Of a stretch of DNA of 64,000 nucleotides, positions 1 to 64,000 are shown piece by piece (position 1 is the first letter of the stretch; each line of letters starts with the position of its first letter). The position numbers were made by a program, and so were the translations under genes. Origin of the DNA: Syncephalis fuscata S228 (taxonomy: Eukaryota; Fungi; Zoopagomycota); the NCBI GenBank assembly GCA_025786725.1, contig JAHLTZ010000027.1, positions 1 to 64,000 of the forward strand. The letters run 5' to 3'. Under the pieces are notes generated by a model. The model made no database searches. It saw nothing but the letters and a program-made list of their open reading frames with translations, and was not told the DNA's origin.

Positions 1-1607
1 AATAAACCACACGTAGTGCATGTCTTTGCAGTGCTTATTTACCTATTTAATGCCCAATACATTGTGCTGCGATGCTATAAATACACAAAACAATGTCACA
101 AGTAATATGCTGTTTGTATATGGCTTAGTCAACCCATTATGTTTATTTAAAATTGAATTACATAAATAAAAATTCAATGCCTAATATTAATTACTGTCAT
201 ATGAATCAGATAAATATTAGCAAATAGCATGATTGTTTAGCTATCTTGACATAAAATGTAATAATGACTAGACAAGCACGCTTTATTGAGGTCCGCCTTA
301 GGTGTCTATTCTACCTGGTGAGGTATTGCTGGCTCGCCTTTTGCCTTCTTGCCATTGCACGTAACCTGATACATAACTATAGTTACTATTTGAAACATGC
401 TGCTTCTATTGGGGTCACTGGTCTTTACTGACAGCAAAACGGAACTAGTTGTACTATCAGCAATTAAGCCATTAAATGAAGACGCGACTTTGTATCAACT
501 ATGGTCATTGAAAGCAAACTTGCAAACAGCGTTACAAACCATATATACGTATATGGCAATCTATTGTGCAATTGGTGCTATGAAGTACAAGATGACTGTC
601 TGGTTGATGCAACATAGTGCTGTTAACAAGCAATACAACTAACACATTTCATGCCAAACACTACCAAAATGTGTTCAATATGTCTTTCACACACAGAAAC
701 ATTATAACACTACTTTTACGGGTGTAAATGCATTTAGAATTTTGGGATGATTGGTAGATTTTTGAACTAGATTTGTACACCACCGTTCAATCAACACCGC
801 TAGAGCTGGCGGATGTTTTGAATGGCTGGGGCATGAACAAATCTATTCAGAAATCAAGTATGCAGGTCCCACAATATGGCAAATATTAACCCTAAAAGTA
901 GTGTTTAATGTTTCTGTGTGTGAAAGACATATTGAACACATTTTGGTAGTGTTTGGCATGAAATGTGTTAGTTGTATTGCTTGTTAACAGCACTATGTTG
1001 CATCAACCAGACAGTCATCTTGTACTTCATAGCACCAATTGCACAATAGATTGCCATATACGTATATATGGTTTGTAACGCTGTTTGCAAGTTTGCTTTC
1101 AATGACCATAGTTGATACAAAGTCGCGTCTTCATTTAATGGCCTTAATTGCTGATAGTACAACTAGTTCCGTTTTGCTGTCAGTAAAGACCAGTGACCCC
1201 AATAGAAGCAGCATGTTTCAAATAGTAACTATAGTTATGTATCAGGTTACGTGCAATGGCAAGAAGGCAAAAGGCGAGCCAGCAATACCTCACCAGGTAG
1301 AATAGACACCTAAGGCGGACCTCAATAAAGCGTGCTTGTCTAGTCATTATTACATTTTTATGTCAAGATAGCTAAACAATCATGCTATTTGCTAATATTA
1401 TCTGATTCATATGACAGTAATTAATATTAGGCATTGAATTTTTATTTATGTTAATTCAAATTTTAAATAAACATAATGGGTTGACTAAGCCATATACAAC
1501 AGCATATTACTTGTGACATTGTTTGTGTATTTATAGCATCGCAGCACAATGTATTGGCATTAAATAGGTAATAAGCACTGCAAGACATGCACTACGTGTG
1601 GTTTATT
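1..1607. repeat. Long inverted repeat (arms ~1-722 and ~889-1607, ~165-nt spacer); probable fold-back artefact
   Basis: 1-722 is the reverse complement of 889-1607. The differences are almost all 1-nt indels (e.g. tgtctttgca vs tgtcttgca). ORFs 397..642(+) and 968..1162(-) share the same C-terminal peptide. Confidence 0.9.
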
Positions 1608-1750
1608 ATTGATTATTCTTTAGAAACAAGCATAGAACAATTGACAACTTGTATTGAACGTCAAATAAATAAACGAGCACTGTAAAGCGTGCACTACGTG
1701 TGGTTATTATTGGCTATTTTTAAAAACAGTAATAGAATGATTTGACAACT
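1575..1750. repeat. Diverged ~100-bp tandem duplication
   Basis: gcactg...gcactacgtgtggtt(t)attattg...ttgacaact occurs at ~1575-1649 and again at ~1677-1750. Confidence 0.7.
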
Positions 1751-2136
1751 GAACTGTTTACTAAATACTATGGATTAATAAATAATATATTGCAAACAAC
1801 AGATTTTAAATATACAAATATAATAAGTGGCGCTATTTGATGTTTATACCTGTTGGGTAGCTAATAGCTCTTGTTGCATTATGCAGTAACACACTTGCAA
1901 AGTCTGTCGTCTACCAACCTCCCTAACCTGTTTTTTAAGATAAATACTTGTGTGCGGTATATACTCCGTTTGATAGAATGTATCAGCTGCCTATAAAATG
2001 GCATCTCATTAGCACACGATCTCGTTTACAACATTCCACTTGAACAGTCTTTACTAGCCTCTCGTTTTCTACACTCTTACTTTCTACTTTAAGCACGCCT
2101 GGTTTTTGTCAACACAACCACCTATACTTTAACAAC

Positions 2137-2369
2137 ATGTTGCACTACTCAAAGATATTGGCCATTGCCACCGTTTTAGCCGTTGTTCCGTGGGTCAATG
2201 CTGGTAAGTAGTTCTGATTTTATGTTACGTTTTACTTACTTGTTTAGATAATTTAGTTAATACCAGCAAAGGTAGCACCCATTGTATCGGCAAGCCAATA
2301 AAATTGCATGCGATGTACGAGCAACGGTTGGCTGAGATAAGATCCCTTGAAGTCAGTTTTGTTCAGTAA
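2137..2369 (+). CDS. Putative small secreted peptide (2 exons; intron 2204-2247)
   Basis: TATAAAA near 1992. ATG followed by the signal-like MLHYSKILAIATVLAVVPWVNA, then a GTAAGT donor and TTTAG acceptor. The spliced ORF is ~62 aa; the 3' end is uncertain. Confidence 0.4.
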
Positions 2370-3140
2370 ACGGACAAAACTCGCCGCTAACATATCCAAC
2401 AGTAAACGACCATCAGATACTGGATATGGAAATATAGCAAGAACTGGCATGCACTTCAAACCTTACTCCTGGCGATACAAATTGAATTCAAGGCACAGCC
2501 ATCGTAAAAAAATGTCGGGCACGAAAATCCCAATTATCGCGAGCAACGAATCAAGCTGCCAAATGTTAATAATACTAATGCTGTGTTGGAACATTAGCAT
2601 TAATATTTCAACTGTTATTTGCATAATAAACTTTTTATTAATGAAAAACAATAGTATAATCAAATAACGCTATACATGTTCATAATTATACAGTGTATAC
2701 TTGTTGATACAGATGCTGTATTGCAACAATTCACAAACCACAACATGGCAGCGGTCATGTATTTTTTTAAAATGGTGTTAATTGCCATATTTTATTTAAA
2801 TAAAATATATAAAACAATGATAAATATGGTTAACGGCTAAAGCACCAGGTTGCAGAGTGTACTAACACTGATGGTGTGAGCTGGTGTTAATTTTTGGTGT
2901 TAAAACGTTTTTAATTAATTGATGTTATCAATAAATGGTGTTGAGGGCGCAATTGAAGTGTTATTAAATATTGCTATGTTGCACCCATTTACCCCTCCAC
3001 CTTTTCATAATTAAACCATTGGCAATTACCAATTGCTCACGTCTTTTCGAATATTCTGCAGTCATTGGTACATATTGCCAGGCTTAAGTGACTTTGGATT
3101 CGGCTTATGACTTTACTTTGCCATTTGGCAAACACCACTC

Positions 3141-4112
3141 ATGGCTTATATAACTAAAAGATATTAAAACAATTGTCGGATTCAAGTTCTCCATGCCTAG
3201 TTATACAGATTAGTATAATAAATAGAGCAATAATTTTTGCAAGAGTAATTATTTAAAAATACAATTTACGTATAAATTAGCTAAAGAAAAGTGATTAACT
3301 TAATTTTTAATATTAAAGTTTAAAATCACGAAATTCAAATCAAAGTAAATACAAAGCATTCTACAATACCATAATAAGCATAACAGCAAGCTAGTATGCA
3401 GAAATACCAAAATACAGTGACAATCTATATTATACGCATACACGTATAACATAATAACATAGCTTCATTAATAATACGTAAATTGCATTTTTGAGTAATA
3501 ATTTTTGCAAAAATCATTGTTTTATTTCTTATATAATTCTTTACAACTAAGCATGGAGAACTCGAATCCGACAGTTGTTTTGCTGTATTTTAGTTATATA
3601 AGCCATAGTCTGTAAAAAGCTGCTATTTTTACGTATTTATTAGCGTATTATCATAATTAATGCATCTGAACACAATACAATCACGGTATACTTTGCCAAT
3701 AGTTGTATATATGTTATACGCATACTCGTGCAAAATAGCAGACGATTTGCTTTATTTTACGTAAGTTGTATGTACTAATATTTGCACTTTTTTAAAGTAA
3801 ATTAGAAATACGTAGATTGCATTTTTGAATAATTATTTTTGCAAAATCATTGCTCCATAAATTATACCAATCTGTTCAGCTAAGCATGGAGAAGTTAAAT
3901 CCAACAATTGTTTTGATATCTTTTAGTTATATAAGGCATAATTTGTAAAAACTGATATTATTACACATTTATTAGCGTATTATTACAACCATCATATCAT
4001 CACGCAATACAACATCACCGCACTTTACCAGTAGCTATTTATATATTGTACGCATGTTTGTGCAAAATATCACGTAGTTTGCTTTATTTTACGTAAAGTT
4101 GTACATAATAAT
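3141..4112. repeat. MITE-like inverted repeat (3141-3273 vs 3474-3606) plus ~334-bp direct duplication (3474-3781 / 3808-4112)
   Basis: atggcttatataactaaaa...ttctccatgc...aatttacgtat is inverted relative to atacgtaaatt...gcatggagaa...tttagttatataagccat, which recurs in direct orientation from 3808. The region is non-coding and AT-rich. Confidence 0.75.
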
Positions 4113-5289
4113 ATAGCATTAAATAAGCTATTGTTATTGTTTTTAGCTTACACTTTATTAATTATATCACACTATTACACTGGAAGCACACTTTTAATAC
4201 TGCTGCATACTTTCATAGCACTGGCGCAACAATCTCAAGTTTAAATTTGTAGATTGACGCTTTATCGGGATTTAAGATACTATAAATAAGAATAAGACAT
4301 TTCTTGCTGCAATCATAGCTATTAGAAATAAAGACATTGCTACTATACTGATAATGAGTATATGATTGTAATAATGAAAATAATAAATACACCATTTGAT
4401 TAGACAAATCCGTTAAGGTTACACGTGAACATAAAAAAATAATTCTAATATTTGATACCAAAATTAATTGCTAACAAAGTAAATAGTGATTACGAAGAAA
4501 TGAAGAGTAAATACTTGTTAAGTTTGGATATATGAACAGCTACATAAACTGATACACATATTTTATTATTACCCATGCTTACTATAACTGCTAAATATAT
4601 CCAATATCAATAAAGACTGATTTTTTGATTCCATCTTATTTTTTAATTTCATACAAGTTATTCAGTCTATTATATTTGAGGTGTGATAATTAATGATTAA
4701 TAAGAGATAATTATATAGCAAATCAACATAATCAAGCAATACATTGTATTCTGATCGCTGACGTAAGTATTAACAAACATCAAAACTAACGCTGTAGGAT
4801 AGCATCAGTATAAGGTGTTACTTGGTCACCTAAGTTGCATTTTTTTAATTATGATTTGGTGATGCTGAATTATATATATATTCATCAATCAGCAAATCAA
4901 TAGTGATGCCTCATCACAATTTGAAAGCTATAGTTATTTTCAAAAATTGCCACTTTAGTATTCAAAAGTCACAACAATTATATAATAGAATGATATAAAG
5001 TAGAATGGATATATAATGAAAGTGACATATGTGGATAGTGGATAGATACGTGTATGATGACGATGATTATAAATTTAAAGATGTGATCATTTTCATCATT
5101 CACTGCTGATTGGTTGGTGTCAATCTAACTAGATTTACTCAATTGATTATTATTATTATAAGCACAATATCCATAGGAGCGGCTTTCTATCTCGCTGCCG
5201 TCATTTCCTCTATACTTCTTCTTGGCTATTGTAGTTTGGTAACCGGTTTTGTGTTTACTTGCTTTTTTTTAGTAAATTAGCTTTTAACA

Positions 5290-10253
<4,964 letters not shown>

Positions 10254-10278
10254 TAAAATACGTTTATTTCCATATCAT

Positions 10279-10524
10279 TTAAGCATTGTGTTTATTTATT
10301 TGAATTTTACGTACAAAATAACTTTGTTTATGACCTTTTATCGTCCAAGCATAGCAGGCCTGTTCGGCTGCATCACGATCGTGCCATAGATTACCAACGC
10401 GGTATTCATGACCAAGATCGTCAATGCGATAGAGCTCGTATTGATCCATTGCATTACTATTATCCATATTGGTTTTGGATACAGTGTCTTTATTTTTAGC
10501 CTTTTTCATTGTTGTTGGTAGCAT
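10279..10524 (-). CDS. Small intronless protein with bacterial-like RxDDxG...GHKQxY motif
   Basis: C-terminal YELYRIDDLGHEYRVGNLWHDRDAAEQACYAWTIKGHKQSYFVRK lies in a locally GC-richer patch. The start codon is uncertain (10524 or a downstream ATG). Confidence 0.65.
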   Translation of the reverse strand: MLPTTMKKAKNKDTVSKTNMDNSNAMDQYELYRIDDLGHEYRVGNLWHDRDAAEQACYAWTIKGHKQSYFVRKIQINKHNA

Positions 10525-12302
10525 GCCACTGTTACTGTTGTTGTTGTTATTCTTTTTATGTCTAATATAATATCGATTAATAATACTAATATTAGATAAA
10601 TTTTCATGACAAGCTTTTGTTGATAATAAAAAATGTAATTGCTTTTTAACAAACATAACGGCGATTTATGGTAAATATGGCACTAACAACATTATTGCAT
10701 AGTTTTTAGTTAATATATTTAAAATAAAACCGCTTTTTACAACAAACTTACATGTATGTTGAATTTTAAAAGTAATAATCATGAAAACAATTAAAATCTT
10801 TGAGATTACGTTGATATGTTGCCATGGATTCATATACAGATAAGAATGTGCTTGCAACTCAGCACATCCACTAAATATTGGTTCCACAATCTTGCCTTGA
10901 GCCATAGGCAGTTTGATGAGTAATTTATAATTGTGATGATTAGAATAAAATATATTATTTTGATCAAATCGTTGTTCTATAGAGCATTTGAACATCATTA
11001 TAACCAATTGATATGTCGTACATTATTGCTTTATACTTAAATTTGGCTATATTCAAATGGAATGACTTGATACGCACAATAAAGTACATTTAAATAGTTC
11101 TAAAGCCAGTTAATTGACAAAAATAGTAATCAAACAAGATTTTTTATTATAAAAATGTATTAACTCAGTAATCAATAAATAATAGGACCAACTCATTATT
11201 AAAATACAAGCTGTAGTAACAACTAATAGTGCGGTGCAGAAATCAATTTTTCTATTGCCGCCGTCCGCATCATTGCTGTGACTCTTGTGGCCAGCACAGC
11301 CATGGTATATGCTAAGCTCAATCGAGTTCGCCGTGGTAGGTCGCTGTTACAATAGTTATTTATTCTCTTAATTAAATACTATCGTATTACCAAAATGACG
11401 CTAATAAATAGTAAATGACATTTTATATTAATTAAACTAGATATATTCCATGCACCTTGTATTTAATACTTTTTTTAATAGTAATAAACATATGGTTTTA
11501 TTTTAGTTTTATTTGATCAAATTACTACGCCAGTTTTTTAGTTTAATTTAAATTCAGAAATCAGAAAGGGCTAAGTAAAAAACGTATTAGCTATATTTTA
11601 TAAAAATACCTTATTACCTACCAAAATGTATCGATATAAATTTAACGATATTAGTATTAAATTGCAATTATGCTTGTAAATATTGTAGCAATACATGTAA
11701 AAATGTAAGCGAATGTCTTTATTTGCAGTCATGATATGAATTTTATCGAAACTGCCACTTTCCTTGCATATTCACATAAATGAGCCATAAGCACGAATAT
11801 TAAATTAGTAAAATAGGTATTTTATTGCATACAAAGCTTAAATTTGATGCAAGTTTTAGTATATTTTAGCTTATATTTCTAAGTTAAAGCTTGATATTAT
11901 TCAAACTGTACACTTTGTTAGATCCCATGTTATAACTCGGCAACGCGTCATGTTTTTGATTGCCCTGTATATGTCTATTGGCATAAAACTTGCTACAAAT
12001 TAATACTACAGTATGTGCATGATTTAATACAAATGAAAAGTCAAATTCTCAAAATAGCACTATAAACTAAACCTCATGTCATTATGCAGTAACAATGAAC
12101 CCACATGTGGTCAATCAGGTTTTCTTTTGCATGATGCATGGATATACTTCTATACGTTTATACCTGTTGTGCCCATTTCCCTGGTTTATCTAATTTATTA
12201 ACTTGTCATTCCATACTGTTTCTAACTTGATTTTGTAGCTTTATATAGTAATATATATATATATATATGTATGTTTAATATAACACTGGCATTATATTTA
12301 TC

Positions 12303-13284
12303 ATGAATACTGGAGACCAAGATTTAAGCTGGAAACAGAATGCCGCCCGACTATGGAATATTCCGCTCCATCCATCCGGTGAAGCAGACATTTTTGACTT
12401 TATAACGGCAGCACCAAATGACATAGATAGTATTCGAGCTCGTCTACTTGGTATTTATTTTCAAGGATTTCTTAGTATTATGTTGGGATCTATGTTTATA
12501 CAAAATTTTATAATTTCAATTCGTCTGGTTATAAATCGGCCATATTTTCTTGCTGGATGGTGTTGCCTACTACCTGCTTTTCTTGGTACATTTATGGAAC
12601 TAGCAATATATATCTATCTTTTTGGTCATGGAAATTGCAGACTATTAGCATGGCTTGTTATTAGCTCGTTTGCACTATCAAGCATAATTAACAACATGAT
12701 TATACTGCAAAAAGCGTACATCGTCCTTTTAAAGCAACGATGGATTTTGGTTGTTGGTTTTATCCTTTTAATACCTCAACTAGGACTTATATTACTGACT
12801 TTAGAGACATCATATATTACTACTGAGGCAAAAGGCGGCTGTCGAGTTCATTATCAGTCAGCAGTGCCTATATACTGGTTTGGTGTTACAATACCTGTTA
12901 ATGCGTTATTTTCGGCAATATTTAGCTACGTAGCGTATAATCAGTACAAGAAATTTGGATCAGAAGCATGGAAACGCCTGATGCGTGATGGTGTTCAAAT
13001 AATGTGCATTGTAATACTGTGTAATATTTCTTGTGCACTGGTTGTTTTGCTTAAAATTGGTAAACCATATTCAGATATGTTTTTTATGCTTGACTGGTAC
13101 GTCTCTATCGAGCTATTGCTATTCTACTAACTCTGAAACTAGGTACATTACATCAACAATTTTAGTTAGGCACTGTAACGCAGCAAAAACAAGTAAAATT
13201 CCAGAAAAGCATTTTAATATCGATTATAATCCGCATACCATACAAGAAGACTCGGATATAGAGCCACTAAGCAGACAAATATAG
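12303..13284 (+). CDS. Orphan GPCR-like multi-pass (~7TM) membrane protein; intron 13097-13142
   Basis: About seven hydrophobic helices, a GGC motif in a loop, and QYKKFGSEAWKRLMRDG. Splicing GTACGT...CTAG gives LDW|YITSTILVRH. Confidence 0.8.
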
Positions 13285-13899
13285 TACTATACAGTATCAT
13301 AGATAACAGCACAATGGCTGTATTAAAACAGGTTAGCGCAAAATAGTAATAGATCTCATTACTCATTATGGTACGTAGACATTATTTTTGTACTTTTGGA
13401 ACAAAAACATCAAATAACATGTACCTGATGTAAACTTAATTATTTAGAATTTACAAGTATTTTATACTTAATACTATTTATTAAGCGTTTTCCATGCTTA
13501 AGTTTGCTCTAGGTGCTGTAACATACTCAATGCTGATATTCTGATTACTATAAAAATAATTTAATAGCATCTTTATGAACTAGAAATATAATCATTATGT
13601 TTGCTTAATTATCATAATGGTTCATAACAACAACTTCCAAAAGACCCGACGCTTTACATTAGGCTAAAACAAGAATTCAACATTTTATAAACTCGTAGTT
13701 CTAAATCAAGCTTTGCACTGCATTCTTGCATCCATATGCAAGCTAACAGGTTTGTTGAGCACCGCGCATAGTCATGTGATAGCACCTGTAAAAACTATCC
13801 CATCACTTGTAATCTCAGTCATTTCATTTATCCTATCTACTCATTAGATGCGTTTATAATCTTTATAATATCCATGCACATACCTTACATGTTATAATC

Positions 13900-14570
13900 A
13901 TGATTATTATCGGGGATTCTAAGAACTACAACTTAGACTGGCAAAGCGATGTCATATGATAATGGGGTATTTCACTTCATCCATCAGGTGAAATGCACGC
14001 ATACAATTTTGTAACTGAAATTCTAAATGATATACACGCGACTCAGGCTCACCTAGCTGGCATCTATGTGCAATTAGTCATTAATGACAGCTTGACGGCC
14101 GTATTTGTAAAATGTCTTGCAGCATCAATTTGGATGCTTAAAAAGTTTCTATATTTTTTTCCAAATGATGTTGTTTAATACCAGCTTTACTTGGTGCTAG
14201 CTGGGGACTGGCCGTAGTTCTTTACCTTTTTAAGCAGATAAACTGCAGACAACTTATTTGGTATTTAGTCAGTCTATATATACTATCGAGCATAAGCAAC
14301 AATACAATTATACTGCAAAAAGCTTATATTGTTTTGTTGGAAAACCAATTATTTTTATGGATTGGCATTCTTTTTATGCTACTTCTTTTATCGTTTATTG
14401 TAATTTTTTAAAAGCAGCATATATTACCACAAATATAAATGGCGGATGCGATGTCAATTACTCTAATATAGCTGTAATATATTGGTTTGGCCTTACCATA
14501 CCTGTCAACACTCTGTTTTCTGCATCATTCAGTTACATCGCATACAAACAGTATAAAAAGTTTGGTATTA
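13900..14570 (+). pseudogene. Decayed, truncated tandem paralog of the 12303 7TM gene
   Basis: Homologous peptides (LHPSGE, LQKAYIVL, GGC.V.Y, IYWFGLTIPVNTLFSASFSYIAYKQYKKFG) with in-frame TGA TAA near 13958 and frameshifts. Homology ends abruptly at ~14566. Confidence 0.8.
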
Positions 14571-15082
14571 GTTAATTGTACTTACAAATTTGCTTTATTT
14601 TACGCAAAGTTATTATTGTGATTGTTGTTCCAGTGCGATTATTAATTATTTATTAACCTAAATAGCAAGTACATTATCATATAACCAAGTAATAATATAG
14701 CCGCTTAGCTGATTTATTATTCTGCAGCTTTACTAAAAATTCAAACAATAGCTTGAGCAGCATAGTTTCATATTATGAATAAACCTATACTTTTTTATTA
14801 TATAAATGTTTACTACAAGTAATTCATTTGCAAATTATCTATAAAATAGAATAACATACTGTAGCAACACAATTACTCTATCTTTATACAATGTATCAAA
14901 TTGGATGATTGAGTTTGTCTTCCATTTTCAGTGCCAATCCCAGAGTTGTCAAGCAAAAACTTCTTCTCCTTTACTTTTTGGTAAACTTTATGTCTGGTTA
15001 GTCATTCGCATTGTAGTACTTGTTACTGCCCTTTTATTAAATAATACTACCGCCAACCATTACATTATACCTTTATCCAGAT

Positions 15083-16175
15083 ATGGAAAGAAAAAAAGAA
15101 AGCAGAAACGAGGCTATATCGTCCTCTGTACTACTATCGAACATACCATCGATTGCCTCAATTAGCGACGAACAAGATAGACATTATCCGTTTGCATCCT
15201 ACAGCAATGGAGCTATGTCGGCCTATTTAAACGATGAAACAGGCCAGTATGGAGCCGATATTCCACTGGAAACCGACTGGGTACCACCATCGACGCAGGC
15301 TAAACGGGCAACAACAACAAATAATAACGATATGCCAACGCCAATGATACCATTGGATGAAGCAATGCTAGCAGGTTATGAAGAAATTAATACAAGTCAT
15401 AACCGGCAGGCAATAAAACCGAATCAGCGACTATCGTTGCATTCACAGCATCCACAATCGACAGACATACCAGCGCGTGTCTATGGCGTAACATGGGATG
15501 TGACAGATCCGGATCCAGCTCGAGTTATGTTTGCTGCCGGTGATACTCGTCGCTGGTGGCAATACACCTGGGAGAAACGCTCTCTTCTACGAGCCATGGA
15601 GCTATTATCGGCGGTGGGTACAGTGGGATTTCTAGGTGGTGCCAGTTCGGTAAGTACTCAATCGAATGGTAACTATTTAATGCCTATCCTTAAACTATCT
15701 ATTGAATTTAGTATTCAAGCTATGAAATACCTTTTGCATCGACTTGGTTTGTGACGACCACACTAGTTGCAGCCATTCTTACAATTGTTCTACCATTCTT
15801 CTATCTTGCTCATACATTCCGCATATTGCGCTCTTCCCAGCTGAATATGGATGGAAAAGGCAGCTATGGATCATTAACTGGCGAGTTCGCGATGCATCGG
15901 TAACAATTGCCGATATCATTTTAACAGGCGTATGGATTGGCGGTATGGTGGGTATCTACCAACACGAATGTCCTTCTGGTAGTTTAAATGGATGGTAAGT
16001 TGTTTAGAGAATTGATGTTATCCAATATTTACACTATAAGTTTAGGTGTGATTTCTATAACACATCCATGTTTTTCAGCACTGCTTGTTTGGTAATCCAG
16101 CTTATTATCACTGTTTGGGAGATTAATCGAGAAATAATGTTTTGGCAAGGCAAATCGCGCGAAGGAGATGAATAA
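15083..16175 (+). CDS. MARVEL-like 4TM membrane protein with disordered N-terminus (3 exons; apparent 1-nt frameshift ~15807)
   Basis: LRAMELLSAVGTVGFLGGASS | YSSYEIPF...ADIILTGVWIG...CPSGSLNGW | CDFYNTSMFFS; GT-AG introns at ~15650-15711 and ~15995-16045. Confidence 0.7.
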
Positions 16176-16354
16176 TATTGTATAGTTAGACAGTATAATT
16201 GATATTAAATAAACATTTGCATAACTAGCTTGTAAATCTAAACGATAATACAATGCATTACTAATATGTTAAATTGCTAATAGAGATATGCACTGATTCT
16301 TAATACTGATAACGACGTATTTGATAAATGTTACATATAGAATCTACTAAAGCT

Positions 16355-16355
16355 A

Positions 16356-16390
<35 letters not shown>
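16355..16390. repeat. (ATT)n microsatellite
   Basis: Run of att triplets between the two MARVEL-like genes. Confidence 0.9.
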
Positions 16391-16464
16391 CATAACACAA
16401 CAAATGCCATCCGTTACAAAAATGATAGAGCACGAATTGAATGCACGCCATGGATGGTGGATGA

Positions 16465-17542
16465 TTAGCGTCTCCAGCGTTTTCCGCGTAAATCTTCAGA
16501 GAGACGGCCTCGATTGCCACCACAGCAGCTGGTGAATACATCCCATCCCATTGCGACACAATATGATAAAAATGCCATAACACCAAAGAATATTGAAGTA
16601 TTGAAGAAATCGCACCTAATAGTTAATAATAGAATAAATGATTAGTTAACAATGTTATTAATATAATTTGCCATTTATAACTTACCATCCATTGAGTGAT
16701 CCAATATGACATTTTTGAGTACCAATAATAATAAAAACATCAGCGCCCCAGATGCAGGTCATAATAAGATCGATGAGAAAAATGGTGTACTGGCCAATAT
16801 CCTTGCCAGGTTTTATCCAGCGGAATAGCATAAAACAGACAAGAGATAAACTAACAGCACAAGATATAGAACTGACGGCATAGTATAAATCGACAGCAGT
16901 ATGGCCGGAGAATGGACTATCTTTACCGGAATACTATTAAACGAAATAATCTATTAGTTGGCGTCTATTAATAGCACTATTATATTTGCTTACCGAGGAA
17001 GCACCAGCCAAGAATCCCAGTGTGGCTATTGAAAATACAAGTTGCGCTGAACGAATACCAAAGATAATCCAGTTAGGTGCACGACGCGCAATGGGTGCTG
17101 GAGGAATACCACTGCCGTTAGTGGGTCCAGAATTGTTTAACTTGCCGTCAGCACTGCCTGCTCCTTGGAAGTGAGGGTCATCAGGTGAGAGTGGTGCGGC
17201 TAGTCCGTTGCCACCCGTGTGCTCTGCAATCTGTGCAGGAGCAGGCACCACGACCACTGTAGTGTCCTCAGCCTTACCAACCTCACTGCCATCAATGTAG
17301 TTTGTTTCTACAGTTGTAACTGCATCATACGAAGTGGCATAGGCATTGGGACGGACATAATGTGCCGCGTCAGGCATACTCAGCTCCGTCTGGCCAAGAC
17401 TGACCGTGGAGGCTGCTTCTGTTGCAAAGGTCGAAGCGGGTGCGTAGGCATTAAGCGATGGAATAGTGGGTTCTGGCATGGGACCAGTCCACGCTATTGA
17501 CGCTCTCGGGTCGTCCGGGGATTGGTTAGAGTGCGTGGCCAT
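16465..17542 (-). CDS. MARVEL-like 4TM membrane protein, paralog of the 15083 gene (3 exons)
   Basis: IRSAQLVFSIATLGFLAGASS | YSGKDSPF...LIDLIMTCIWGAD...CHIGSLNGW | CDFFNTSIFFG...RWRR*; same intron positions as its neighbour. Confidence 0.75.
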
Positions 17543-19434
17543 AGCAAATAAAGATAACTAACAAAGATTTACAAAAGATGCTATCCGTTCTTTGTTAGCA
17601 ATACTTCAAATAACAAAGATGAACACAAAGATAGTGTAGATAGCAATAACAAAAAGGACAAAGGCGCAAAAATAGATTCAAACTGAGCGTCTTTATCAAT
17701 ATTTTCTTGGCAAAGTGAAACTATAATTTTGTTAGTGTTTTCATTAATTTACAAAAGCTACTGTAATTTGACTCCCACATTTTTTATTTACTTATTTCAC
17801 CATCTTTTTCTTATCACTATCTTATTGCTCTATTCAGTAATATATTATCTGATAATGCTAAATATAACAATATAAATAACATGCATATTTGAACATCAAT
17901 AAAAACACTATTCAATTCCTAGTCTTTATTTCTCTTATGTTACATAGCACTTGTTCAAATAACCTCAACACATGCCGTATATTCTGCTACAACTGTCGCC
18001 ACAAGATCTTCCTGGTGAAAACATTCAACCTATCATTATTGCATATGGTGGAGGCCATTTACTTTATTAATGATCGGCAAATAAACTGCGCCTACCAAGT
18101 TGATATCAAAATGCTAAGAGAATGGTAAACATCAGACATGCTAGTCGTCCTATCTTTTTGTCATCATAAATGAGTATCTTACATCGCAAATATGCCCAAA
18201 ATGCAACAGTAGAAATTGGCAAATAGAAAAGATCATTCAGACGCAAGAAACCACACTGTACCTAGTAACAGCAATAAAAACTGCGGAACGATATGGAATT
18301 GCGATTAATGGCTTTTATTAATATTCGATCAATATTTCTTACATGGCCAACAACAACAACGATCGGCCTCGTGAATTGCAAAGTAGTCAAATGAACATTA
18401 TAACTATGTTTGTCGTACATAACGGTACGACTTGAATTGGAACGAATTTGCTTTGAGAGCTCAAAATGTAAAGTCAAAGTAAAGTTCAGCCAATTCATAA
18501 ATTGCATGTTCTACGATAAGCTATAAATAGCAGTGCTAAAATTATAACGCTGATAACTTGACAAACAAAATAAGCAAAAATTATAATGGCTAAAACTAGC
18601 AACAAACAGAAAATACTTTTGAGTAAAATTAAATAAAATTGACATAAATAATATGGAACTATATGAGTATACAATGATAACGATATGGATGAATAGAAAA
18701 TATACATTTACAGAATAACACTGACGATGTATTAATTATTTGATCACTAATGTCACTCATTACCAAATTCCATAATTTTACCTTAGCCTTATAGAATGCC
18801 GCTAGTTTCTGATGTTTACTAGCACTTACATTAACGCTCAAAATACAATATGTTGATTGATTGTATTGATTGGACAATAAGCTTATTTCGTATTATTCAT
18901 TAATTAGCACAATGCAACTATAGTAAACTGAATAACTTGGACGACACTAAGTAGAAATAAGGTAGAATCAAAAACTGGATTATTTTTATTAATATTAAAT
19001 AAAACTACCATTATATAGTAAATGAAAATATTGGTAGGTATAATAATTTATTTGTAACTTATAAACACGAATACAGGATCAAAAAACACACTATATTGCA
19101 AAAAATATAATGCTAGAGTATTTTTGAAATAAAATTTATTTAAAAAAACTGCTCAACTAGCTATTTATTAATATTTGAAATAAAGTAAATATACACATAT
19201 GCTTGGCTATAATAAAGCAATATTCAAGTCTATTATATAATTTATAAATTTTACACCATTAAAACATAAGCATTTGAAATAGTCTTTAATAACACCTTTA
19301 CAGAAATGATGATCATCTAATGATGATTTAATTAAACTTGCAAGTACCTGATTGGTCTACTATTGTATCTTTCCATTGCTTTCTTGTCCCAATTCATTAA
19401 GCACTGTTTGTTCATCACTCTGGTTACTTCTATC

Positions 19435-20493
19435 ATGCTGAATAATTGGATAAAAACCATGTTAGGCGGAAGTTTTTCAGAAGAATCTACTAACGAGGAA
19501 ATACGCGTCGGACCATGGCCTACAGGCCAACAGACGGTATCAGTGTACACACGTCCTAAGCAGTCGTTCCATCCAGTTCTCCATTATGACTTATCTTCGT
19601 TAGCACTAGCTGCTGGCGACATTCATCGCCCTGCAGCCTATTGCGAACAGCTTGTTATGTATCAACCATTGCCAGCGGCACTATTTGCCGATCCGTACCA
19701 GCTACATGACGTGTTGGAGCAAGGTGCGGAACGTGTACGTCATTACGGTCAAATTGAACTAGAAAACCCAGTCAATGAGGCTTCACCGACTGGCGTATCA
19801 GTTACTCTATGGGATTATAGAGTGTATCGGGCCGGCCAAGGTGGATCTAAACATAACGAAAATGGCGAACCAATAGAAGAGAAATCTACGGTAACGCCAT
19901 GGAAAGCAACCGATATACTTGAATTACCGCTTCATGGTCGCTATCAAGTACCATTATTTGGGAGTGAAGAGCAGCATATCACTGTACATTCCAGTCAATT
20001 CTACTGGTTATGCCATAAAGGTAAATGGTATTAAAATAGTTGTATAGTCTCTAATATACCAATATTTGTAGAGTTGACACAATCAAACGACCACTTGCTA
20101 TTAAGTAAAGATTCAGATATTGCTCATTTATTCAATGACAAATATGCGTATCAAATTAAATCTATTCAAGTAACACCTACTCATGACCCACAAGATGTGG
20201 TTCAAAGTGCCAGCAAAATAGGAAATGCACTAACCATAACTCTACCCAGCGGTCGGCTAGAAGATGCCTCTATCGTGGCATTGGGCACACTGGCCTGTGT
20301 TACTGTTGGGCTAGTATGGATTATATGGGCTATCTTCACGGCAAGACAGTCTAATGCCACTAAAAACACAAATACTAGCAAATCTACTACAGAACAACAG
20401 CACAAATCATCAAACGCTACAGCTATTCGAGTAACACGAATTCCCAGACAGAGTACAGATGCTTATGATGCTAATGTAGAAAAAGACGAGTAA
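19435..20493 (+). CDS. PBN1: PIG-X/PBN1-like subunit of GPI mannosyltransferase I; intron 20021-20071
   Basis: SFHP, LPAALFADPYQL, IELENP and LELPLHGRYQ motifs plus a single C-terminal TM helix (IVALGTLACVTVGLVWIIWAIF). Confidence 0.75.
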
Positions 20494-20550
20494 TAATGAT
20501 TATACTAATAAATAGTGGTTATAACACAAATGTTTATTCAGTATGGCAAT

Positions 20551-22000
20551 TTAAACACGATACTCATTAAATGGACTAGTGTACAAAGCATGTCGCAAAT
20601 CTTCTTCCAATGCTATTTCTTCCAAATAAGTAGCAAGTCGTAACAATTCTTTATCCTCCTTCTGAGCCATGTTATTGGTAAATGACGACAAATAGATCCA
20701 ATTCTCTGGTTGTCGCTCTGTCTTTTCCGGTGAGTCATCAACAATAAGCGTATTGCCTGCGTGCCAACAAGAACGCCAATCCCAAATACGTTGCAAGTCT
20801 TTAACTGTAACCGGATTGCCCGAGTATTCCTGAGGCGTAAATCCAAATGCTCTTCTATCCCATAAAGCAGCCAAGTAATCTTGGTAGCGTATTTGGCCGG
20901 GTAATTCATTAAGCCATAGTTTATTGCGGTAATCTATAGATGCATCGGTGCTGGTCGTTTCTTTCTTTACATCGTGCTTTTGTTGCTTTTGTTGATGTCT
21001 GTCGTATTGTTGGAAGCAATGACGTGCCATTAACTGCACATTCTCTGGTCGAGCTGATGACCAAATCAATACAGCATAGTGTTGAATGACACGTCCTAGA
21101 AACTCGCCCAGGTGAGGCCTGGCATAGAATTGCTTACTCTTCGTACGATGTCTATATATAGATTATTATTAAACCGTTATAATATAACTATTAATATTAC
21201 TTACATTAACGTGCCATTGAGATCCAGTACTAGAAGTGGCAATTTTGTAATATATGCTGCACGACGAAGTAAATGCGTTTTCTTGGTATCTGCATCTAGT
21301 AAACCGCCTTCATCTGGATAAAACATTGGTGCTAATGGAGCTGATAATGAAGGTCCATAATTATTCTGTAATCGATATCGATCTTTGTTTGATTTTTGTC
21401 TTGTATTAGACCGTGAGCCATTGTCACTAGCACTTGGCTTTGAATAAGTGCCGCTTTGATCACGATCTGATACTTGTCTTGTATTGTATCGCGAACTGTT
21501 ACTGCTATTACTTCGCCATGAATAAGCGCTGCTTCGATCATTATCCGATACATATCTTGTGTTATGTTGCGAAGTATTGTTGCTAGAAGTTCGCCATGAA
21601 TTAGAGCTGTCTTGATCGTTGTTTGATGTCCGCCTCATATTAGATCGCGAAGTATTGTTGCTGTTGTTGTTGCGACTACTTGACCGCGAATAAGAGTTAC
21701 TTTGATCGTCATTGCGTCTATGATGACTATTGCTATTTATGCCGCTTCGAGTTCCTCTTGCATAGTCTCCATGGTTTTAGAAGAGTCTGGCTGCTGTTCT
21801 GCTGTACAGTTTAATTCAGTTTGGCGCTTAGAATTGATATCTGTGGTATAGTATTTTTGTGACAATAATGTAAGATCTTTATGCGTATAATTACATAACC
21901 AACGCTGATTAGACAAGGAATACTTCCTGGTATGTGGTAGGCGTGTTTGCTGCACGTCTACCAAAGGTAAGAAATAGCTCAGTCGTTTAAATAATGACAT
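20551..22000 (-). CDS. FCP1/NIF-family HAD-like phosphatase (DLNGT type) with mitochondrial-like presequence and S/R/N repeat region; intron ~21153-21204; apparent frameshift ~21776
   Basis: LLVLDLNGTL, ARPHLGEFL, IWSSARPENV, KDLQRIW, NTLIVDDSPEK; N-terminus MSLFKRLSYF... Confidence 0.8.
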
Positions 22001-22123
22001 GAACAGGAAATAAAAAAATATATAGACTGCAAGTATAAATGTGTGAAAATATTTATAAAATAAAAATAAACGTCGGCATACTAATAAGTAGTAATTGTTA
22101 CAAACGCATAATAAAATCACCGT

Positions 22124-24933
22124 TTAGCGATGTACTGGATACCATTTCTTGATAGCTTGCTGTATTCGATGTTGCATATCAAATAAACCGTGTATTTCCA
22201 GTGTTTCATCCACTTTCTGTAGTAATCGATAGCTGGGTTTATAGCCGGCTTGAGGCATTCTATTTAGTAGAATACCTAACGATTTATCAAATACATGCAG
22301 ACGACGATACGTTTTCTCCATCGATTGCCAATGTCGCTCGTTAAGCTTGGCACCATCGGCCAATCCAGCGTCGCGTATCTCTTCAAGTCGTTTAACAGAT
22401 TTCATAGAGTTGGCTAGATTGAATAACACAGACAAACTAGCATCATTAATACGGAATCGGTGCTGTTTACGTGCACGTAAATAGAATTGCCAACCTTCAT
22501 GGCCTTGATGAGCATAGACGTAGGCTTGGATTACACATGTGATAATATATTGATTACGTTGCAGGTTATGCCTGCTAGCATACTCGTAGCAACGAAGCAC
22601 TGAATCAAGCTGTCGTTGTTTACCAAGTACATTAATAACACTGGTGTAATGGGCGGCACTCATGGTTAACGTGTATTTTTCGATAAACGCTAGCATATCC
22701 ATAATATCTGTGATAGATTCTTTTTGTAATCCATCTGCTAGTAATAGACCCGTTGATGTCTCGGGAATAATGACTCCATGTTTACGACATCGAAGTATTA
22801 GTTGTGCGGCATTAGCTGGTTGTCCCGCCTTAATATAACCTTCGACAATCTTTAATCCCAAAGCACCAGGACCAAGCCAGCCAGCTTCTTCCAAGAATTG
22901 CATCTGAGGCCGTGTTGCTAAATAGGTCATTAATAAACGCTCAGCACCCATTGGATCCATTAACTTTAAGTGACTTTTAATCATCGCAGATAGAATCACC
23001 AAATTAATAGGTATTCTAAATGTACGTATATCCTTTAGTAAATCTAATACACCTGACCAGTCTTCTTGCTCAAATGGCACCCATTGAATCATACCAATCA
23101 AGTGATGATTAACACAGTTTAAATTACGCATTTTTGTGTAGATATCAAATGCTGCCGTATAATTCTTTTGCGATCGATAGGTAGAAATAAGCTGCCCAGC
23201 CAATCCAATAATAGGACAGATATCGAGTGTTTCACGGGTAGATGCTATATAATCATGCTTGACATCGTTAAATAGTAGTTTTGTATTTGTTACTGTATCG
23301 CTGTTTGCTTTATCCACAAATGTATGTTTTGATATTTGTATGATATCGTCAATTGGATCATCTTCCATTGATACTTCATTCATCACTGTTCTTGAATTGT
23401 AGTGTTTGTCAAATGCCAATAGCATCTTATGCTGTAAACGATGTACTTTTCTTAGCATTGATGTCAACTCTGTGTCGATAATTGATTCGCCATTAGGTCC
23501 AAGGTAATTACCGTCATATTGTCGATGAAATGCATATAAAATCATTTCATTAAGTAAATTGGCTACCTCTTTTACTTTTTGTTGTTGTAAAAGTGTAATA
23601 GCATAACCATAGTCAAGTTGAATATCACGACTAGTTTGTTGATGTCCTTGTTTACTCACATTATAGACCAATTCAACATCATTAAATCGTTTTAATTTTG
23701 CCAATCTAGTCATAAGTATTTTTAATGATGCAGTGTCGAGTGTGCCACCATCTGTGTAAACTGTCTTGAAAATATCTAATGCCTTATCGACTGGATTTTT
23801 TAAATTGGATTGAAAACTAATTTTACATTGTTTTCCAAGTAGTAGATGGAACATATGTGAGGTCGTATTATAATTTGGTATGCGATGTCCATCACGAATG
23901 GCTGAATAAAGTGCCAGTAAAGTCTCAATTTCTGTCTCATTTGTTATATAAATATTATCAAATAAATCACATTGAGTTTCCGGTAAGATGGAATAACCCA
24001 TGGATAGTGCATCTTGATATAGCTGTAACTTGTCAGGCATAGGACGCCTTGCTAATGCACTTAGGAATTGATTAATACAAGTATTTAACAAAGGATTACG
24101 AAGTTGCAGTATATCATAATAGAGTAAGCGACAGCGTTGATGACCAAAGCCAAACTTTCGATCAATTGTCATTTGAATTTGTTCATTGGCTAGGAACGCG
24201 GTAACCATCGCAGCTACTGCATTGATCCGTTCTCTTAGACCGGCTTCCACACGATACTTTTCATAAACACATATAGCTTTATACGGTTCACCAGTCGTTA
24301 TATGATATCGAATCCATTTAGTATAATGGTCGGGTGTAGGTAGTCGACCATTTTGTGTGTATAAAATGATAAGGAATTTATCAAAGTCAGCAACTTTATC
24401 ATCAAGCATTTGATTAAATAATTTGCCCAATAATTGTGTATTCACTTGCAACAACGATCCTTCTTTAGACAGTTGTTTTATAATTGATGTTACCGAAACT
24501 AAATCGTTTTGCTGTATTGCTGCTTCAAGTTGCTCAATAAGTGCTGTACATTTGGCTGATGTCATTGAATTTTGGTTATCGGCATGTCCAATGTATCAGA
24601 ATAGAATGGATCAATCATTGGCGGCTGACAGTCGATATCATTATGTTGAATATCGTCTTCTACTGATTGAAATAGTTTTTTGTGTTGTTTAGGTCGAAAG
24701 CCATCATTTCTAACAATTTTACCCGTCTGTGGCAATGTAGCCGTCTTGTTTTCCTTAGTATTTTTTGTTTCATCCAAATAGTCTATTAGTTGCAAAAACG
24801 ATGCATCCGATGACATAGAACATCGTGTTATACGTGTTGGATAGTTAGGATTTAATCGTAGAATGGGTATCGACTGCAATCTGAATAGCAATTGCAGCCG
24901 GCTACGTCGAAGTAAAAAAGAATGAGCAAACAT
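22124..24933 (-). CDS. Pentatricopeptide-repeat (PPR) protein, probably mitochondrial; apparent frameshift ~24565-24597
   Basis: Arg/Leu/Ser-rich presequence MFAHSFLLRRSRLQLLFRL and ~35-aa helical repeats (HYTSVINVLGKQRQLDSVLRCY, IITCVIQAYV, GYKPSYR). Confidence 0.75.
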
Positions 24934-25021
24934 GTTATCATTACGGTAATAAATAAAAAAGAAAATAAAAAATACACTGTTCTATTGGTAGATTAAGTAA
25001 TGTTTAATTTTAACATTTATA

Positions 25022-25976
25022 TTACAAATCAATTGTATTTTGTCCTTTAAACTTTTTAGCTGCTCGATCTGCTGCTCGATAACAAAATTGACTACCGTAG
25101 ATTGTGTAATCTTGATCTTTGACCTTTAGAGAGAACACACTATTTGCCTTGGGTATAGCTATAGCGATAGTAGATTAAACATTGATCATCCTACAATTAA
25201 TGTGCGTTTCTAACTTACATGTTAATCGATCGCGACAGTCAATAATACGAAACATATTTTTTGTTTCCATAATGACGATACCAGTTGTTCCAATATAACT
25301 TGGACAACGAGAACGTACAACTGTACGTGATTAATGCATTAATATCAATAGTATGCTGTAATTTACTAACTACCAGTCATAATGCTGCCATGTAAATCGG
25401 CTTTTAGTAATTTGGGTAAAAACATACGTGGATTAGTATTAGTGCCGTAAACTTCATTGATATATTGTGTCCAAAGAGTATGAAGTGGTTCAAATAGTGC
25501 GTAGCTATTAATAATAGCTGTTAGAAATGATAGCTGTTATGCTTATATTTACTTACCGGTTGCAATCAGTAGGCAATTTATATATACCTGCTGCGCGTTT
25601 CTGTTTTGCCGTTAATACTGGCAGTTTGCCAGTACGACGATGGTTTTGCCGTCCTTTTTTACGCGCAAGTTCCTGTGTCGAGCCTTCAATTGGCATGACA
25701 CGGTCTGCCAGCTTTTCCTGATAGATTTGCGTTGGTGCCGCATTCGTTTGTGTACCTTCCTTTAATGCTTCGCATACAAAATTAGGCACAAAACGCTGCG
25801 TTACTGGATCTATTGGAATTGGCTTTATACTTTGTTAATATATACTTTACGTGTAAATGCTTCTTTAAGTTGTATATATATATATATATACGCACCTCAT
25901 GCTCTTCTCCTGAGATAGCTGGATGTCGTTCAACTTCCTTAGGAAATGATGTATAAAATGACGGGGAATCGGTCAT
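25022..25976 (-). CDS. POP4: RNase P/MRP subunit p29 (5 exons)
   Basis: Spliced exons give FEPLHTLWTQYI...KLLKADLHGSIM, VVRSRCPSYIGTTGIVIMETKNMFRII and IPKANSVF...IYGSQFCYRAADRAAKKFK. Confidence 0.92.
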
Positions 25977-26084
25977 ATTGTTTAAGTGATAGATAAAGAA
26001 AGAATAAAATAAATCTAAATTAATGTAGTCTTTTTAGTTTGGAGTCAACAAATCAGCCAATATAATGTTTGTCATTTTTAATAT

Positions 26085-26957
26085 ACTACTGCTGTGAGGC
26101 CTTTCATCAGTATTGACCGAGCCTTTGTTGTGTTGCTTATAATTAATATGGCCATATGTTATATCAAAGGAATTTAAATTTGCTATAGTCCTAGTATTTA
26201 AAAATAACACTTGTTCTGTTTTCATGTCTTTCATTATATGAATAACATCACTCAAGGGTTTAATGATACTGCTTCAACCTTGAATTACTTTTTCTGGATC
26301 TGATTTTGCATTTAAACAGGTTAGCCTTTGATTTGTTCTTGGCAACGTTTGATAAACATGGATGATAGTAAATTTTAACCGTGCTTTTACCATTAAAACC
26401 GAATAATTGCAATAATGATAATATAGAATTATGCATGTGTTTCTAGAACAAAGAAATGATTCAAGTTTTATACAGAATTGGTACAACCACGGTGTTGAAC
26501 ATTGCGCCACGTGAATCTATGCGTGTTGCAATAACATGAATACCATAATATGTGTCTACCCATATTGCATTTGAACAAGCAACAATCAACCATCTCATTA
26601 AAACTGTGTTCATTGTATTAAGGATAAACATTTGTATACATTTAAATAGCATTTAGATGTTTACACATAAATTTTATTGCACTATTGTTCATCTACAAGA
26701 TTGCTAGCTACCAGTTCTCTAATATTGCCTGCACACCAATGCAAAAGGCCTATGTCACAAAACTAGTTTATACTTGCATGTGGCTTCCATGAAGCTATAC
26801 AACCATTTACTATATAATAATACGATTTAAATTTGTTGATAACACAAATTTATTGCTTTTTACTCTAGTCTTTAATATGTTATTTTCAAAATACCAACAA
26901 TTGGTGTTATTGCTATTTACTTGTATATTAATACAAATCAACTATGCTTGTGCAAAA
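26085..26957. repeat. ~870-bp near-identical inverted duplication of 46110-46982 (upstream region + signal-peptide coding start of receptors A and C)
   Basis: Mirror coordinates sum to 73067 throughout; identical ORF translations at 26274/46557 and 26461/46415; only a few substitutions. Confidence 0.95.
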
Positions 26958-28746
26958 GTTACTTTTTCTGATAGTACCAACAAACCCGTATCTTATCCTT
27001 TAACTGAGCTGCATTTTTATCCGGATTTCGACCATCGTCGTTATGAAGGCATTGCACTTGTATGGAAATTTCCTGGATATAAAGAACCAAACACAGAATG
27101 CTTTTTTCCGCCAGTTAATGCTTCCGATCCAGCAATTCAAAATATTGCTAAAAGCGCATTTAAATATCCAGACTTTGCGTTAATTGTAAATGATATAGCT
27201 GTTTTACGCAATGTATGCGATACCAAAGAACAAGTAAGCATTTTTATTATAATAGATAGTTAGATATACTAATTGTAGCTTAGATTGGTAAAGCAATGAA
27301 TAATTTGATTTGGCAACTATCACATGCAGGATTTCCTTCAGTCAAGTTGGTTATTTTATCTTCAGATTTGCCACAAGGTTTCTTTGTAAATCACAACTAT
27401 ATAACACTTTTTTCTGCAAATGTATACAGCGGATATGGAGAATTAAAATCAATTAAAACAGCGGTACTGAAAATACCCGAATCTCTTTTTAATAATACAA
27501 TAATTAAAGACCACACAAGCCTCCATTATATTGCTGAATTAGGTAAACCATTTAAAACTGCCATCATATCAATATTAAACTGTTAATAGAACCTGACCCA
27601 TGGAATGAGCTATTATTCTCGCACACACATATCGCTTACAAATGGACATATTTTACCTTGGTAAGCAGTAAAGTCAAACAAACATATATAATTCTTATTG
27701 TGTTGCTATAGGTATTGGGTGTTTTGTTGTATGCGTGTGCTCGTATTATAAACTGGCAAGATTGAACATGCTGAAGCGGAATTTACTTTTAGTTGCATTC
27801 GTTACCGGTTTTGTATACTGCATTTGTAAGTAAATCCAATATATTCTATAATATACAACTTATGATTATATACTAGTTTTTCTTATACACCTGGCTGCCC
27901 TACATAAAACATATGTATTACCGGCTTTTTTTAAAATTTACACTCTTTTAGCAGGAATACCTTTTGATATAATACTTTTGCATTGGTATGCTATTACTTA
28001 ATTGGTTATATGATGTTTAATGTTTAATTTATAGGTCAATCATTGGCAAAAATCTATTTTCAAAGATAACAAAGATAACTTTATGGCTTGTTATTATTGC
28101 TGATATTATAGTAGACATTATGCGAATTGTAGGCTTAACAATATTTTTTTATCAAAAAACAAACAGTTATATTTCATCTTTACTCAGTGTTATTTCTAGT
28201 GAATCTATATATATTACGCTGTCATGGATTGCTATTGCAACATTTTGTTTACTTTGTAAGTCAATATAAACTAAGATTAATTTAAGCTAACTGCTATTTA
28301 ATAGTTTTATGGCTTGGATCTATATTTTATAAGCTTAGGAAACATCCTGATGGCCGTCGTAAATTTACACAGGTAAAATATTTAATATAATTAATGTGTT
28401 AAATTATAGTACTTATATTCTACACTAGCTGGCATGCCTTACTGTCATAGCCTTTTTCACGTATCTAGTATTTCCGATTTGCAATATCTATATTATAAAA
28501 AAATCAACTCTCAAACCTCATGATATATTTAAAGCATACTTTATACTTGATACGGCCTATATGGTGCGTGCACTCATATTTTTATCGATTCTTGGTATAC
28601 AATGGCCACATTCACCGGAATTAACTGAGCCAAAGATACGAGAACCACTTGGTGGAATGACAACTGTTGGATACGATTCAAAAGTAGAGGATGCCCCAAT
28701 ACGTTGGCAGTTGACTCGTAAACTTACAAGAATAATTAATCGTTAA
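26877..28746 (+). CDS. Receptor-like protein copy A: signal peptide + PA-like ectodomain + 7TM (8 exons, appears intact)
   Basis: MLFSKYQQLVLLLFTCILIQINYACA signal; FALIV..C...EQ...LSHAGFPSVKLVIL; EPDPWNE linker; seven hydrophobic segments across GT-AG-spliced exons; tail KIREPLGGMT. Confidence 0.8.
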
Positions 28747-29870
28747 CGTACTATTATAAATAATCAGCCGACTTATGTTTTTTAAATAGCTAATAAAAAA
28801 TAAATAGTTTTTGCTGTATTTGATTACTCGGTTTATCCATGAATGGTTGTTGATAGTATTGTGAATATAACAAAATAGATTATAGTTAACAAGTTAGCCA
28901 GTCTACCAATCTTAAATAACCTATTTACTACTCATTAATAAATCTACAAAGCACAGCCAAATACAAGACCAGACAAACGGGATATTTTTGATTTGAATGT
29001 AAGTATAACTGCGCTAGTACATTTAAACTAAATAGGGCTTGACTGGTTAGCATTAATGCGGCAGCTACAGCACTTCTGGGACGAATAAGAAATGAAAGAT
29101 GATTTACAAGATTGTTGGTTAATTAGCACAGGCACATCCAAATCGATATGGGTTTTTATTGATGGACGCTGTATCCAAATGGCATTTAAAGCATCATTTA
29201 TTTGCTATTACCACTTTTTCATCTGCTACAAATGGTATTAAAATACTATTTATGAATCCGTTTCTGCGCTCAGACAGGCCAGTTGTTGGCTTGTTTACAG
29301 AACTATTTGCTAACTACCAGTGTCAATGGGTTTTTGGCTATGTTCTCGTGAGCAAATTTGTAAAAGTGCGATAATGGAATGTAAAGTTAGGCATAATTTT
29401 CAGAACAAAAAAACAACGCAAGCTGCATGCACAATTGGTACCATCATAATGCTAAACACTTTCCATGCAAGTCTATAGATGGTGCAAAATGTTTCTAAAT
29501 CCATTATATTGTTTTAATAAGGCTTATAATAATAGTTTAAATTCTGGCTATTCTAAACCAATGCATTTATTAAATATACGACAAAAGCAATATACATTTA
29601 CATTTAGAATGCTATTCTATGTAGCTTATGTAGGCGAATATGCATTCCAAGTGTAGCACTATTTGCATACAATAACATATGTTACATATAAACCTACTAG
29701 CTACCAATTATTCGATATTGTATGAAGACCAATATAAAAGACCTGTGCCACAAAGCTAGTTTGTATATGCTTGCGACTTTGCATGAAGCTATATGGCTAT
29801 TTACTATATAATAATACACTTCAAATCCACTGAGAATATAGCCTTGTTACTTTCTATTCTGAATTTCAGC

Positions 29871-31728
29871 ATGTTATTTTCAAAATACCAACAATTGGTG
29901 TTATTGTTATTTATTTGTATATCAATACAAATCAACTATGTTCGTGCAAAAATCACTCTTTTCAATGGTACCAAAGAGCTAGTATCTTATCACTTAACTG
30001 ATCTATACCTTCATCCCGAGTCTCAGCACGATCATTATGAAGGGATTGTAGTTGTCTGGACACACCCTATATATACAGAACCAAGCATAAAATGCTCTTT
30101 TCCGCCAGTTAATCACCGACCCAGCAATTCAAAATATTATTAATAATGCATCTAAATATCCTGACTTTGCACTAGTCATAGGTTATTATTATCGTTTACT
30201 GAGTTACTGTAAACCGAAGAGCGAGTAAGTGTTTATATTATAATAGATAGACATGTGCTAACTGTATTTAGATCAATCAAGCAGCAAATGGATTGATTCA
30301 GCAATCATCACGTATAGGACTTCCACCATTCAAGCTTCTTATTCTATCCTCATATGGTCACCACATTTTTATTTAGGTTACAATTGTGTTGCGTATTATT
30401 TTGATAAGTTACAGAATAGATTTTGAGTATCAAGCTCAATTAGAACAGTAGTAATGAAAACATTCAATTATAATATACCATGGGAAATATCTAAAAACTA
30501 TACAAAACTTCATTATACTGCTGAACAAGGTGAATTATATAAAATGCCTGCTATATCAATACTAAACTGTTAGTAGAACCCAATCCATGGAATGAGATAT
30601 TCTTTTCACACACATATATTGTCTACAAATGGACATATTTTGCCATAGTAAGTAATATAATTAAACACGTGTATAATTCTAACTGTATTGCTACAGGTGT
30701 TGGGTGTTTTGTTGTATGCATGTATTCGTACTATAATGCTAGCAAGATTTAAGCTGTTGAAACGGAATCTGCTTTGATCGCATTTGTTATCAGTATTATA
30801 TACTGTATTTGTAAGTAGATTCAATCTATTTTAAAATATACAACTAATGATTATATACTAGTTTTCCTTATACATCTGACTGCTCTACAAACAAGCTATT
30901 TACTATTTATTTCTTTAAGAATTTATACTTTTTTATCCACATTGCCTTTTGATATAACACTTTTGCATTGGTATGTTATTGTTAAGTTGGTTATATGATG
31001 TTTATGTTTAATTTTAGGTCATTCATTGGCAAAAAACTATTTTCAAAAAAAGCAATGATACCTATTTGGCTTGTTATTATTATTGATACCACAGTAAACA
31101 TTATGCGAATTGTAAGCTTAATAGGATTCACTTATTGGAAAAAAAATGATCATATTTTATCACTATTCGACACTTTTTTCAGTGAACTTATGCATACTGT
31201 GTTGTCATGGGTTACTATCGTAACATTATGTGCACTTTGTAAGTTAACATAAACTAAATATTTAGTTTAAACTAACGTATATTGAATAGTGTTATGGCTT
31301 GGATTTATAGCTTATAAGCTTAGAAAACATCCTGATGATCATCGCAAGTTTATACAGGTAAAGTATCTACTAGCTTTATTTTATTGATTTGCAATACTTA
31401 CCTATTGCACTAGTTGGCATGTCTTACTTTAATAGCGATTTTTACATATATACTATTTCCAATTTATTATATCAAATACTTTGATATTTTCTATACTTTA
31501 ACATCTGATGAAGTATTTAAAACAGATTTTATGTTTAATACAGCTTATACGATCCGTGCACTTGTATTCTTATCAATTTTTGGTATAAAACGGCCACACC
31601 CGCCAAAGTTAACTGAACTAAAGATACGAGAACCACTTGGTGGAATGACAGCCGTTGGATGCGATGCAAATGGAAAGGAAAGCGCCAATACAACAACAGC
31701 GAATTTACAATGTTACAAATGTGATTAA
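29871..31728 (+). CDS. Receptor-like protein copy B (tandem paralog of A; several apparent frameshifts, possibly a pseudogene)
   Basis: Same exon structure and signal peptide as A; EPNPWNEIFFSH; indels near 30113, 30211, 30358 and 30773. Confidence 0.7.
30553..31672. repeat. ~1.1-kb near-identical inverted duplication of 44381-45500 (TM half of receptors B and C, introns included)
   Basis: End coordinates sum to 76053; ORFs 31414(+) and 44639(-) are nearly identical; interrupted by a divergent block at ~31110-31205. Confidence 0.95.
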
Positions 31729-32124
31729 GCACCAAGTATTGGTGTAAATAATCAATCAAATTATATCATTTAGATGCAAATAATAAAAAATAAAAAATAA
31801 ATAGCTATTGCTGTTTGTAATTACCGATATCTTTATTCAGCATTTGATTAGCTAATTACGTACCGATGTTCATTAATAATATTGTAAATGTAATGAATAT
31901 GAGCTATTAACACGTTTAACATTATGCTTTATGTATAAAGTGCAGTTAACATGCTAGTCAGTTTATTGATAGCAATAATATAACGTTTTACAAATATTGT
32001 TGCACTAGCTTTGGATGATAGTAGTTTCAGCAATATGTAGTTTAAATTTCCCTTTTAATTAAACAAATTTCTGTAATTAAATAGCAGCATTCTCGATGAC
32101 TGCTTAATTATTAAAATCGTGTGA

Positions 32125-35100
32125 CTAAACACTGGCCTGTGTTTTCTTGCGACGAATTGTCCATCGGCGTGTTGATGGTTTACGCGCAGGTGCTGCCACA
32201 GGTGGCGGTGGCTTTTCCGGCAATGTTTGAGGCTGGTCAGCACTTTCACGACTGCCAGTAGATGATGTGGATAATCGTTTCCACGCAGTAGCAATTCGAC
32301 TACTTGTACTACCATTCTAATAATACACAAAACGTTATTTGCAATTCTATTAATCTAATTGGTTAATAAAACTTACCTCATTAGCCGAATTTGACATTGA
32401 TAGCGGTAGAGTAGGTGTAGAGGTGCCAGCATCACTATTAGTTTCTACTCCTCCACTACCACCTGCTGCTGCTGCTGCTGCCGTTGCTGCGGCTACTGCT
32501 GCGTAGCGGCTGCGGCAATCTCCTCCGCTTCAGAAATAGCACCGCCAGTAGGACGTATTGACTGACGATGAACACCAGGCAATGCACGTATCATGGGAGT
32601 GAAGGACGACGTCCACCTGGTGACAATGGAGCCGGACTTGGTGGTGGCACATAGCATAATACACGTTTGTTTTGTAAACGTTCAATTTCTTCGGCAAAGT
32701 TAATACGGAAGACTATAATTATTATGTTAGGTAATTGATTGTATTATTGCACACTTTACTTACATTGTAATAGATTTTCATGAAGTGGCACCATTTCTTG
32801 TGGCACAATGCGACCATGAATATCCAAACAACGACTAATGATTTCAGCCTATAATAAATTATAATTAATATTTAATTGTAGAAACAGTAGCTATTACTCT
32901 TAATCTTTCCTACCTGTTCTACGACTGCGTCGTCCAATTCACGAATATGAGAAGTTTTATCTGTATTTGCACGCAAATACATTTCATTCTTAAGGAATGC
33001 TTGCTTATATAGTTTAACACCACCATTAACTGGTGCATTCACTGCACCATTAAGCGACATTGTAAATGGATTGCAGCTAACGCGACCTGATCCTACGAAA
33101 ACAAGATAGCGTTTTTCCAATGCCAGTAATTCACGATTCTTGGCTCGCATAGCAACAACAGCATTTTCAATTGGTGACAATTCGGTAAGCGATGTCGATA
33201 CAACCTCGGCACGTCGAAGCATTGAAGGGAATGGATGTTCGGTGATAAGTACAGTCTTTTCCGTCCATAGTTCAAGGAATTCATTGCTTGTTTGCGTTTC
33301 ACTTGTAGCAACTTGTGATTCAGAAGGCAGTGCTAAATATAAAATTAGCATATTATTTAATAAATACTATTTACTACTTACCATCTATACCGAGTGGTGA
33401 ATCTAATTCAGCAATGGCCGCCATCATTGCTAGACTTGTGGGCGTTGCAGCTAGCGATATTGGTGGCATTGCTACTACTGCTTCACGTTTAAATGGACGT
33501 GAGAAGCTAAAGGTCATCACGTCATTGTGTTCGTAGTAAGCGCGAATAGCTGCTGGTACTAAATCGCCCTTAGCAAATACCGGTCGTGTACGATCAGGTT
33601 CTGGATGTACACTGGTGATTTGTACATATTGCAAATCGCCATTAATAATACGTTCATCGGGTGGTGCACTTGATTTCAATAGACGGGCCGCTGGATATTT
33701 GTTCTGAATGCGTTCGCAAAACGCACCAATCTTCTCCCATTCAAGGCCGCGATAAATGTACTGTTTATTACGCAGACCCGATGGGAAGGTTTTACCGTAA
33801 AAGCCAACGCGGAAATATTCGCTAAAGTAGCGTTCCTTATTAACAATATCCTCGTGAAGAGCTGCCTGCTGTCGTAGCATATCACTAAGTCGTGGATAAT
33901 CAAAAACTGTGTGTTCATAATGATATGCTAATTCACGGCACAGTTCAATAGCAAGCTCCCATGCTTGTCCAGCGGTAAAGTATTCTAATACTTGTAAGTA
34001 TAGCTGCTCTTTACGTTCAAATGCACTTTGTGCTGGTAATTGTAGCGCAGCAATAGCATCAACACGTTTTGTAAGCGACCATTCGAGTAAATCGGCGTGT
34101 AGCTTTAATGTAAGGCCAGCTTCAACCAGATTTTGATTACGTGCTTGTACACCAACCAATTGATGAACATACTTGACATAGATTTCATCTTGATCGATGT
34201 TCTTTACAAAGCGTAGCAATTTAAGCGTACCAACAATACGTTCATCTTCAAACTCGTCACCATTAGGCATGAACGAACGTGGAAGAGTAGTTCCAGGAAT
34301 CGACTAACATTGCCAAGAAATTCTTCAGCTTGTTGCATTAAATAATTGGATACTTGAGCTGAGACAAATTGCTGACGTAAATCGGCAATAAGCCATTGTC
34401 GTGTTTCCTCAGCGCCTGGTCGTTGCCAAACAGCTAGTTTATCAAGCGTATCCATACATTCAACTTCAGTTCGCTTCAGATTGCCGTAAATCGCATGTTC
34501 AGAATAACAAATACTAAACAGTACATTACAAGCACATTCACGCAGTACACGGCTTGTTGATAGACCAAGACTAAGAACCGGTCCAAGAAAACGCTGTGTA
34601 AATCGTACTTGATAGCCGCCAGTCCGTTGTCCACTATGTTCCCAACCAATAGATGACCAAGTTTCACGTAGTAATTGTGCGCCTAATACGCGCATATCAT
34701 CTCCGGCTAAACAGTCGGCCACCATGCGTTGTTGTGCCGTTAAATGGTCGAGTTGTAATTGTGGACAAGACAGTAGTCGAAGTAATACACGGAAGAACGC
34801 ACCCCATAAAGGCTGACGGAACTTATCAGCATTTAATGGCGGTGGTACGAATGCATCCATCAAGAGTAAAGCAATAGGCTGAAGTATGGTCATACTATTA
34901 CGACACACAACGACTGATGCATTGAACCAATTCTTTGGAAATACCGTCTCAGTAAGCATTGCTTCAAGCATTTCAAATAGACGCATTAAGAACACAACTG
35001 TTGGTTCTTCTCCTTCTATATGCAGCATACCTCTTAAGTAGCCAAGTAATTGATCTGATGTAGGTAATTCAAAGACAGCTAGAGCAGCGGTTGCCAATTC

Positions 35101-38100
35101 ACCCACGCCAGATAATACAGAAGAGGGTACAGTTGCCAAGTCGACTTCAGATTCACCGGCAATATCGCTAAGTGTTTCGTCAAATACATTGACCATTGAT
35201 ACTTTAGCAACACTGGGTATCTCCATATTCACAAGCTGTTCAAATAGCACTGTTAACTTGGGTAGAATAGTCAATACTGCAGTGATAGCATCGCCTAAAC
35301 TTGCTGTCTCAATGTCAGCATAGCCATTGATGCTTGCTGTCGTCTGGCCAAACTCGGTTTTAGCTGCTAATTTTGCCGTTAAAAAGCCATCAGTGGTCAG
35401 TGGACGTGTACGCCGATTACGCAATGCATCACGTAGCCGATCAGCAAGTCGAACAAGAATAGTAAGTGCTGTGCGTGCTGTTTCACGCCATTTTAGTTGT
35501 TTACTATCTGCTGAAGTCGGTGGCGATTCTAGCGTTTCCGATAGCCAACGAACAACGGCCTTTGTGATAATTGGACGTGCTCTACCATGATCCATTAGCG
35601 GTCCTTCAAGTAGTTCACCAACAGCACGTAGTCTTAGTCCACCTGTGGCAAATGAACGACGACCAACAGCATCAATAAATTCAACAGCCAATTGGGCAAC
35701 TTCTTCTGCACCAAGACAGCCCATTAATTCGGGTCCAAATGCACGATGGACACTACGTGCTGCAATGGTCTGTGCACCGATAACTGATTGCGGCTCAGTA
35801 ACACGCATTAAGCGAGTTAGTTCGGCAAATAGACCACGTAGCTCACTTAGGAATTCCTCTTCATGATGACTCTGTTCAGTATGTGACACTTGACGTTCAA
35901 GTTCATTAATGCGCTGAATAGCTCGACTACGCATAGCAAAGCCAATAAGTTCACTCCACACTTTGAGTGCAGAGCGGAAGGTGACTGCATGCTCAGGATT
36001 GCATGGATCATCGACAAATCGACGTAGTGTACCCAATAAATCACGCCATGCTTGTTCAGATCGCATATGACGGGCCAGATACACGGAAACGACCGGTTGG
36101 AAATTGTTGAATCGTCGATCGTTAACAATACCAAGCACGCGAATAATGGCCGTCACTGTTTGTGTGCTTACTTGACGAGCCGAATCGGCAGCGTGTAAAT
36201 CACGATACCAAGTACAGCCGAGTATTTCACAAAGTGCATCAAATACATCTTGTAAAAACTTAACGACTTCCATTTCATCGACAAATGCAAATTGATGCAG
36301 TATTGTTGTTAGATCACTGCGTCGATTACGTACTAATGTCTTCCATCGTAGTAGATTAATAAGTGCCGGTGCCTGTGAGTAATGTGTTGAACATAACAGT
36401 GATCGTACTACAAATGTATCCTTTAATGGCTGTGGCTTTGGCCCAGCCGCCGCCGCTGCCGGTGAGCTGGTTGTGCTTGCGGTAAGTCCACCCATAGTTG
36501 GTGATCCAAGTGGTGCATCCAGCGTAACAACACCATTGGGCATACCAAGTGAATCGGTGGCACTTTCATTGACAGATAGAACGAGTGCACCTTCACCAGA
36601 TACAACAGGTGCAATTAAACAGCGTAGATATACAACTGGACGTACAATACGTGCATCCCATCTGAATAAACTTAATTGACGTTCTCCATCTTTAAGTGCA
36701 CACCCATCGCCACCAACTAGGGGCAATACACCAAATGCAAATTGCTTCTCATCATTAATATCTGCACTGGCTCCACTATTGCCGCCACCAATAATACCGC
36801 CACTATTATTATTATTGCCGCCACCACTGCCACCAATAATGCCGCCACTATTGCTTGATGCACTAGTATTAACATGGCGGAATGAAAAGAATAAATGAGC
36901 ATCTTCAAATTGACCTTTGGGTATATCAAGCCTAAATGCTTCTTCCCAAACTGGTGCATTACAATGATGAAGCACTAGACTATTGAATGCAGTCGTTGTA
37001 GGTACATCGCCACTGGCTCGAGCAAGTACACCGCTAAGTACACGGCCGTCGGCATTACTTCGAACTTCAACACGGCATTCCACGCTACGTACTTGTCGTT
37101 TAAGTCCTTGGGTGAATTCACCGCCCACCAATCGAATGTATAAATGATTACGCGACATACCAGGTACCACGACATCTGGAAAGCCAAGACGAAGTGAACG
37201 TGATGCATCCAGTAGCCAGTTAGGATGAGCGCGGAATACTGCATTAGTATCGCCACGGAATAAACGCATACTAATACAGACGGCCTCAGCCTTGGGTGTA
37301 CGTGTGTAATCACTGGTTTGTCGCGCAATAAGTGCACGGTGTAATTCGGCAAAGCCAAGTTCAGCTGTTGGTACATAAATCGACATAATGTGTTCGCCGA
37401 CTTCTAATTCACCACGATCAGCCATTGCTGTGATATCTTGACCACGTAGTGCATCTCTTAGTGGCAATACGGCCACACCAATTGGTCGACGAATATCTGG
37501 CATTGATTTTGGATCTTGTGTATTTGTATCAACTAGATTGGACGATACTTTACGGCCATGGTGTTTACCAACAGATACGGCACCTCCTAGAATACCGCCA
37601 CCGCCACTATCTTTACTAGAATCACCAGCACCGAGCATCATATGGCCACGGCGCACCACACGACACACTAGGTATAGATCTTCTTCAGTCAATTCACGCT
37701 CAGTCAATTCTAGAAATACTGTGCGTAGTCGACCAATCTTGTCGTGGTCGGCAGCAACGCCATTCTCAGTCAATTCACAAAGATAACATTCGGTCAATTG
37801 ACGATCACCACGGTAATCATAGATCCAAAAGTACAATTCTACATGTTCACCTGCAGAACAAACGCTGGCTACAAATGCATTTAGATCAAGCGAAAGATGG
37901 TAAAAGGTCTGTGATTCAACTGGCATATCCCAGGCTGTTGTACGACGCGTTGCTTTAACTGCTGGTCCTCTAGCAGCTACAGTGGATAGTTGGTTGCTAT
38001 TAGATCCATGGCCGCTATGACTGGCATTACCAGTTGGTGATAATAGCGCTTCTCCTGATGGATTGCCATTGTTGTTACCTCCACTAGCAGTAGCTGATGA

Positions 38101-39714
38101 ATTAATTAAATTAATCGATTTAGGACGTAGGTTGCAACAAGTAAGTCGCAGATGTTCACGGTATAGTGCAACAACTTGTCCAAGTTGTCCAACGACATCA
38201 CCATCCGATTCACGGGCTGTTTGATCAAGTCCTTGTAGATTATTGCCATAGGCTACTAACTGAACCAGATGTTGACGTAGACGATGTAGACCATCCTGTG
38301 GTAATGCTTGAGCAATCAGTTGTCGACGGCCATGCAATACCTCAAACATTAGATCGCGTAATAATGCAAATAAAGAGTATCTTTGCTGACGTAGATATGT
38401 ATGTAAAAGTGAACACCATTCACGAAGTACTTGAGCCATGGCGTCGACCAGCGGTTCACGTCGGCCCATAACACTTACATCTCGTGGAATAGCTGGTACT
38501 GCTGGTAAAGCAACATGGTTTGGTCGAATACTAGTTGCTTGAAAGCTCATTGACCTTGCCTTGTGCAGCTTTTTCGGCTTTGTTGGCGTATTTCGAAATG
38601 AAGTCGATCGCTGCATAGTATACTCATTACTGATATCCGGCAGTGGATACGCGGCTACTTCATGTCCTGTACCAGGCCGACTCACCGATGCAGCTGCTTG
38701 ATTGAACAGTGATTCAATTGGATTTTGAATACCTTCAGGTGTCAATACACCTTTAGTTAAGTCATTCATATTATCTGGATTAATAGGTTGCCATGTATGA
38801 GCTGCTGGATCGTAACTATCACGTAGTGCTACGTGCGATAAAGGAAATATGCCCATACGTGGTGTTGTTTGTAATGGGAATGGCGCTATAACATAGCCAC
38901 GTATCCATTCGCCATTTCGTTCAAATGCAAATATATGATCACCTGCTTCCAATGGTAGCTGATAGACTGCACCTGGATGATTTGTATGTGGATTAGGCAG
39001 AAGAATAGGCTGTGTCAATTCTCCAATAGGTGGTATAACACGGCCATCTGTATTAGTATTTGTATCATTAATACTTGGCTCTAATAGTGTATATTGTGTA
39101 TAGGCAGAAGGAGTAAATGGAAATACGGCAATACCATGTAATAAACGAAGTAATGGTCGCCAGCACTTTGGTTCCTCTTCTTCTTCTCTAGAAGCCAGTA
39201 ATGGTGTTAAAGGAGCTGAAGTAACCGTTGGAGCATTAGTATTAAGTGTGGTATTAAGAAGTGTATTAGTTGTTGTTGTCGCTGTATCAGTATTAGTTTC
39301 CGTATCAACGTTGGCGGTAGTATCAGATATTATAGGTTCCGAAATAGTTGTAGTTACTGTATCAGTATTAACTTCTGATATGATTGAAGTCCTTGCAGAT
39401 AAAACTGAAGCTTTTGTTGATACAATTGAAGTTCTTGTCGATACGGAATCTGTAATGGAAGTAGGCGAATTTGGCGTCTCCAATGCTGATACTGAAAGTG
39501 CAGCCGAATTAAAAGACTCAACTACAGTGTTTGTAATAGGAACAACTGGTGGAGGTATCGACTCAATATCTGCATCGGAACATAAAGAAGCAACATTTGG
39601 ATCGGCCTCTGTGGCTAATGGCGAGTCGGGTTCATCAATTGAAGGGGCAAATGATGGTGAAGGTGGTAAAGCTTCATTGACAATAGAAGCCGCGTCGAAA
39701 TCTTCATCGGCCAT
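32125..39714 (-). CDS. DOCK-family (DOCK1-5/Dck1-like) Rho/Rac guanine nucleotide exchange factor
   Basis: SH3-like N-terminus (LEAGDHIFAFERNGEWIRGY...GIFPLSHV), C2/DHR-1 (LGFPDVVVPGMSRNHLY, HCNAPVWEE), DHR-2 (YFRVGFYG, ELSPIENA, LNGAVNAPVNGG). Introns at the 3' end; apparent 1-nt frameshifts at ~34270, ~32595 and ~32503. Confidence 0.93.
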
Positions 39715-40202
39715 AAGTTGGGTGTTTTCCTATCAAATTACGCACTTTGAATCGATTTACAAAACCTGACCGTCAATGTAACTAAATCATAACAATAACA
39801 ATAATAATTAATTAATACATAATTGTTAATATTGGTGTTAAAATAGCTAAATAGTATTGTCACACTAATATGCCATGCCAACAATTCGCCATCCTTAATC
39901 CATAGCTTTCAAGTCACTTGCAAATACTAGAATCTATATGTACATGCACTCTAATACATTATTGACATACAATCGTGACGTCTGTCAATTCATTTTATGT
40001 ATGCCAAGCCGATAAAGAATAGGATATTCACATCTAATGTAGCACTATAGACAACTTACGGTTTAACTATTAACAGTAAAAGGATGAAGAATAATCCTTT
40101 AAATAAACTGAAAGTGTATTTGACTGTTTCCAGTCGGACAATAGGCAGAATAGAATAGAAAAGCAAGTAGAATAAAATAACAGTAAGAAAGAAGATGAAG
40201 AC

Positions 40203-40224
40203 GTGTGTGTGTGTGTGTGTGTGT
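40203..40224. repeat. (GT)n microsatellite in the divergent DOCK/BRR6 intergenic region
   Basis: gtgtgtgt... run. Confidence 0.9.
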
Positions 40225-40620
40225 ATGGGCCATGCTTTCTTTATCCATATGATTAGAACATAAACGCATGACGTGCCCATCCAATCAATGTAGAGTAAAA
40301 TCAACTTAATCAAAAGCTACTTTTTGATTAAAATTCATTAGACTTCACTGTAATTAACTAAATAATTAAGTAACTAATTAAATAGTTAATTAAATAGTTA
40401 AGTAATTATACTTTTTTCTTTCTTTTCTATCATTACTGCTATCACTATATTAACCTATTGTGTTGTTGTTGTTGGTTTTATTATTGTTTATATACGTATC
40501 TATTGTAGTTCACATTGGTTATTAGTGACCAAGTGTAGTAAGAAGAAAGAAGCAACGAAAGCAATAGAAAGTATATATACACACGCACAGAAAGAGAGAG
40601 AGAACAAAAACTTGTAAGAT

Positions 40621-40967
40621 ATGGCCAATACGATGGACACCTCGTTAGAAAGACGTGGCCGAGCTGCACCTATGGAATTCGAGTATCAAATGCCACGTAA
40701 GCCTTCAGCGACCTTTAACCAAAGAACCTCCGCCAATACTGGTACATTGTTGTCACGTACATCACTACTTGCTCGTTCCAATACTGGTCCGCCTGACGCT
40801 GCTTCTTTTGCCGCAATGGCTTCAACCACTACTGATGTACCGGCGAGATCAGTACCCACCTTATCAACCACCACCATTACAACAGCATATTATTCTGATC
40901 AAGACGAAAACAATGACGCAGACTATAGCGATACATCGGTAGGTAACAGATGTGAATAATTGTGAAT

Positions 40968-41001
<34 letters not shown>

Positions 41002-42390
41002 AATAGATTCCATGTTAACTAGCAATTCCAAATAGAGAGGACGTGGTCGACACTTAGTATTGCCACAAGATCGTAATAACAGTAGTCGCAGTAGATCACG
41101 TTCTAGAGATAGAACGTCATCAACCGCAACAACATCAAACCAACGAAGAAAGAAATCAGCTTATACAGCTTATCGTGGTGGTTCATCTGTTAGAAAGTCT
41201 AATCGTCGACGTGATGCTAATACGGATCGTTCATCAAGTTGGAAGTATTGGTTTAATTATTTACATCCAAATAATCATAATATTGGACCAGCACTTAATT
41301 GGTGGTAAGTTAAAATGATGTAATAAATAGTATTATAAATACAATATTGTATTTTATAACGATATATAAATAATAGGACAATTAGTCGAATAATAAGCAT
41401 TGCTCTAGCATTGCTTGCTGTTAGAACACTTTATGTAGCTATTGAGACAGTACGTACAGATGTACAATTAAAGGCAAATGATCGTATGCTAGGTAAGTCA
41501 TAGTATAACTAATAAATAACAAATTTACTTATAATTTACAATGTTAATAGAGATTGAAAAAACAATTAGTTTTTGTCGGGCTGAATACGAAGGAAATAAA
41601 TGCGATATTCCTGATGGTCGTCCAATTTTACTAAAAAATTGCCCTACTTGGAAAGAATATCCTTTTTACTACTTAATTAGTCATTTAATAAGCTACCAAG
41701 TGTAATATATCGTTAACCAATAGATATACGTGTATGGAACAGGATTCAAGTGTGTTTGGAAGGTAAATTAATACATGATAAATTACTAATGGATACAATA
41801 ATGTTAATGCTAATATAATTAACTAATTTAGATCAAGACTTGTAGCTGAAGCATTTGCTGAAATTATCGAGGCATTTATGCAACCATTATCTATGCGTAC
41901 TATTGTAAGCAGTTATTAATGCTAATACAATTACTTTTATTTACATTATAATGTATATTAATACTATCCTATTTAGTTGATCTTTGTTCTAACTACCTTT
42001 GGTGTATTGGCTTTACTCAATATCATTTACACTCTATTTATTCGTAACTACAATTCACACCATCCTTCTTCATCTTCGGGCTATCCTTTAATGCAGCAAC
42101 ATCATACGCATCCCATGCATCTAGAAGGACCTAGTGGACAAAAATTAAGAATACAAGAAGTTTGGCATGAAACGGAAGTTGATCATGAAATACACTCAGG
42201 CGACAGTGAAGATGACAACGACGATCGCCGCTCTCGACATAATCGCTTATCGTCTAGGCGCGGTCGTAATAGTAATGGCACTAAACGGAAAGGACGACGA
42301 CAAGATCGAGCTAGTCATAGTCGTAGTCGTAGTCGTAGTCGTAGTCGTACACGAACCACTATACGTTATGTAAACGACACAGAATATTAA
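40621..42390 (+). CDS. Brr6/Brl1-like nuclear envelope protein (multi-exon, one AT-AC intron)
   Basis: N-terminal ERRGRAAPMEFE; four-Cys luminal domain FCRAEYEGNKC...NCPTWKECMEQD...SRLVAEAFAEIIEAFMQPLSMRT flanked by two TM helices. Confidence 0.85.
40971..40999. repeat. (AT)n microsatellite in intron 1 of the Brr6/Brl1-like gene
   Basis: atatat... run within intron 40939-41035. Confidence 0.9.
41657..41729 (+). other. U12-type (minor spliceosome) AT-AC intron, 73 nt
   Basis: 5' end ATATCCTTT, branch-like TCGTTAAC at 41710-41717, terminal TAC. Removal restores W-K-E-C-M-E-Q-D in frame. Confidence 0.85.
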
Positions 42391-42472
42391 ATAGGTACTA
42401 TATTATATTAAATATATATACTTTATATACTAGCACGACGACTGTAATTGTTTGTTAACATGTCATAAATGG

Positions 42473-44093
42473 TTATTGCGCGTCAATCATCTCCCATAGA
42501 CCACAGTCAACGCAGCCTTCTTCAGGTTCACATACTGGCACGTCATCCCACTTTTTAATTACTTCTTCAATAACATCCATAATACGATGGGTTCGTATAT
42601 CTGATTTCCATCCCCATTTTGCTGTAACATCATAGACACAGGTGCGTCCTGAATGGCATTTACTATTCAATCACATAAGTAAAAGTATTTGTTGTCTATA
42701 AAATACTTACGATTCCATTGCATAGCCTGCATAATAACACGAAGAGCCTGCACCCTATTATAAGTAATAAAAAACATAATATGTCAATGGCTATTTATGT
42801 ATTCAGTCGATATTACTACTTACTGTGCATACACCCATGAAAATAGGATCAGCAGTATGACCAAAATGCCAAATAGGCAGCTTTTTGTAATCAATGGCCG
42901 GTGGCATTGGTAAATGAAGACGACGAGCAGGTAATTGATCGCCAGGTGCCTCAAAGGTTACAGTGGGTATACGAAATACTTGACCAAGTAAAGCAGCCAC
43001 TGATCCACCTAATGAATGGCCCACCATCCAGATTTGAGCCTCTGGATAGGTAGCACTTAATTCATTAAATAGATTCTATTTATTAATAATAATTATTAGT
43101 AAAATCTACTTTGTTTTGTCTCTATTATACCTACAAGTGTCACCCCATAGTAAATATTATCCGGTGTTACACTTTCTTCTAAACATGTCTGGTTGCACTT
43201 ATTACCTGACATGTAGCAGCCACAACAGTTGACCAAGAGTAATCAACTCGGGCACAGCAGCACGATAACAATAAATTGTCCTTTTATACAATGTTAATTT
43301 ATTTAATAACAATCATTTATAATAACCACTTACGTTAAGCTTATCTCGTTCAGTCGATGGACCTCCACTGCCAAATAGACCAATACTTGTTCCCTTGATC
43401 GATATAATAACAATACTTTCACTTTTATCTACAAACACATAGCCTCGTAGTCCATCAGCTTTTTCTTCCCATCCAAAATCTTTAGTCTGTAAAGTAGATG
43501 GTTTTATTATTAAATTATGTTATTTTGTATATTCATATGTATCTTACCATGTTCCAGTCACCGCCTACATCGTGCCATTCAGGTTTGTTTAGTTCAATAT
43601 AGGCATTGTAGGTCATTTCGGCCAATGATACTATTGTATCACGATCAGTTACATCAGGCAGTACCGTTAACTCTTCTTCAGGGAGTCGGGCAAGTCCATT
43701 GGGAAGAAAACCGCCTCCCCATTGAACAGTAGAAATACGACGCTTAATCACATGACCACTTGAGAATACTGCTACCTTTGATGCATCAATAGGTGGTGAC
43801 AGTGTAGGCTTCTTCAGTCCAATGCTCATATTGTCAAAGACATTAAGGTCGCGACGGGCAAAAGCAAGAGCCGTCTTACTGAATGGTGGTGGTGGTGGTG
43901 CATAAAAGGTATGGCGAATATGAAGAGTGGTGTCAGGACTATTCTGTGCGTTGACCACGCCTGGCTTCAGCAATGGCTTTGATAGAATAGTTTGTCGAGC
44001 CGCATTGGCCGGTTCATGCGTACCGGCCAATATAGCAACAGCGACAATACTAATAGATGACAAATAGCTATACAAAGAGAGTGATGGTTGCAT
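42473..44093 (-). CDS. ATG15: Vacuolar/autophagy lipase (multi-exon; apparent frameshift ~43224)
   Basis: [83 protein letters not shown]. Confidence 0.93.
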
Positions 44094-44300
44094 TGATGCA
44101 ATTGAGTAAAAGATGAGAAAGAGACAATCGCAGTCCACATTGTGTTGGAGATCGATTTAATAAATAAATACAAAAGTTTTTAAAGTTTACAGTTATCGTG
44201 AGAAACCTTGACACCTTGATTCATGTAAATACTGATAACTAGACGCAGTAAACCACCTGTCTTATTTATTATTTACAGTGAGCAAATATAATTTAATTGA

Positions 44301-46190
44301 CTATCCATGCTGATGTTCAACGCTTAAATGCTTCTTTGCAAATTCACGAGTCGATTGCCAGTATGTTGGGATTGCCCCTACATTTGCATCGCATCCAACG
44401 GCTGTCATTCCACCAAGTGGTTCTCGTATCTTTAGTTCAGTTAACTTTGGCGGGTGTGGCCGTTTTATACCAAAAATTGATAAGAATATAAGTGCACGGA
44501 TCGTATAAGCTGTATTAAACATAAAATCTGTTTTAAATACTTCATCAGATGTTAAAGTATAGAAAATATCAAAGTATTTGATATAATAAATTGGAAATAG
44601 TATATATGTAAAAATCGCTATTAAAGTAAGACATGCCAACTAGTGCAATAGGTAAGTATTGCAAATCAATAAAATAAAGCTAGTAGATACTTTACCTGTA
44701 TAAACTTGCGATGACCATCAGGATGTTTCCTAAGCTTATAAGATATCAATCCAAGCCATAACACTATCCAATAGATGTTAGTTTAAACTAAACCATTTAG
44801 TTTATGTTAACTTACAAAGTGCACATAATGTTACGATAGTAACCCATGGTAGAACAATACATCTAATTATATCAAAGATAGCGTAGAATAATGATGCTTT
44901 ATCGTTAGTTTTGTCCAATAAATAAGTCCTATTGAGTCTACAATTCGTAAAATGTTTACTGTGGTATTAATAATAATAACAAGCCAAATAGGTATCATTG
45001 TTTTTTTGAAAATAGTTTTTTGCCAATGAATGACCTAAAATTAAACATAAACATCATATAACCAACTTAACAATAACATACCAATGCAAAAGTGTTATAT
45101 CAAAAGGCAATGTGGATAAAAAAGTATAAATTCTTAAAGAAATAAATAGTAAATAGCTTGTTTGTAGAGCAGTCAGATGTATAAGGAAAACTAGTATATA
45201 ATCATTAGTTGTATATTTTAAAATAGATTGAATCTACTTACAAATACAGTATATAATACTGATAACAAATGCGATCAAAAGCAGATTCCGTTTCAACAGC
45301 TTAAATCTTGCCAACATTATAGTACGAGTACATGCATACAACAAAACACCCAACACCTGTAGCAATACAGTTAGAATTATACACGTGTTTAATTATATTA
45401 CTTACTATGGCAAAATATGTCCATTTGTAGACAATATATGTGTGTGAAAAGAATATCTCATTCCATGGATTGGGTTCTACTAACAGTTTAGTATTGATAT
45501 AACAAGTATTTGAATTGTTTACCTTGTCCAGCAGTATAATGGAAGGCAGTGTAGCCGTTAACATTTTTCATATCTTTTGGAAAGATAGATGCCTCCATTA
45601 TTGCTATTGTTATTGGTTTTAATACCGGAAGCAAAATTTTCACATCGTAACTATTGCCTATAATATAATCGTAGCCTAAATAAAAATATGGTGGCGTATA
45701 TGATAATAGAATAAACAGCTTGACTGGTGGAAATCCTGCGCGCAATAATTGCCGCATCAATTTATCTATTGCTTGACTGATCTAAATTGCAGTTATTGTA
45801 TATATTTATTTTATACCATAATAAAATACTTACCTGTTCTGTGGTATCACACTTAGCAGAAAAAAGGTATTTAAACTTTACGATTAACGCAAAATCTGGA
45901 TAGCTAGATGCAATTTCAGCAATATTTTGGATCATTGGATCGGAGGCATTAACCAGCGGGAAAGAGCATTTTGTGTTTGATTCTGTATAATTAAGGAAAT
46001 TTGATACAAGTGCAGTGCCATTATAAGGACGCCGATGAGGCTCCGGATAAAGAAATGCATCGGTTAATTTATAAGATATTTGGTCGCTGGTGCCATTAAA
46101 AAGAGTGAGTTTTGCACAAACATAGTTGATTTGTATTAATATACAAGTAAATAGCAATAACACCAATTGTTGGTATTTTGAAAATAACAT
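44301..46190 (-). CDS. Receptor-like protein copy C (mosaic: A-identical upstream region/signal, unique ectodomain, B-identical TM half)
   Basis: Same 8-exon architecture; start nearly identical to A; 44381-45500 nearly identical to B; one apparent 1-nt deletion at ~44910. Confidence 0.8.
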
Positions 46191-47579
46191 ATTAAAGACT
46201 AGAGTAAAAAGCAATAAATTTGTGTTATCAACAAATTTAAATCGTATTATTATATAGTAAATGGTCGTGTAGCTTCATGGAAGCCACATGCAAGTATAAA
46301 CTAGTTTTGTGACATAGGCCTTTTGCATTGGTGTGCAGGCAATATTAGAGAACTGGTAGCTAGCAATCTTGTAGATGAACAATAGTGCAATAAAATTTAT
46401 GTGTAAACATCTAAATGCTATTTAAATGTATACAAATGTTTATCCTTAATACAATGAACACAGTTTTAATGAGATGGTTGATTGTTGCTTGTTCAAATGC
46501 AATATGGGTAGACACATATTATGGTATTCATGTTATTGCAACACGCATAGATTCACGTGGCGCAATGTTCAACACCGTGGTTGTACCAATTCTGTATAAA
46601 ACTTGAATCATTTCTTTGTTCTAGAAACACATGCATAATTCTATATTATCATTATTGCAATTATTCGGTTTTAATGGTAAAAGCACGGTTAAAATTTACT
46701 ATCATCCATGTTTATCAAACGTTGCCAAGAACAAATCAAAGGCTAACCTGTTTAAATGCAAAATCAGATCCAGAAAAAGTAATTCAAGGTTGAAGCAGTA
46801 TCATTAAACCCTTGAGTGATGTTATTCATATAATGAAAGACATGAAAACAGAACAAGTGTTATTTTTAAATACTAGGACTATAGCAAATTTAAATTCCTT
46901 TGATATAACATATGGCCATATTAATTATAAGCAACACAACAAAGGCTCGGTCAATACTGATGAAAGGTCTTACAGCAGTAGTTATTATTGAGATATGTAA
47001 TTTTTGAAATAATCAGCGTATTTAACAATATATATGTGGGTAACTAGTCATATACTAATTTATTAATTTTTACCATAGCAGTAGGTAATAGTATAAAATA
47101 CAATATAGTCTAAACAATGCGCAGAACTAGTAGCTTTGTCTGCATTTTATAATACTTAATAAGTATAGTGCCAACAGTCCTTCTATTGATAGGCTAATCA
47201 CAATATTATAAAGATGGTGTATTTATCCATTTGTCTAATATCATAATGATGCCAGTATGCTGATGGTCTATTTGAAAAAGTATAAAGCTACAGTAAATAA
47301 TACGCAATACTTTTGTGCTAATTTTAGGGTATTTAATATAAGCTGCATTATAGTGCTCAATCAGTAGCTTTAAAATTAATTGTATAAACCAGACGGTAAA
47401 TTGTATTGAAATATTTAAATAAGCAATACATCATAATAAAACAATTTGATCAGCGTATTATTTTAATTACTATTATATTATTATACACTAATTTGCTATA
47501 AATCAACCAATCTAACGTGTTAATCAATATTTATTTATAAACTGATAAAAATATAAGCTATTCATTGTATACTATACAC

Positions 47580-48680
47580 TTATTGCATAAAATAATCATC
47601 CTTTAAAGCATCAGCCGCCGTAATACGCTGCTCTGGATCTTCATGTAGCATTTTACTAAAAAGATTACGTAACGCATTTGATTCAATACGACTAAGATCG
47701 ACTTTATGCGATTCTGCATCAATTGGTACGGGCTCTCCTGTGATGGAGTAATAAAAGGTGGCAGCTACGGTCCATATTTCCGCTAGTTGTGGGCGTACCC
47801 GATATAATATACCTTTATCGTGCGTTTCTGGTGGTGCAAATTTAGCCGTACCCGGATATCGAATAAGTACATACGAATTTGCATCAACCGCTGCTTCTCT
47901 TGTCCAGCCAAAATCTATTAGTTTGGCCCGTACCGGTATTGACGCTGCTTCTGCTTCATTTAAATTGGGCACTACCATAATATTACCCGGCTTTAAGCTG
48001 CCATGTACGTAGCCCGCCTCATGTAGCATAGATACACCTTGCAGCACTTCTTTAAGTAGTTGTCGCGTTTGTCTTTCGAGTAAATCAAGCTGGTTTTCCG
48101 CCCGAAGGGTTTGCAAATAATCGTCTAAATCTTTACCGCCCTCAAAATACTTCATACGAAGCCCAGGACCGGCTGTCGTCATAATATTTGGATAGACTTT
48201 TGGAAATACATCGCCACCCGGTTTAGTCGATAGTGTTTTAACAATACCGTGCATTTGGCGTGCTTCAAGTGGATTTAGCGGTACTTTGACGGCCGTAATC
48301 TCCCCGCGCTCACAAACCGTTACAACTGTGCCGCAATTACCTGAACCAATCTTGTCTTTTACTCGCGGTATATCTGAATCTGGAAATGCTTCATCAGAAG
48401 GAGAGGGAGTAGATGAATTAGACGGGGTATTTGCGTCATTCTTGCGTGGTAAAAGCGTAGTCCGAATAGAGTTGGCTGCTTCCGCGCAGGTCTTTACTGG
48501 TAATACTTTAAAGAATTGTTGTGAAATGGATATTTTGCGCGTCTTTTCCTCGGTATTGGCAGTTGATTCGGTAGTGTTGTTCATGTTTGTACTAATAATA
48601 TTACCGTCGTTCTTCATAGGATCGTTGTTGTTGCTATTATTGCTTGTAATGTTCTGGTTAATAGGAGGTAATGTAGACAT
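47580..48680 (-). CDS. Intronless Ser/Thr kinase-fold protein, probable pseudokinase
   Basis: IGSGNCGTV, TAVK, catalytic loop HGSLKPGN (no catalytic Asp), LIDFG, GTAKFAPPE, DPEQRITA. Confidence 0.85.
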   Translation of the reverse strand: MSTLPPINQNITSNNSNNNDPMKNDGNIISTNMNNTTESTANTEEKTRKISISQQFFKVLPVKTCAEAANSIRTTLLPRKNDANTPSNSSTPSPSDEAFPDSDIPRVKDKIGSGNCGTVVTVCERGEITAVKVPLNPLEARQMHGIVKTLSTKPGGDVFPKVYPNIMTTAGPGLRMKYFEGGKDLDDYLQTLRAENQLDLLERQTRQLLKEVLQGVSMLHEAGYVHGSLKPGNIMVVPNLNEAEAASIPVRAKLIDFGWTREAAVDANSYVLIRYPGTAKFAPPETHDKGILYRVRPQLAEIWTVAATFYYSITGEPVPIDAESHKVDLSRIESNALRNLFSKMLHEDPEQRITAADALKDDYFMQ

Positions 48681-48986
48681 TTTATATAGAATAAACCGTA
48701 GAGCAATAACCTGCCAACGAACGCCAAGAAAGATACGCCAAGATTTATTTTTGCATGTTTAATTTACATGTCCGATCAAAGATTTCTATTAACCTTTTAA
48801 TGACGTCTGTTTGTAAAAATACGGTTAATTAGTTTACGCTAAACTATTAACATCATCCTATAATCCATATTAAATGTCTATCTACTAAAATGTCTTTTAA
48901 TAAAAACGCATATTTATTGTTAATAATATCGATAGTGGTATTTTCTTTTATCTTTCTCGCTAAAATGTGGTGGTGGTGGTTATTTT

Positions 48987-51900
48987 CTAACTAAATCCAA
49001 AACCGGTTGAGCACTCTTCGATAGCCATTAGTAGCATCGACCGTAATTTTTCATACGAGGTATACATAGGCAGATCCAATTGATTAAAACTAAATAAATA
49101 AATAAATAATCAATCAATCAATTAATTAATTAATAACCTTATAATACTTACCAGGTATGGGCAGAAGGTAGGCGAGCGGTAGATGAGAAATCTTTATGAA
49201 TTTGGAACTTTTGCACACCGCCCGATCCTTGGAGGGCTACAAATCCTTCGAGTGGCACTTTTGATGTGCCTGTAACGAATTGAACTAGTTTGGCTCGTTC
49301 TTCACGATTAAAACTACGTACGGCACGCCAGAACCATTGGATTTGCGCAGCTGAGGCATTATAGCCTTGATAGTCCGTATTATTCTTCCAGTCATCGACA
49401 TCAATATCGAATAAACCAGAAATGAGCAATTCCAGTTCTTGTTCATTAAATATACTTATAAGGGCGGGTGGAATGATTTCATGGAAGCCCGCGAGGAAAC
49501 TATCAATTTGATCGCGTATCGATAGTGTCAAACGCTGTTCCACAACTAATTTAACATAGTCCATCTTATTATCTTCGGTAACGGCAATATTACGGCCATC
49601 TGGTTGCAAATCAACAATACGCTTCTCACCGAAATGATCCACTTCCATGCTAAAGGTTAAGTCAATAACATCAGTAATATCATTATTCAGTATCCATTCT
49701 AAACTCTTGTAATAATCAGGATCGACCGCTTCCACATCCTTATAATCAACGGATCGAGCCAACATATGCTTATAGAATGAACGGGCAAAATGACAATCTA
49801 ATAGGCGACCATCATAAATGGCCTTGCCAATAACTCGACCAATAAACTTAAAGTAAAGTAGATGATCTGGATTGACCCACGACGATGGATTGGGCTGATA
49901 AGTAACACTATCCACGGCCGATGCAACAAATAGCGCGTAATTTGGATTAAACATTTGACGCGATAATACTTGGAACCATTCACGGGATACACCGCCGGCA
50001 TCGACGCCTTCTTCGTCGTAGAATCGAACGTTCAACTTGCCATACTTGATTTCATCACCACTTTTACCTTGCCATTGGTGGAATGAATCTTCGAATACAT
50101 ATTGACGACGTACGTTTAGGTGAAGGGTTGAATAGTGCTGCTCCCGTTGTTGACCGGTACGTTTGTGTAGCTGCTGTGAAAAGTATTTACGCTTATTATC
50201 AAACTCCAATACTTTTGGACTATGAACCAGTAGCGAAAATGAACCATTCATCAAGCTTGGATTATGTCGTACGAGCATATTAAGTATTTTACGATGATCT
50301 TCAATAAAGCGGAAGAAGGCATCGGATGGTTCACTCAATCCACCCTGACTATTGAATCGACTATCTCGTGAAGCAGATGCCGATAACGATACCGATGATA
50401 CATCCATACTAGAGGCTAGTTTATCAGCGGTAGCTTTAGCGTTCACCGCTTCAAGCACCACATGTCTGGACACGACCATAAACGACTCAACCAGCGGTAG
50501 AAGAACGGTGGCCACTCGATTGGTGTCTGGATTATTTTGTACGAGAGTTAAACATTCACCAAGTCGTTGCCAAAGCGGTTCAAATGCCAATCGATCATAG
50601 ACCGCTAGTAAACGGGCCATATTCTCTTCTTCACTGGCCGATGATAATGAAGCGGCCGTGGGTCGATCTTTATTTGGCTGAGGGGCAAATAGATAGTCGA
50701 TTGTTTTAAGAATACGTAATAGCTTGGCTTGTCGTGCTGAAGCCGGTGAGAACTGAGATAGAACGGCATTCAATGCTTCTTCAGATATTACAGTGGCAAC
50801 TGGTTCATCATCGGTCGTGTGTCCATCAGCAATGGCTTTTCCAGCCGTATTATCGGTTGTACTAGTAGGTGGCGCAAGTACAGCTAATAATTCGGTTAAA
50901 TCCGACATCGTTGCTTCAGACCATTGTGCAGCATTAACAATCAATTCATCTACCATAATATCAAAACCACTTAGAGATGACAAGTGCTGAATAGATAGAA
51001 TAGTACATTGGAAGGCCCGCATACTACAGATATCGAGTGCTAATACACGTGATACCGCTCTATAACCTGAATCTGGAATAGGAGGTGGTTTGAAGATAGG
51101 AGCAGTGGCGGTAATAGTAGTAGATGTTGAAGTAGATGCTACTGGTGCCGTTGATGTAGAAGCAGCAGTAGCAGCAGTAGCAGCAGTAGATGTAGAAGGT
51201 GTCGTTGTTTCAGCTTCTGTTGTAGTACTACTAGTAGTAGTAGCAGTAGCAGTAGCAGTAGCAGTAGCAGTAGTAGCTGCTGCTGTAATACGACGGGCTT
51301 CTTTCTTCATTAATGCCGGTAATGTACGCGTAATGGTGAAATTAAATGCATTAATTGATCAAGTAAGGCGGATTGCTCTAGAAATACTGGATGATCCAAT
51401 AACGCCAATAGAGTAACGAGTGGATATTTATGTAACTTCTCGCGTCCTACACCTTTAGCATGTTCATGTTCAACCAAGAAATACTGGAAACAACGATCAT
51501 TCATGCCTACTAAATAGGATACCATTTCTAAACAATGCCGTAATACACCACCTACATCTTGATCACTCAAAGTAGTCATAGATGATGTTGATGAAGTATT
51601 ACTCGTAGTATCGTGTAATACTGAAGTAGAAGACGACGATGATTGTCGTGGAGTAGTGGCAGTACCGGGTATGGTACGGGCCCGTTGTACTAATCGTTGA
51701 AAACTCCAATTAAATGCCGCCGTACTTTGACTTCCTTCATAAATAATCGATAATAACAGAGTTAACAAATCCGATCTCGTCTTTCCATTCTCGGATAGAT
51801 TCAATAATACACGTTGATATAAATCCTTTGAAAATAATGCTTGTGGTCGACCAAATAGTAATCGAGTAATAGCCGCTGTTCCTTGTCGATCTACAATGGC

Positions 51901-54445
51901 CAGTGCATCATAGGCAATTCTTGTACGATGAGCAGTTGATGGGGCAGTAGTACCTATGGTTAATGAAGTAGATCCAGTAGGTCTCGTTGCCGTTGATCCT
52001 CTAGTCGTTGATGCCGTTGAAGATGATGCAGTGATAGGTGTACGAACAATACTAATACCAATCGTACCAGCACTAGTAGTTGCCATATCATTCGTAGTAC
52101 CTGTACCGGAACGTGATCTAGATCTTCTAGTTGTATCAAGTGTTCCACTTCGACTAAGACCGAATAATCGATTAAGCATTTGATTATTATCCATAAACGT
52201 AGAAGCCGTAGTATTACTTGTCTAAATAAACAACATTAATAAACAACATTAATAAACAACATTAATCTAGTACTTACTTGTGGTAATTGTCGTCGTTCTT
52301 CTCTTAATACTTCTGCTCTAATATCTGGTGGTAATGCATCAAGGAATTCATCACTAATACGCATACTTTCACTATCTTGTACTGGTTCAGTAGTAGCAGT
52401 ATCTACATTAGAAGGTGTAGTTGTAGTTGTAGTATTAGATGTGGCACTATTAGATGTAGCAGTCATACGCCGTTCTCTTAAATGTTGTTGAATAACTTCT
52501 TCTCTTAAATCATCAGGTAATGCTTCTAAAAATGTTGGATCAATACCTGTATCACTAATATCTACTTCTTGACCATTAACCATAACCGTAGTACGTTCTA
52601 CATTAGGAGAAGGAGTAGTAGTAGTCTCTACATTAGAAGAAGTAGTATCTACATTGGATTCAACATTAGGCGTTGTGGTAGATTCAACTACATCTTCAGT
52701 AGTAGATACATCTTCAGTAGTAGATACATCTTCAGTATTAATAGTAGATGGTGTCGATGTGGTTAAGGTGATCGGTAATGATGGTACTGGTGGTAATGTT
52801 CTATCTAGATTAGTAGATACATCTTCAATCGTTGTGGTAGTAGACTCAGTTACTGTTTCTTCATTCTCCTCCTTCTTCTCCTCCTCCTCCTCCTTCTTCT
52901 CCTCTTTTTTCTTCTCTCTTTCTAACATAACTTGTTCTTCCAACTTCTTTCTCATTACTTCTAATCGCTTTTGTTCTTCTTCACGGGCTATGGGCACCAT
53001 AGCATTTAATAAATGATTTACTAAACGGGATGCCTTTTCTACCATAGCATCACCATAGATCAATTGCACCATTTGATGCCATCGATCACGCGTGGTTAAT
53101 GGACTTGATTCTTGAGCAATGGCCAATGCTTGAGCCATTAAATCTTGAGCTGTCGTATTTATACTTGTAGTAGTAGTAGTAGTAGTAGTATTGCCTACTC
53201 TGCCTTGGGTATTTATCAATCGATGTCCATTCGATGCTGATCCCACCATATCCAATAATAAATTACCACTACCCCCTGATGTAGTAATTAATCCACCAGT
53301 ATTAGCAGTACCTGTTAATGCAGTACCACCTGTGGGATATAATTCAACTCGATGATAGTGTCCACTATTCGTATTCGTACCATGTCCAAATCCATCCAAA
53401 TCTGACTCTCTTCCCAATAGTTGTTCCAGTAATTGAGCGGCCCCTCCACCAATCATATCTTCAAATGACCGCCATCCTTGAATGTCCCGTATACGAGATG
53501 TAACATGAAGTGATCCACCATGTCCATTTAATAGACCACCAATACCATGTTGACCAATGGTAGATGGTGTATTATTTATACCCGTGGTGGGTAATCGACC
53601 ACTGGCCAATAGTGGATGACGGGAAACATCACGGAAACCAGGTCCATGACGTAAAAATCGTCCCTCTTCTTCAAAGGGTGAATATCTTAATGGATCACGG
53701 GCCCAATGATCACGTGATTCTCCATCTAATCCAAATCCAAATACGCCTCGACCCAATCGATGCATTCGATGACTTGTACCATTAATGGATCGACGTGGAT
53801 GATGTGGTTGATGTGGTGGTTGATGTCCACTTTGACTACCCATTAATCCATCAATAGTGTCATTTAATAGAGCAGTAGTGGCAGCATCAACCGATGGATT
53901 GAATACATTTGAGGTACGTAATGGATCCATTAATATTAGATCATCTTCATCTTCATCTTCTTCATTATCCTCGTCATCGTCATCGTCATCTTCATCGTCT
54001 TCATCGTCTTCATCGTCATGGTCATTATTATTATGACCATGTTCATCATCATCATCGTCATCATCATCATCACGATGATCTAATTCTTCCGGTGACCATC
54101 CTAAAGAAAAGCGATTATCTATATTATATTAACATTATTATGTATAACATTGTACTAATTACCTTGTAGTGTACCATCTCGACGTAGACGGCCCAATTCA
54201 TTAACCGGGGATGATCCTTCATTTCTATCATGTCGACCTAGTAATTGAACAAGATTTAATGATGAGGCTATATTATTGGTATTATTGGTATTATTGGTAT
54301 GATGACTAGATGGATCATTTGAATTAAATATAGCATCTAAATTCGCTTGATTCCAATTAACATCTGAGAAATCAATATCTAATACATTGGATGATATAGG
54401 GAAATCATCTTCATCTTCATCGTCATCATCAATATCGTCATCATT

Positions 54446-54478
<33 letters not shown>

Positions 54479-57400
54479 TTCATCTTCCATGACCATTAAT
54501 TCATCTTCATCGTCCATCATATCATTGTCAGATTCAGACATGACCACCAATTGATTATCATATGGTTCATGAACAACAATTTCCATATCAATCTCATCAC
54601 TATCTTCATCCAATAAATGTCGATGATGATCATCTAAATTGGATCGAGTAGAAATATCTGGATCACTTAAATCACTGCCTGTTTCATCGTTATAATCTTC
54701 ATGATCATCATCGTCATCTTCATCGTCGTTATCGTCATCATCGTCATCATCGTCATCTTCATCTTCTGTCGTATCGCCTTCATCCATAATTTCATCATTA
54801 TGATGGAGTACATTATCCACATCATCATCTACATTATGGCTACTATCATGATCATCATGGTCATCATGATCATCATCATTAGAGTCATGGTGATTATAGC
54901 TATCAGTACCTGGTATACCATGTCCTACATTATTATTAATACCATTATTAATCAATATCTATTTACTTACCCAAGGCGGAATTACGGTATAGATCAGAGG
55001 TGGCTTCAATTGAATTACTACGATGACGTTCAATAAATACATCAGATACAGGTGGTTTATCTTCATCATGTATATCAGTGCCTGATACAGATTTGGATAT
55101 ATCATCTGGATGAGGAGTAATTACAATGGCCTTGCTTAATTTAACGGCTGATTTGGCCAATTGATCTAATGTACGTAGTAGTGCATTAACTACAGTTTTG
55201 GCCAGTGGAAAGGCTAGATCAATTTGAGCCAATACATTAGTAAGTAGAGTGACATAGCCACGATCAATCATTAGTTGGGCCATATTAAGACCACTTGATA
55301 ATTCAGGAGTGGATGTATTCTTGTCACGTTGTTGTTGTTGTTGTTGTTGTTGTTGTGCTAATGAAGAATGTGAATTGGATAGTGAATTGGATGAAGAAGC
55401 AGCGGTGGCCATTAATAAACGATGACATAAATCGGATAAGGTAAGAATACGGCCATATTTAACATCTAATGGTGCTCTACTATGACTTGCTTCTTTAAAG
55501 GCCCGCCATATACCATCTAATACGGTACGACGTACCATTTGTAGACCTTGGTAATCATAACCACTATTAGTAGGCATAGTATGGTTATAATGTTTTTGAT
55601 TGCCGGTACACATGGCTACAATACAAGTATCAACACAGACGGCCAAGTTCATGTGTTTCTTGGCCTCAGCATCTCGTGCACCTAACGTGGCACCATGATC
55701 CAGTAAATCATATAGTAGATGTTGAATAAATGGATGAGGTCGTGGTGTACTGTGGTGCATCGGTTCTTTACCAAGTTTCTTTTTACTTTTACTATGAGTT
55801 GGTGTCGTTGATGTCGTTAAAGGGGCTGATAATGATAGAATACACCGTTGACAACAAGGATAAGCAGATAGCAGTTCAACTAGTAATTGTAACAAGAAAC
55901 AACGATAGACATAAATGAATTGTGCTGACTCGTTAAAAGTAGTGACTATGGTTGATTCCTTGTCTAATTTAACATTAGAAGTTGATTTGATTTCTTCTTG
56001 TTGTTTCTTTAACTTCATTAATTGTTGTAATAATACACGCATAACCGATTGAGCGCGTGGTTCTTTTTCTTCTTCTCCTTCTTCTTCTCCTCCTTCTCCT
56101 CCTCCTTCTTCATTATAAAGTTCATCAATCGTTGTATCTTTATCTTCTTTAACTTCTTTAGTCTTATTTTCAGTTGATTCAGATACGGTAGTAGTCGTAT
56201 TGGTAGTATTGGTGGTAGTTGGCTTCTTTAATGATATTTGAGGGGCTAATCCATTAAGAGAAATACGGCCAATGTTACAAATAGCTGCCGTTGCTTCAAT
56301 AAATGTTGTGGGATCTCTTAAGGCAATACGACTATGTGTACGTAAATAACTATTAACATCAAGAGCGCGTGGTCGATGGAAGTTATAATGAGCAGTAATT
56401 TCACGTTCCATAGTATCACGCAATACACGAGGTGATTCGATGATATTACGTAGAATCATAGCAATATAGGCTTGATTATCTTGTAGCGTGGATAGACCAC
56501 CTCGATCACTGGATGGCATAATATCGGTTAAACAAGATGGATTGGCTAGTTCAGCGGCCAATTGTGGATCACGACTAAGAATGACGAGTAGACGAAGAGC
56601 GCCCAGTCCAAGTATTGCTTTATGAGGTCGACGGGATAGAGCAATACAATGGGTCAGTAGGGCTAGTCGTTGTTCATAAGTGATAGTGACTGTAGGTTGC
56701 ATATCAGACTCGGCTACTTCAAGTCCACCTTCAGATAAGTCGACTGTAAGCGGAACTGGACGTGGTTCACTCGAAATAGATAGGAAACATTCAACTAAGG
56801 CAAGTAAAGGTGATAGCCAACTGGCTAATAGTTTAGAATTAGGCAGTGATTGTTGTTGATGTATTGCTTCTAAAAGTGTATTTAAGAAGGTTGGCGAATA
56901 TTGTTGGATCTTTTGAGCAATTGAGTTATCTTTCAATAGTAAAAAGCCTAATAAACGATAACGAACCGCGAGTGAATGTTCAGCGGCTGTTTCTTTTACT
57001 TCTTTGTTGGTTGAATCATCTTCGATGATCATGGCATCAGCAGTGGAATCATTAAGGGCTAATTCAATACAATTCTTTTGAGCAGCTATTAATTCATCAA
57101 TTAAACGAGTAATAACATCAGTGGGTCGCTTCTTAATAATAAGTAATAAAAGTTCCATAATTTCAATGATGGCATCTTCAACGGCATCTACTAGACCGAG
57201 AGCGTGTTCAACAATATCCATTTCACATTCTTGTCGTAATTGTTTTAATTCTTCACGTGGAGCATCACGTTTAGGACCTGGAAGAATAGCTGCATCGGCC
57301 TCTGTGTTGTTATTGGCCTCGGTATTGGATTCGGTAGTGGGTTCAGTAGTTGAATCAGCTTCATTATTTGTATTATTTGGTGCTTCACCTAAAAGTGGTT

Positions 57401-60400
57401 CTGATTCAATTGTTTGACCTTCTTCAGTTGAGACTGTAGCATTTGCTTGTGCTTCAGATGTTGATGCTTCATTATTGCTATTACTATTGTTATTATTACT
57501 ATTATTATTATCTGGTTGTATAGCTTCTTCTGATGTCCCTTCTGGTGCAGTTGCTATTTCTTCTTCATTAGCTGTTGTTGTTGTTGTTGTTGTTGTCACA
57601 GTATCAGCATCAGCCATATTGGTGTCAGAAGTGTTGGACGTGGGTAACGCTTCAGTTGCATCAGCTATTACGGTATCTTCACCTGTTGTACCATCTTGTA
57701 CCTGGGCTGTATCAGAAGTAGATTCATTTGTTGTAGCTGCTGCAGTTGCTGCTGCCGCGGCCGCTGCTGCATCTGCTGCTGCTCGTTCAGCTGTAATTAA
57801 TTCTGGATGCGTTAGAATATAATCGGTGGCACGAGCAACATTGTTATGCGATCGCTCTAGTGCAATAACAGCTGCACCACGCGGGAATCCCATCTCTACC
57901 ATAAGTTGAACCGATGCTTCATCAGGTACAATAGCCCGTGGAGGAGTAATTGCAGTGGCAGATGCTGCATTGGTTCGAGGTGAATCGGCCGTAAATGTTG
58001 CCATAGTAACTGCAGGGAATGAAGTACTAACATCAGTTCGAGTATTGACTTCTCCGTCAGCTCGCATGATTTGTATAATGGTTTGTACCAGTAATCGAAC
58101 TACACTTGGTGGACATTCCTTTAAATGAGGACTGCGCCATATACGCATCAGTTGTGGCAATACACTATACCGAATATCGACTAGATGATCAAATGGATCA
58201 AATATGCCTTCATCATTACGGCTATTAATCGAGGAAAGAGATGCAATATGTGGTGAATGATGCAATAACTTTGAAGATGTAATAACTTTAAACCAGTTAA
58301 GTACTGATTCCATCGCAAGATAGATTGCTTTATAATGATCGAGTGAGAGTCGGGATGGCTGTTCGCATAACGACCATAAACCTTCAGTGACCTCGAATAT
58401 AGTATCTAATCCATCGATTCGTGTAAAGGCAACTACTAAGACGAGATGTAAACTTGAACTGCTTCGTTCTATTATAATAAAATGTTGCTGTCAATTTTGT
58501 TACTGTAGATTGATTAATTAACTTACCTTCAAGGAAGAGTTGGGTTAATAATCTTAATGTACTTGTCCAATAGGATAATTCTCTAGGAATCAATCCTTGT
58601 TCTATAATAACGACAATTATAATATAGATAGTTAATATGATATGATCATATAGCAATCAATTCATTCATTCATTCATTCATTTACCTGGTTGGCACCAAA
58701 TAAGAATTGACTTTAATGCAAAAGCAATTGAACGTGCAATCTTTAAAGCCAAGTTTCTTTGTACGCTATCAACAAGACGACGTGGTAATAGCATACGTGT
58801 AACCCCTGTAATTATATAATGTTATTAATACTATTATTATAATTACTATTTAGTTCTTACCTTGAAATAGTGGAGCCACACAAGATGGCAATTCAGCAAG
58901 CAAATACATAAATGATGCCATGTTACCAGATAGACGTGGATCAACAGTCTCCGTTGTAGTTTCTACTGCTGTAGATTCAGTTTGACCAGCTGATGCATCA
59001 ACGTTGGCTGTACTTGTAGATTCAACATCCATTGCTGTCTGTTCCTGCTCTTGTTGCTGATGTTCTTGTTGCTGATGTTCTTGGTCTTCTTGTTGGTCTT
59101 CTGTTGGTTCAGCGTTCGTTGATCTGGCTGCAGTACCGGCAGCGGCAGCCGCGGCAGCAGCAGTTGCTGAATTAGAAGATGCTTTCAATTCACGTAGCTT
59201 TTCCGCAGCTGCATCCCAACTTGGTGGCACTGTATGACGTAATTGAATACCTTCCCATACACACATACTATAAAATAGTAACATTTAATTAGTATAATTC
59301 ATTTTGATCCATTATATACTATATTTACCGATATAACTGTCCCATCATTGGTAAAACAAATTCACCTTCTGCTTCAGTCAATATTTGTACAACTGAATGA
59401 GTCCAACGACCCTGTGAGAATAAAGGTGCCGCGTAGATATCGGATAATAAACCAACAAGGCCATGCATTGTAACTAAAGCACGGAATAATCGATTGGCCT
59501 CAATAGATTGTGCTTCATCTATTTAACAGTTATATATTATAGTTAGTTATAGCGTATACTAGCTTATTCTACATCTATACATACTTGTAATGTCAATATA
59601 CGGAAAAAAAACACTCTCCTGTTTACCACGTTCCAATAGCGGCAATAAGGGTTCACGAGCCACTTTAAGCTGATTCAACACTGCTGTCACGACAGCATTT
59701 GGACTAACTTCGCTCATAATACGGAATAAATGAGAAAGTGAATATGAAGCACCAGAAGATGCAAAATCATACGGTAAAGTGGTTAAAAAGAAATAATTAA
59801 GTAATTTTTCAACACCACCCAATCGAATAAAATCACGGCAGTGTGCTGTATTTTGAAATAAACCTTCTAGAAACTATTATTAATATTAATAAAAGTATAT
59901 TAAATTAATTAATTAAGTAATTAGTTAGTTGGTTAATTATTAACTTACTCGTACGGTAATTTCAATATATTCTGCTACATAATTATCCTTTTCCTTCTCT
60001 TTAACTGCATCTTTATCCTCTTCAGTGGATGCAACTGTCGATTTGCTACTATCCTCAATAGTCGGTATTGATCCTGATGTAGCGGTTGGATTTACTCCTT
60101 CAGCAGCTTGTAAGTAAATGTTAGGACGAGAACGAAGCCATTCAGGAGCATCGGTTGATCCAAGTGTTATTACTCGGTCTAATACGCCTAATATCTCAGC
60201 CATAATAGTATTTTAAGTGAAGGTTGATGTCGCATCAATTCATCCATTGCTGTACCGGCCGATACAGATACATCACCGTCTTGAAGAATACGGGCAAATT
60301 CACTCGTAGTGAATACTTTAAAGAACGTTTTCAATGGTTGGCGTTCATTAAATAAGGCCAATCCACTAGCATTGAGGCAAATTGCTCCAAAAGCATTTGG

Positions 60401-63132
60401 AATAGCACCAATCATCTATAATAATTTACATAAATTATTAATAAACAAGCTGTTTAACCTAATAGCCTATTGGGCTAGATTACTTACATCCGATGCGGGT
60501 GGTATACCCAATGCTACCATGTCCAAAAATACATTGGGTAGGTTTATTTCTTGGAAGACCGACAGTGAGGCTGGTTCATTATGAATAAATGTTGACATGA
60601 TATTCACCGCTTTACGTTTAACTAGTTAGTATATTATAATTACGATGTCTATAGTTACTTACCAAGTGCTAGAATACTACTGCCAAATACACGAGAGTAT
60701 TGCATAACACGTCCAACAGAGGCGGGCAATGTAGTATCAATTAAATTACGCATTCCTTCAGCGTTGCCTGATGATTGCATTAAATGAAGAATAAACTTAA
60801 ATAAGCTTTTAACTAAAGCAATTCGTTCATGAGGTACAGCCGATGCTATTAAAATGATAACATAATTGGTTAATCTATCTATCTATCTATCTATCTCAAG
60901 TCTAGATTATTGCTATATTCTATTACCTGCTGCAGTAACTGGCTTGGATGCCATAATCTCGTCAAGTTGGTTTGATGCTTGTAAATCGCCAATCGCTAAA
61001 TCCACTTGTTCCTATTCGATTGAAATAGATATAATTAATTAGCAAGTTGTTATTAATTAATGTAATTTATATCATATTATGTTATACAACTTACTTTAAT
61101 ACGATCTACCAACACTTCTCGTCCACCGACATCGTAGAAGTTATCGAAGGCATTCCAGCCATAAACGGTACTGTCCAATAGAGCGGCCACTTTAGCCACA
61201 TTCTAATAATAAGGTCATATAGTTAAACAGTATTCTCTTATGACTATAATAATAGTTACCTTGATCTGTAAGAATTGCTGTGAACGCATCATGGATACCA
61301 GTACAGGTACTAGACCGGCAGATACCACCATACCGCCTCCAGCCTGTGTTGATACCAAATAAGTAATAAATGATAACAGCGATTCAACAAAGTTTTGTGA
61401 ATAGATTGCTACAAATAGATAAATTTATTAATAACATGTTATTATATTTTTTTATTATTAATAGCTTACCTTCAGTTTCACACATGTTATTTGCTACTTT
61501 ACGTAATAAATAGAGTAAAACACCATGACTGGCTGATGCATTCATAGCAGTCAATACATCATTAATACGGGTACGTGATCTAGCAATGGCTTCTAGCGTA
61601 AGTAGTACAATTGATTGTATATCCTATACAGTATAAATCATTGATAAATAAGTAATTGGTTACTATATAGTAACAAGTACTAGTACTAACCATAGGCACT
61701 TTGTTGTCTGGTTGGATCATTCGACTAAGTGATGTAACAAGCTGTGGATCATGTTGAAAGAAGCGAGATTGAGCCGATGCTTCGGGTATCATCAGTGCTA
61801 TTATCATGCCATTTATAAACATAAACACAATCTATACTATTGTTAACTTACCTGTAATGCAAATGGCTTGTAGACGAATTGTTAAAAATTGACGACGAAG
61901 AACTGGATCGCCAATAGCAGTGGATACACGCACCGTATGAAATAGATCATAATAATTGTCTTCAGGTATTTGATACTGTTTTATCAATTGCTCAAATATT
62001 TCACCATTGCTTTTACCAGCTTGTTCAGATCGTTCACATCGAATAGTAATGGTGCCTTCCGATGAAGATGGTGTGGGTGCAGTGGTAGAAGCTGTAGCCA
62101 TAGATATATCACTGTTATCTGTTGGCACAGTCGTTGTTTCATCTGAAACAGTCTCCATGGCCATTTGTGAAGATGGTGACGACATTAAAGATGGTGTGGC
62201 AGTTGTGGTCATTGGCCGTTCAGGCGTAGGTGAGCTTGGCGGGTCCCTCGACAACGGAGCATTTGAGGATTCTTTGGCAGCAACTGCACGCCGCGCCTCA
62301 TCCGGTGAAAGTACCCGATAAAAGTGGTAAGAAATGGTATAAAGTTCCTCAGGTACTGTCAAATCATCTTGACATAAATCCGTCAAATCTATACCGACAT
62401 CTTTTGTGCCCCAACTTTGGGCGAGTGTAAGAATTCGATCTTGGCTAATAGTAAAATTATGTCGATAAGAGCGTTGTGTGCTAATACGTTGTGCTTGTCG
62501 TAAAGCCACCCATAAACAAGCTTCTAACACAGTTTCATCATTGGTGTTAAGCAGTGCATTAAGATACTATAATAATAAATATAAATATAATAATAAATAT
62601 AATAATAAATATAATTAGTTTCAATAATGATTATTATGATTTATTATCGTCATCCATGGATGATCGACTCGCCTATTGCTTACCTCATAGGAATTGTAAA
62701 TGTTACGATTTGTACAATTCTCAACCAACAAACGAGAGAATCTTAGAATGCCTACAATAAGGCGCTTTTCATCCAATGTAAATGATTGAGATTGCAGTGC
62801 TTTATCAAGATTATACTGCTTTACAATACGTTCTAAAATAGTATCAAATCGGTCAAGAACGACTACCCAATGGAACATATCTCCACGAGGCAGTGTCCAA
62901 CTCGTCAGTCCTTCTAGCCGGCTGGTTAGATCGGGCTCTGACAATTCATGTAGTTGCGCGATCACGGCCGCAATAGATGCCACCTAATAAAAGTATGGGC
63001 CAGTGTTAACATTGACTTGTGATTCTGTACAATGTCGTCATCGGTCCGAATATAATATTCGTAGACTCATCTCATCACTATCAAACTTACCGGAGGCGCT
63101 AACCGCCGCGGAGCAGCCTTGGCTACCTTCAT
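48987..63132 (-). CDS. TOM1: Giant HECT E3 ubiquitin ligase (TOM1/HUWE1), many exons
   Basis: Start [14 protein letters not shown]; [16 protein letters not shown] and [13 protein letters not shown]; [13 protein letters not shown]; UBA ([22 protein letters not shown]); acidic tract; UBM repeats ([18 protein letters not shown]); HECT domain ([14 protein letters not shown]...LPSAHTC|FNQLDLP...GFGFS*). Apparent frameshifts at ~51337 and ~60211. Confidence 0.96.
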
Positions 63133-64000
63133 AGCGTCGTCGACAACACGACCTACTCTGCTTTGCGTTGAATACTATATTCAAACGTATACTAGGAAAT
63201 CGATCGCACTTGTATGAGAAACAAACGAGCGACAATGATGCTAAGCTGTACAATGGATAGAACGCGTGTGTTTATAGATCGTACACTCCAATACAGTTAT
63301 TCAATAGTGTTCTGACAGTAATAGTGGTGATGTATGTCCTAGTTACAATAAAGAAGAGATGTGGTGTGATTTTCTGTAAAGTGGACGAAAAGATAAAGAT
63401 GTTCTGTGTGTTTGTGCGTGTGTGTGAATGAATAAATGTGATTAAATATTTGTAAGTGGGGCGAATCAATCTAATTAATACATAATTATATTATTAACAG
63501 TGAAAATAGTAATACCAATTATGATGACTATACAGTAGGAGAATTTCAAAAATACACCGTATTTAAAATTTATCTTACCAAAATACACAATTTTGAAGAA
63601 AATAAAATACTATTAATAACAGATGGCTTTAACTTATAACAATAACTCAAATTAACATATTTATAACAAAAGTCGCAATTGTGTAAATACTGATAATAAG
63701 CTAAGTGGACTGGATTATAAAGTCATTTAGCCTATTATTTGAGAAACAGTATTATGTATTTATAATACTGTTAAAGCTTTACTAAAGTTACAAAGCTAAA
63801 AATCCCTGATGGAAAAAATGTTAATTAAAATAAATGCAACGGATTTTAATTTAAACTTTGTTTATTTACATAATTTAGTTCATTATATTAATAGTAACAG
63901 TAGTACCAATCTTATTTTATTTGTTAAAAGTCTTTTAGCAATATACTTGTGGTAAATGCAACTCAAGAAATACAATACAAAAACATATTCTGTAAAAATT

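Follow-up and report, generated by a model that had tools for sequence, protein, structure and literature searches.

Recurrent gene conversion as the probable source of mosaic receptor-like genes in a gene cluster of Syncephalis fuscata

Analysis of the first 64 kb of a 395-kb contig of Syncephalis fuscata (the window) revealed three paralogous, intron-bearing genes for receptor-like membrane proteins, copies A, B and C, one of which is a patchwork of segments from its relatives. These genes are part of a cluster that most probably arose by duplication and recurrent ectopic (interlocus) gene conversion. The original prediction had described a system of three genes; the three genes are there, but four further close copies (D, E, F and G) lie at 75–83 kb and 136–138 kb of the same contig, giving a cluster of at least seven (A–G), of which the locus forms one end. 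A search of the genome with the last exon returned 40 matches, corresponding to ∼30 loci after merging of split and duplicated ones. All named database hits of the family come from Syncephalis, a genus of obligate mycoparasites. The parasite context originally assumed for the locus is correct, S. fuscata being a mycoparasite. Pfam searches gave nothing meaningful on ten exon translations and nothing on ten full-length family proteins, and our literature searches found no mention of the family. The exons of A, B and C were searched and frame-checked singly, and database proteins were used for full-length analyses. The receptor-like family is undescribed, and gene conversion among clustered paralogs is textbook knowledge.

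Behind a signal peptide, the family proteins are predicted to carry a PA-like ectodomain of ∼190 residues followed by seven helices, with a short tail at the end. In the database protein P0003, seven membrane helices are predicted between residues 216 and 454, following the ectodomain. The label PA-7TM, under which the genes had first been described, has modest structural support: the seven helices agree with it, while the PA-like fold of the ectodomain is modestly indicated by a model with a pLDDT of 77.8, whose best Foldseek match is ZNRF3 (E 7.6e-5, TM 0.37–0.46), and at the sequence level the ectodomain does not match the Pfam PA family. An exhaustive VIA-align search of 48,161 chains placed its top nine at Z 5.7–7.2, below the tool's caution line of 8; eight of these nine best chains are PA-domain proteins, by their titles or as otherwise known, and the ninth, a fish PNGase, could not be placed. 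Against rhodopsins and G-protein-coupled receptors, the helical part reaches Z 14–15; helical bundles give about this value as background, and no receptor subfamily can therefore be named. The predicted fold of the ectodomain is nearest to the PA domains of ZNRF3/RNF43, GRAIL and the plant vacuolar sorting receptors; in contrast to the seven helices predicted here, these receptors have a single membrane helix together with a RING domain or other modules.

Copy A (26877–28746, plus strand) has eight exons, at 26877–27233, 27284–27542, 27590–27660, 27712–27825, 27877–27985, 28035–28255, 28305–28372 and 28429–28746, the last of which contains the stop codon. An eight-way alignment served to place these borders according to the RNA-supported model of copy C, and every splice site is GT..AG; a single 1-bp deletion is found in exon 4 near 27751. 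Copy C (46190–44301, minus strand) likewise has eight exons (46190–45834, 45781–45523, 45476–45406, 45356–45242, 45190–45082, 45034–44816, 44763–44696 and 44639–44301, with the stop codon in exon 8), and its frame is broken in the assembly by two 1-bp deletions in exon 6 (45001 and 44914). Copy B (29871–31728, plus strand) is a pseudogene, with a TCA-to-TGA nonsense codon at 30424–30426, where D, G and H (a redundant contig corresponding to G) have TCA, and deletions of 2 bp at 30113 and 1 bp each at 30355 and 30772.

At least one frame break was found in every close copy in the assembly, and it is therefore uncertain which copies still function. True nonsense codons are present in B and G/H; A, C and E carry 1-bp deletions only, which may be assembly errors. 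That the assembly contains local indel errors follows from the comparison of copy G with contig H, which differ by 38 gap openings against 20 mismatches. The DOCK-family gene between the repeats (32872–39714, minus strand), our control for assembly quality in unique DNA, contains an unbroken 1836-aa ORF at 34204–39714 and shows no recombinase domain. We considered and rejected the possibility that all copies are pseudogenes, as the breaks are mostly 1-bp deletions, one of them inside an otherwise perfect 306-bp tract, and as G and the redundant contig H differ mainly by such deletions. For annotators, this means that frame breaks in this assembly are largely single-base deletions and that the sequence should be polished before pseudogenes are called.

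Copy C is transcribed and spliced, as seen in RNA-like contigs from one public run in which its first four introns are removed. One of these contigs (record 3) covers 45523–45734 without mismatches and continues for 25 nt across intron 2, and another (record 4) spans segment 2 of the mosaic described below with two mismatches. A D-like copy is also represented among the RNA-like contigs. The public protein model of copy C, P0037, for which no encoding contig is on record, is partial and ends within exon 5, its last residues being the start of that exon. One DNA contig across 45000 was noisy, fitted none of the copies and was disregarded. The presence of true pseudogenes (B, G/H) beside the transcribed mosaic copy C would also fit a donor-archive model. 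With exon codons pooled into two groups, dN/dS was 0.7–1.1 for the ectodomain and 0.45–0.75 for the helices. On these values the ectodomain would appear to evolve almost neutrally or faster, which is compatible with diversifying selection.

Along its length, copy C changes its nearest relative repeatedly, in the order A, F, own, D-type, B, E, own, B, own, and seven near-identical tracts from five other copies are packed into 2.7 kb. Segment 1 (46185–46967), comprising the 5′ flank and start codon, is 99.7% identical to A. Segment 2 (45705–46184), which encodes the signal peptide and the first part of the ectodomain, is 99.3–99.4% identical to F (contig 82748–82270, outside the window), apart from a divergent 24-bp patch at 45888–45865. 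Segment 3 (45502–45704), the second part of exon 2, is transcribed and has no near-identical partner among the copies examined. The ectodomain of C had been thought unique; this now applies only to these ∼200 bp. Segment 4 (45280–45501) covers exons 3–4, and D is its best donor by the model (99.5%) in a region that is 95–100% alike, in 100-bp windows, in B, C, D, E, G and H. Segment 5 (44974–45279) is 100% identical to B apart from the 1-bp deletion at 45001, segment 6 (44796–44973) is an E-like loop (97%) with a perfect 101-bp run at 44896–44796, and segment 7 (44381–44714) is again B-like (99.7%); all seven segments lie on the minus strand. The transmembrane half, introns included, had been matched to B, but this B-like half is interrupted by the E-like loop. 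The tail of C, described as closer to that of A than to that of B, is closest not to A but to the D/G/H type, C and H ending in the same residues; the tails of B and F carry a 1-bp insertion.

A changing nearest copy along the length recurs in all copies. A strict ungapped search among the copies on the contig found 18 perfect tracts of 120–698 bp, in direct and inverted orientation and up to ∼110 kb apart, and no perfect tracts to clusters on other contigs. An identity-filtered all-against-all BLAST missed these tracts, its alignments extending into diverged flanks. Background identity among the copies is 72–91% overall, whereas C and its nearest copies share 97–100% within the tracts. In a GENECONV-type permutation test (2000 permutations), 11 of the 21 pairs reached a global p ≤ 0.012; the tests were run without H, since the near-identical G/H pair had dominated when H was included. 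In a PHI-type test, incompatibility of nearby sites was 0.285 against a permuted mean of 0.493, and none of 200 permutations reached the observed value. Chance as the source of the mosaic was thus rejected. Gene conversion between the repeats, as in the original prediction, is strongly supported, and at a level far more pervasive than one window shows. Coding sequence (ectodomain, helices and tail), introns, promoter and intergenic DNA are all covered by tracts alike. On either side of every tract in C the sequence is unlike the donor's, so that the transfers were non-reciprocal and short.

Two nested inverted repeats connect C with A and B. The outer one extends over 26085–27190 and 46982–45877 at 94% identity. 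Its core, A 26100–26946 (plus strand) against C 46967–46121, is 99.8% identical, with perfect runs of 698 and 145 bp, and the A arm contains the 5′ flank, the start codon and the signal peptide, confirming that the upstream region and signal-peptide start of C are A-like. The region upstream of A also resembles that upstream of E (87.7%), so that A was probably the donor of this tract. A transposon as the origin of the shared 5′ tract was rejected, since the tract recurs only upstream of family members. The inner repeat has two arms on the plus strand of B: 30552–31084, comprising exons 3–6 with their introns, is 99.2% identical to C 45501–44969, and 31339–31672, comprising the end of exon 7, intron 7 and most of exon 8, is 99.7% identical to C 44714–44381. 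The A/C repeat flanks 18.7 kb and the B/C repeat 12.7 kb. This nested geometry results from A and B lying in tandem on the plus strand with C inverted. Moreover, most of A and B is colinear, in inverted orientation, with E and D (window 26667–31661 against contig 80087–75115, 85.7% over 5049 bp). Within this inverted 5-kb duplication, the stretch 28601–30551 (plus strand) comprises the tail of A, the intergenic spacer and the 5′ half of B; here, 28601–28900 is 99.7% identical to E (contig 78157–77858) and 28901–30551 is 97.7% identical to D (contig 77857–76215).

In our favored model, the cluster would have grown by tandem and inverted segmental duplication, and a break in one copy would have been repaired from a similar copy, leaving tracts of roughly 100–850 bp. 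The nested inverted repeats would then be by-products of this duplication and conversion history and of gene orientation, not a dedicated switch, although occasional crossovers between them could invert 12.7–18.7 kb. Our data show the mosaic with its statistical support, the transcription and splicing of C and the pseudogene status of B and G/H; how breaks are repaired, which way sequence moved and whether the fungus benefits are inferred. Interlocus gene conversion and concerted evolution are known in clustered multigene families, for example the subtelomeric families of yeasts. The Syncephalis cluster resembles these in its short, non-reciprocal identical tracts between paralogs with a divergence of 10–28% elsewhere, in the shift of the nearest relative along the gene, in an effect confined to the linked, most similar copies and in the joint presence of intact genes and pseudogenes. 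It differs in that its tracts, seven in 2.7 kb of C, are unusually dense.

Part of the C mosaic rests on one assembly, and C could in principle be a chimera that the assembler or polisher built from reads of A, B, E and F. Some small contigs of the assembly are redundant and 1-bp deletions cluster locally in it, and the public DNA runs consist of thin contigs (166–454 nt, at low depth), none of which crosses a junction of C. However, the identical tracts are at most 850 bp long with unique sequence on both sides, so that about eight exact double switches would be required to produce such a chimera. In addition, RNA-like contigs from a separate run independently link the F-like part and its 24-bp patch with C's own part and exon 3; exons 1–2 have an identical sequence in the public model P0037, and the same mosaic pattern is seen in all copies. 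We therefore regard an artefact as very improbable. Also very improbable is a programmed inversion switch, either of the shufflon-like type that the original prediction had put forward beside cassette conversion or of the flip-flop type, in which recombination between the nested repeats would invert 12.7–18.7 kb and thereby recombine promoters, ectodomains and tails. It is true that two near-perfect inverted repeat pairs (∼0.85 kb and 0.5+0.33 kb) flank 18.7 and 12.7 kb, and that in other fungi DNA is inverted by homologous recombination at inverted repeats of this size, as in the MAT flip-flop of methylotrophic yeasts. The likeness to this mating-type system (Ogataea, Komagataella) lies in kilobase-scale inverted repeats around >10 kb of ordinary genes, but in Syncephalis two orientations, and a position effect to give an inversion any consequence, would have to be assumed. 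The bacterial shufflon, in which the Rci recombinase acts on sfx sites of IncI plasmids, is similar in that inverted repeats flank segments encoding alternative protein ends. In contrast, the Syncephalis locus is eukaryotic and its repeats are long pieces of homologous genes (0.2–0.85 kb). No recombinase domain was found in a scan of eight of the ORFs of ≥90 aa in 31.8–44.3 kb (Pfam gave DOCK domains in three of the eight and no hit in five), and inspection by eye of the ten borders at which the tracts of C begin or end showed no shared motif or short conserved crossover site. Recombination in the A/C arms would exchange identical promoters and signal peptides and therefore make no new protein, and one in the B/C arms would only swap tails, with B, a pseudogene, as one partner. 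Moreover, the tracts occur everywhere in the gene and also connect repeats in direct orientation and copies as far as 110 kb away, which inversion cannot explain, while the nesting follows from gene order.

Alternatively, selection could have shaped the cluster into a generator of diversity, with the broken or silent copies B, D, F and G/H as an archive from which conversion would build mosaic host-sensing receptors in a small set of expressed copies that includes C. Such a role would accommodate the perfect tracts shared by the nonsense-bearing copy B and the transcribed copy C, the assembly of C from segments of at least four other copies, the higher dN/dS of the ectodomain (0.7–1.1 against 0.45–0.75 in the helices) and the restriction of named family hits to an obligate-mycoparasite genus. 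In the segmental-conversion systems of antigenic variation, such as Trypanosoma VSG, Borrelia vlsE and Pneumocystis msg, and in the chicken immunoglobulin pseudogenes, the parallel would be pseudogenes sharing perfect segments with a transcribed mosaic copy, here in a parasite. However, the Syncephalis protein is a seven-helix receptor-like protein and not a coat protein, and the tracts are not focused on exposed parts but extend to promoter, introns, helices, tail and intergenic DNA. As a D-like copy is transcribed as well, no single expression site was seen, and both a direction of transfer and variation among cells or isolates would have to be assumed. As the same features are expected from neutral birth-and-death evolution with conversion, we consider a selected generator unlikely. 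If it were true, mosaic VSG or msg formation would have its counterpart here in receptors of a fungus.

With duplication and recurrent interlocus conversion as the preferred explanation, the value of our finding lies in the case itself: a family of ∼30 loci with dense and recent mosaicism in an obligate mycoparasite that has hardly been studied. Should these receptors serve to sense the host, a search for fast-evolving recognition functions in fungus–fungus parasitism could naturally start from this cluster.

The three paralogous receptor-like genes in the window, A (26877-28746, plus strand), B (29871-31728, plus strand) and C (46190-44301, minus strand), each consist of eight exons separated by short GT..AG introns. 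Both a repeat search of the window and a three-way alignment of A, B and C recovered inverted repeats where the original prediction had placed them. The first pair, 26085-27190 and 45877-46982, covers 1106 nt at 94% identity, and A and C are 100% identical from ~26139 to 26900. A set of inverted pairs with 97-100% identity joins 30542-31681 to 44372-45511; here, B and C share 96-100% identity at 30578-31070 and 93-100% at 31272-31670, with a patch of ~80% identity in between. Because A and B lie in tandem and C is inverted, the two repeat pairs are nested. The DOCK-family gene between the repeats (34204-39714, minus strand), an uninterrupted 1836-aa ORF, is unusually intron-poor for this genome; 67 nt of it are shared with the next ORF (33374-34270), indicating an intron or a frame break at this position. 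Just downstream of C, a 201-aa ORF (43533-44138, minus strand) has no Pfam match.

An eight-way alignment of the gene copies combined with copying-model painting shows C to be a patchwork of segments from at least five other copies, some of them outside the window (D to G on the same contig, H on a separate 11-kb contig). On the minus strand, the 5′ flank (46967-46185) is nearest to A (99.7%), as proposed. In contrast to the proposal of a unique ectodomain, the following segment (46184-45705) matches F at 99.3–99.4% with a divergent 24-bp patch inside, and only 45704-45502 is without a near-identical partner among the copies aligned. The next segment (45501-45280) is nearest to a D-type sequence that is near-identical in six copies (99.5%). 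The transmembrane half is B-like, as expected, at 45279-44974 (100% apart from a 1-bp deletion at 45001) and at 44714-44381 (99.7%), whereas 44973-44796 is nearest to E (97%) and 44795-44715 lacks a near-identical partner among the copies aligned. The tail (44380-44301) is closest not to A but to D, G and H, at about 83%, which is under the painting threshold. The F-like ectodomain segment and the E-like loop at 44973-44796 are thus copied tracts with partners outside the window. The last exons of B and F contain the same 1-bp insertion (window 31684; contig position 80928), so that their tails are read in another frame and end in unrelated residues; two in-frame tail types, one of A and E and one of C, D, G and H, recur across the family and are also found in distant clusters.

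The window makes up the initial 64 kb of a contig of 394,702 bp; the genome comprises 29.4 Mb in 371 contigs. A whole-genome DNA search located three copies on the minus strand, D (contig 75.1-77.1 kb), E (78.1-80.1 kb) and F (80.9-83.0 kb), one on the plus strand, G (136.2-138.1 kb), and H on the 11-kb contig, as well as more distant clusters on other contigs. With 20 mismatches but 38 gap openings between them in 2.7 kb (contig 134300-138700 versus 1-2700 of the 11-kb contig), G and H almost certainly represent a single locus that was assembled twice. Most of A and B (26667-31661) forms a colinear inverted match to the stretch of E and D, with 85.7% identity over 5049 bp. Within it, identity reaches 99.7% between the A tail with its downstream DNA (28601-28900) and E, and 97.7% between the upstream region and 5′ half of B (28901-30551) and D. 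In a strict ungapped search, the copies on this contig proved to share 18 perfect tracts of 120-698 bp, both direct and inverted and separated by up to about 110 kb, with none between these copies and the clusters on other contigs. A distant branch of the family on another contig carries a 3.1-kb inverted duplicate (146.6-149.7 versus 114.5-117.7 kb; 98.8%, ~30 kb apart), and a third copy has a perfect 211-bp tract in common with the two.

A last-exon profile built from twelve copies gave 40 matches in the genome, corresponding to roughly 30 loci after merging of split and duplicated ones, and only 33 among 1.84 billion representative proteins. All 16 named matches of these 33 are from Syncephalis fuscata (itself a parasite on other fungi), S. 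plumigaleata or S. pseudoplumigaleata. A literature search found neither the family nor the clusters of this genome in the papers covered. The exons of A, B and C were searched singly, and full-length analyses rest on database proteins; neither the exons nor ten full-length members matched a Pfam family. The AlphaFold model of a 499-residue member, P0003 (pLDDT 72.5), predicts a signal peptide, an alpha/beta ectodomain and seven helices. The top Foldseek matches of the ectodomain modelled alone (pLDDT 77.8) are PA-domain ectodomains (ZNRF3, E 7.6e-5), and in an independent exhaustive structure search of 48,161 chains, PA-domain proteins make up eight of the nine best matches (Z 5.7-7.2), the ninth being a fish PNGase that could not be assigned. 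The helical part aligns to rhodopsins and G-protein-coupled receptors with Z 14-15, which is about background for helical bundles. Of the proposed PA-7TM assignment, "PA-like plus seven helices" therefore appears to be a fair label with modest support, based on the predicted fold and the structure-search matches.

In this assembly, every close copy carries at least one frame break, with 1-bp deletions accounting for nearly all of those in the cluster. B and H are pseudogenes, as they contain nonsense substitutions (a true TCA-to-TGA change at 30424 and a TGG-to-TAG change, respectively). The single breaks in A (27751) and E (contig position 78422) and the two in C (45001 and 44914) are 1-bp deletions only, which may be assembly errors; that at 45001 in C sits within an otherwise perfect 306-bp tract shared with B. 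The exons of G show thirteen 1-bp deletions as well as a 2-bp and a 14-bp deletion, compared to one in the duplicate H, which suggests that the consensus contains local errors on the large contig, too. Parts of larger contigs recur at 96-99% identity in two small contigs of 17 kb and 9.7 kb, with several 1-bp indels in all pairs and, in one pair, 13 gap openings versus 9 mismatches; the small contigs appear to be redundant and poorly polished and not to represent loci of their own. Against this, the unbroken DOCK ORF between the repeats indicates that unique DNA is well assembled. Given such indel-type consensus errors in the cluster, A, C and E are possibly intact genes. The public annotation of C is a partial model breaking off in exon 5.

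A chimeric assembly could also produce a mosaic such as C, but none of the tracts exceeds 850 bp, and each has unique DNA on either side. Moreover, part of the mosaic is supported independently of the assembly. The public runs are small, with one RNA-like run and DNA runs of short, thin contigs only. Four GT..AG introns of C (45833-45782, 45522-45477, 45405-45357 and 45241-45191) are absent from the RNA-like contigs, showing that C is transcribed and spliced. One of the contigs matches the ectodomain stretch particular to C (45523-45734) with 0 mismatches and runs on 25 nt into exon 3, and a second one links exon 2 to the F-like tract, with two mismatches. Since another contig comes from a D-like copy, transcription is not limited to a single family member. 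On the A side, a 1171-nt contig runs from 26453 back past 26085 and on into upstream sequence unique to A. Transcription at locus A thus includes part of the shared 5′ tract, and this transcript could represent the 3′ end of the gene upstream or a long leader belonging to A. A 1472-nt contig of the RNA-like run covers, at 43600-44084 and with one mismatch at 43808, the gene that directly follows C downstream, on the side where the 201-aa ORF lies.

Permutation tests on 2013 ungapped columns with 903 polymorphic sites reject chance and bear out the proposed gene conversion between the repeats. Concordant runs were significant in 11 of 21 pairs (global p <= 0.012), and the longest runs were reached in 0 of 2000 permutations. 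In addition, incompatibility between informative sites close to each other is much rarer than in shuffled data (0.285 versus 0.493; 0/200 permutations as low). A shufflon-like mechanism, as originally suggested, finds no support: none of eight scanned ORFs of at least 90 aa between the repeats (three DOCK, five without a Pfam domain) encodes a recombinase domain, and the tract borders of C share no common motif by eye. Inversion by homologous recombination is possible, as with any inverted repeat. Crossover between the A/C arms would trade identical sequence, and crossover between the B/C arms would only exchange tails with a pseudogene. That pseudogenes act as a donor archive feeding expressed mosaics appears improbable. 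The simplest account of the locus is duplication with recurrent ectopic gene conversion: tandem and inverted duplication would first have built the copies, and conversion would then have recurred among these linked, similar sequences. For exon codons pooled into an ectodomain and a helix group, dN/dS between copies is 0.7-1.1 and 0.45-0.75, respectively; the family is fast-evolving and weakly constrained.
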